Assembly: GCA_964057225.1 (NCBI GenBank)
Contig: OZ059894.1
Coordinates: 5,084,001 to 5,148,000, forward strand
Origin: Auanema rhodensis
Taxonomy: Eukaryota > Animalia > Nematoda
Direction: 5' to 3'
Length of the DNA stretch: 64,000 nt
A program made the translations under genes and the position numbers. The notes under the pieces were generated by a model. The model ran no database searches. It saw nothing but the letters and a program-made list of their open reading frames with translations, and was not told the origin of the DNA. Below are positions 1 to 64,000 of this stretch, piece after piece. The stretch's first letter is position 1, and every line of letters starts with the position of its first letter.

Positions 1-257
1 CATCTACTTTTTGCTAAATTATTTTGAAATTTTTCGAAAAAATTTTTGTCAAAATGTTTTTGGAAGCTATGTTGAGTGTACATGGAAACTCAACATACAC
101 TAATGCATCATTTTTCAAACGATCATAACTAATTTTTGTATTAAGCGTTTCTCAAAGTAGTATAAAGCATTCGATGCGGATTTCCAAGCTGCGTCGATCT
201 GTGTTATCAGATTTGCGCTAGCTTAAAAATGCACCGAGATATCAACTGATATAAGTT
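1..257 (-). repeat. 351-bp satellite (family A), partial monomer, reverse orientation
   Basis: Reverse complement of the monomer at 258 onward; ends at ...gatataagtt (257), where the orientation flips. Confidence 0.95.
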
Positions 258-3200
258 TAATACAAAAATTAGTTATGATCGTTTGAAAAATGATGCATTA
301 GTGTATGTTGAGTTTCCATGTACACTCAACATAGCTTCCAAAAACATTTTGACAAAAATTTTTTCGAAAAATTTCAAAATAATTTAGCAAAAAGTAGATG
401 TTTTTAGATTCCTTCTTTCAAGGCAAAGACGATGGACAATGTTATTCAACGAAAAAATTAATTCTTCAGGGTGAAAATGGAGGATATAAGTGTGAACTTA
501 TATCAGTTGATATCTCGGTGCATTTTTAAGCTAGCGCAAATCTGATAACACAGATCGACGCAGCTTGGAAATCCGCATCGAATGCACTATACTACTTTGA
601 GAAACGCTTAATACAAAAATTAGTTATGATCGTTTGAAAAATGATGCATTAGTGTATGTTGAGTTTCCATGTACACTCAACATAGCTTCCAAAAACATTT
701 TGACAAAAATTTTTTCGAAAAATTTCAAAATAATTTAGCAAAAAGTAGATGTTTTTAGATTCCTTCTTTCAAGGCAAAGACGATGGACAATGTTATTCAA
801 CGAAAAAATTAATTCTTCAGGGTGAAAATGGAGGATATAAGTGTGAACTTATATCAGTTGATATCTCGGTGCATTTTTAAGCTAGCGCAAATCTGATAAC
901 ACAGATCGACGCAGCTTGGAAATCCGCATCGAATGCACTATACTACTTTGAGAAACGCTTAATACAAAAATTAGTTATGATCGTTTGAAAAATGATGCAT
1001 TAGTGTATGTTGAGTTTCCATGTACACTCAACATAGCTTCCAAAAACATTTTGACAAAAATTTTTTCGAAAAATTTCAAAATAATTTAGCAAAAAGTAGA
1101 TGTTTTTAGATTCCTTTTTTCAAGGCAAAGACGATGGACAATGTTATTTAACGAAAAAATTAATTCTTCAGGGTGAAAATCGAGGATATAAGTGTGAACT
1201 TATATCAGTTGATATCTCGGTGCATTTTTAAGCTAGCGCAAATCTGATAACACAGATCGACGCAACTTGAAAATCCGCATCGAATGCACTATACTACTTT
1301 GAGAAACGCTTAATACAAAAATTAGTTATGATCGTTTGAAAAATGATGCATTAGTGTATGTTGAGTTTCCATGTACACTCAACATAGCTTCCAAAAACAT
1401 TTTGACAAAAATTTTTTCGAAAAATTTCAAAATAATTTAGCAAAAAGTAGATGTTTTTAGATTCCTTTTTTCAAGGCAAAGACGATGGACAATGTTATTC
1501 AACGAAAAAATTAATTCTTCAGGGTGAAAATCGAGGATATAAGTGTGAACTTATATCAGTTGATATCTCTGTGCATTTTTAAGCTAGCGCAAATCTGATA
1601 ACACAGATCGACGCAGCTTGAAAATCCGCATCGAATGCACTATACTTCTTTGAGAAACGCTTAATACAAAAATTAGTTTTGATCGTTTGAAAAATGATGC
1701 ATTAGTGTATGTTGAGTTTCCATGTACACTCAACATTGCTTCCAAAAACATTTTGACAAAAATTTTTTCGAAAAATTTCAAAATAATTTAGCAAAAAGTA
1801 GATGTTTTTAGATTCCTTTTTTCAAGGCAAAGACGATGGACAATGTTATTCAACGAAAAAATTAATTCTCCAGGGTGAAAATCAAGGATATAAGTGTGAA
1901 CTTATATCAGTTGATATCTCGGTGCATTTTTAAGCTAGCGCAAATCTGATAACACAGATCGACGCAGCTTAAAAATCCGCATCGAATGCACTATACTACA
2001 TTGAGGAACGCTTAATACAAAAATTAGTTATGATCGTTTGAAAAATGATGCATAAGTGTATGTTGAGTTTCCATGTACACTCAACAATGATGCATTAGTG
2101 TATGTTGAGTTTCCATGTACACTCAACATTGCTTCCAAAAACATTTTGACAAAACTTTTTTCGAAAAATTTCAGAATAATTTAGCAAAAAGTAGATGTTT
2201 TTAGATTCCTTTTTTCAAGGCAAAGACGATGGACAATGTTATTCAACGAAAAAATCAATTCTTCAGGGTGAAAATCGAGGATATAAGTGTGAACTTATAT
2301 CAGTTGATATCTCGGTGCATTTTTAAGCTAGCGCAAATCTGATAACACAGATCGACACAGCTTGAAAATCCGCATCGAATGCACTATACTACATTGAGGA
2401 ACGCTTAATACAAAAATTAGTTATGATCGTTTGAAAAATGATGCATTAGTGTATGTTGAGTTTCCATGTACACTCAACATTGCTTCCAAAAACATTTTGA
2501 CAAAAATTTTTTCGAAAAATTTCAAAATAATTTAGCAAAAAGTAGATGTTTTTAGATTCCTTTTTTCAAGACAAAGACGATCGACAATGTTATTCAACGA
2601 AAAAATTAATTCTCCAGGGTGAAAATCAAGGATATAAGTGTGAACTTATATCAGTTGATATCTCGGTGCATTTTTAAGCTAGCGCAAATCTGATAACACA
2701 GATCGACGCAGCTTAAAAATCCGCATCGAATGCACTATACTACATTGAGGAACGCTTAATACAAAAATTAGTTATGATCGTTTGAAAAATAATGCATTAG
2801 TGTATGTTGAGTTTCCATGTACACTCAACATAGCTTCCAAAAACATTTTGACAAAAATTTTTTCGAAAAATTTCAAAATAATTTAGCAAAAAGTAGATGT
2901 TTTTAGATTTCTTTTTTCAAGGCAAAGACGATGGACAATGTTATTCAACGAAAAAATTAATTCTTCAGGGTGAAAATCGAGGATATAAGTGTGAACTTAT
3001 ATCAGTTGATAACTCGGTGCATTTTTAAGCTAGCGCAAATCTGATAACACAGATCGACGCAACTTGAAAATCCGCATCGAATGCACTATACTACTTTGAG
3101 AAACGCTTAATACAAAAATTAGTTATGATCGTTTGAAAAATGATGCATTAGTGTATGTTGAGTTTCCATGTACACTCAACATAGCTTCCAAAAACATTTT

Positions 3201-4286
3201 GACAAAAATTTTTTCGAAAAATTTCAAAATAATTTAGCAAAAAGTAGATGTTTTTAGATTCCTTTTTTCAAGGCAAAGACGATGGACAATGTTATTCAAC
3301 GAAAAAATTAATTCTTCAGGGTGAAAATCGAGGATATAAGTGTGAACTTATATCAGTTGATATCTCGGTGCATTTTTAAGCTAGCGCAAATCTGATAACA
3401 CAGATCGACGCAGCTTAAAAATCCGCATCGAATGCACTATACTACTTTGAGAAACGCTTAATACAAAAATTAGTTATGATCGTTTGAAAAATAATGCATT
3501 AGTGTATGTTGAGTTTCCATGTACACTCAACATTGCTTCCAAAAACATTTTGACAAAAATTTTTTCGAAAAATTTCAAAATAATTTAGCAAAAAGTAGAT
3601 GTTTTTAGATTCCTTTTTTCAAGGCAAAGACTATGGACAATGTTATTCAACGAAAAAATTAATTCTCCAGGGTGAAAATCAAGGATATAAGTGTGAACTT
3701 ATATCAGTTGATATCTCGGTGCATTTTTAAGCTAGCGCAAATCTGATAACACAGATCGACGCAGCTCAAAAATCCGCATTGAATGCACTATACTACATTG
3801 AGGAACGCTTAATACAAAAATTAGTTATGATCGTTTGAAAAATGATGCATAAGTGTATGTTGAGTTTCCATGTACACTCAACATAGCTTCCAAAAACATT
3901 TTGACAAAAATTTTTTCGAAAAATTTCAAAATAATTTAGCAAAAAGTAGATGTTTTTAGATTCCTTTTTTCAAGGCAAAGACGATGGACAATGTTATTCA
4001 ACGAAAAAATTAATTCTTCAGGGTGAAAATCGAGGATATAAGTGTGAACTTATATCAGTTGATATCTCGGTGCATTTTTAAGCTAGCGCAAATCTGATAA
4101 CACAGATCGACGCAGCTTAAAAATCCGCATCGAATGCACTATACTACATTGAGGAACGCTTAATACAAAAATTAGTTATGATCGTTTGAAAAATGATGCA
4201 TAAGTGTATGTTGAGTTTCCATGTACACTCAACATAGCTTCCGTTTGAAAAATGATGCATAAGTGTATGTTGAGTTTCCATGTACA
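258..4286 (+). repeat. 351-bp satellite (family A), about 11 monomers, forward orientation
   Basis: aaagtagatg recurs at 391, 742 and 1093 (period 351). Two short internal duplications start at 2086 (42 bp) and 4242 (46 bp). Confidence 0.97.
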
Positions 4287-6381
4287 CATAACTAATTTTT
4301 GTATTAAGCGTTCCTCAATGTAGTATAGTGCATTCGATGCGGATTTTTAAGCTGCGTCGATCTGTGTTATCAGATTTGCGCTAGCTTAAAAATGCACCGA
4401 GATATCAACTGATATAAGTTCACACTTATATCCTCGATTTTCACCCTGAAGAATTAATTTTTTCGTTGAATAACATTGTCCATCGTCTTTGCCTTGAAAA
4501 AAGGAATCTAAAAACATCTACTTTTTGCTAAATTATTTTGAAATTTTTCGAAAAAATTTTTGTCAAAATGTTTTTGGAAGCTATGTTGAGTGTACATGGA
4601 AACTCAACATACACTTATGCATCATTTTTCAAACGATCATAACTAATTTTTGTATTAAGCGTTCCTCAATGTAGTATAGTGCATTCAATGCGGATTTTTG
4701 AGCTGCGTCGATCTGTGTTATCAGATTTGCGCTAGCTTAAAAATGCACCGAGATATCAACTGATATAAGTTCACACTTATATCCTTGATTTTCACCCTGG
4801 AGAATTAATTTTTTCGTTGAATAACATTGTCCATAGTCTTTGCCTTGAAAAAAGGAATCTAAAAACATCTACTTTTTGCTAAATTATTTTGAAATTTTTC
4901 GAAAAAATTTTTGTCAAAATGTTTTTGGAAGCAATGTTGAGTGTACATGGAAACTCAACATACACTAATGCATTATTTTTCAAACGATCATAACTAATTT
5001 TTGTATTAAGCGTTTCTCAAAGTAGTATAGTGCATTCGATGCGGATTTTTAAGCTGCGTCGATCTGTGTTATCAGATTTGCGCTAGCTTAAAAATGCACC
5101 GAGATATCAACTGATATAAGTTCACACTTATATCCTCGATTTTCACCCTGAAGAATTAATTTTTTCGTTGAATAACATTGTCCATCGTCTTTGCCTTGAA
5201 AAAAGGAATCTAAAAACATCTACTTTTTGCTAAATTATTTTGAAATTTTTCGAAAAAATTTTTGTCAAAATGTTTTTGGAAGCTATGTTGAGTGTACATG
5301 GAAACTCAACATACACTAATGCATCATTTTTCAAACGATCATAACTAATTTTTGTATTAAGCGTTTCTCAAAGTAGTATAGTGCATTCGATGCGGATTTT
5401 CAAGTTGCGTCGATCTGTGTTATCAGATTTGCGCTAGCTTAAAAATGCACCGAGATATCAACTGATATAAGTTCACACTTATATCCTCGATTTTCACCCT
5501 GAAGAATTAATTTTTTCGTTGAATAACATTGTCCATCGTCTTTGCCTTGAAAAAAGAAATCTAAAAACATCTACTTTTTGCTAAATTATTTTGAAATTTT
5601 TCGAAAAAATTTTTGTCAAAATGTTTTTGGAAGCTATGTTGAGTGTACATGGAAACTCAACATACACTAATGCATTATTTTTCAAACGATCATAACTAAT
5701 TTTTGTATTAAGCGTTCCTCAATGTAGTATAGTGCATTCGATGCGGATTTTTAAGCTGCGTCGATCTGTGTTATCAGATTTGCGCTAGCTTAAAAATGCA
5801 CCGAGATATCAACTGATATAAGTTCACACTTATATCCTTGATTTTCACCCTGGAGAATTAATTTTTTCGTTGAATAACATTGTCGATCGTCTTTGTCTTG
5901 AAAAAAGGAATCTAAAAACATCTACTTTTTGCTAAATTATTTTGAAATTTTTCGAAAAAATTTTTGTCAAAATGTTTTTGGAAGCAATGTTGAGTGTACA
6001 TGGAAACTCAACATACACTAATGCATCATTTTTCAAACGATCATAACTAATTTTTGTATTAAGCGTTCCTCAATGTAGTATAGTGCATTCGATGCGGATT
6101 TTCAAGCTGTGTCGATCTGTGTTATCAGATTTGCGCTAGCTTAAAAATGCACCGAGATATCAACTGATATAAGTTCACACTTATATCCTCGATTTTCACC
6201 CTGAAGAATTGATTTTTTCGTTGAATAACATTGTCCATCGTCTTTGCCTTGAAAAAAGGAATCTAAAAACATCTACTTTTTGCTAAATTATTCTGAAATT
6301 TTTCGAAAAAAGTTTTGTCAAAATGTTTTTGGAAGCAATGTTGAGTGTACATGGAAACTCAACATACACTAATGCATCATT
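2086..6381. repeat. Long inverted duplication (arms 2086-4180 and 4287-6381, spacer about 106 bp)
   Basis: Rare variants mirror at positions summing to 8467, e.g. gactatgg (3632) / ccatagtc (4835), gctcaaaaatccgcattg / caatgcggatttttgagc, aaaactttt / aaaagtttt, gatcgacaatg / cattgtcgatc. One mismatch seen, at 3012. Confidence 0.9.
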
Positions 6382-9300
6382 TTTCAAACGATCATAACTA
6401 ATTTTTGTATTAAGCGTTTCTCAAAGTAGTATAGTGCATTCGATGCGGATTTTCAAGCTGCGTCGATCTGTGTTATCAGATTTGCGCTAGCTTAAAAATG
6501 CACCGAGATATCAACTGATATAAGTTCACACTTATATCCTCGATTTTCACCCTGAAGAATTAATTTTTTCGTTGAATAACATTGTCCATCGTCTTTGCCT
6601 TGAAAAAAGGAATCTAAAAACATCTACTTTCTGCTAAATTATTTCGAAATTTTTCGAAAAAATTTTTGTCAAAATGTTTTTGGAAGCAATGTTGAGTGTA
6701 CATGGAAACTCAACATACACTAATGCATCATTTTTCAAACGATCATAACTAATTTTTGTATTAAGCGTTTCTCAAAGTAGTATAGTGCATTCGATGCGGA
6801 TTTTCAAGCTGCGTCGATCTGTGTTATCAGATTTGCGCTAGCTTAAAAATGCACCGAGATATCAACTGATATAAGTTCACACTTATATCCTCGATTTTCA
6901 CCCTGAAGAATTAATTTTTTCGTTGAATAACATTGTCCATCGTCTTTGCCTTAAAAAAAGGAATCTAAAAACATCTACTTTCTGCTAAATTATTTTGAAA
7001 TTTTTCGAAAAAATTTTTGTCAAAATGTTTTTGGAAGCAATGTTGAGTGTACATGGAAACTCAACATACACTAATGCATTATTTTTCAAACGATCATAAC
7101 TAATTTTTGTATTAAGCGTTTCTCAAAGTAGTATAGTGCATTCGATGCGGATTTTTAAGCTGCGTCGATCTGTGTTATCAGATTTGCGCTAGCTTAAAAA
7201 TGCACCGAGATATCAACTGATATAAGTTCACACTTATATCCTCGATTTTCACCCTGAAGAATTAATTTTTTCGTTGAATAACATTGTCCATCGTCTTTGT
7301 CTTGAAAAAAGGAATCTAAAAACATATACTTTCTGCTAAATTATTTTGAAATTTTTCGAAAAAATTTTTGTCAAAATGTTTTTGGAAGCAATGTTGAGTG
7401 TACATGGAAACTCAACATACACTAATGCATCATTTTTCAAACGATCATAACTAATTTTTGTATTAAGCGTTTCTCAAAGTAATATAGTGCATTCGATGCG
7501 GATTTCCAAGCTGCGTCGATCTGTGTTATCAGATTTGCGCTAGCTTAAAAATGCACCGAGATATCAACTGATATAAGTTCACACTTATATCCTCGATTTT
7601 CACCCTGAAGAATTAATTTTTTCGTTGAATAACATTGTCCATCGTCTTTGCCTTGAAAAAAGGAATCTAAAAACATCTACTTTCTGCTAAATTATTTTGA
7701 AATTTTTCGAAAAAATTTTTGTCAAAATGTTTTTGGAAGCAATGTTGAGTGTACATGGAAACTCAACATACACTAATGCATCATTTTTCAAACGATCATA
7801 ACTAATTTTTCTATTAAGCGTTTCTCAAAGTAGTATAGTGCATTCGATGCGGATTTTCAAGCTGCGTCGATCTGTGTTATCAGATTTGCGCTAGCTTAAA
7901 AATGCACCGAGATATCAACTGATATAAGTTCACACTTATATCCTCCATTTTCACCCTGAAGAATTAATTTTTTCGTTGAATAACATTGTCCATCGTCTTT
8001 GCCTTGAAAAAAGGAATCTAAAAACATCTACTTTTTGCTAAATTATTTTGAAATTTTTCGAAAAAATTTTTGTCAAAATGTTTTTGGAAGCTATGTTGAG
8101 TGTACATGGAAACTCAACATACACTAATGCATCATTTTTCAAACGATCATAACTAATTTTTGTATTAAGCGTTTCTCAAAGTAGTATAGTGCATTCGATG
8201 CGGATTTCCAAGCTGCGTCGATCTGTGTTATCAGATTTGCGCTAGCTTAAAAATGCACCGAGATATCAACTGATATAAGTTCACACTTATATCCTCCATT
8301 TTCACCCTGAAGAATTAATTTTTTCGTTGAATAACATTGTCCATCGTCTTTGCCTTGAAAAAAGGAATCTAAAAACTATTACTTTTTGCTAAATTATTTT
8401 GAAATTTTTCGAAAAAATTTTTGTCAAAATGTTTTTGGAAGCTATGTTGAGTGTACATGGAAACTCAACATACACTTATGCATCATTTTTCAAACGATCA
8501 TAACTAATTTTTGTATTAAGCGTTCCTCAATGTAGTATAGTGCATTCGATGCGGATTTTTAAGCTGCGTCGATCTGTGTTATCAGATTTGCGCTAGCTTA
8601 AAAATGCACCGAGATATCAACTGATATAAGTTCACACTTATATCCTCCATTTTCACCCTGAAGAATTAATTTTTTCGTTGAATAACATTGTCCATCGTCT
8701 TTGCCTTGAAAAAAGAAATCTAAAAACTATTACTTTTTGCTAAATTATTTTGAAATTTTTCGAAAAAATTTTTGTCAAAATGTTTTTGGAAGCTATGTTG
8801 AGTGTACATGGAAACTCAACATACACTTATGCATCATTTTTCAAACGATCATAACTAATTTTTGTATTAAGCGTTCCTCAATGTAGTATAGTGCATTCGA
8901 TGCGGATTTTTAAGCTGCGTCGATCTGTGTTATCAGATTTGCGCTAGCTTAAAAATGCACCGAGATATCAACTGATATAAGTTCACACTTATATCCTTGA
9001 TTTTCACCCTGGAGAATTAATTTTTTCGTTGAATAACATTGTCCATCGTCTTTGCCTTGAAAAAAGGAATCTAAAAACATCTACTTTTTGCTAAATTATT
9101 TTGAAATTTTTCGAAAAAATTTTTGTCAAAATGTTTTTGGAAGCTATGTTGAGTGTACATGGAAACTCAACATACACTTATGCATCATTTTTCAAACGAT
9201 CATAACTAATTTTTGTATTAAGCGTTCCTCAATGTAGTATAGTGCATTCGATGCGGATTTTTAAGCTGCGTCGATCTGTGTTATCAGATTTGCGCTAGCT

Positions 9301-12300
9301 TAAAAATGCACCGAGATATCAACTGATATAAGTTCACACTTATATCCTCGATTTTCACCCTGAAGAATTAATTTTTTCGTTGAATAACATTGTCCATCGT
9401 CTTTGCCTTGAAAAAAGGAATCTAAAAACATCTACTTTTTGCTAAATTATTTTGAAATTTTTCGAAAAAATTTTTGTCAAAATGTTTTTGGAAGCTATGT
9501 TGAGTGTACATGGAAACTCAACATACACTTATGCATCATTTTTCAAACGATCATAACTAATTTTTGTATTAAGCGTTCCTCAATGTAGTATAGTGCATTC
9601 GATGCGGATTTTTAAGCTGCGTCGATCTGTGTTATCAGATTTGCGCTAGCTTAAAAATGCACCGAGATATCAACTGATATAAGTTCACACTTATATCCTT
9701 GATTTTCACCCTGGAGAATTAATTTTTTCGTTGAATAACATTGTCCATCGTCTTTGCCTTGAAAAAAGGAATCTAAAAACATCTACTTTTTGCTAAATTA
9801 TTTTGAAATTTTTCGAAAAAATTTTTGTCAAAATGTTTTTGGAAGCAATGTTGAGTGTACATGGAAACTCAACATACACTAATGCATCATTTTTCAAACG
9901 ATCATAACTAATTTTTGTATTAAGCGTTTCTCAAAGTAGTATAGTGCATTCGATGCGGATTTTCAAGCTGCGTCGATCTGTGTTATCAGATTTGCGCTAG
10001 CTTAAAAATGCACCGAGATATCAACTGATATAAGTTCACACTTAAATCCTCGATTTTCACCCTGAAGAATTAATTTTTTCGTTGAATAACATTGTCCATC
10101 GTCTTTGCCTTGAAAAAAGGAATCTAAAAACATCTACTTTTTGCTAAATTATTTTGAAATTTTTCGAAAAAATTTTTGTCAAAATGTTTTTGGAAGCTAT
10201 GTTGAGTGTACATGGAAACTCAACATACACTAATGCATCATTTTTCAAACGATCATAACTAATTTTTGTATTAAGCGTTTCTCAAAGTAGTATAGTGCAT
10301 TCGATGCGGATTTTCAAGTTGCGTCGATCTGTGTTATCAGATTTGCGCTAGCTTAAAAATGCACCGAGATATCAACTGATATAAGTTCACACTTATATCC
10401 TCGATTTTCACCCTGAAGAATTAATTTTTTCGTTGAATAACATTGTCCATCGTCTTTGCCTTGAAAAAAGGAATCTAAAAACATCTACTTTTTGCTAAAT
10501 TATTTTGAAATTTTTCGAAAAAATTTTTGTCAAAATGTTTTTGGAAGCTATGTTGAGTGTACATGGAAACTCAACATACACTAATGCATCATTTTTCAAA
10601 CGATCATAACTAATTTTTGTATTAAGCGTTTCTCAAAGTAGTATAGTGCATTCGATGCGGATTTCCAAGCTGCGTCGATCTGTGTTATCAGATTTGCGCT
10701 AGCTTAAAAATGCACCGAGATATCAACTGATATAAGTTCACACTTATATCCTCCATTTTCACCCTGAAGAATTAATTTTTTCGTTGAATAACATTGTCCA
10801 TCGTCTTTGCCTTGAAAGAAGGAATCTAAAAACATCTACTTTTTGCTAAATTATTTTGAAATTTTTCGAAAAAATTTTTGTCAAAATGTTTTTGGAAGCT
10901 ATGTTGAGTGTACATGGAAACTCAACATACACTTATGCATCATTTTTCAAACGATCATAACTAATTTTTGTATTAAGCGTTCCTCAATGTAGTATAGTGC
11001 ATTCGATGCGGATTTTTAAGCTGCGTCGATCTGTGTTATCAGATTTGCGCTAGCTTAAAAATGCACCGAGATATCAACTGATATAAGTTCACACTTATAT
11101 CCTCGATTTTCACCCTGAAGAATTAATTTTTTCGTTGAATAACATTGTCCATCGTCTTTGCCTTGAAAAAAGGAATCTAAAAACATCTACTTTTTGCTAA
11201 ATTATTTTGAAATTTTTCGAAAAAATTTTTGTCAAAATGTTTTTGGAAGCTATGTTGAGTGTACATGGAAACTCAACATACACTAATGCATCATTTTTCA
11301 AACGATCATAACTAATTTTTGTATTAAGCGTTTCTCAAAGTAGTATAGTGCATTCGATGCGGATTTTCAAGTTGCGTCGATCTGTGTTATCAGATTTGCG
11401 CTAGCTTAAAAATGCACCGAGATATCAACTGATATAAGTTCACACTTATATCCTCCATTTTCACCCTGAAGAATTAATTTTTTCGTTGAATAACATTGTC
11501 CATCGTCTTTGCCTTGAAAGAAGGAATCTAAAAACATCTACTTTTTGCTAAATTATTTTGAAATTTTTCGAAAAAATTTTTGTCAAAATGTTTTTGGAAG
11601 CTATGTTGAGTGTACATGGAAACTCAACATACACTTATGCATCATTTTTCAAACGATCATAACTAATTTTTGTATTAAGCGTTCCTCAATGTAGTATAGT
11701 GCATTCGATGCGGATTTTTAAGCTGCGTCGATCTGTGTTATCAGATTTGCGCTAGCTTAAAAATGCACCGAGATATCAACTGATATAAGTTCACACTTAT
11801 ATCCTCGATTTTCACCCTGAAGAATTAATTTTTTCGTTGAATAACATTGTCCATCGTCTTTGCCTTGAAAAAAGGAATCTAAAAACATCTACTTTTTGCT
11901 AAATTATTTTGAAATTTTTCGAAAAAATTTTTGTCAAAATGTTTTTGGAAGCTATGTTGAGTGTACATGGAAACTCAACATACACTAATGCATCATTTTT
12001 CAAACGATCATAACTAATTTTTGTATTAAGCGTTTCTCAAAGTAGTATAGTGCATTCGATGCGGATTTTCAAGTTGCGTCGATCTGTGTTATCAGATTTG
12101 CGCTAGCTTAAAAATGCACCGAGATATCAACTGATATAAGTTCACACTTATATCCTCGATTTTCACCCTGAAGAATTAATTTTTTCGTTGAATAACATTG
12201 TCCATCGTCTTTGCCTTGAAAAAAGGAATCTAAAAACATCTACTTTTTGCTAAATTATTTTGAAATTTTTCGAAAAAATTTTTGTCAAAATGTTTTTGGA

Positions 12301-15300
12301 AGCTATGTTGAGTGTACATGGAAACTCAACATACACTAATGCATCATTTTTCAAACGATCATAACTAATTTTTGTATTAAGCGTTTCTCAAAGTAGTATA
12401 GTGCATTCGATGCGGATTTCCAAGCTGCGTCGATCTGTGTTATCAGATTTGCGCTAGCTTAAAAATGCACCGAGATATCAACTGATATAAGTTCACACTT
12501 ATATCCTTGATTTTCACCCTGGAGAATTAATTTTTTCGTTGAATAACATTGTCCATCGTCTTTGCCTTGAAAAAAGGAATCTAAAAACATCTACTTTTTG
12601 CTAAATTATTTTGAAATTTTTCGAAAAAATTTTTGTCAAAATGTTTTTGGAAGCAATGTTGAGTGTACATGGAAACTCAACATACACTAATGCATTATTT
12701 TTCAAACGATCATAACTAATTTTTGTATTAAGCGTTCCTCAAAGTAGTATAGTGCATTCGATGCGGATTTCCAAGCTGCGTCGATCTGTGTTATCAGATT
12801 TGCGCTAGCTTAAAAATGCACCGAGATATCAACTGATATAAGTTCACACTTATATCCTCCATTTTCACCCTGAAGAATTAATTTTTTCGTTGAATAACAT
12901 TGTCCATCGTCTTTGCCTTGAAAGAAGGAATCTAAAAACATCTACTTTTTGCTAAATTATTTTGAAATTTTTCGAAAAAATTTTTGTCAAAATGTTTTTG
13001 GAAGCTATGTTGAGTGTACATGGAAACTCAACATACACTTATGCATCATTTTTCAAACGATCATAACTAATTTTTGTATTAAGCGTTCCTCAATGTAGTA
13101 TAGTGCATTCGATGCGGATTTTTAAGCTGCGTCGATCTGTGTTATCAGATTTGCGCTAGCTTAAAAATGCACCGAGATATCAACTGATATAAGTTCACAC
13201 TTATATCCTCGATTTTCACCCTGAAGAATTAATTTTTTCGTTGAATAACATTGTCCATCGTCTTTGCCTTGAAAAAAGGAATCTAAAAACATCTACTTTT
13301 TGCTAAATTATTTTGAAATTTTTCGAAAAAATTTTTGTCAAAATGTTTTTGGAAGCTATGTTGAGTGTACATGGAAACTCAACATACACTAATGCATCAT
13401 TTTTCAAACGATCATAACTAATTTTTGTATTAAGCGTTTCTCAAAGTAGTATAGTGCATTCGATGCGGATTTTCAAGTTGCGTCGATCTGTGTTATCAGA
13501 TTTGCGCTAGCTTAAAAATGCACCGAGATATCAACTGATATAAGTTCACACTTATATCCTCCATTTTCACCCTGAAGAATTAATTTTTTCGTTGAATAAC
13601 ATTGTCCATCGTCTTTGCCTTGAAAGAAGGAATCTAAAAACATCTACTTTTTGCTAAATTATTTTGAAATTTTTCGAAAAAATTTTTGTCAAAATGTTTT
13701 TGGAAGCTATGTTGAGTGTACATGGAAACTCAACATACACTTATGCATCATTTTTCAAACGATCATAACTAATTTTTGTATTAAGCGTTCCTCAATGTAG
13801 TATAGTGCATTCGATGCGGATTTTTAAGCTGCGTCGATCTGTGTTATCAGATTTGCGCTAGCTTAAAAATGCACCGAGATATCAACTGATATAAGTTCAC
13901 ACTTATATCCTCGATTTTCACCCTGAAGAATTAATTTTTTCGTTGAATAACATTGTCCATCGTCTTTGCCTTGAAAAAAGGAATCTAAAAACATCTACTT
14001 TTTGCTAAATTATTTTGAAATTTTTCGAAAAAATTTTTGTCAAAATGTTTTTGGAAGCTATGTTGAGTGTACATGGAAACTCAACATACACTAATGCATC
14101 ATTTTTCAAACGATCATAACTAATTTTTGTATTAAGCGTTTCTCAAAGTAGTATAGTGCATTCGATGCGGATTTTCAAGTTGCGTCGATCTGTGTTATCA
14201 GATTTGCGCTAGCTTAAAAATGCACCGAGATATCAACTGATATAAGTTCACACTTATATCCTCGATTTTCACCCTGAAGAATTAATTTTTTCGTTGAATA
14301 ACATTGTCCATCGTCTTTGCCTTGAAAAAAGGAATCTAAAAACATCTACTTTTTGCTAAATTATTTTGAAATTTTTCGAAAAAATTTTTGTCAAAATGTT
14401 TTTGGAAGCTATGTTGAGTGTACATGGAAACTCAACATACACTAATGCATCATTTTTCAAACGATCATAACTAATTTTTGTATTAAGCGTTTCTCAAAGT
14501 AGTATAGTGCATTCGATGCGGATTTCCAAGCTGCGTCGATCTGTGTTATCAGATTTGCGCTAGCTTAAAAATGCACCGAGATATCAACTGATATAAGTTC
14601 ACACTTATATCCTTGATTTTCACCCTGGAGAATTAATTTTTTCGTTGAATAACATTGTCCATCGTCTTTGCCTTGAAAAAAGGAATCTAAAAACATCTAC
14701 TTTTTGCTAAATTATTTTGAAATTTTTCGAAAAAATTTTTGTCAAAATGTTTTTGGAAGCAATGTTGAGTGTACATGGAAACTCAACATACACTAATGCA
14801 TTATTTTTCAAACGATCATAACTAATTTTTGTATTAAGCGTTTCTCAAAGTAGTATAGTGCATTCGATGCGGATTTTTAAGCTGCGTCGATCTGTGTTAT
14901 CAGATTTGCGCTAGCTTAAAAATGCACCGAGATATCAACTGATATAAGTTCACACTTATATCCTCGATTTTCACCCTGAAGAATTAATTTTTTCGTTGAA
15001 TAACATTGTCCATCGTCTTTGCCTTGAAAAAAGGAATCTAAAAACATCTACTTTTTGCTAAATTATTTTGAAATTTTTCGAAAAAATTTTTGTCAAAATG
15101 TTTTTGGAAGCTATGTTGAGTGTACATGGAAACTCAACATACACTAATGCATCATTTTTCAAACGATCATAACTAATTTTTGTATTAAGCGTTTCTCAAA
15201 GTAGTATAGTGCATTCGATGCGGATTTTCAAGTTGCGTCGATCTGTGTTATCAGATTTGCGCTAGCTTAAAAATGCACCGAGATATCAACTGATATAAGT

Positions 15301-18300
15301 TCACACTTATATCCTCGATTTTCACCCTGAAGAATTAATTTTTTCGTTGAATAACATTGTCCATCGTCTTTGCCTTGAAAAAAGGAATCTAAAAACATCT
15401 ACTTTTTGCTAAATTATTTTGAAATTTTTCGAAAAAATTTTTGTCAAAATGTTTTTGGAAGCTATGTTGAGTGTACATGGAAACTCAACATACACTAATG
15501 CATCATTTTTCAAACGATCATAACTAATTTTTGTATTAAGCGTTTCTCAAAGTAGTATAGTGCATTCGATGCGGATTTCCAAGCTGCGTCGATCTGTGTT
15601 ATCAGATTTGCGCTAGCTTAAAAATGCACCGAGATATCAACTGATATAAGTTCACACTTATATCCTCCATTTTCACCCTGAAGAATTAATTTTTTCGTTG
15701 AATAACATTGTCCATCGTCTTTGCCTTGAAAAAAGAAATCTAAAAACATCTACTTTTTGCTAAATTATTTTGAAATTTTTCGAAAAAATTTTTGTCAAAA
15801 TGTTTTTGGAAGCTATGTTGAGTGTACATGGAAACTCAACATACACTAATGCATCATTTTTCAAACGATCATAACTAATTTTTGTATTAAGCGTTTCTCA
15901 AAGTAGTATAGTGCATTCGATGCGGATTTTCAAGTTGCGTCGATCTGTGTTATCAGATTTGCGCTAGCTTAAAAATGCACCGAGATATCAACTGATATAA
16001 GTTCACACTTATATCCTCGATTTTCACCCTGAAGAATTAATTTTTTCGTTGAATAACATTGTCCATCGTCTTTGCCTTGAAAAAAGGAATCTAAAAACAT
16101 CTACTTTTTGCTAAATTATTTTGAAATTTTTCGAAAAAATTTTTGTCAAAATGTTTTTGGAAGCTATGTTGAGTGTACATGGAAACTCAACATACACTAA
16201 TGCATTATTTTTCAAACGATCATAACTAATTTTTGTATTAAGCGTTCCTCAATGTAGTATAGTGCATTCGATGCGGATTTTTAAGCTGCGTCGATCTGTG
16301 TTATCAGATTTGCGCTAGCTTAAAAATGCACCGAGATATCAACTGATATAAGTTCACACTTATATCCTTGATTTTCACCCTGGAGAATTAATTTTTTCGT
16401 TGAATAACATTGTCGATCGTCTTTGTCTTGAAAAAAGGAATCTAAAAACATCTACTTTTTGCTAAATTATTTTGAAATTTTTCGAAAAAATTTTTGTCAA
16501 AATGTTTTTGGAAGCAATGTTGAGTGTACATGGAAACTCAACATACACTAATGCATCATTTTTCAAACGATCATAACTAATTTTTGTATTAAGCGTTCCT
16601 CAATGTAGTATAGTGCATTCGATGCGGATTTTCAAGCTGTGTCGATCTGTGTTATCAGATTTGCGCTAGCTTAAAAATGCACCGAGATATCAACTGATAT
16701 AAGTTCACACTTATATCCTCGATTTTCACCCTGAAGAATTGATTTTTTCGTTGAATAACATTGTCCATCGTCTTTGCCTTGAAAAAAGGAATCTAAAAAC
16801 ATCTACTTTTTGCTAAATTATTCTGAAATTTTTCGAAAAAATTTTTGTCAAAATGTTTTTGGAAGCAATGTTGAGTGTACATGGAAACTCAACATACACT
16901 AATGCATCATTTTTCAAACGATCATAACTAATTTTTGTATTAAGCGTTTCTCAAAGTAGTATAGTGCATTCGATGCGGATTTTCAAGCTGCGTCGATCTG
17001 TGTTATCAGATTTGCGCTAGCTTAAAAATGCACCGAGATATCAACTGATATAAGTTCACACTTATATCCTCGATTTTCACCCTGAAGAATTAATTTTTTC
17101 GTTGAATAACATTGTCCATCGTCTTTGCCTTGAAAAAAGGAATCTAAAAACATCTACTTTCTGCTAAATTATTTCGAAATTTTTCGAAAAAATTTTTGTC
17201 AAAATGTTTTTGGAAGCAATGTTGAGTGTACATGGAAACTCAACATACACTAATGCATCATTTTTCAAACGATCATAACTAATTTTTGTATTAAGCGTTT
17301 CTCAAAGTAGTATAGTGCATTCGATGCGGATTTTCAAGCTGCGTCGATCTGTGTTATCAGATTTGCGCTAGCTTAAAAATGCACCGAGATATCAACTGAT
17401 ATAAGTTCACACTTATATCCTCGATTTTCACCCTGAAGAATTAATTTTTTCGTTGAATAACATTGTCCATCGTCTTTGCCTTGAAAAAAGGAATCTAAAA
17501 ACATCTACTTTCTGCTAAATTATTTTGAAATTTTTCGAAAAAATTTTTGTCAAAATGTTTTTGGAAGCAATGTTGAGTGTACATGGAAACTCAACATACA
17601 CTAATGCATTATTTTTCAAACGATCATAACTAATTTTTGTATTAAGCGTTTCTCAAAGTAGTATAGTGCATTCGATGCGGATTTTTAAGCTGCGTCGATC
17701 TGTGTTATCAGATTTGCGCTAGCTTAAAAATGCACCGAGATATCAACTGATATAAGTTCACACTTATATCCTCGATTTTCACCCTGAAGAATTAATTTTT
17801 TCGTTGAATAACATTGTCCATCGTCTTTGTCTTGAAAAAAGGAATCTAAAAACATATACTTTCTGCTAAATTATTTTGAAATTTTTCGAAAAAATTTTTG
17901 TCAAAATGTTTTTGGAAGCAATGTTGAGTGTACATGGAAACTCAACATACACTAATGCATCATTTTTCAAACGATCATAACTAATTTTTGTATTAAGCGT
18001 TTCTCAAAGTAATATAGTGCATTCGATGCGGATTTCCAAGCTGCGTCGATCTGTGTTATCAGATTTGCGCTAGCTTAAAAATGCACCGAGATATCAACTG
18101 ATATAAGTTCACACTTATATCCTCGATTTTCACCCTGAAGAATTAATTTTTTCGTTGAATAACATTGTCCATCGTCTTTGCCTTGAAAAAAGGAATCTAA
18201 AAACATCTACTTTCTGCTAAATTATTTTGAAATTTTTCGAAAAAATTTTTGTCAAAATGTTTTTGGAAGCAATGTTGAGTGTACATGGAAACTCAACATA

Positions 18301-20620
18301 CACTAATGCATCATTTTTCAAACGATCATAACTAATTTTTGTATTAAGCGTTTCTCAAAGTAGTATAGTGCATTCGATGCGGATTTTCAAGCTGCGTCGA
18401 TCTGTGTTATCAGATTTGCGCTAGCTTAAAAATGCACCGAGATATCAACTGATATAAGTTCACACTTATATCCTCGATTTTCACCCTGAAGAATTAATTT
18501 TTTCGTTGAATAACATTATCCATCGTCTTTGCCTTGAAAAAAGGATTCTAAAAACATCTACTTTCTGCTAAATTATTTTGAAATTTTTCGAAAAAATTTT
18601 TGTCAAAATGTTTTTGGAAGCAATGTTGAGTGTACATGGAAACTCAACATACACTAATGCATTATTTTTCAAACGATCATAACTAATTTTTGTATTAAGC
18701 GTTTCTCAAAGTAGTATAGTGCATTCGATGCGGATTTTTAAGCTGCGTCGATCTGTGTTATCAGATTTGCGCTAGCTTAAAAATGCACCGAGATATCAAC
18801 TGATATAAGTTCACACTTATATCCTCGATTTTCACCCTGAAGAATTAATTTTTTTGTTGAATAACATTGTCCATCGTCTTTGTCTTGAAAAAAGGAATCT
18901 AAAAACATATACTTTCTGCTAAATTATTTTGAAATTTTTCGAAAAAATTTTTGTCAAAATGTTTTTGGAAGCAATGTTGAGTGTACATGGAAACTCAACA
19001 TACACTAATGCATCATTTTTCAAACGATCATAACTAATTTTTGTATTAAGCGTTTCTCAAAGTAGTATAGTGCATTCGATGCGGATTTTCAAGCTGCGTC
19101 GATATGTGTTATCAGATTTGCGCTAGCTTAAAAATGCACCGAGATATCAACTGATATAAGTTCACACTTATATCCTCGATTTTCACCCTGAAGAATTAAT
19201 TTTTTCGTTGAATAACATTGTCCATCGTCTTTGCCTTGAAAAAAGGAATCTAAAAACATCTACTTTTTGCTAAATTATTTTGAAATTTTTCGAAAAAATT
19301 TTTGTCAAAATGTTTTTGGAAGCTATGTTGAGTGTACATGGAAACTCAACATACACTTATGCATCATTTTTCAAACGATCATAACTAATTTTTGTATTAA
19401 GCGTTCCTCAATGTAGTATAGTGCATTCGATGCGGATTTTTAAGCTGCGTCGATCTGTGTTATCAGATTTGCGCTAGCTTAAAAATGCACCGAGATATCA
19501 ACTGATATAAGTTCACACTTATATCCTCGATTTTCACCCTGAAGAATTAATTTTTTCGTTGAATAACATTGTCCATCGTCTTTGCCTTGAAAAAAGGAAT
19601 CTAAAAACATCTACTTTCTGCTAAATTATTTTGAAATTTTTCGAAAAAATTTTTGTCAAAATGTTTTTGGAAGCTATGTTGAGTGTACATGGAAACTCAA
19701 CATACACTAATGCATCATTTTTCAAACGATCATAACTAATTTTTGTATTAAGCGTTTCTCAAAGTAGTATAGTGCATTCGATGCGGATTTTCAAGCTGCG
19801 TCGATCTGTGTTATCAGATTTGCGCTAGCTTAAAAATGCACCGAGATATCAACTGATATAAGTTCACACTTATATCCTCGATTTTCACCCTGAAGAATTA
19901 ATTTTTTCGTTGAATAACATTGTCCATCGTCTTTGCCTTGAAAAAAGGAATCTAAAAACATCTACTTTTTGCTAAATTATTTTGAAATTTTTCGAAAAAA
20001 TTTTTGTCAAAATGTTTTTGGAAGCTATGTTGAGTGTACATGGAAACTCAACATACACTTATGCATCATTTTTCAAACGATCATAACTAATTTTTGTATT
20101 AAGCGTTCCTCAATGTAGTATAGTGCATTCGATGCGGATTTTTAAGCTGCGTCGATCTGTGTTATCAGATTTGCGCTAGCTTAAAAATGCACCGAGATAT
20201 CAACTGATATAAGTTCACACTTATATCCTCGATTTTCACCCTGAAGAATTAATTTTTTCGTTGAATAACATTGTCCATCGTCTTTGCCTTGAAAAAAGGA
20301 ATCTAAAAACATCTACTTTTTGCTAAATTATTTTGAAATTTTTCGAAAAAATTTTTGTCAAAATGTTTTTGGAAGCAATGTTGAGTGTACATGGAAACTC
20401 AACATACACTAATGCATCATTTTTCAAACGATCATAACTAATTTTTGTATTAAGCGTTTCTCAAAGTAATATAGTGCATTCGATGCGGATTTCCAAGCTG
20501 CGTCGATCTGTGTTATCAGATTTGCGCTAGCTTAAAAATGCACCGAGATATCAACTGATATAAGTTCACACTTATATCCTCGATTTTCACCCTGAAGAAT
20601 TAATTTTTTCGTTGAATAAC
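4287..20620 (-). repeat. 351-bp satellite (family A), about 46.5 monomers, reverse orientation
   Basis: cataactaattttt at 4287 and 20433: difference 16146 = 46 x 351, so no net indel. Monomers differ only at a few recurrent substitution sites. Confidence 0.97.
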
Positions 20621-21572
20621 GCTTAATACAAAAATTAGTTATGATCGTTTGAAAAATGATGCATTAGTGTATGTTGAGTTTCCATGTACACTCAACATTG
20701 CTTCCAAAAACATTTTGACAAAAATTTTTTCGAAAAATTTCAAAATAATTTAGCAGAAAGTATATGTTTTTAGATTCCTTTTTTCAAGGCAAAGACGATG
20801 GACAATGTTATTCAACGAAAAAATTAATTCTTCAGGGTGAAAATCGAGGATATAAGTGTGAACTTATATCAGTTGATATCTCGGTGCATTTTTAAGCTAG
20901 CGCAAATCTGATAACACAGATCGACGCAGCTTAAAAATTCGCATCGAATGCACTATACTACATTGAGGAACGCTTAATACAAAAATTAGTTATGATCGTT
21001 TGAAAAATGATGCATTAGTGTATGTTGAGTTTCCATGTACACTCAACATAGCTTCCAAAAACATTTTGACAAAAATTTTTTCGAAAAATTTCAAAATAAT
21101 TTAGCAAAAAGTAGATGTTTTTAGATTCCTTTTTTCAAGGCAAAGACGATGGACAATGTTATTCAACGAAAAAATTAATTCTTCAGGGTGAAAATCGAGG
21201 ATATAAGTGTGAACTTATATCAGTTGGTATCTCGGTGCATTTTTAAGCTAGCGCAAATCTGATAACACAGATCGACGCAGCTTAAAAATCCGCATCGAAT
21301 GCACTATACTACATTGAGGAACGCTTAATACAAAAATTAGTTATGATCGTTTGAAAAATGATGCATTAGTGTATGTTGAGTTTCCATGTACACTCAACAT
21401 TGCTTCCAAAAACATTTTGACAAAAATTTTTTCAAAAAATTTCAAAATAATTTAGCAAAAAGTAGAAGTTTTTAGATTCCTTTTTTCAAGGCAAAGACGA
21501 TGGACAATGTTATTCAACGAAAAAATTAATTCTTCAGGGTGAAAATGGAGGATATAAGTGTGAACTTATATC
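20618..21572 (+). repeat. 351-bp satellite (family A), about 2.7 monomers, forward orientation
   Basis: Orientation flips at gttgaat-AAC-gcttaatac (3-nt microhomology, 20618-20620); the array ends at ...gaacttatatc (21572). Confidence 0.95.
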
Positions 21573-21892
21573 GAAAGATAAAGAGATGCGGTTTTCAAAA
21601 TTAGATTTCGCATGTCCATATTAGTCTAAAAACAAATTTTTATTGATATTGGTGCATGGTAACCATGACTTTAAAATTTACGTGAACTTTAATTTATGCT
21701 AATTAAGTGTACACATGATGTGCACTTGGTATGTAACTCGCTTCAAGTCAAAGATAAAGAGATGCGGTTTTCAAAATTAGATTCCCCATGTCCATATTAG
21801 TCTAAAAACGAATTTTTATTGATATTGATGCATGGTAACCATGACTTTGAAATTTACGTGAACTTTAATTTATGCTTATTAAGTGTACACGT
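21573..21892 (+). repeat. 176-bp satellite (family B), about 1.8 monomers left of the LINE
   Basis: Starts gaaagataaagagatgcgg and ends aagtgtacacgt; same monomer as 26649-64000. Confidence 0.95.
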
Positions 21893-21901
21893 TTGAACGG
21901 G

Positions 21902-21907
21902 TTTATT
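21902..21907 (-). promoter_or_regulatory. Putative polyadenylation signal AATAAA at the LINE 3' end
   Basis: tttatt on the plus strand, about 9 nt from the 3' junction. The minus strand reads ttcgaac-AATAAAccc-gttcaaac. Confidence 0.5.
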
Positions 21908-22378
21908 GTTCGAATCACAGGTTAAAAGCGGAAACAATGTTAATAAATAGAGAAAATTGTAGATATACAGAAGAACCTTACAATACAAACATACATAATA
22001 ATTGGCTAGATATATGTAAATAAACGAGTCGTGCATATTTCCTTTTATTATGATAGCGTACAGCACTACTGGTGTGTTAAGGTTTCGAAGTTCTAGTTAG
22101 GTAGAGGAGAGAAAAGTTGTTCAGTGTAGATCACTGACCTCTGTAGTATTCTGACAGGTGCGGTGGAACTCTTGACATGAGTCGAGCCCGTTCTGACAGT
22201 AAGAGGTAACTAACGCTTGATCCATATGACTAATGTCTATAGGATTCGGAGCATAGTAACAGGTCTCGGAGGTTAACTAGGAAACTGTCTAACTATAACA
22301 TGCAGTGAGGCTAGCAGGCTAGTAATATGGAAAAAAATATACATGAGCAAGATTTCAAGTTACATTAATCAGAGCAGG

Positions 22379-25234
22379 TTAAAAATCATTTAAAATAACA
22401 GATAGGTGTTTTCTGAAGCTGGAGGTGTTTCTCAGTTGAATGATGTTTTCAGGAAGAGCGTTCCAGATTTGAATAGCTCTGTATTCAATTCCAGTTCTTG
22501 TTTCGCTTCTCCAAAGATCAGGATATTCAACATTCCATAGATGCCTACGAAGTGAATGTGCGTAGTGCTTGATAGTAAAAAAATTAAGGCTGTTTTCTGG
22601 AATGTTTTTAGTTATCTGATTGTGATAGAAGACGAGATCAATTAACAGTCTTCTAAAAGATAGTTCCTTAGCTCCAAGAAACAATAGCTGGTTTTTGTAA
22701 TCCAAAGCTATTTCGGCTCTCTTAAAAATAGCGTTCAAGAACTTTTTTTGTACGGACTCAATGCGTGCTTTATCTTTGTTATTTTGAGGGGACCATACAA
22801 CTGAGGCATATTCTAAAATAGGCCTGATATAGCAGCAAAACAGTTTAAACATCAAGGTAGGTGATCTTGAGTAAAAACAACGCAAGATAACACGACATTT
22901 GTGAGCAGCGATGTTAGAGATTCTATTTATATGGCTATTGAAAGAAAGATTATAGTCAGTACATACACCAAGATCTTTGTACGTTGTTACTGTGGCTAAC
23001 GAGATGTCGCCAAATTTGAAAATTGTGTTTAATCTTGATGTAGTAGTACTAGATATAATCATAACTTTAGATTTAGTAGTATTTACCTTCATACCGTTTA
23101 ATAGACACCAGTTTTTCAGGTTATCCAAGGCCAATTGTAAACTTACAGGATTAGTGCTGCTTAGTTTAAGATCATCCGCATAGAGAGTTGGATGCACGTC
23201 ATCGGGTAAGTTTGATGTGATGTCATTTATGTAAAATAGAAAAAGAAGTGGACCCAGAACTGTCCCTTGTGGAACTCCACAGGGCAAACGATTTGTGGCG
23301 GATAGAGAATAATTAACCAATACCGAGAAGGATCTATCAGTAATGAAATTTTTGAGAAAGGAGTGAATACAGCCGTCGATACCAATTGATTTTAGTTTAG
23401 TTAAAAGAACAGAATGATTTATAAGATCGAAAGCCTTGGAGAAGTCAATGAAGGCAACATAAACAGGTCTTTTCTTGTCCACTGAAGATCTCCAGAGTAC
23501 ATGACTACTAAGAATTGCCGATACAGTATTGCGTTTTGGAAGAAAAGCAAACTGATTAGGTGAAATACAGCCGGAGGAAATACCAAAATCAAGAAGAGGT
23601 GAACGGAGAAGACGTTCAAAAACTTTAGACAGACTGGATGTGAGAGAAATAGGGCGATAATTAACCGGGTTTGAAGAAAGCCCTGATTTGAGAACAGGAC
23701 GAATCCATGCTGTTTTCCAGTCAGCAGGGCAAGAGGAAGAAATAAGAAGATTGTGAAAGACAAAGGCTAGAGGCTGAGAAATAGTAGAAGCACAGTTTTT
23801 TAGGAAAAAATAAGGAATTCCGTCCGGAGAGGTTGATACCCGGAGAGGTAACTGACAGAGAATTTTGTAGACGTTGAGAGGGGAAACATCAATAAAATCG
23901 ATGATACCAGAAGAAGGGGAAACAGGAGCATGTGCTGAAGAGATAGAAAGAGGGTGGACAGAGAAGGTACTGGCAAAGATAGAAGCTTTGTCAGAATCAG
24001 ACGAGACAGAATTATTATCTATTTTGAGATCAGGGATATCTGAAGTGTTGCCGCCCAGACGAGTTCTGCAGAAACGGTAAAAAAGTTTTGAATTGTTATA
24101 GTTAGCAATACGTTCCTCTTCAGAAGCCAATATATTCTTGATGAGTTTATCAAGGGAAAGAGATAGTTTTTTACGGCGGGATTCATCATGATGATGATAA
24201 GAGGAACTAAGTTTGTTTATGTGAGAAGAGAGTTTTAAAATATCTCGGTCAATCTTCTTTTTTCTTCTTTCTTGTTTCCTGGGTACGCAGCAATCAATGA
24301 CCGAGTGAAGAATGTGAATAAATTTGGAATAAGAGTCTAAAGGAGTGAGACCGGAAAGATGACTAGCAAAATCAATGTTGGCTAGTCTATGGTTGATGAG
24401 GTTGTAATCGGCAGCTTGAAAATTACGATTAGAAAACATAGGAAGTGTTGCTGGGGAAGAAATATCGGAAGAGTTGATTGCAGTAGCTAGCTGAGAAGTG
24501 TCTGAAACAATATGGAAGACAACAGAATGATGATCCGAGGAACCGAGGGGAGAAGAACGAGCTATGTTGACTACACTAGATATGTTATCCGTGATAACAT
24601 AATCGAGAATGTTCTTGCCTCTGGTAGGGAACTTTACTAACTGATAAGAACAGCAGTCATTGAGAAATTGAAGAATAGATTTACTAGAGGAGCAAGGTTG
24701 TGAGCAAATACCGAGATCCCAATTAATTTTAGGGAAATTAAGATCGCCTGTTAGAAAGAACGATCGTCTAGAAATTTGTTTACGAAGATCAGAAAGAAAA
24801 AGAATGAAATCTGAATGAGACGCTGTTGGAGGACGATAACACAATGAAAAAACAGCATTGAGTGAAGGAATGAGTAAGTTAATAAATTGTATGGAAGATT
24901 GAGGGGAAGAGCAGGAAAGGAGACAGACTTTGACATGACTTTTCACATAGAGGACAACGCCACCACCACGTGAAAGACACCTATCGGCTCTAAAAATAGA
25001 GTAAGTATCTTTGCACGGGAGTAGGTAGGAATCGAACTCTGGAAAAAGCCAAGATTCTGATATAGCAATTATATCAGGAGAGGATAGGGAAATAACATGA
25101 GATAGTGAATGAAGTTTGTTTAGGATGGATCGTGCATTAAAACACTGAACTGAGAAGCTGGTAGGGTTAGCAGAGACAAGAGGGGTTGAGGACGAGACAA
25201 TGTTAACGAAAGGACATTTTGTCAGACGCGACAC
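22379..25234 (-). CDS. LINE ORF2: AP-like endonuclease plus reverse transcriptase (true start uncertain; frame open from 25249, no AUG until codon 266)
   Basis: APE motifs FNARS, ISESW, GGGV, YRPP, GDLN, ILDYV, SDH. RT motifs NYRPISLTS, QFAF, DFSKAFD, GVPQGTVLGPLLF, YADD, KDLGV. CR1/L2-type C-terminus RPILEYASVVWSP...IESVQ...WNALP. No RNase H or CCHC finger evident. The track start is GTG, not ATG. Confidence 0.95.
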   Translation of the reverse strand: MSRLTKCPFVNIVSSSTPLVSANPTSFSVQCFNARSILNKLHSLSHVISLSSPDIIAISESWLFPEFDSYLLPCKDTYSIFRADRCLSRGGGVVLYVKSHVKVCLLSCSSPQSSIQFINLLIPSLNAVFSLCYRPPTASHSDFILFLSDLRKQISRRSFFLTGDLNFPKINWDLGICSQPCSSSKSILQFLNDCCSYQLVKFPTRGKNILDYVITDNISSVVNIARSSPLGSSDHHSVVFHIVSDTSQLATAINSSDISSPATLPMFSNRNFQAADYNLINHRLANIDFASHLSGLTPLDSYSKFIHILHSVIDCCVPRKQERRKKKIDRDILKLSSHINKLSSSYHHHDESRRKKLSLSLDKLIKNILASEEERIANYNNSKLFYRFCRTRLGGNTSDIPDLKIDNNSVSSDSDKASIFASTFSVHPLSISSAHAPVSPSSGIIDFIDVSPLNVYKILCQLPLRVSTSPDGIPYFFLKNCASTISQPLAFVFHNLLISSSCPADWKTAWIRPVLKSGLSSNPVNYRPISLTSSLSKVFERLLRSPLLDFGISSGCISPNQFAFLPKRNTVSAILSSHVLWRSSVDKKRPVYVAFIDFSKAFDLINHSVLLTKLKSIGIDGCIHSFLKNFITDRSFSVLVNYSLSATNRLPCGVPQGTVLGPLLFLFYINDITSNLPDDVHPTLYADDLKLSSTNPVSLQLALDNLKNWCLLNGMKVNTTKSKVMIISSTTTSRLNTIFKFGDISLATVTTYKDLGVCTDYNLSFNSHINRISNIAAHKCRVILRCFYSRSPTLMFKLFCCYIRPILEYASVVWSPQNNKDKARIESVQKKFLNAIFKRAEIALDYKNQLLFLGAKELSFRRLLIDLVFYHNQITKNIPENSLNFFTIKHYAHSLRRHLWNVEYPDLWRSETRTGIEYRAIQIWNALPENIIQLRNTSSFRKHLSVILNDF
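25203..25214 (-). promoter_or_regulatory. Candidate +1 programmed ribosomal frameshift site UCC_UUU_CGU followed by the ORF1 stop UAA
   Basis: Plus strand ttaacgaaagga = minus strand TCC TTT CGT TAA in the ORF1 frame. A +1 slip (UUU to UUC) enters the ORF2 frame (TTC GTT AAC ATT = F V N I). Confidence 0.65.
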
Positions 25235-26270
25235 GTTGAGATGCAGGGTTCATGCTAACAGACCTGGTTATTTGATCTGAGGTTAACTTTGCAGATCGTG
25301 GTGGATTTTTGCGTCGTCTTGGGCTAACAGAAGAACGTTTATCTTTCGACGTGCGATTCTGTCTATCCTTCGATCGGCTTAATCTACCAGATTTACAAGG
25401 GGGGCTAGATAAAAGAATTGGAGACGTGAGTGTTTGAGAGTGTGGTGTTAATAAAGGAGCAGTGTGAAGGCATGGTGATTTGGGAGTTTGGTTACAAGCA
25501 GGGACAGGAGCTATTTGGGAATTTGGAGAATCGGTCGAATTACGGAAAACTTCAATGAGTCGGAGATCTCGTACCAAAAAGACGGACTTAGTGTTGTTTT
25601 TATTTTTTTCTTTAGCTTCCTCACGAAGGTTCTTTTCCAGTTGAATTTCAAAAGGAAGATAGTCGCGACGTATGAAAGTTTTGGATAAAGATTCAAAACA
25701 TTTAGTTTTATTCGTTTTGATAGATGTCATAATTTTATCACGCAATTCAACCGATGGACACGTGATGATGAGTGGACCGGGAGATTTAGATTTGAGGATA
25801 CAGCGTGCAATAGTTATTTGATTAGTATTGATCAGACTAGACAAAGTAGCGTCGTTGGATTTTTCAATGACCAGTTTAAGTAAAGAAGTAGGGTCAGAAG
25901 GTAAATCCGAGGAAGAGACCGGTACACGGAACCAGAGTGCTCTCTTACATCGATAATCATACTTTGTCTCTTCTGATCTAATTTTTTGAATTTGACATGC
26001 AACATTGGAGGAAGAGAGCAAAGAGGGTGAATTTGAGAGTGTGTTAGTACTGGTGAGAGAAAGTTGAGCTAACTTTTTCTCTAACTTTTCGAAACGAGAT
26101 TTGAAATCGGTTTCTATAAAAGTTATACGGGAGTCATGCTTTGCAACTGCGGTTTTAATACTACTGAGCTCATTTTTTATTTGTACTGATAATTCAGCAA
26201 AAGAATTATGTAGGGAGTCAGAAAGTGATTCGAGAGCAGTAGTAAGAAACTCGTTAGTTACGGGAGACAT
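25203..26270 (-). CDS. LINE ORF1 protein (putative coiled-coil nucleic-acid-binding chaperone)
   Basis: 355-aa ORF from the first AUG of the element, directly upstream of and overlapping ORF2. N-terminal heptad-like region (...FEKLEKKLAQL), a central segment ending RRDY...LREEAKEKN...VRDLRL, and a basic Ser/Pro/Arg-rich tail. Confidence 0.85.
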   Translation of the reverse strand: MSPVTNEFLTTALESLSDSLHNSFAELSVQIKNELSSIKTAVAKHDSRITFIETDFKSRFEKLEKKLAQLSLTSTNTLSNSPSLLSSSNVACQIQKIRSEETKYDYRCKRALWFRVPVSSSDLPSDPTSLLKLVIEKSNDATLSSLINTNQITIARCILKSKSPGPLIITCPSVELRDKIMTSIKTNKTKCFESLSKTFIRRDYLPFEIQLEKNLREEAKEKNKNNTKSVFLVRDLRLIEVFRNSTDSPNSQIAPVPACNQTPKSPCLHTAPLLTPHSQTLTSPILLSSPPCKSGRLSRSKDRQNRTSKDKRSSVSPRRRKNPPRSAKLTSDQITRSVSMNPASQRVASDKMSFR

Positions 26271-26295
26271 AGTTAAGTGAAAGAGCAGAGAAAAT

Positions 26296-26320
26296 AAAAA
26301 AAAAATATATATATATATAT
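26296..26320. repeat. A-run plus (AT)8 microsatellite in the LINE 5' UTR
   Basis: Direct reading: aaaaaaaaa atatatatatatatat. Confidence 0.8.
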
Positions 26321-26343
26321 GAAATAACAGGAAGAAAAGAAAA

Positions 26344-26418
26344 GAGAAGAAGAAAGTTGAAGAAAGATAAAAAAAAGAGAAGAAGAAAGTTGAAGAAAGA
26401 TAAAAAAAAGAGAAGAAG
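26344..26418 (-). repeat. 33-bp tandem duplication (about 2.3 copies) in the pyrimidine-rich LINE 5' UTR
   Basis: gagaagaagaaagttgaagaaagataaaaaaaa at 26344 and 26377, partial copy at 26410. Confidence 0.85.
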
Positions 26419-26505
26419 GAAAAAAAAAAGAGAGCGTACCTTGCAAAACCAGTCCGGCGTTATGGGATACAGAGAGACACGAGCAGGAGTCGACAATCGC
26501 GGAAT

Positions 26506-26647
26506 GAGGTCAAATCGCGGAGAGAGGTCAAATCGCGGAGAGAGGTCAAATCGCGGAGAGAGGTCAAATCGCGGAGAGAGGTCAAATCGCGGAGAGAGGT
26601 CAAATCGCGGAGAGGTCAAATCGCGGAGAGAGGTCAAATCGCGGAGA
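26506..26647 (-). repeat. 18-bp tandem repeat x8 forming the LINE 5' terminus (gaggtcaaatcgcggaga on plus)
   Basis: Units start at 26506, 26524, 26542, 26560, 26578, 26596 (16 bp), 26612 and 26630; a degenerate partial unit lies at about 26489-26505. Confidence 0.93.
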
Positions 26648-26648
26648 A

Positions 26649-29600
26649 GTGATGTGCACTTGGTATGTAACTCGCTTCACGTGAAAGATAAAGAGATGCG
26701 GTTTTCAAAATTAGACTCTTCATGTCCATATTAGTCTAAAAACGAATTTTTATTGATATTGATGCATGGTAACCATGACTTTGAAATTTACGTGAACTTT
26801 AATTTATGCTTATTAAGTGTACACGTGATGTGCACTTGGTATGTAACTCGCTTCACGTGAAAGATAAAGAGATGCGGTTTTCAAAATTAGACTCTTCATG
26901 TCCATATTAGTCTAAAAACGAATTTTTATTGATATTGATGCATGGTAACCATGACTTTGAAATTTACGTGAACTTTAATTTATGCTTATTAAGTGTACAC
27001 GTGATGTGCACTTGGTATGTAACTCGCTTCACGTGAAAGATAAAGGGATGCGGTTTTCAAAATTAGATTCCTCATGTCCATATTAGTCTAAAAACAAATT
27101 TTTGTTGATATTGGTGGATGGTAACCATGACTTTCAAATTTACGTGAACTTTAATTTATGCTAATTAAGTGTACACGTGATGTGCACTTGGTATGTAACT
27201 CGCTTCAAGTGAAAGATAAAGAGATGCGGTTTTCAAAATTAGATTTCGCATGTCCATATTAGTCTAAAAACAAATTTTTATTGATATTGGTGCATGGTAA
27301 CCATGACTTTAAAATTTACGTGAACTTTAATTTATGCTAATTAAGTGTACACATGATGTGCACTTGGTATGTAACTCGCTTCACGTCAAAGATAAAGAGA
27401 TGCGGTTTTCAAAATTAGATTCCCCATGTCCATATTAGTCTAAAAACAAATTTTTATTGATATTGGTGCATGGTAACCATGACTTTGAAATTTACGTGAA
27501 CTTTAATTTATGCTAATTAAGTGTACACGTGATGTGCACTTGGTATGTAACTCGCTTCACGTGAAAGATGAAGAGATGCGGTTTTCAAAATTAGATTTCG
27601 CATGTCCATATTAGTCTAAAAACGAATTTTTATTGATATTGATGCATGGTAACCATGACTTTGAAATTTACGTGAACTTTAATTTATGCTAATTAAGTGT
27701 ACACGTGATGTGCACTTGGTATGTAACTCGCTTCACGTGGAAGATAAAGGGATGCGGTTTTCAAAATTAGATTCCCCATGTCCATATTAGTCTAAAAACA
27801 AATTTTTATTGATATTGGTGCATGGTAACCATGACTTTAAAATTTACGTGAACTTTAATTTATGCTAATTAAGTGTACACATGATGTGCACTTGGTATGT
27901 AACTCGCTTCACGTGAAAGATAAAGAGATGCGGTTTTCAAAATTAGATTCCTCATGTCCATATCAGTCTAAAAACAAATTTTTGTTGATATTGGTGGATG
28001 GTAACCATGACTTTCAAATTTACGTGAACTTCAATTTATGCTAATTAAGTGTACACGTGATGTGCACTTGGTATGTAACTCGCTTCAATTTAAAGATAAA
28101 GAGATGCGGTTTTCAAAATTAGATTTCGCATGTCCATATTAGTCTAAAAACAAATTTTTATTGATATTGGTGCATGGTAACCATGACTTTAAAATTTACG
28201 TGAACTTTAATTTATGCTAATTAAGTGAACACATGATGTGCACTTGGTATGTAACTCGCTTCACGTGAAAGATAAAGAGATGCGGTTTTCAAAATTAGAT
28301 TCCTCATGTCCATATTAGTCTAAAAACGAATTTTTATTGATATTGATGCATGGTAACCATGACTTTGAAATTTACGTGAACTTTAATTTATGCTAATTAA
28401 GTGTACACATGATGTGCACTTGGTATGTAACTCGCTTCACGTGAAAGATAAAGAGATGCGGTTTTCAAAATTAGATTTCGCATGTCCATATTAGTCTAAA
28501 AACAAATTTTTATTGATATTGGTGCATGGTAACCATGACTTTAAAATTTACGTGAACTTTAATTTATGCTAATTAAGTGAACACATGATGTGCACTTGGT
28601 ATGTAACTCGCTTCACGTGAAAGATGAAGAGATGCGGTTTCCAAAATTAGATTCCTCATGTCCATATTAGTCTAAAAACGAATTTTATTGATATTGATGC
28701 ATGGTAACCATGACTTTGAAATTTACGTGAACTTCAATTTATGCTTAATAAGTGTACACGTGATGTGCACTTGGTATGTAACTCGCTTCACGTGAAAGAT
28801 AAAGAGATGCGGTTTTCAAAATTAGATTCTTCATGTCCATATTAGTCTAAAAACGAATTTTTATTGATATTGATGCATGGTAACCATGACTTTGAAATTT
28901 ACGTGAACTTTAATTTATGCTTATTAAATGTACACGTGATGTGCACTTGGTATGTAACTCGCTTCACGTGAAAGATAAAGGGATGCGGTTTTCAAAATTA
29001 GATTCCTCATGTCCATATTAGACTAAAAACAAATTTTTGTTGATATTGGTGGATGGTAACCATGACTTTCAAATTTACGTGTACTTCAATTTATGCTAAT
29101 TAAGTGTACACGTGATGTGCACTTGGTATGTAACTCGCTTCACGTCAAAGATAAAGAGATGCGGTTTTCAAAATTAGATTCCCGATGTCCATATTAGTCT
29201 AAAAACAAATTTTTGTTGATATTGGTGGATGGTAACCATGACTTTCAAATTTACGTGAACTTTAATTTATGCTAATTAAGTGTACACGTGATGTGCACTT
29301 GGTACGTAATTCGCTTCAAGTCAAAGATAAAGAGATGCGGTTTTCAAAATTAGATTTTCCATGTCCATATTAGTCTAAAAACAATTTTTTATTAATATTG
29401 GTGCATGGTAACCATGACTTTAAAATTTACGTGAACTTTAATTTATGCTAATTAAGTGTACACGTGATGTGCACTTGGTATGTAACTCGCTTCAAGTGAA
29501 AGATAAAGAGATGCGGTTTTCAAAATTAGATTTCGCATGTCCATATTAGTCTAAAAACAAATTTTTATTGATATTGGTGCATGGTAACCATGACTTTAAA

Positions 29601-32600
29601 ATTTACGTGAACTTTAATTTATGCTAATTAAGTGAACACATGATGTGCACTTGGTATGTAACTCGCTTCACGTGAAAGATAAAGAGATGCGGTTTTCAAA
29701 ATTAGATTCCTCATGTCCATATTAGTCTAAAAACGAATTTTTATTGATATTGATGCATGGTAACCATGACTTTGAAATTTACGTGAACTTTAATTTATGC
29801 TTATTAAGTGTACACGTGATGTGCACTTGGTATGTAACTCGCTTCACGTGAAAGATAAAGGGATGCGGTTTCCAAAATTAGATTCCTCATGTCCATATTA
29901 GTCTAAAAACAAATTTTTGTTGATATTGGTGGATGGTAACCATGACTTTCAAATTTACGTGTACTTCAATTTATGCTAATTAAGTGTACACGTGATGTGC
30001 ACTTGGTATGTAACTCGCTTCACGTCAAAGATAAAGAGATGCGGTTTTCAAAATTAGATTCCCGATGTCCATATTAGTCTAAAAACAAATTTTTATTGAT
30101 ATTGGTGCATGGTAACCATGACTTTGAAATTTACGTGAACTTTAATTTATGCTAATTAAGTGTACACGTGATGTGCACTTGGTATGTAACTCGCTTCACG
30201 TCAAAGATAAAGAGATGCGGTTTTCAAAATTAGATTCCCGATGTCCATATTAGTCTAAAAACAAATTTTTGTTGATATTGGTGGATGGTAACCATGACTT
30301 TCAAATTTACGTGAACTTCAATTTATGCTAATTAAGTGTACACGTGATGTGCACTTGGTACGTAATTCGCTTCAAGTCAAAGATAAAGAGATGCGGTTTT
30401 CAAAATTAGATTTCCCATGTCCATATTAGTCTAAAAACAAATTTTTATTAATATTGGTGCATGGTAACCATGACTTTAAAATTTACGTGAACTTTAATTT
30501 ATGCTAATTAAGTGTACACGTGATGTGCACTTGGTATGTAACTCGCTTCAAGTGAAAGATAAAGAGATGCGGTTTTCAAAATTAGATTTCGCATGTCCAT
30601 ATTAGTCTAAAAACAAATTTTTATTGATATTGGTGCATGGTAACCATGACTTTAAAATTTACGTGAACTTTAATTTATGCTAATTAAGTGAACACATGAT
30701 GTGCACTTGGTATGTAACTCGCTTCACGTGAAAGATGAAGAGATGCGGTTTCCAAAATTAGATTCCTCATGTCCATATTAGTCTAAAAACAAATTTTTGT
30801 TGATATTGGTGGATGGTAACCATGACTTTCAAATTTACGTGAACTTTAATTTATGCTAATTAAGTGTACACATGATGTGCACTTGGTATGTAACTCGCTT
30901 CACGTCAAAGATAAAGAGATGCGGTTTTCAAAATTAGATTCCCCATGTCCATATTAGTCTAAAAACAAATTTTTATTAATATTGGTGCATGGTAACCATG
31001 ACTTTAAAATTTACGTGAACTTTAATTTATGCTAATTAAGTGTACACGTGATGTGCACTTGGTATGTAACTCGCTTCAAGTGAAAGATAAAGAGATGCGG
31101 TTTTCAAAATTAGATTCCCGTTGTCCATATTAGTCTAAAAACAAATTTTTGTTGATATTGGTGGATGGTAACCATGACTTTCAAATTTACGTGAACTTCA
31201 ATTTATGCTAATTAAGTGTACACGTGATGTGCACTTGGTACGTAATTCGCTTCAAGTCAAAGATAAAGAGATGCGGTTTTCAAAATTAGATTTCCCATGT
31301 CCATATTAGTCTAAAAACAAATTTTTATTAATATTGGTGCATGGTAACCATGACTTTAAAATTTACGTGAACTTTAATTTATGCTAATTAAGTGTACACG
31401 TGATGTGCACTTGGTATGTAACTCGCTTCAAGTGAAAGATAAAGAGATGCGGTTTTCAAAATTAGATTTCGCATGTCCATATTAGTCTAAAAACAAATTT
31501 TTATTAATATTGGTGCATGGTAACCATGACTTTAAAATTTACGTGAACTTTAATTTATGCTAATTAAGTGTACACGTGATGTGCACTTGGTATGTAATTC
31601 GCTTCAAGTCAAAGATAAAGAGATGCGGTTTTCAAAATTAGATTTCCCATGTCCATATTAGTCTAAAAACAAATTTTTATTAATATTGGTGCATGGTAAC
31701 CATGACTTTAAAATTTACGTGAACTTTAATTTATGCTAATTAAGTGAACACATGATGTGCACTTGGTATGTAACTCGCTTCACGTGAAAGATGAAGAGAT
31801 GCGGTTTCCAAAATTAGATTCCTCATGTCCATATTAGTCTAAAAACAAATTTTTGTTGATATTGGTGGATGGTAACCATGACTTTCAAATTTACGTGAAC
31901 TTTAATTTATGCTAATTAAGTGTACACATGATGTGCACTTGGTATGTAACTCGCTTCACGTCAAAGATAAAGAGATGCGGTTTTCAAAATTAGATTCCCC
32001 ATGTCCATATTAGTCTAAAAACAAATTTTTATTAATATTGGTGCATGGTAACCATGACTTTAAAATTTACGTGAACTTTAATTTATGCTAATTAAGTGTA
32101 CACGTGATGTGCACTTGGTATGTAACTCGCTTCAAGTGAAAGATAAAGAGATGCGGTTTTCAAAATTAGATTCCCGATGTCCATATTAGTCTAAAAACAA
32201 ATTTTTGTTGATATTGGTGGATGGTAACCATGACTTTCAAATTTACGTGAACTTCAATTTATGCTAATTAAGTGTACACGTGATGTGCACTTGGTACGTA
32301 ATTCGCTTCAAGTCAAAGATAAAGAGATGCGGTTTTCAAAATTAGATTTCCCATGTCCATATTAGTCTAAAAACAAATTTTTATTAATATTGGTGCATGG
32401 TAACCATGACTTTAAAATTTACGTGAACTTTAATTTATGCTAATTAAGTGTACACGTGATGTGCACTTGGTATGTAACTCGCTTCAAGTGAAAGATAAAG
32501 AGATGCGGTTTTCAAAATTAGATTTCGCATGTCCATATTAGTCTAAAAACAAATTTTTATTGATATTGGTGCATGGTAACCATGACTTTAAAATTTACGT

Positions 32601-35600
32601 GAACTTTAATTTATGCTAATTAAGTGAACACATGATCTGCACTTGGTATGTAACTCGCTTCACGTGAAAGATGAAGAGATGCGGTTTCCAAAATTAGATT
32701 CCTCATGTCCATATTAGTCTAAAAACAAATTTTTGTTGATATTGGTGGATGGTAACCATGACTTTCAAATTTACGTGAACTTTAATTTATGCTAATTAAG
32801 TGTACACATGATGTGGACTTGGTATGTAACTCGCTTCACGTCAAAGATAAAGAGATGCGGTTTTCAAAATTAGATTCCCCATGTCCATATTAGTCTAAAA
32901 ACAAATTTTTATTAATATTGGTGCATGGTAACCATGACTTTAAAATTTACGTGAACTTCAATTTATGCTAATTAAGTGTACACGTGATGTGCACTTGGTA
33001 CGTAATTCGCTTCAAGTCAAAGATAAAGAGATGCGGTTTTCAAAATTAGATTTCCCATGTCCATATTAGTCTAAAAACAAATTTTTATTAATATTGGTGC
33101 ATGGTAACCATGACTTTAAAATTTACGTGAACTTTAATTTATGCTAATTAAGTGTACACGTGATGTGCACTTGGTATGTAACTCGCTTCAAGTGAAAGAT
33201 GAAGAGATGCGGTTTCCAAAATTAGATTCCTCATGTCCATATTAGTCTAAAAACAAATTTTTATTGATATTGGTGCATGGTAACCATGACTTTAAAATTT
33301 ACGTGAACTTTAATTTATGCTAATTAAGTGAACACATGATGTGCACTTGGTATGTAACTCGCTTCACGTCAAAGATAAAGAGATGCGGTTTTCAAAATTA
33401 GATTCCCCATGTCCATATTAGTCTAAAAACAAACTTTTATTGATATTGGTGCATGGTAACCATGACTTTGAAATTTACGTGAACTTTAATTTATGCTAAT
33501 TAAGTGTACACATGATGTGCACTTGGTATGTAACTCGCTTCACGTCAAAGATAAAGAGATGCGGTTTTCAAAATTAGATTCCCCATGTCCATATTAGTCT
33601 AAAAACAAATTTTTATTAATATTGGTGCATGGTAACCATGACTTTAAAATTTACGTGAACTTTAATTTATGCTAATTAAGTGTACACATGATGTGCACTT
33701 GGTATGTAACTCGCTTCACGTCAAAGATAAAGAGATGCGGTTTTCAAAATTAGATTCCCCATGTCCATATTAGTCTAAAAACAAATTTTTATTAATATTG
33801 GTGCATGGTAACCATGACTTTAAAATTTACGTGAACTTTAATTTATGCTAATTAAGTGTACACATGATGTGCACTTGGTATGTAACTCGCTTCACGTCAA
33901 AGATAAAGAGATGCGGTTTTCAAAATTAGATTCCCCATGTCCATATTAGTCTAAAAACAAACTTTTATTGATATTGGTGCATGGTAACCATGACTTTGAA
34001 ATTTACGTGAACTTTAATTTATGCTAATTAAGTGTACACATGATGTGCACTTGGTATGTAACTCGCTTCACGTCAAAGATAAAGAGATGCGGTTTTCAAA
34101 ATTAGATTCCCCATGTCCATATTAGTCTAAAAACAAATTTTTATTAATATTGGTGCATGGTAACCATGACTTTAAAATTTACGTGAACTTTAATTTATGC
34201 TAATTAAGTGTACACATGATGTGCACTTGGTATGTAACTCGCTTCACGTCAAAGATAAAGAGATGCGGTTTTCAAAATTAGATTCCCCATGTCCATATTA
34301 GTCTAAAAACAAATTTTTATTAATATTGGTGCATGGTAACCATGACTTTAAAATTTACGTGAACTTTAATTTATGCTAATTAAGTGTACACATGATGTGC
34401 ACTTGGTATGTAACTCGCTTCACGTCAAAGATAAAGAGATGCGGTTTTCAAAATTAGATTCCCCATGTCCATATTAGTCTAAAAACAAACTTTTATTGAT
34501 ATTGGTGCATGGTAACCATGACTTTGAAATTTACGTGAACTTTAATTTATGCTAATTAAGTGTACACATGATGTGCACTTGGTATGTAACTCGCTTCACG
34601 TCAAAGATAAAGAGATGCGGTTTTCAAAATTAGATTCCCCATGTCCATATTAGTCTAAAAACAAATTTTTATTAATATTGGTGCATGGTAACCATGACTT
34701 TAAAATTTACGTGAACTTTAATTTATGCTAATTAAGTGTACACATGATGTGCACTTGGTATGTAACTCGCTTCACGTCAAAGATAAAGAGATGCGGTTTT
34801 CAAAATTAGATTCCCCATGTCCATATTAGTCTAAAAACAAATTTTTATTAATATTGGTGCATGGTAACCATGACTTTAAAATTTACGTGAACTTTAATTT
34901 ATGCTAATTAAGTGTACACATGATGTGCACTTGGTATGTAACTCGCTTCACGTCAAAGATAAAGAGATGCGGTTTTCAAAATTAGATTCCCCATGTCCAT
35001 ATTAGTCTAAAAACAAACTTTTATTGATATTGGTGCATGGTAACCATGACTTTGAAATTTACGTGAACTTTAATTTATGCTAATTAAGTGTACACATGAT
35101 GTGCACTTGGTATGTAACTCGCTTCACGTCAAAGATAAAGAGATGCGGTTTTCAAAATTAGATTCCCCATGTCCATATTAGTCTAAAAACAAACTTTTAT
35201 TGATATTGGTGCATGGTAACCATGACTTTGAAATTTACGTGAACTTTAATTTATGCTAATTAAGTGTACACATGATGTGCACTTGGTATGTAACTCGCTT
35301 CACGTCAAAGATAAAGAGATGCGGTTTTCAAAATTAGATTCCCCATGTCCATATTAGTCTAAAAACAAATTTTTATTAATATTGGTGCATGGTAACCATG
35401 ACTTTAAAATTTACGTGAACTTTAATTTATGCTAATTAAGTGTACACATGATGTGCACTTGGTATGTAACTCGCTTCACGTCAAAGATAAAGAGATGCGG
35501 TTTTCAAAATTAGATTCCCCATGTCCATATTAGTCTAAAAACAAATTTTTGTTGATATTGGTGGATGGTAACCATGACTTTCAAATTTACGTGAACTTTA

Positions 35601-38600
35601 ATTTATGCTAATTAAGTGTACACATGATGTGCACTTGGTATGTAACTCGCTTCACGTGAAAGATGAAGAGATGCGGTTTCCAAAATTAGATTCCCCATGT
35701 CCATATTAGTCTAAAAACAAACTTTTATTGATATTGGTGCATGGTAACCATGACTTTGAAATTTACGTGAACTTTAATTTATGCTAATTAAGTTTACACG
35801 TGATGTGCACTTGGTATGTAACTCGCTTCACGTGAAAGATGAAGAGATGCGGTTTCCAAAATTAGATTCCTCATGTCCATATCAGTCTAAAAACAAATTT
35901 TTATTGATATTGGTGCATGGTAACCATGACTTTAAAATTTACGTGAACTTTAATTTATGCTAATTAAGTGTACACGTGATGTGCACTTGGTATGTAACTC
36001 GCTTCACGTCAAAGATAAAGAGATGCGGTTTTCAAAATTAGATTCTTCATGTCCATATTAGTCTAAAAACAAATTTTTGTTGATATTGGTGGATGGTAAC
36101 CATGACTTTCAAATTTACGTGTACTTCAATTTATGCTAATTAAGTGTACACATGATGTGCACTTGCTATGTAACTCGCTTCAAGTGAAAGATAAAGAGAT
36201 GCGGTTTTCAAAATTAGATTCTTCATGTCCATATTAGTCTAAAAACGAATTTTTATTGATATTGATGCATGGTAACCATGACTTTGAAATTTACGTGAAC
36301 TTTAATTTATGCTTATTAAGTGTACACGTGATGTGCACTTGGTATGTAACTCGCTTCACGTCAAAGATAAAGAGATGCGGTTTTCAAAATTAGATTCCCC
36401 ATGTCCATATTAGTCTAAAAACGAATTTTTATTGATATTGATGCATGGTAACCATGACTTTGAAATTTACGTGAACTTTAATTTATGCTTATTAAGTGTA
36501 CACATGATGTGCACTTGGTATGTAACTCGCTTCACGTCAAAGATAAAGAGATGCGGTTTTCAAAATTAGATTCCCCATGTCCATATTAGTCTAAAAACAA
36601 ATTTTTATTAATATTGGTGCATGGTAACCATGACTTTAAAATTTACGTGAACTTTAATTTATGCTAATTAAGTGTACACATGATGTGCACTTGGTATGTA
36701 ACTCGCTTCACGTCAAAGATAAAGAGATGCGGTTTTCAAAATTAGATTCCCCATGTCCATATTAGTCTAAAAACAAACTTTTATTGATATTGATGCATGG
36801 TAACCATGACTTTGAAATTTACGTGAACTTTAATTTATGCTAATTAAGTGTACACATGATGTGCACTTGGTATGTAACTCGCTTCACGTCAAAGATAAAG
36901 AGATGCGGTTTTCAAAATTAGATTCCCCATGTCCATATTAGTCTAAAAACGAATTTTTATTGATATTGATGCATGGTAACCATGACTTTGAAATTTACGT
37001 GAACTTTAATTTATGCTTATTAAGTGTACACGTGATGTGCACTTGGTATGTAACTCGCTTCACGTGAAAGATAAAGGGATGCGGTTTTCAAAATTAGATT
37101 CCTCATGTCCATATTAGTCTAAAAACAAATTTTTGTTGATATTGGTGGATGGTAACCATGACTTTCAAATTTACGTGTACTTCAATTTATGCTAATTAAG
37201 TGTACACATGATGTGCACTTGCTATGTAACTCGCTTCAAGTGAAAGATAAAGAGATGCGGTTTTCAAAATTAGATTCCCCATGTCCATATTAGTCTAAAA
37301 ACAAATTTTTATTAATATTGGTGCATGGTAACCATGACTTTAAAATTTACGTGAACTTTAATTTATGCTAATTAAGTGTACACATGATGTGCACTTGGTA
37401 TGTAACTCGCTTCACGTGAAAGATGAAGAGATGCGGTTTCCAAAATTAGATTCCTCATGTCCATATCAGTCTAAAAACAAATTTTTATTGATATTGGTGC
37501 ATGGTAACCATGACTTTAAAATTTACGTGAACTTTAATTTATGCTAATCAAGTGTACACATGATGTGCACTTGGTATGTAACTCGCTTCACGTCAAAGAT
37601 AAAGAGATGCGGTTTTCAAAATTAGATTCTTCATGTCCATATTAGTCTAAAAACGAATTTTTATTGATATTGATGCATGGTAACCATGACTTTGAAATTT
37701 ACGTGAACTTTAATTTATGCTTATTAAGTGTACACGTGATGTGCACTTGGTATGTAACTCGCTTCACGTGAAAGATAAAGGGATGCGGTTTTCAAAATTA
37801 GATTCCTCATGTCCATATTAGTCTAAAAACAAATTTTTGTTGATATTGGTGGATGGTAACCATGACTTTCAAATTTACGTGTACTTCAATTTATGCTAAT
37901 TAAGTGTACACGTGATGTGCACTTGGTATGTAACTCGCTTCACGTCTAAGATAAAGAGATGCGGTTTTCAAAATTAGATTCCCGATGTCCATATTAGTCT
38001 AAAAACAAATTTTTGTTGATATTGGTGGATGGTAACCATGACTTTCAAATTTACGTGAACTTCAATTTATGCTAATTAAGTGTACACGTGATGTGCACTT
38101 GGTATGTAACTCGCTTCAAGTCAAAGATAAAGAGATGCGGTTTTCAAAATTAGATTCCCCATGTCCATATTAGTCTAAAAACAAATTTTTATTAATATTG
38201 GTGCATGGTAACCATGACTTTGAAATTTACGTGAACTTTAATTTATGCTAATTAAGTGTACACATAATGTGCACTTGGTATGTAACTCGCTTCAAGTGAA
38301 AGATAAAGAGATGCGGTTTTCAAAATTAGATTTCGCATGTCCATATTAGTCTAAAAACAAATTTTTATTGATATTGGTGCATGGTAACCATGACTTTAAA
38401 ATTTACGTGAACTTTAATTTATGCTAATTAAGTGAACACATGATGTGCACTTGGTATGTAACTCGCTTCACGTGAAAGATAAAGAGATGCGGTTTTCAAA
38501 ATTAGATTCCTCATGTCCATATTAGTCTAAAAACAAATTTTTGTTGATATTGGTGGATGGTAACCATGACTTTCAAATTTACGTGAACTTCAATTTATGC

Positions 38601-41600
38601 TAATTAAGTGTACACGTGATGTGCACTTGGTACGTAATTCGCTTCAAGTCAAAGATAAAGAGATGCTGTTTTCAAAATTAGATTTCCCATGTCCATATTA
38701 GTCTAAAAACAAATTTTTATTAATATTGGTGCATGGTAACCATGACTTTAAAATTTACGTGAACTTTAATTTATGCTAATTAAGTGTACACGTGATGTGC
38801 ACTTGGTATGTAACTCGCTTCAAGTGAAAGATAAAGAGATGCGGTTTTCAAAATTAGATTTCGCATGTCCATATTAGTCTAAAAACAAATTTTTATTGAT
38901 ATTGGTGCATGGTAACCATGACTTTAAAATTTACGTGAACTTTAATTTATGCTGATTAAGTGAACACATGATTTGCACTTGGTATGTAACTCGCTTCACG
39001 TGAAAGATAAAGAGATGCGGTTTTCAAAATTAGATTCCTCATGTCCATATTAGTCTAAAAACAAATTTTTGTTGATATTGGTGGATGGTAACCATGACTT
39101 TCAAATTTACGTGTACTTCAATTTATGCTAATTAAGTGTACACGTGATGTGCACTTGGTATGTAACTCGCTTCAAGTCAAAGATAAAGAGATGCGGTTTT
39201 CAAAATTAGATTTCGCATGTCCATATTAGTCTAAAAACAAATTTTTATTGATATTGATGCATGGTAACCATGACTTTCAAATTTACGTGTACTTCAATTT
39301 ATGCTAATTAAGTGTACACGTGATGTGCACTTGGTATGTAACTCGCTTCACGTCAAAGATAAAGAGATGCGGTTTTCAAAATTAGATTCCCGATGTCCAT
39401 ATTAGTCTAAAAACAAATTTTTGTTGATATTGGTGGATGGTAACCATGACTTTCAAATTTACGTGAACTTCAATTTATGCTAATTAAGTGTACACGTGAT
39501 GTGCACTTGGTACGTAATTCGCTTCAAGTCAAAGATAAAGAGATGCGGTTTTCAAAATTAGATTTCCCATGTCCATATTAGTCTAAAAACAAATTTTTAT
39601 TAATATTGGTGCATGGTAACCATGACTTTAAAATTTACGTGAACTTTAATTTATGCTAATTAAGTGTACACGTGATGTGCACTTGGTATGTAACTCGCTT
39701 CAAGTGAAAGATAAAGAGATGCGGTTTTCAAAATTAGATTTCGCATGTCCATATTAGTCTAAAAACAAATTTTTATTGATATTGGTGCATGGTAACCATG
39801 ACTTTAAAATTTACGTGAACTTTAATTTATGCTAATTAAGTGAACACATGATGTGCACTTGGTATGTAACTCGCTTCACGTGAAAGATGAAGAGATGCGG
39901 TTTCCAAAATTAGATTCCTCATGTCCATATTAGTCTAAAAACAAATTTTTGTTGATATTGGTGGATGGTAACCATGACTTTCAAATTTACGTGAACTTTA
40001 ATTTATGCTAATTAAGTGTACACATGATGTGCACTTGGTATGTAACTCGCTTCACGTCAAAGATAAAGAGATGCGGTTTTCAAAATTAGATTCCCCATGT
40101 CCATATTAGTCTAAAAACAAATTTTTATTAATATTGGTGCATGGTAACCATGACTTTAAAATTTACGTGAACTTTAATTTATGCTAATTAAGTGTACACA
40201 TGATGTGCACTTGGTATGTAACTCGCTTCACGTCAAAGATAAAGAGATGCGGTTTTCAAAATTAGATTCCCCATGTCCATATTAGTCTAAAAACAAATTT
40301 TTGTTGATATTGGTGGATGGTAACCATGACTTTCAAATTTACGTGAACTTTAATTTATGCTAATTAAGTGTACACATGATGTGCACTTGGTATGTAACTC
40401 GCTTCACGTGAAAGATGAAGAGATGCGGTTTCCAAAATTAGATTCCTCATGTCCATATCAGTCTAAAAACAAATTTTTATTGATATTGGTGCATGGTAAC
40501 CATGACTTTAAAATTTACGTGAACTTTAATTTATGCTAATTAAGGGTACACATGATGTGCACTTGGTATGTAACTCGCTTCACGTGAAAGATGAAGAGAT
40601 GCGGTTTCCAAAATTAGATTCCCCATGTCCATATTAGTCTAAAAACAAATTTTTGTTGATATTGGTGGATGGTAACCATGACTTTCAAATTTACGTGAAC
40701 TTCAATTTATGCTAATTAAGTGTACACGTGATGTGCACTTGGTACGTAATTCGCTTCAAGTCAAAGATAAAGAGATGCGGTTTTCAAAATTAGATTTCCC
40801 ATGTCCATATTAGTCTAAAAACAAATTTTTATTAATATTGGTGCATGGTAACCATGACTTTAAAATTTACGTGAACTTTAATTTATGCTAATTAAGTGTA
40901 CACGTGATGTGCACTTGGTATGTAACTCGCTTCAAGTGAAAGATAAAGAGATGCGGTTTTCAAAATTAGATTTCGCATGTCCATATTAGTCTAAAAACAA
41001 ATTTTTATTGATATTGGTGCATGGTAACCATGACTTTAAAATTTACGTGAACTTTAATTTATGCTAATTAAGTGAACACATGATGTGCACTTGGTATGTA
41101 ACTCGCTTCACGTGAAAGATGAAGAGATGCGGTTTCCAAAATTAGATTCCTCATGTCCATATTAGTCTAAAAACAAATTTTTGTTGATATTGGTGGATGG
41201 TAACCATGACTTTCAAATTTACGTGAACTTTAATTTATGCTAATTAAGTGTACACATGATGTGCACTTGGTATGTAACTCGCTTCACGTCAAAGATAAAG
41301 AGATGCGGTTTTCAAAATTAGATTCCCCATGTCCATATTAGTCTAAAAACAAATTTTTATTAATATTGGTGCATGGTAACCATGACTTTAAAATTTACGT
41401 GAACTTTAATTTATGCTAATTAAGTGTACACATGATGTGCACTTGGTATGTAACTCGCTTCACGTCAAAGATAAAGAGATGCGGTTTTCAAAATTAGATT
41501 CCCCATGTCCATATTAGTCTAAAAACAAATTTTTGTTGATATTGGTGGATGGTAACCATGACTTTCAAATTTACGTGAACTTTAATTTATGCTAATTAAG

Positions 41601-44600
41601 TGTACACATGATGTGCACTTGGTATGTAACTCGCTTCACGTGAAAGATGAAGAGATGCGGTTTCCAAAATTAGATTCCTCATGTCCATATCAGTCTAAAA
41701 ACAAATTTTTATTGATATTGGTGCATGGTAACCATGACTTTAAAATTTACGTGAACTTTAATTTATGCTAATTAAGGGTACACATGATGTGCACTTGGTA
41801 TGTAACTCGCTTCACGTGAAAGATGAAGAGATGCGGTTTCCAAAATTAGATTCCCCATGTCCATATTAGTCTAAAAACAAATTTTTGTTGATATTGGTGG
41901 ATGGTAACCATGACTTTCAAATTTACGTGAACTTTAATTTATGCTAATTAAGTGTACACGTGATGTGCACTTGGTACGTAATTCGCTTCAAGTCAAAGAT
42001 AAAGAGATGCGGTTTTCAAAATTAGATTTCCCATGTCCATATTAGTCTAAAAACAAATTTTTATTAATATTGGTGCATGGTAACCATGACTTTAAAATTT
42101 ACGTGAACTTTAATTTATGCTAATTAAGTGTACACATGATGTGCACTTGGTATGTAACTCGCTTCACGTCAAAGATAAAGAGATGCGGTTTTCAAAATTA
42201 GATTCCCCATGTCCATATTAGTCTAAAAACAAACTTTTATTGATATTGGTGCATGGTAACCATGACTTTGAAATTTACGTGAACTTTAATTTATGCTAAT
42301 TAAGTGTACACGTGATGTGCACTTGGTACGTAACTCGCTTCAAGTCAAAGATAAAGAGATGCGGTTTTCAAAATTAGATTTCCCATGTCCATATTAGTCT
42401 AAAAACAAATTTTTATTAATATTGGTGCATGGTAACCATGACTTTAAAATTTACGTGAACTTTAATTTATGCTAGTTAAGTGTACACGTGATGTGCACTT
42501 GGTATGTAACTCGCTTCACGTCAAAGATAAAGAGATGCGGTTTTCAAAATTAGATTCCCCATGTCCATATTAGTCTAAAAACAAATTTTTATTAATATTG
42601 GTGCATGGTAACCATGACTTTAAAATTTACGTGAACTTTAATTTATGCTAATTAAGTGTACACATGATGTGCACTTGCTATGTAACTCGCTTCAAGTGAA
42701 AGATAAAGAGATGCGGTTTTCAAAATTAGATTTCGCTTGTCCATATTAGTCTAAAAACAAATTTTTATTGATATTGGTGCATGGTAACCATGACTTTAAA
42801 ATTTACGTGAACTTTAATTTATGCTAATTAAGTGAACACATGATGTGCACTTGGTATGTAACTGGCTTCACGTCAAAGATAAAGAGATGCGGTTTTCAAA
42901 ATTAGATTCCCCATGTCCATATTAGTCTAAAAACAAATTTTTATTAATATTGGTGCATGGTAACCATGACTTTAAAATTTACGTGAACTTTAATTTATGC
43001 TAATTAAGTGTACACATGATGTGCACTTGGTATGTAACTCGCTTCACGTGAAAGATGAAGAGATGCGGTTTCCAAAATTAGATTCCTCATGTCCATATCA
43101 GTCTAAAAACAAATTTTTATTGATATTGGTGCATGGTAACCATGACTTTAAAATTTACGTGAACTTTAATTTATGCTAATCAAGTGTACACATGATGTGC
43201 ACTTGGTATGTAACTCGCTTCACGTCAAAGATAAAGAGATGCGGTTTTCAAAATTAGATTCTTCATGTCCATATTAGTCTAAAAACGAATTTTTATTGAT
43301 ATTGATGCATGGTAACCATGACTTTGAAATTTACGTGAACTTTAATTTATGCTTATTAAGTGTACACGTGATGTGCACTTGGTATGTAACTCGCTTCACG
43401 TGAAAGATAAAGGGATGCGGTTTTCAAAATTAGATTCCTCATGTCCATATTAGTCTAAAAACAAATTTTTGTTGATATTGGTGGATGGTAACCATGACTT
43501 TCAAATTTACGTGTACTTCAATTTATGCTAATTAAGTGTACACGTCATGTGCACTTGGTATGTAACTCGCTTCACGTCTAAGATAAAGAGATGCGGTTTT
43601 CAAAATTAGATTCCCGATGTCCATATTAGTCTAAAAACAAATTTTTGTTGATATTGGTGGATGGTAACCATGACTTTCAAATTTACGTGAACTTCAATTT
43701 ATGCTAATTAAGTGTACACGTGATGTGCACTTGGTATGTAACTCGCTTCAAGTCAAAGATAAAGAGATGCGGTTTTCAAAATTAGATTCCCCATGTCCAT
43801 ATTAGTCTAAAAACAAATTTTTATTATTATTGGTGCATGGTAACCATGACTTTGAAATTTACGTGAACTTTAATTTATGCTAATTAAGTGTACACATAAT
43901 GTGCACTTGGTATGTAACTCGCTTCAAGTGAAAGATAAAGAGATGCGGTTTTCAAAATTAGATTTCGCATGTCCATATTAGTCTAAAAACAAATTTTTAT
44001 TGATATTGGTGCATGGTAACCATGACTTTAAAATTTACGTGAACTTTAATTTATGCTAATTAAGTGAACACATGATGTGCACTTGGTATGTAACTCGCTT
44101 CACGTGAAAGATAAAGAGATGCGGTTTTCAAAATTAGATTCCTCATGTCCATATTAGTCTAAAAACAAATTTTTGTTGATATTGGTGGATGGTAACCATG
44201 ACTTTCAAATTTACGTGAACTTCAATTTATGCTAATTAAGTGTACACGTGATGTGCACTTGGTACGTAATTCGCTTCAAGTCAAAGATAAAGAGATGCGG
44301 TTTTCAAAATTAGATTTCCCATGTCCATATTAGTCTAAAAACAAATTTTTATTAATATTGGTGCATGGTAACCATGACTTTAAAATTTACGTGAACTTTA
44401 ATTTATGCTAATTAAGTGTACACATGATGTGCACTTGGTATGTAACTCGCTTCAAGTGAAAGATAAAGAGATGCGGTTTTCAAAATTAGATTTCGCATGT
44501 CCATATTAGTCTAAAAACAAATTTTTATTGATATTGGTGCATGGTAACCATGACTTTAAAATTTACGTGAACTTTAATTTATGCTGATTAAGTGAACACA

Positions 44601-47600
44601 TGATTTGCACTTGGTATGTAACTCGCTTCACGTGAAAGATAAAGAGATGCGGTTTTCAAAATTAGATTCCTCATGTCCATATTAGTCTAAAAACAAATTT
44701 TTGTTGATATTGGTGGATGGTAACCATGACTTTCAAATTTACGTGTACTTCAATTTATGCTAATTAAGTGTACACGTGATGTGCACTTGGTATGTAACTC
44801 GCTTCAAGTCAAAGATAAAGAGATGCGGTTTTCAAAATTAGATTTCGCATGTCCATATTAGTCTAAAAACAAATTTTTATTGATATTGATGCATGGTAAC
44901 CATGACTTTCAAATTTACGTGTACTTCAATTTATGCTAATTAAGTGTACACGTGATGTGCACTTGGTATGTAACTCGCTTCACGTCAAAGATAAAGAGAT
45001 GCGGTTTTCAAAATTAGATTCCTCATGTCCATATTAGTCTAAAAACAAATTTTTATTATTATTGGTGCATGGTAACCATGACTTTGAAATTTACGTGAAC
45101 TTTAATTTATGCTAATTAAGTGTACACATAATGTGCACTTGGTATGTAACTCGCTTCAAGTGAAAGATAAAGAGATGCGGTTTTCAAAATTAGATTTCGC
45201 ATGTCCATATTAGTCTAAAAACAAATTTTTATTGATATTGGTGCATGGTAACCATGACTTTAAAATTTACGTGAACTTTAATTTATGCTGATTAAGTGAA
45301 CACATGATGTGCACTTGGTATGTAACTCGCTTCACGTGAAAGATAAAGGGATGCGGTTTCCAAAATTAGATTCCTCATGTCCATATTAGTCTAAAAACAA
45401 ATTTTTGTTGATATTGGTGGATGGTAACCATGACTTTCAAATTTACGTGAACTTCAATTTATGCTAATTAAGTGTACACGTGATGTGCACTTGGTACGTA
45501 ATTCGCTTCAAGTCAAAGATAAAGAGATGCGGTTTTCAAAATTAGATTTCCCATGTCCATATTAGTCTAAAAACAAATTTTTATTAATATTGGTGCATGG
45601 TAACCATGACTTTAAAATTTACGTGAACTTTAATTTATGCTAATTAAGTGTACACGTGATGTGCACTTGGTATGTAACTCGCTTCAAGTGAAAGATAAAG
45701 AGATGCGGTTTTCAAAATTAGATTTCGCATGTCCATATTAGTCTAAAAACAAATTTTTATTGATATTGGTGCATGGTAACCATGACTTTAAAATTTACGT
45801 GAACTTTAATTTATGCTGATTAAGTGAACACATGATTTGCACTTGGTATGTAACTCGCTTCACGTGAAAGATAAAGAGATGCGGTTTTCAAAATTAGATT
45901 CCTCATGTCCATATTAGTCTAAAAACAAATTTTTGTTGATATTGGTGGATGGTAACCATGACTTTCAAATTTACGTGTACTTCAATTTATGCTAATTAAG
46001 TGTACACGTGATGTGCACTTGGTATGTAACTCGCTTCAAGTCAAAGATAAAGAGATGCGGTTTTCAAAATTAGATTTCGCATGTCCATATTAGTCTAAAA
46101 ACAAATTTTTATTGATATTGATGCATGGTAACCATGACTTTCAAATTTACGTGTACTTCAATTTATGCTAATTAAGTGTACACGTGATGTGCACTTGGTA
46201 TGTAACTCGCTTCACGTCAAAGATAAAGAGATGCGGTTTTCAAAATTAGATTCCCGATGTCCATATTAGTCTAAAAACAAATTTTTGTTGATATTGGTGG
46301 ATGGTAACCATGACTTTCAAATTTACGTGAACTTCAATTTATGCTAATTAAGTGTACACGTGATGTGCACTTGGTACGTAATTCGCTTCAAGTCAAAGAT
46401 AAAGAGATGCGGTTTTCAAAATTAGATTTCGCATGTCCATATTAGTCTAAAAACAAATTTTTATTGATATTGGTGCATGGTAACCATGACTTTAAAATTT
46501 ACGTGAACTTTAATTTATGCTGATTAAGTGAACACATGATGTGCACTTGGTATGTAACTCGCTTCACGTGAAAGATAAAGGGATGCGGTTTCCAAAATTA
46601 GATTCCTCATGTCCATATTAGTCTAAAAACAAATTTTTGTTGGTATTGGTGGATGGTAACCATGACTTTCAAATTTACGTGTACTTCAATTTATGCTAAT
46701 TAAGTGTACACGTGATGTGCACTTGGTATGTAACTCGCTTCACGTCAAAGATAAAGAGATGCGGTTTTCAAAATTAGATTCCCGATGTCCATATTAGTCT
46801 AAAAACAAATTTTTATTGATATTGGTGCATGGTAACCATGACTTTGAAATTTACGTGAACTTTAATTTATGCTAATTAAGTGTACACGTGATGTGCACTT
46901 GGTATGTAACTCGCTTCACGTGAAAGATGAAGAGATGCGGTTTTCAAAATTAGATTCCCCATGTCCATATTAGTCTAAAAACAAATTTTTGTTGATATTG
47001 GTGGATGGTAACCATGACTTTCAAATTTACGTGAACTTCAATTTATGCTAATTAAGTGTACACGTGATGTGCACTTGGTATGTAACTCGCTTCAAGTCAA
47101 AGATAAAGAGATGCGGTTTTCAAAATTAGATTCCCCATGTCCATATTAGTCTAAAAACAAATTTTTATTAATATTGGTGCATGGTAACCATGACTTTGAA
47201 ATTTACGTGAACTTTAATTTATGCTAATTAAGTGTACACATAATGTGCACTTGGTATGTAACTCGCTTCAAGTGAAAGATAAAGAGATGCGGTTTTCAAA
47301 ATTAGATTCCTCATGTCCATATTAGTCTAAAAACAAATTTTTGTTGATATTGGTGGATGGTAACCATGACTTTCAAATTTACGTGAACTTCAATTTATGC
47401 TAATTAAGTGTACACGTGATGTGCACTTGGTACGTAATTCGCTTCAAGTCAAAGATAAAGAGATGCGGTTTCCAAAATTAGATTCCTCATGTCCATATCA
47501 GTCTAAAAACAAATTTTTATTGATATTGGTGCATGGTAACCATGACTTTAAAATTTACGTGAACTTTAATTTATGCTAATTAAGTGAACACATGATGTGC

Positions 47601-50600
47601 ACTTGGTATGTAACTCGCTTCACGTGAAAGATAAAGAGATGCGGTTTTCAAAATTAGATTTCGCATGTCCATATTAGTCTAAAAACAAATTTTTATTGAT
47701 ATTGGTGCATGGTAACCATGACTTTAAAATTTACGTGAACTTTAATTTATGCTAATTAAGTGAACACATGATGTGCACTTGGTATGTAACTCGCTTCACG
47801 TGAAAGATAAAGAGATGCGGTTTTCAAAATTAGATTCCTCATGTCCATATTAGTCTAAAAACAAATTTTTGTTGATATTGGTGGATGGTAACCATGACTT
47901 TCAAATTTACGTGAACTTCAATTTATGCTAATTAAGTGTACACGTGATGTGCACTTGGTACGTAATTCGCTTCAAGTCAAAGATAAAGAGATGCGGTTTT
48001 CAAAATTAGATTTCCCATGTCCATATTAGTCTAAAAACAAATTTTTATTGATATTGATGCATGGTAACCATGACTTTGAAATTTACGTGAACTTTAATTT
48101 ATGCTAATTAAGTGTACACATGATGTGCACTTGGTATGTAACTGGCTTCACGTCAAAGATAAAGAGATGCGGTTTTCAAAATTAGATTTCCCATGTCCAT
48201 ATTAGTCTAAAAACAAATTTTTATTAATATTGGTGCATGGTAACCATGACTTTAAAATTTACGTGAACTTTAATTTATGCTAGTTAAGTGTACACGTGAT
48301 GTGCACTTGGTATGTAACTCGCTTCACGTCAAAGATAAAGAGATGCGGTTTTCAAAATTAGATTCCCCATGTCCATATTAGTCTAAAAACAAATTTTTAT
48401 TAATATTGGTGCATGGTAACCATGACTTTAAAATTTACGTGAACTTTAATTTATGCTAATTAAGTGTACACATGATGTGCACTTGCTATGTAACTCGCTT
48501 CAAGTGAAAGATAAAGAGATGCGGTTTTCAAAATTAGATTTCGCATGTCCATATTAGTCTAAAAACAAATTTTTATTGATATTGGTGCATGGTAACCATG
48601 ACTTTAAAATTTACGTGAACTTTAATTTATGCTAATTAAGTGAACACATGATGTGCACTTGGTATGTAACTCGCTTCACGTGAAAGATGAAGAGATGCGG
48701 TTTCCAAAATTAGATTCCTCATGTCCATATCAGTCTAAAAACAAATTTTTATTAATATTGGTGCATGGTAACCATGACTTTAAAATTTACGTGAACTTTA
48801 ATTTATGCTAATCAAGTGTACACATGATGTGCACTTGGTATGTAACTCGCTTCACGTCAAAGATAAAGAGATGCGGTTTTCAAAATTAGATTCTTCATGT
48901 CCATATTAGTCTAAAAACGAATTTTTATTGATATTGATGCATGGTAACCATGACTTTGAAATTTACGTGAACTTTAATTTATGCTTATTAAGTGTACACG
49001 TGATGTGCACTTGGTATGTAACTCGCTTCACGTGAAAGATAAAGGGATGCGGTTTTCAAAATTAGATTCCTCATGTCCATATTAGTCTAAAAACGAATTT
49101 TTATTGATATTGGTGGATGGTAACCATGACTTTCAAATTTACGTGTACTTCAATTTATGCTAATTAAGTGTACACGTGATGTGCACTTGGTATGTAACTC
49201 GCTTCACGTCTAAGATAAAGAGATGCGGTTTTCAAAATTAGATTCCCGATGTCCATATTAGTCTAAAAACAAATTTTTGTTGATATTGGTGGATGGTAAC
49301 CATGACTTTCAAATTTACGTGAACTTCAATTTATGCTAATTAAGTGTACACGTGATGTGCACTTGGTATGTAACTCGCTTCAAGTCAAAGATAAAGAGAT
49401 GCGGTTTTCAAAATTAGATTCCCCATGTCCATATTAGTCTAAAAACAAATTTTTATTAATATTGGTGCATGGTAACCATGACTTTCAAATTTACGTGAAC
49501 TTCAATTTATGCTAATTAAGTGTACACGTGATGTGCACTTGGTATGTAACTCGCTTCAAGTCAAAGATAAAGAGATGCGGTTTTCAAAATTAGATTCCCC
49601 ATGTCCATATTAGTCTAAAAACAAATTTTTATTAATATTGGTGCATGGTAACCATGACTTTGAAATTTACGTGAACTTTAATTTATGCTAATTAAGTGTA
49701 CACATAATGTGCACTTGGTATGTAACTCGCTTCAAGTGAAAGATAAAGAGATGCGGTTTTCAAAATTAGATTTCGCATGTCCATATTAGTCTAAAAACAA
49801 ATTTTTATTGATATTGGTGCATGGTAACCATGACTTTAAAATTTACGTGAACTTTAATTTATGCTAATTAAGTGAACACATGATGTGCACTTGGTATGTA
49901 ACTCGCTTCACGTGAAAGATAAAGAGATGCGGTTTTCAAAATTAGATTCCTCATGTCCATATTAGTCTAAAAACAAATTTTTGTGGATATTGGTGGATGG
50001 TAACCATGACTTTCAAATTTACGTGAACTTCAATTTATGCTAATTAAGTGTACACGTGATGTGCACTTGGTACGTAATTCGCTTCAAGTCAAAGATAAAG
50101 AGATGCGGTTTTCAAAATTAGATTTCCCATGTCCATATTAGTCTAAAAACAAATTTTTATTAATATTGGTGCATGGTAACCATGACTTTAAAATTTACGT
50201 GAACTTTAATTTATGCTAATTAAGTGTACACGTGATGTGCACTTGGTATGTAACTCGCTTCAAGTGAAAGATAAAGAGATGCGGTTTTCAAAATTAGATT
50301 TCGCATGTCCATATTAGTCTAAAAACAAATTTTTATTGATATTGGTGCATGGTAACCATGACTTTAAAATTTACGTGAACTTTAATTTATGCTGATTAAG
50401 TGAACACATGATTTGCACTTGGTATGTAACTCGCTTCACGTGAAAGATAAAGAGATGCGGTTTTCAAAATTAGATTCCTCATGTCCATATTAGTCTAAAA
50501 ACAAATTTTTGTTGATATTGGTGGATGGTAACCATGACTTTCAAATTTATGTGTACTTCAATTTATGCTAATTAAGTGTACACGTGATGTGCACTTGGTA

Positions 50601-53600
50601 TGTAACTCGCTTCAAGTCAAAGATAAAGAGATGCGGTTTTCAAAATTAGATTTCGCATGTCCATATTAGTCTAAAAACAAATTTTTATTGATATTGATGC
50701 ATGGTAACCATGACTTTCAAATTTACGTGTACTTCAATTTATGCTAATTAAGTGTACACGTGATGTGCACTTGGTATGTAACTCGCTTCACGTCAAAGAT
50801 AAAGAGATGCGGTTTTCAAAATTAGATTCCCGATGTCCATATTAGTCTAAAAACAAATTTTTGTTGATATTGGTGGATGGTAACCATGACTTTCAAATTT
50901 ACGTGAACTTCAATTTATGCTAATTAAGTGTACACGTGATGTGCACTTGGTACGTAATTCGCTTCAAGTCAAAGATAAAGAGATGCGGTTTTCAAAATTA
51001 GATTTCGCATGTCCATATTAGTCTAAAAACAAATTTTTATTGATATTGGTGCATGGTAACCATGACTTTAAAATTTACGTGAACTTTAATTTATGCTGAT
51101 TAAGTGAACACATGATGTGCACTTGGTATGTAACTCGCTTCACGTGAAAGATAAAGGGATGCGGTTTCCAAAATTAGATTCCTCATGTCCATATTAGTCT
51201 AAAAACGAATTTTTGTTGATATTGGTGGATGGTAACCATGACTTTCAAATTTACGTGTACTTCAATTTATGCTAATTAAGTGTACACGTGATGTGCACTT
51301 GGTATGTAACTCGCTTCACGTCAAAGATAAAGAGATGCGGTTTTCAAAATTAGATTCCCGATGTCCATATTAGTCTAAAAACAAATTTTTATTGATATTG
51401 GTGCATGGTAACCATGACTTTGAAATTTACGTGAACTTTAATTTATGCTAATTAAGTGTACACGTGATGTGCACTTGGTATGTAACTCGCTTCACGTGAA
51501 AGATGAAGAGATGCGGTTTTCAAAATTAGATTCCCCATGTCCATATTAGTCTAAAAACAAATTTTTGTTGATATTGGTGGATGGTAACCATGACTTTCAA
51601 ATTTACGTGAACTTCAATTTATGCTAATTAAGTGTACACGTGATGTGCACTTGGTATGTAACTCGCTTCAAGTCAAAGATAAAGAGATGCGGTTTTCAAA
51701 ATTAGATTCCCCATGTCCATATTAGTCTAAAAACAAATTTTTATTAATATTGGTGCATGGTAACCATGACTTTGAAATTTACGTGAACTTTAATTTATGC
51801 TAATTAAGTGTACACATAATGTGCACTTGGTATGTAACTCGCTTCAAGTGAAAGATAAAGAGATGCGGTTTTCAAAATTAGATTTCGCATGTCCATATTA
51901 GTCTAAAAACAAATTTTTGTTGATATTGGTGGATGGTAACCATGACTTTCAAATTTACGTGAACTTCAATTTATGCTAATTAAGTGTACACGTGATGTGC
52001 ACTTGGTATGTAACTCGCTTCAAGTCAAAGATAAAGAGATGCGGTTTTCAAAATTAGATTCCCCATGTCCATATTAGTCTAAAAACAAATTTTTATTAAT
52101 ATTGGTGCATGGTAACCATGACTTTGAAATTTACGTGAACTTTAATTTATGCTAATTAAGTGTACACATAATGTGCACTTGGTATGTAACTCGCTTCAAG
52201 TGAAAGATAAAGAGATGCGGTTTTCAAAATTAGATTTCGCATGTCCATATTAGTCTAAAAACAAATTTTTGTTGATATTGGTGGATGGTAACCATGACTT
52301 TCAAATTTACGTGAACTTCAATTTATGCTAATTAAGTGTACACATAATGTGCACTTGGTATGTAACTCGCTTCACGTGAAAGATAAAGAGATGCGGTTTT
52401 CAAAATTAGATTCCTCATGTCCATATTAGTCTAAAAACAAATTTTTGTTGATATTGGTGGATGGTAACCATGACTTTCAAATTTACGTGAACTTCAATTT
52501 ATGCTAATTAAGTGTACACGTGATGTGCACTTGGTACGTAATTCGCTTCAAGTCAAAGATAAAGAGATGCGGTTTTCAAAATTAGATTTCCCATGTCCAT
52601 ATTAGTCTAAAAACAAATTTTTATTTATATTGGTGCATGGTAACCATGACTTTAAAATTTACGTGAACTTTAATTTATGCTAATTAAGTGTACACGTGAT
52701 GTGCACTTGGTATGTAACTCGCTTCAAGTGAAAGATAAAGAGATGCGGTTTTCAAAATTAGATTTCGCATGTCCATATTAGTCTAAAAACAAATTTTTAT
52801 TGATATTGGTGCATGGTAACCATGACTTTAAAATTTACGTGAACTTTAATTTATGCTGATTGAGTGAACACATGATTTGCACTTGGTATGTAACTCGCTT
52901 CACGTGAAAGATAAAGAGATGCGGTTTTCAAAATTAGATTCCTCATGTCCATATTAGTCTAAAAACAAATTTTTGTTGATATTGGTGGATGGTAACCATG
53001 ACTTTCAAATTTACGTGTACTTCAATTTATGCTAATTAAGTGTACACGTGATGTGCACTTGGTATGTAACTCGCTTCACGTTAAAGATAAAGAGATGCGG
53101 TTTTCAAAATTAGATTCCCGATGTCCATGTTAGTCTAAAAACAAATTTTTGTTGATATTGGTGGATGGTAACCATGACTTTCAAATTTACGTGAACTTCA
53201 ATTTATGCTAATTAAGTGTACACGTGATGTGCACTTGGTACGTAATTCGCTTCAAGTCAAAGATAAAGAGATGCGGTTTTCAAAATTAGATTTCGCATGT
53301 CCATATTAGTCTAAAAACAAATTTTTATTGATATTGGTGCATGGTAACCATGACTTTAAAATTTACGTGAACTTTAATTTATGCTGATTAAGTGAACACA
53401 TGATGTGCACTTGGTATGTAACTCGCTTCACGTGAAAGATAAAGAGATGCGCTTTTCAAAATTAGATTCCTCATGTCCATATTAGTCTAAAAACGAATTT
53501 TTATTGATATTGATGCATGGTAACCATGACTTTGAAATTTACGTGAACTTTAATTTATGCTTATTAAGTGTACACGTGATGTGCACTTGGTATGTAACTC

Positions 53601-56600
53601 GCTTCACGTGAAAGATAAAGGGATGCGGTTTCCAAAATTAGATTCCTCATGTCCATATTAGTCTAAAAACAAATTTTTGTTGATATTGGTGGATGGTAAC
53701 CATGACTTTCAAATTTACGTGTACTTCAATTTATGCTAATTAAGTGTACACGTGATGTGCACTTGGTATGTAACTCGCTTCACGTCAAAGATAAAGAGAT
53801 GCGGTTTTCAAAATTAGATTCCCGATGTCCATATTAGTCTAAAAACAAATTTTTATTGATATTGGTGCATGGTAACCATGACTTTGAAATTTACGTGAAC
53901 TTTAATTTATGCTAATTAAGTGTACACGTGATGTGCACTTGGTATGTAACTCGCTTCACGTGAAAGATAAAGAGATGCGGTTTTCAAAATTAGATTTCGC
54001 ATGTCCATATTAGTCTTAAAACAAATTTTTATTGATATTGGTGCATGGTAACCATGACTTTGAAATTTACGTGAACTTTAATTTATGCTAATTAAGTGTA
54101 CACGTGATGTGCACTTGGTATGTAACTCGCTTCACGTGAAAGATGAAGAGATGCGGTTTTCAAAATTAGATTCCCCATGTCCATATTAGTCTTAAAACAA
54201 ATTTTTGTTGATATTGGTGAATGTTAACCATGACTTTCAAATTTACGTGAACTTCAATTTATGCTAATTAAGTGTACACGTGATGTGCACTTGGTATGTA
54301 ACTCGCTTCACGTCAAAGATAAAGAGATGCGGTTTTCAAAATTAGATTCCCGATGTCCATATTAGTCTAAAAACAAATTTTTGTTGATATTGGTGGATGG
54401 TAACCATGACTTTCAAATTTACGTGAACTTTAATTTATGCTAATTAAGTGTACACGTGATGTGCACTTGGTACGTAATTCGCTTCAAGTCAAAGATAAAG
54501 AGATGCGGTTTTCAAAATTAGATTTCCCATGTCCAGATTAGTCTAAAAACAAATTTTTATTAATATTGGTGCATGGTAACCATGACTTTAAAATTTACGT
54601 GAACTTTAATTTATGCTAATTAAGTGTACACGTGATGTGCACTTGGTATGTAACTCGCTTCAAGTGAAAGATAAAGAGATGCGGTTTTCAAAATTAGATT
54701 TCGCATGTCCATATTAGTCTTAAAACAAATTTTTATTGATATTGGTGCATGGTAACCATGACTTTAAAATTTACGTGAACTTTAATTTATGCTAATTAAG
54801 TGAACACATGATGTGCACTTGGTATGTAACTCGCTTCACGTGAAAGATAAAGAGATGCGGTTTTCAAAATTAGATTCCTCATGTCCATTTTAGTCTAAAA
54901 ACGAATTTTTATTGATATTGATGCATGGTAACCATGACTTTGAAATTTACGTGAACTTTAATTTATGCTTATTAAGTGTACACGTGATGTGCACTTGGTA
55001 TGTAACTCGCTTCACGTAAAAGATAAAGGGATGCGGTTTCCAAAATTAGATTCCCGATGTCCATATTAGTCTAAAAACAAATTTTTATTGATATTGGTGC
55101 ATGGTAACCATGACTTTGAAATTTACGTAAACTTTAATTTATGCTAATTAAGTGTACACGTGATGTGCACTTGGTACGTAATTCGCTTCAAGTCAAAGAT
55201 AAAGAGATGCGGTTTTCAAAATTAGATTCCCCATGTCCATATTAGTCTAAAAACAAATTTTTATTGATATTGGTGCATGGTAACCATGACTTTGAAATTT
55301 ACGTGAACTTTAATTTATGCTAATTAAGTGTACACGTGATGTGCACTTGGTATGTAACTCGCTTCACGTGAAAGATAAAGAGATGCGGTTTTCAAAATTA
55401 GATTTCGCATGTCCATATTAGTCTTAAAACAAATTTTTATTGATATTGGTGCATGGTAACCATGACTTTGAAATTTACGTGAACTTTAATTTATGCTAAT
55501 TAAGTGTACACGTGATGTGCACTTGGTATGTAACTCGCTTCACGTGAAAGATGAAGAGATGCGGTTTTCAAAATTAGATTCCCCATGTCCATATTAGTCT
55601 TAAAACAAATTTTTGTTGATATTGGTGAATGTTAACCATGACTTTCAAATTTACGTGAACTTCAATTTATGCTAATTAAGTGTACACGTGATGTGCACTT
55701 GGTACGTAATTCGCTTCAAGTCAAAGATAAAGAGATGCGGTTTTCAAAATTAGATTTCGCATGTCCATATTAGTCTAAAAACAAATTTTTATTGATATTG
55801 GTGCATGGTAACCATGACTTTAAAATTTACGTGAACTTTAATTTATGCTAATTAAGTGTACACGTGATGTGCACTTGGTATGTAACTCGCTTCACGTGAA
55901 AGATAAAGAGATGCGGTTTTCAAAATTAGATTTCGCATGTCCATATTAGTCTTAAAACAAATTTTTATTGATATTGGTGCATGGTAACCATGACTTTGAA
56001 ATTTACGTGAACTTTAATTTATGCTAATTAAGTGTACACGTGATGTGCACTTGGTATGTAACTCGCTTCACGTGAAAGATGAAGAGATGCGGTTTTCAAA
56101 ATTAGATTCCCCATGTCCATATTAGTCTTAAAACAAATTTTTGTTGATATTGGTGAATGTTAACCATGACTTTCAAATTTACGTGAACTTCAATTTATGC
56201 TAATTAAGTGTACACGTGATGTGCACTTGGTACGTAATTCGCTTCAAGTCAAAGATAAAGAGATGCGGTTTTCAAAATTAGATTTCGCATGTCCATATTA
56301 GTCTAAAAACAAATTTTTATTGATATTGGTGCATGGTAACCATGACTTTAAAATTTACGTGAACTTTAATTTATGCTGATTAAGTGAACACATGATGTGC
56401 ACTTGGTATGTAACTCGCTTCACGTGAAAGATAAAGAGATGCGCTTTTCAAAATTAGATTCCTCATGTCCATATTAGTCTAAAAACGAATTTTTATTGAT
56501 ATTGATGCATGGTAACCATGACTTTGAAATTTACGTGAACTTTAATTTATGCTTATTAAGTGTACACGTGATGTGCACTTGGTATGTAACTCGCTTCACG

Positions 56601-59600
56601 TGAAAGATAAAGGGATGCGGTTTCCAAAATTAGATTCCTCATGTCCATATTAGTCTAAAAACAAATTTTTGTTGATATTGGTGGATGGTAACCATGACTT
56701 TCAAATTTACGTGTACTTCAATTTATGCTAATTAAGTGTACACGTGATGTGCACTTGGTATGTAACTCGCTTCACGTCAAAGATAAAGAGATGCGGTTTT
56801 CAAAATTAGATTCCCGATGTCCATATTAGTCTAAAAACAAATTTTTATTGATATTGGTGCATGGTAACCATGACTTTGAAATTTACGTGAACTTTAATTT
56901 ATGCTAATTAAGTGTACACGTGATGTGCACTTGGTATGTAACTCGCTTCACGTGAAAGATAAAGAGATGCGGTTTTCAAAATTAGATTTCGCATGTCCAT
57001 ATTAGTCTTAAAACAAATTTTTATTGATATTGGTGCATGGTAACCATGACTTTGAAATTTACGTGAACTTTAATTTATGCTAATTAAGTGTACACGTGAT
57101 GTGCACTTGGTATGTAACTCGCTTCACGTGAAAGATGAAGAGATGCGGTTTTCAAAATTAGATTCCCCATGTCCATATTAGTCTTAAAACAAATTTTTGT
57201 TGATATTGGTGAATGTTAACCATGACTTTCAAATTTACGTGAACTTCAATTTATGCTAATTAAGTGTACACGTGATGTGCACTTGGTATGTAACTCGCTT
57301 CACGTCAAAGATAAAGAGATGCGGTTTTCAAAATTAGATTCCCGATGTCCATATTAGTCTAAAAACAAATTTTTGTTGATATTGGTGGATGGTAACCATG
57401 ACTTTCAAATTTACGTGAACTTTAATTTATGCTAATTAAGTGTACACGTGATGTGCACTTGGTACGTAATTCGCTTCAAGTCAAAGATAAAGAGATGCGG
57501 TTTTCAAAATTAGATTTCCCATGTCCAGATTAGTCTAAAAACAAATTTTTATTAATATTGGTGCATGGTAACCATGACTTTAAAATTTACGTGAACTTTA
57601 ATTTATGCTAATTAAGTGTACACGTGATGTGCACTTGGTATGTAACTCGCTTCAAGTGAAAGATAAAGAGATGCGGTTTTCAAAATTAGATTTCGCATGT
57701 CCATATTAGTCTTAAAACAAATTTTTATTGATATTGGTGCATGGTAACCATGACTTTAAAATTTACGTGAACTTTAATTTATGCTAATTAAGTGAACACA
57801 TGATGTGCACTTGGTATGTAACTCGCTTCACGTGAAAGATAAAGAGATGCGGTTTTCAAAATTAGATTCCTCATGTCCATTTTAATCTAAAAACGAATTT
57901 TTATTGATATTGATGCATGGTAACCATGACTTTGAAATTTACGTGAACTTTAATTTATGCTAATTAAGTGTACACATGATGTGCACTTGGTATGTAACTC
58001 GCTTCACGTCAAAGATAAAGAGATGCGGTTTTCAAAATTAGATTCCCCATGTCCATATTAGTCTAAAAACAAATTTTTATTAATATTGGTGCATGGTAAC
58101 CATGACTTTAAAATTTACGTGAACTTTAATTTATGCTAATTAAGTGTACACATGATGTGCACTTGGTACGTAATTCGCTTCAAGTCAAAGATAAAGAGAT
58201 GCGGTTTTCAAAATTAGATTTCCCATGTCCAGATTAGTCTAAAAACAAATTTTTATTAATATTGGTGCATGGTAACCATGACTTTAAAATTTACGTGAAC
58301 TTTAATTTATGCTAATTAAGTGTACACGTGATGTGCACTTGGTATGTAACTCGCTTCAAGTGAAAGATAAAGAGATGCGGTTTTCAAAATTAGATTTCGC
58401 ATGTCCATATTAGTCTTAAAACAAATTTTTATTGATATTGGTGCATGGTAACCATGACTTTAAAATTTACGTGAACTTTAATTTATGCTAATTAAGTGAA
58501 CACATGATGTGCACTTGGTATGTAACTCGCTTCACGTGAAAGATAAAGAGATGCGGTTTTCAAAATTAGATTCCTCATGTCCATTTTAATCTAAAAACGA
58601 ATTTTTATTGATATTGATGCATGGTAACCATGACTTTGAAATTTACGTGAACTTTAATTTATGCTTATTAAGTGTACACGTGATGTGCACTTGGTATGTA
58701 ACTCGCTTCACGTAAAAGATAAAGGGATGCGGTTTCCAAAATTAGATTCCCGATGTCCATATTAGTCTAAAAACAAATTTTTATTGATATTGGTGCATGG
58801 TAACCATGACTTTGAAATTTACGTAAACTTTAATTTATGCTAATTAAGTGTACACGTGATGTGCACTTGGTACGTAATTCGCTTCAAGTCAAAGATAAAG
58901 AGATGCGGTTTTCAAAATTAGATTCCCCATGTCCATATTAGTCTAAAAACAAATTTTTATTGATATTGGTGCATGGTAACCATGACTTTGAAATTTACGT
59001 GAACTTTAATTTATGCTAATTAAGTGTACACGTGATGTGCACTTGGTATGTAACTCGCTTCACGTGAAAGATGAAGAGATGCGGTTTTCAAAATTAGATT
59101 TCCCATGTCCATATTAGTCTAAAAACAAATTTTTATTAAAATTGGTGCATGGTAACCATGACTTTAAAATTTACGTGAACTTTAATTTATGCTAATTAAG
59201 TGTACACGTGATGTGCACTTGGTATGTAACTCGCTTCAAGTGAAAGATAAAGAGATGCGGTTTTCAAAATTAGATTTCGCATGTCCATATTAGTCTAAAA
59301 ACGAATTTTTATTGATATTGATGCATGGTAACCATGACTTTGAAATTTACGTGAACTTTAATTTATGCTAATTAAGTGTACACATAATGTGCACTTGGTA
59401 TGTAACTCGCTTCAAGTGAAAGATAAAGAGATGCGGTTTTCAAAATTAGATTTCGCATGTCCATATTAGTCTAAAAACGAATTTTTATTGATATTGATGC
59501 ATGGTAACCATGACTTTGAAATTTACGTGAACTTTAATTTATGCTTATTAAGTGTACACGTGATGTGCACTTGGTATGTAACTCGCTTCACGTGAAAGAT

Positions 59601-62600
59601 AAAGGGATGCGGTTTCCAAAATTAGATTCCCGATGTCCATATTAGTCTAAAAACAAATTTTTATTGATATTGGTGCATGGTAACCATGACTTTGAAATTT
59701 ACGTAAACTTTAATTTATGCTAATTAAGTGTACACGTGATGTGCACTTGGTACGTAATTCGCTTCAAGTCAAAGATAAAGAGATGCGGTTTTCAAAATTA
59801 GATTCCCCATGTCCATATTAGTCTAAAAACAAATTTTTGTTGATATTGGTGGATGGTAACCATGACTTTCAAATTTACGTGAACTTCAATTTATGCTAAT
59901 TAAGTGTACACGTGATGTGCACTTGGTATGTAACTCGCTTCAAGTGAAAGATAAAGAGATGCGGTTTCCAAAATTAGATTCCTCATGTCCATATTAGTCT
60001 AAAAACAAATTTTTGTTGATATTGGTGGATGGTAACCATGACTTTCAAATTTACGTGTACTTCAATTTATGCTTATTAAGTGTACACGTGATGTGCACTT
60101 GGTATGTAACTCGCTTCACGTGAAAGATAAAGGGATGCGGTTTCCAAAATTAGATTCCCGATGTCCATATTAGTCTAAAAACAAATTTTTATTGATATTG
60201 GTGCATGGTAACCATGACTTTGAAATTTACGTAAACTTTAATTTATGCTAATTAAGTGTACACGTGATGTGCACTTGGTACGTAATTCGCTTCAAGTCAA
60301 AGATAAAGAGATGCGGTTTTCAAAATTAGATTCCCCATGTCCATATTAGTCTAAAAACAAATTTTTGTTGATATTGGTGGATGGTAACCATGACTTTCAA
60401 ATTTACGTGAACTTCAATTTATGCTAATTAAGTGTACACGTGATGTGCACTTGGTATGTAACTCGCTTCAAGTCAAAGATAAAGAGATGCGGTTTTCAAA
60501 ATTAGATTCCCCATGTCCATATTAGTCTAAAAACAAATTTTTATTAATATTGGTGCATGGTAACCATGACTTTGAAATTTACGTGAACTTTAATTTATGC
60601 TAATTAAGTGTACACATAATGTGCACTTGGTATGTAACTCGCTTCAAGTGAAAGATAAAGAGATGCGGTTTTTAAAATTAGATTTCGCATGTCCATATTA
60701 GTCTAAAAACAAATTTTTATTGATATTGGTGCATGGTAACCATGACTTTAAAATTTACGTGAACTTTAATTTATGCTAATTAAGTGAACACATGATGTGC
60801 ACTTGGTATGTAACTCGCTTCACGTGAAAGATAAAGAGATGCGGTTTTCAAAATTAGATTCCTCATGTCCATATTAGTCTAAAAACGAATTTTTATTGAT
60901 ATTGATGCATGGTAACCATGACTTTGAAATTTACGTGAACTTTAATTTATGCTAATTAAGTGTACACATAATGTGCACTTGGTATGTAACTCGCTTCAAG
61001 TGAAAGATAAAGAGATGCGGTTTTTAAAATTAGATTTCGCATGTCCATATTAGTCTAAAAACAAATTTTTATTGATATTGGTGCATGGTAACCATGACTT
61101 TAAAATTTACGTGAACTTTAATTTATGCTAATTAAGTGAACACATGATGTGCACTTGGTATGTAACTCGCTTCACGTGAAAGATAAAGAGATGCGGTTTT
61201 CAAAATTAGATTCCTCATGTCCATATTAGTCTAAAAACGAATTTTTATTGATATTGATGCATGGTAACCATGACTTTAAAATTTACGTGAACTTTAATTT
61301 ATGCTAATTAAGTGAACACATGATGTGCACTTGGTATGTAACTCGCTTCACGTGAAAGATAAAGAGATGCGGTTTTCAAAATTAGATTCCTCATGTCCAT
61401 ATTAGTCTAAAAACGAATTTTTATTGATATTGATGCATGGTAACCATGAATTTGAAATTTACGTGAACTTTAATTTATGCTAATTAAGTGTACACATGAT
61501 GTGCACTTGGTATGTAACTCGCTTCAAGTGAAAGATAAAGAGATGCGGTTTTCAAAATTAGATTTCGCATGTCCATATTAGTCTACAAACAAATTTTTAT
61601 TGATATTGGTGCATGGTAACCATGACTTTAAAATTTACGTGAACTTTAATTTATGCTAATTAAGTGTACACGTGATGTGCACTTGGTATGTAACTCGCTT
61701 CAAGTGAAAGATAAAGAGATGCGGTTTTCAAAATTAGATTTCGCATGTCCATATTAGTCTAAAAACGAATTTTTATTGATATTGATGCATGGTAACCATG
61801 ACTTTGAAATTTACGTGAACTTTAATTTATGCTAATTAAGTGTACACATAATGTGCACTTGGTATGTAACTCGCTTCAAGTGAAAGATAAAGAGATGCGG
61901 TTTTCAAAATTAGATTTCGCATGTCCATATTAGTCTAAAAACGAATTTTTATTGATATTGATGCATGGTAACCATGACTTTGAAATTTACGTGAACTTTA
62001 ATTTATGCTTATTAAGTGTACACGTGATGTGCACTTGGTATGTAACTCGCTTCACGTGAAAGATAAAGGGATGCGGTTTCCAAAATTAGATTCCCGATGT
62101 CCATATTAGTCTAAAAACAAATTTTTATTGATATTGGTGCATGGTAACCATGACTTTGAAATTTACGTAAACTTTAATTTATGCTAATTAAGTGTACACG
62201 TGATGTGCACTTGGTACGTAATTCACTTCAAGTCAAAGATAAAGAGATGCGGTTTTCAAAATTAGATTCCCCATGTCCATATTAGTCTAAAAACAAATTT
62301 TTGTTGATATTGGTGGATGGTAACCATGACTTTCAAATTTACGTGAACTTCAATTTATGCTAATTAAGTGTACACGTGATGTGCACTTGGTATGTAACTC
62401 GCTTCAAGTGAAAGATAAAGAGATGCGGTTTCCAAAATTAGATTCCTCATGTCCATATTAGTCTAAAAACAAATTTTTGTTGATATTGGTGGATGGTAAC
62501 CATGACTTTCAAATTTACGTGTACTTCAATTTATGCTTATTAAGTGTACACGTGATGTGCACTTGGTATGTAACTCGCTTCACGTGAAAGATAAAGGGAT

Positions 62601-64000
62601 GCGGTTTCCAAAATTAGATTCCCGATGTCCATATTAGTCTAAAAACAAATTTTTATTGATATTGGTGCATGGTAACCATGACTTTGAAATTTACGTAAAC
62701 TTTAATTTATGCTAATTAAGTGTACACGTGATGTGCACTTGGTACGTAATTCGCTTCAAGTCAAAGATAAAGAGATGCGGTTTTCAAAATTAGATTCCCC
62801 ATGTCCATATTAGTCTAAAAACAAATTTTTGTTGATATTGGTGGATGGTAACCATGACTTTCAAATTTACGTGAACTTCAATTTATGCTAATTAAGTGTA
62901 CACGTGATGTGCACTTGGTATGTAACTCGCTTCAAGTCAAAGATAAAGAGATGCGGTTTTCAAAATTAGATTCCCCATGTCCATATTAGTCTAAAAACAA
63001 ATTTTTATTAATATTGGTGCATGGTAACCATGACTTTGAAATTTACGTGAACTTTAATTTATGCTAATTAAGTGTACACATAATGTGCACTTGGTATGTA
63101 ACTCGCTTCAAGTGAAAGATAAAGAGATGCGGTTTTTAAAATTAGATTTCGCATGTCCATATTAGTCTAAAAACAAATTTTTATTGATATTGGTGCATGG
63201 TAACCATGACTTTAAAATTTACGTGAACTTTAATTTATGCTAATTAAGTGAACACATGATGTGCACTTGGTATGTAACTCGCTTCACGTGAAAGATAAAG
63301 AGATGCGGTTTTCAAAATTAGATTCCTCATGTCCATATTAGTCTAAAAACGAATTTTTATTGATATTGATGCATGGTAACCATGACTTTGAAATTTACGT
63401 GAACTTTAATTTATGCTTATTAAGTGTACACGTGATGTGCACTTGGTATGTAACTCGCTTCACGTGAAAGATAAAGGGATGCGGTTTTCAAAATTAGATT
63501 CCTCATGTCCATATTAGTCTAAAAACAAATTTTTGTTGATATTGGTGGATGGTAACCATGACTTTCAAATTTACGTGTACTTCAATTTATGCTAATTAAG
63601 TGTACACGTGATGTGCACTTGGTATGTAACTCGCTTCAAGTCAAAGATAAAGAGATGCGGTTTTCAAAATTAGATTCCCGATGTCCATATTAGTCTAAAA
63701 ACAAATTTTTATTGATATTGGTGCATGGTAACCATGACTTTGAAATTTACGTGAACTTTAATTTATGCTAATTAAGTGTACACGTGATGTGCACTTGGTA
63801 TGTAACTCGCTTCAAGTCAAAGATAAAGAGATGCGGTTTTCAAAATTAGATTCCCCATGTCCATATTAGTCTAAAAACAAATTTTTATTGATATTGGTGC
63901 ATGGTAACCATGACTTTAAAATTTACGTGAACTTTAATTTATGCTAATTAAGTGTACACATAATGTGCACTTGGTATGTAACTCGCTTCAAGTGAAAGAT
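26649..64000 (+). repeat. 176-bp satellite (family B), about 212 head-to-tail monomers, single orientation, with higher-order repeats
   Basis: Period 176 (recurring ORF starts 40357/41589/42997 differ by 7 x 176 and 8 x 176). The net offset over the array is 212 x 176 minus 1, explained by a 1-bp deletion in a T-run near 28683. The array runs off the window end. Confidence 0.98.

Follow-up and report, generated by a model that had tools for sequence, protein, structure and literature searches.

The nearest described counterpart of the signal considered here is the +1 frameshift site of influenza A PA-X, UCC_UUU_CGU, at which, according to the paper that mapped it (PMC3498833), tRNA-Phe slips from UUU to UUC; the same paper leaves open the use of such motifs in cellular gene expression. 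In the amalgaviruses, a proposed UUU_CGN +1 shift likewise fuses a coiled-coil ORF1 product to a polymerase (PMC5052127), and retrotransposon polyproteins are made by frameshifting in Ty1 and Ty3, where the shift is in the +1 direction, and in HeT-A (PMC3498833, PMC5009743). How ORF2 is translated in LINEs is an open question (PMC3894237), and L1 and SART1, bicistronic APE-type LINEs from which low ORF2 output is expected, are described in PMC2881922, PMC3894237 and PMC5009743 as making a separate ORF2 protein by coupled reinitiation, at UAAUG in the case of SART1.

The window (the whole 64,000-nucleotide stretch of Auanema rhodensis DNA that was analysed) contains a bicistronic LINE whose ORF1-ORF2 junction carries the influenza 9-mer, and whose features, all on the minus strand, are as follows:

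21891..26648, minus strand: full-length APE-type LINE, 4758 nt
26495..26647, minus strand: tandem array, 8.6 copies of an 18-bp repeat, at the LINE's 5' end
25203..26270, minus strand: ORF1, 355 aa, with coiled coil, RRM, CTD and a disordered tail running to K-M-S-F-R-stop
25250..25252, minus strand: TGA closing the ORF2 frame on its upstream side
25215..25225, minus strand: candidate reinitiation starts, CTG 25225 (ORF2 frame) and AAA-ATG with ATG 25217 (ORF1 frame)
25206..25214, minus strand: UCC_UUU_CGU, the predicted +1 shift site, being the final three sense codons of ORF1
25203..25205, minus strand: ORF1 stop TAA, immediately 3' of the motif
22379..25249, minus strand: ORF2 frame of 956 codons, in +1 with respect to ORF1, with 942 codons after the predicted shift
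24530..25141, minus strand: APE endonuclease domain (PF03372, PF14529), entirely upstream of the first in-frame ATG
24437..24439, minus strand: first in-frame ATG of ORF2, codon 271
23057..23668, minus strand: reverse transcriptase domain (PF00078, E 2.2e-32), YADD intact
21891..22378, minus strand: 3' UTR, ending in AATAAA and a short tail, without a poly(A) run

The element sits cleanly within a 176-bp satellite unit (insertion point CATCAC|GTGTAC), any target-site duplication amounting to no more than a possible AC of 2 nt, and its 5' leader is devoid of ATG. ORF2 encodes an APE endonuclease followed by a reverse transcriptase, the catalytic residues of both being intact, and ORF1 has the layout of a nucleic-acid chaperone (coiled coil, RRM, CTD), with a predicted fold resembling that of human L1 ORF1p (Foldseek 2ykq, E 1.7e-5). 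We provisionally take the element to be of the “CR1 group”, going by its motifs, by matches of 26-37% identity and by the lack of a target-site duplication.

The junction reads much as an earlier note on this DNA had claimed: in the ORF1 frame of the minus strand ORF1 ends ATG TCC TTT CGT TAA with the motif at 25214-25206, and ORF2 lies in the +1 frame, open from 25249 behind the TGA at 25252-25250, which leaves an overlap of 47 nt. ORF2 entry is thereby confined to this overlap or to points further downstream. The first in-frame ATG was also placed correctly at 24439, although its number, given as codon 266, is 271 when counted from the upstream stop (266 is obtained only from GTG 25234); as the catalytic SDH is codon 238, the whole set of endonuclease residues is encoded before that ATG, just as had been stated. 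The predicted fusion of 354 + 942 = 1296 aa with the junction ...DKMSF/VNIVSSS... is likewise correct, 354 being the count up to the Phe, whereas ORF1 itself, from ATG 26270, has 355 codons. UUU is followed by CGN in the zero frame with the preferred UCC in the E site, and the open +1 frame encodes a functional product for which no other entry is evident. The junction does not combine an X_XXY_YYZ heptamer with a -1 position of ORF2, as tandem slippage would require, and it lacks a stop-start of the SART1 type (UAAUG), as the ORF1 stop is followed by CATT and the AUG within the AUGA at 25253 belongs to the ORF1 frame. Downstream of the site no stable fold is predicted (z +0.47).

As in influenza PA-X (PMC3498833), the identical 9-mer of the LINE stands in the zero frame, the +1 frame stays open beyond it and no downstream stimulator is predicted; however, the LINE is a eukaryotic retrotransposon, its motif abuts the ORF1 stop, and by analogy the +1 product would be an essential polymerase rather than an accessory tail. 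The amalgavirus overlaps span 287-968 nt (PMC5052127), as opposed to 47 nt here, and amalgaviruses are dsRNA viruses whereas the element at hand is an APE-RT LINE. With L1 and SART1 it shares the bicistronic APE-type organisation, an expected low ORF2 output and, in the case of L1, the ORF1p fold predicted here, yet this LINE has neither a stop-start overlap nor an AUG before the endonuclease. Ty1 and Ty3 are LTR retrotransposons with other shift sites, and HeT-A shifts within gag and encodes no reverse transcriptase.

The exact TCC TTT CGT occurs once in the window, both strands counted, and the probability of meeting it by chance within the 14-codon overlap, computed from the element's own codon usage, is 2-3 in 10,000 (~0.015 for TTT_CGN and 0.06-0.11 for TTT_C). 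With regard to the earlier argument that such a match is unlikely by chance, these small probabilities overstate the surprise, as the motif was chosen after the fact among the many recoding signals that might have been noticed. If a terminal S-F-R is taken as given, synonymous chance would yield TTT_CGN with P 0.31-0.45; for the exact 9-mer, P is 0.04-0.05.

Other copies were examined in contigs bridging the junction from four runs of three studies, the differences considered being the listed ones only, and the stretch 25201-25228 contained no indel, AUG or listed substitution in any of them; the outcome that the earlier note named as damaging, a fused ORF, an AUG or a changed motif, did not turn up. 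A second subfamily, ~89% identical (49 differences in 449 nt), has no listed change in the motif, and its sole listed gaps, 3 nt just downstream of the motif, preserve the ORF2 frame; to judge by the pattern of the listed rows, some six changes among the 23 rows beyond the listing would seem to fall at 25264-25325 and not in the motif. On the listed differences, the invariance of motif and stop in this subfamily is weak evidence when taken alone (P 0.17-0.25). The upstream TGA at 25250..25252 shows no listed change in other copies, and the ORF2 frame before its first AUG has 9 synonymous against 3 non-synonymous changes between the subfamilies (listed rows), which is why the endonuclease stretch is likely translated. 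The junction layout, kept in contigs of all three studies, does not stem from damage to a single copy. A 301-nt “joint” whose short side measures 24-28 nt was rejected as a fused copy and most plausibly represents a more diverged family that matches in two places.

More distant evidence comes from the ORF1 protein, for which the best 3 of 20 matches (nematode gene models; E 3e-23 to 5e-18, 30-33% identity to the query) end in LTSFRK, QNSFR and HSTFRK. These relatives are 38% and 43% identical in the two pairs compared, the spacer before their S/T-F-R varies in length, and the FR lies 0 or 1 residue from the C-terminus. By tail composition a terminal [ST]FR has a chance of ~4e-4 per protein. 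The three, compared as proteins, are automatic gene models of one species and not independent of one another. The accessions ending in [ST]-F-R are CAI4220742.1, CAI4221027.1 and CAI4220829.1. As the tails share other short motifs too, S/T-F-R could be a protein-level motif; the remaining 17 of the 20 matches have no terminal [ST]FR. Word-index searches gave 46 matches at 21-31% identity for the ORF2 protein and 25 at 28-37% for endonuclease fragments, none of them close and their N-termini uninformative on the motif, and no match for ORF1 among 3349 candidates. A single endonuclease query against metagenome contigs and an ORF1 alignment against genome and viral contigs recovered no close relative, a wider ORF1 profile run over five sequence sets had one weak match (L265, a -1 junction), and the ESM Atlas returned only unnamed eukaryotic clusters at 0.90-0.92.

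Junctions of related LINEs were surveyed by reducing 299 sequences to 177 with an endonuclease match, to 153 with the first-strand Asn motif and to 72 with an upstream ORF of at least 160 codons, which, the rest being dropped, gave 55 distinct junctions, and frame-matched recoding signals are common among them. Heptamers of the -1 type are present in 12 of 15 “-1” overlaps versus none of 13 “+1” overlaps (P 1.5e-5), and in-frame TTT_C occurs 6 times in 272 codons of +1 overlaps (window excluded) versus twice in 692 codons of -1 overlaps (P 0.008); this latter enrichment is not significant when counted by family (5/12 vs 2/15, P 0.11), without the three longest overlaps (P 0.07) or within the last 12 codons (3/12 vs 2/42, P 0.067). 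Exact UCC_UUU_CGN is absent from all 12 other +1 junctions, and a further one, L329, has no TTT at all. A terminal FR is seen in 1 of 56 distinct other ORF1 ends, that of L212 (DSFRH), a +1 overlap reading TCA TTT CGC (UCA_UUU_CGC). In L004, CCC TTT CCA encodes part of what appears to be a PAM2-like peptide. Outside the 55-junction set, in-frame junctions read TAA-G (L327) and TAG-T (L320); the generalisation that no in-frame junction uses TAA fails there on account of L327. Going by such signals, this LINE group seems to make frequent use of recoding-type junctions, be they -1 heptamers or readthrough-type stops, and the novelty accordingly lies in the +1 PA-X-type signal rather than in an ORF1-ORF2 fusion as such, which adjusts the framing of the earlier note. 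Searches of paper listings showed no report of a PA-X-type UUU_CGN site in a LINE, although older subscription papers and Repbase notes, which lay outside them, may describe frameshifted LINE junctions.

That a low-level +1 slip at UUU_C yields a 1296-aa ORF1-ORF2 fusion, as proposed earlier, is in our view probable, because the exact influenza 9-mer, the lack of an AUG before the endonuclease and the terminal Ser/Thr-Phe-Arg of the relatives coincide, in a junction layout kept among copies. The main alternative, though an unlikely one, is a separate ORF2 protein that arises when ribosomes terminate and then reinitiate on a non-AUG codon close to the end of ORF1 (e.g., CUG 25225), as proposed for mammalian L1, S/T-F-R being conserved by chance or for the sake of the protein. 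It draws on several observations: L1 ORF2 is described as starting unusually, independently of its AUG (PMC5009743), and ORF2 translation in SART1 and L1 as depending on that of ORF1 (PMC2881922); 8 of the 13 surveyed +1 overlaps have an AUG before the endonuclease; CTG 25225 lies within the stretch free of listed changes; and, in the overlap upstream of the motif, 4 of 5 listed changes affect third positions as read in the ORF2 frame, and each of the four changed ORF1 codons is non-synonymous (P 0.045), a bias that hints at ORF2 entry before the motif. Reinitiation, however, leaves unexplained why the conserved terminal residues are precisely those encoded by UCC_UUU_CGN, why S/T-F-R floats by 0-1 residue from the C-terminus and why the sole other terminal FR in the survey stands on UUU_CGC at a +1 junction; moreover, CTG 25225 is flanked by C at -3 and A at +4, and neither GTG 25234 nor ATT 25201, the other near-cognate starts, is retained between the subfamilies. 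A hybrid, in which ribosomes stop at UAA, reinitiate at AUG 25217, read M-S-F and slip +1 to make ORF2 free of ORF1p, could appeal to the position of this AUG 12 nt upstream of the stop, its A-rich context (AAA-AUG) and its lack of listed change between subfamilies, yet S/T-F-R is preceded by Met in none of the three relatives, and a route of two successive inefficient steps would yield hardly any protein, so that it seems highly improbable.

Splicing of a minor RNA so as to fuse the two ORFs in frame, by a 58-nt intron from GT 25207 to AG 25150 or one of 238-247 nt to the same acceptor, is held to be just as doubtful. In-frame GT-AG pairs are indeed present, as is GCTAAC at 25171-25166, which we take to resemble a branch point; but the acceptor TTCTCAG and the donor GTTAAC are, we assume, a poor fit to the nematode consensus, no TTT(C/T)AG lies between the ORF1 stop and the endonuclease start, and the second subfamily loses GCTAAC and alters the acceptor. 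Nor is there an intron-less DNA copy among the listed joints, which would be expected since cis-acting retrotransposition should create one. The reading of the junction as a defect of the copy or assembly, active copies having one fused ORF or an AUG, could cite the fused ORF1+endonuclease gene models that make up 4 of the 20 ORF1 matches (all 4 among the 17 without terminal [ST]FR); it is already largely refuted, and extremely improbable, given that bridging contigs in 4/4 runs, from two subfamilies, have neither an indel nor a new AUG at the junction and that three distant relatives end at the same place.

Under the favoured +1 slip, and as reasoned from influenza PA-X, tRNA-Phe would re-pair on UUC while UUU occupies the P site and CGU the A site, and the next codon would be GUU (Val), giving ...DKMSF-VNIVSSS... 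and the trans-frame tryptic peptide MSFVNIVSSSTPLVSANPTSFSVQCFNAR. Most ribosomes would decode Arg and then terminate, leaving ORF1p in large excess; shifting at the viral PA-X site was measured at ~1%, and the UAA that comes next after the motif might raise it here. By virtue of the fusion the enzyme would bring along an ORF1p part for trimerisation and RNA binding, and this might tether it to the RNA encoding it. On a broader scale we lean, if only slightly, towards the view that a large branch of animal LINEs makes ORF2 in the manner of a retroviral Pol, as an ORF1-ORF2 fusion, the recoding swapping freely among stop-codon readthrough (UAG-G, UGA-C), -1 slippage and +1 slippage, and that this nematode-type lineage uses the PA-X signal, which would be the first case in a eukaryotic genome-resident element and would have been kept across families no more than 30-40% identical.

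The element thus offers a short, exact and testable case for both LINE ORF2 translation and cellular PA-X-type motifs. If the reading is true, the LINE enzyme would be a fusion of the Gag-Pol kind, with a signal of 9 nt determining how much of it is made relative to ORF1p, the annotation of ORF2 in such families would change, and a physical basis for cis preference would be suggested, while the survey suggests that the same logic, with other signals, may be widespread in related LINEs.

At the end of ORF1 of the LINE on the minus strand, TCC TTT CGT lies at 25214-25206 with TAA directly 3' of it, and ORF2 follows in the +1 frame with a 47-nt overlap and a TGA closing it upstream, just as an earlier note on this DNA had described when it likened the motif (UCC_UUU_CGU) to the +1 frameshift site of influenza PA-X and proposed a 1296-aa ORF1-ORF2 fusion. 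No in-frame AUG precedes the end of the endonuclease, as was also claimed, the first in-frame ATG being indeed at 24439, beyond the SDH motif, although it is codon 271 (counting from the upstream stop), not 266. The motif had further been held unlikely to arise by chance, and, given the element's own codon usage and a 14-codon overlap, the exact 9-mer would be expected in 2-3 of 10,000 cases (TTT_CGN at about 0.015), but this figure is diluted by the scanning of many LINEs for many motifs, which makes conservation the real test.

Satellite DNA makes up nearly all of the window, and the element lies within one 176-bp unit, with clean joints and no target-site duplication (21890/26649). The insertion is located 317 bp from the border of the two arrays (21572-21574), and the 351-bp array flips its orientation near 4287 and near 20620. 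The features are:

257-21572, 351-bp satellite array
21574-21890 and 26649-64000, 176-bp satellite array
21891-26648, minus strand, LINE, 4758 nt
26495-26647, minus strand, 18-bp unit in 8.6 copies at the 5' end of the element, possibly promoter monomers
26332-26418, 33-bp repeats of the pyrimidine-rich leader that follows the 18-bp array and contains no ATG
26270-25203, minus strand, ORF1, 355 aa
25249-22379, minus strand, open frame of ORF2, carrying the APE endonuclease and RT
about 490 nt, 3' UTR of the element

The predicted structure of ORF1 (mean pLDDT 75, with low values in the tail) has human L1 ORF1p as its best structural match (E 1.7e-5); the element is presumably of the CR1 group.

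At least half of the element's words are present in 9 of the 14 listed runs, and copies were compared over 24900-25560 at 80% likeness in four runs from three studies (one of which may be the window's own source), the junction being bridged by contigs in all four. One copy type matches the window at about 99%, and the other, seen in three runs, shows 49 differences in 449 nt; among the changes listed, neither type has an indel, new AUG or substitution at 25201-25228, the only gaps (three single bases at 25166-25171) keep the ORF2 frame, and the endonuclease stretch ahead of the first AUG shows 9 synonymous versus 3 non-synonymous changes. Judging by copies of both types, the AUG-less +1 layout is therefore the family's state, and the region in question is likely translated; that the junction is a mere copy defect seems exceedingly improbable. 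Twelve invariant nucleotides at the second type's divergence have a P of 0.17-0.25. A further 23 rows of differences probably fall outside the motif, judging from the pattern of those listed. An opposing hint comes from the upstream part of the overlap (25229-25247): of the five changes listed there, four are in third positions of ORF2 codons, and each of the four altered ORF1 codons specifies a different amino acid (P 0.045). This bias may be noise, the ORF1 tail being disordered and tolerant, and would also fit ORF2 entry upstream of the motif; a shift at 25210 does not explain it. In these runs, LINE families of greater divergence (one contig of 4160 nt) match only at two short stretches, 25041-25082 and 25382-25409.

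With ORF1 as query, a full HMMER search returned 20 matches, the best three of which (30-33% identity, separate 50% clusters, nematode gene models under the NCBI name Auanema sp. JU1783; 38% and 43% identity in the two pairs compared among them) end in LTSFRK, QNSFR and HSTFRK, an ending absent from the remaining 17, four of which are fused ORF1+endonuclease models. Since the best matches are of nematode origin, the element's host is probably a nematode too. When the four ORF1 proteins are aligned, each has a spacer of its own length ahead of the terminal motif, yet F-R stays at the end, with 0 or 1 residue between it and the stop (chance from tail composition about 4e-4 per protein). As a control, among 56 distinct ORF1 ends of unrelated LINEs, terminal FR occurs once, at locus L212, whose junction is a +1 overlap (GAT TCA TTT CGC CAC TAA). 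The shared ending, seen at the peptide level, may be a protein-level C-terminal motif, but its drifting distance to the terminus would fit an RNA signal better.

The survey of related junctions took in 298 loci and the window, and 55 distinct junctions passed the filters, many of them from the source sequences G001 and G002, so that the hosts are not independent; in 23 of the 55, no AUG lies ahead of the endonuclease. The 17 in-frame adjacent junctions have the leaky stop contexts TAG-G (11), TGA-C (5) and TGA-A (1), with one TAA-G and one TAG-T beyond this set. Of the 15 -1 overlaps, 12 contain an in-frame X_XXY_YYZ heptamer, in many cases right where the overlap begins; none of the 13 +1 overlaps does (P 1.5e-5). 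The +1 overlaps other than the window's, 272 codons in total, hold six in-frame TTT_C sites, three of them CCC_TTT_C, and the -1 overlaps, 692 codons in total, hold two (P 0.008; P 0.07 without the three longest overlaps; by family, 5/12 versus 2/15, P 0.11); exact UCC_UUU_CGN is found in none of the 12 other +1 junctions surveyed. Across these sequences there is strong evidence that signals match the frame for -1, the stop contexts suggest the same for readthrough, and UUU_C as a +1 signal is modestly supported, which raises the prior for ORF1-ORF2 fusion through recoding in this LINE group. In G001/G002, in-frame, -1 and +1 junctions all occur within a single ORF1 family, and the G001 +1 junctions, in the ORF1 frame, of L212 (TCA TTT CGC), L093 (CCC TTT CAG TAA), L164 (CCC TTT CCG) and L211 (CCC TTT TAG) are candidate +1 shift sites from another lineage of hosts. 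ORF1 of loci L004 and L091 ends in an LNxxxxxFxP peptide that presumably resembles PAM2, a motif for binding to poly(A)-binding protein. Among 603 pattern matches in a collection of prokaryote species (L081-L160), 556 encode LINE ORF2 relatives; many assemblies there carry eukaryotic contamination.

Frameshifts have been guessed earlier for some overlapping LINE ORFs. According to PMC3498833, the PA-X shift is +1, the P-site tRNA slipping from UUU to UUC, with an efficiency of 0.7-1.3%; the shift is abolished by UUC_AGA and lowered by 40-70% when the E site is changed. PMC5009743 describes no evident stimulator, and, likewise, none is predicted at the element's motif. For amalgaviruses, PMC5052127 proposes that ORF1 and the polymerase are fused at UUU_CGN, where any CGN codon would serve. 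By analogy, most ribosomes would make ORF1p and a small share would slip at the motif, and we consider it fairly probable that the element makes a low-level 1296-aa fusion at this predicted PA-X-type site. PMC3894237 calls ORF2 initiation in LINEs an open question, with UAAUG coupling, reinitiation and an IRES as options. Non-AUG reinitiation, as proposed for L1 in PMC5009743 and PMC2881922, is a rather unlikely alternative for this element. Reinitiation at the AUG at 25217, which would still need the slip at the same motif, appears very improbable, and a minor spliced RNA would be just as poor a prospect.

Searches of paper listings, which did not reach older subscription papers or repeat-library notes, turned up no LINE described as having a UUU_CGN site. 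The AUG-less +1 junction with its motif is a real, family-level feature, which would place a known recoding signal of the PA-X type, as a predicted site, in a new setting, a LINE, and the junction evidence is strong enough to warrant a reporter test.
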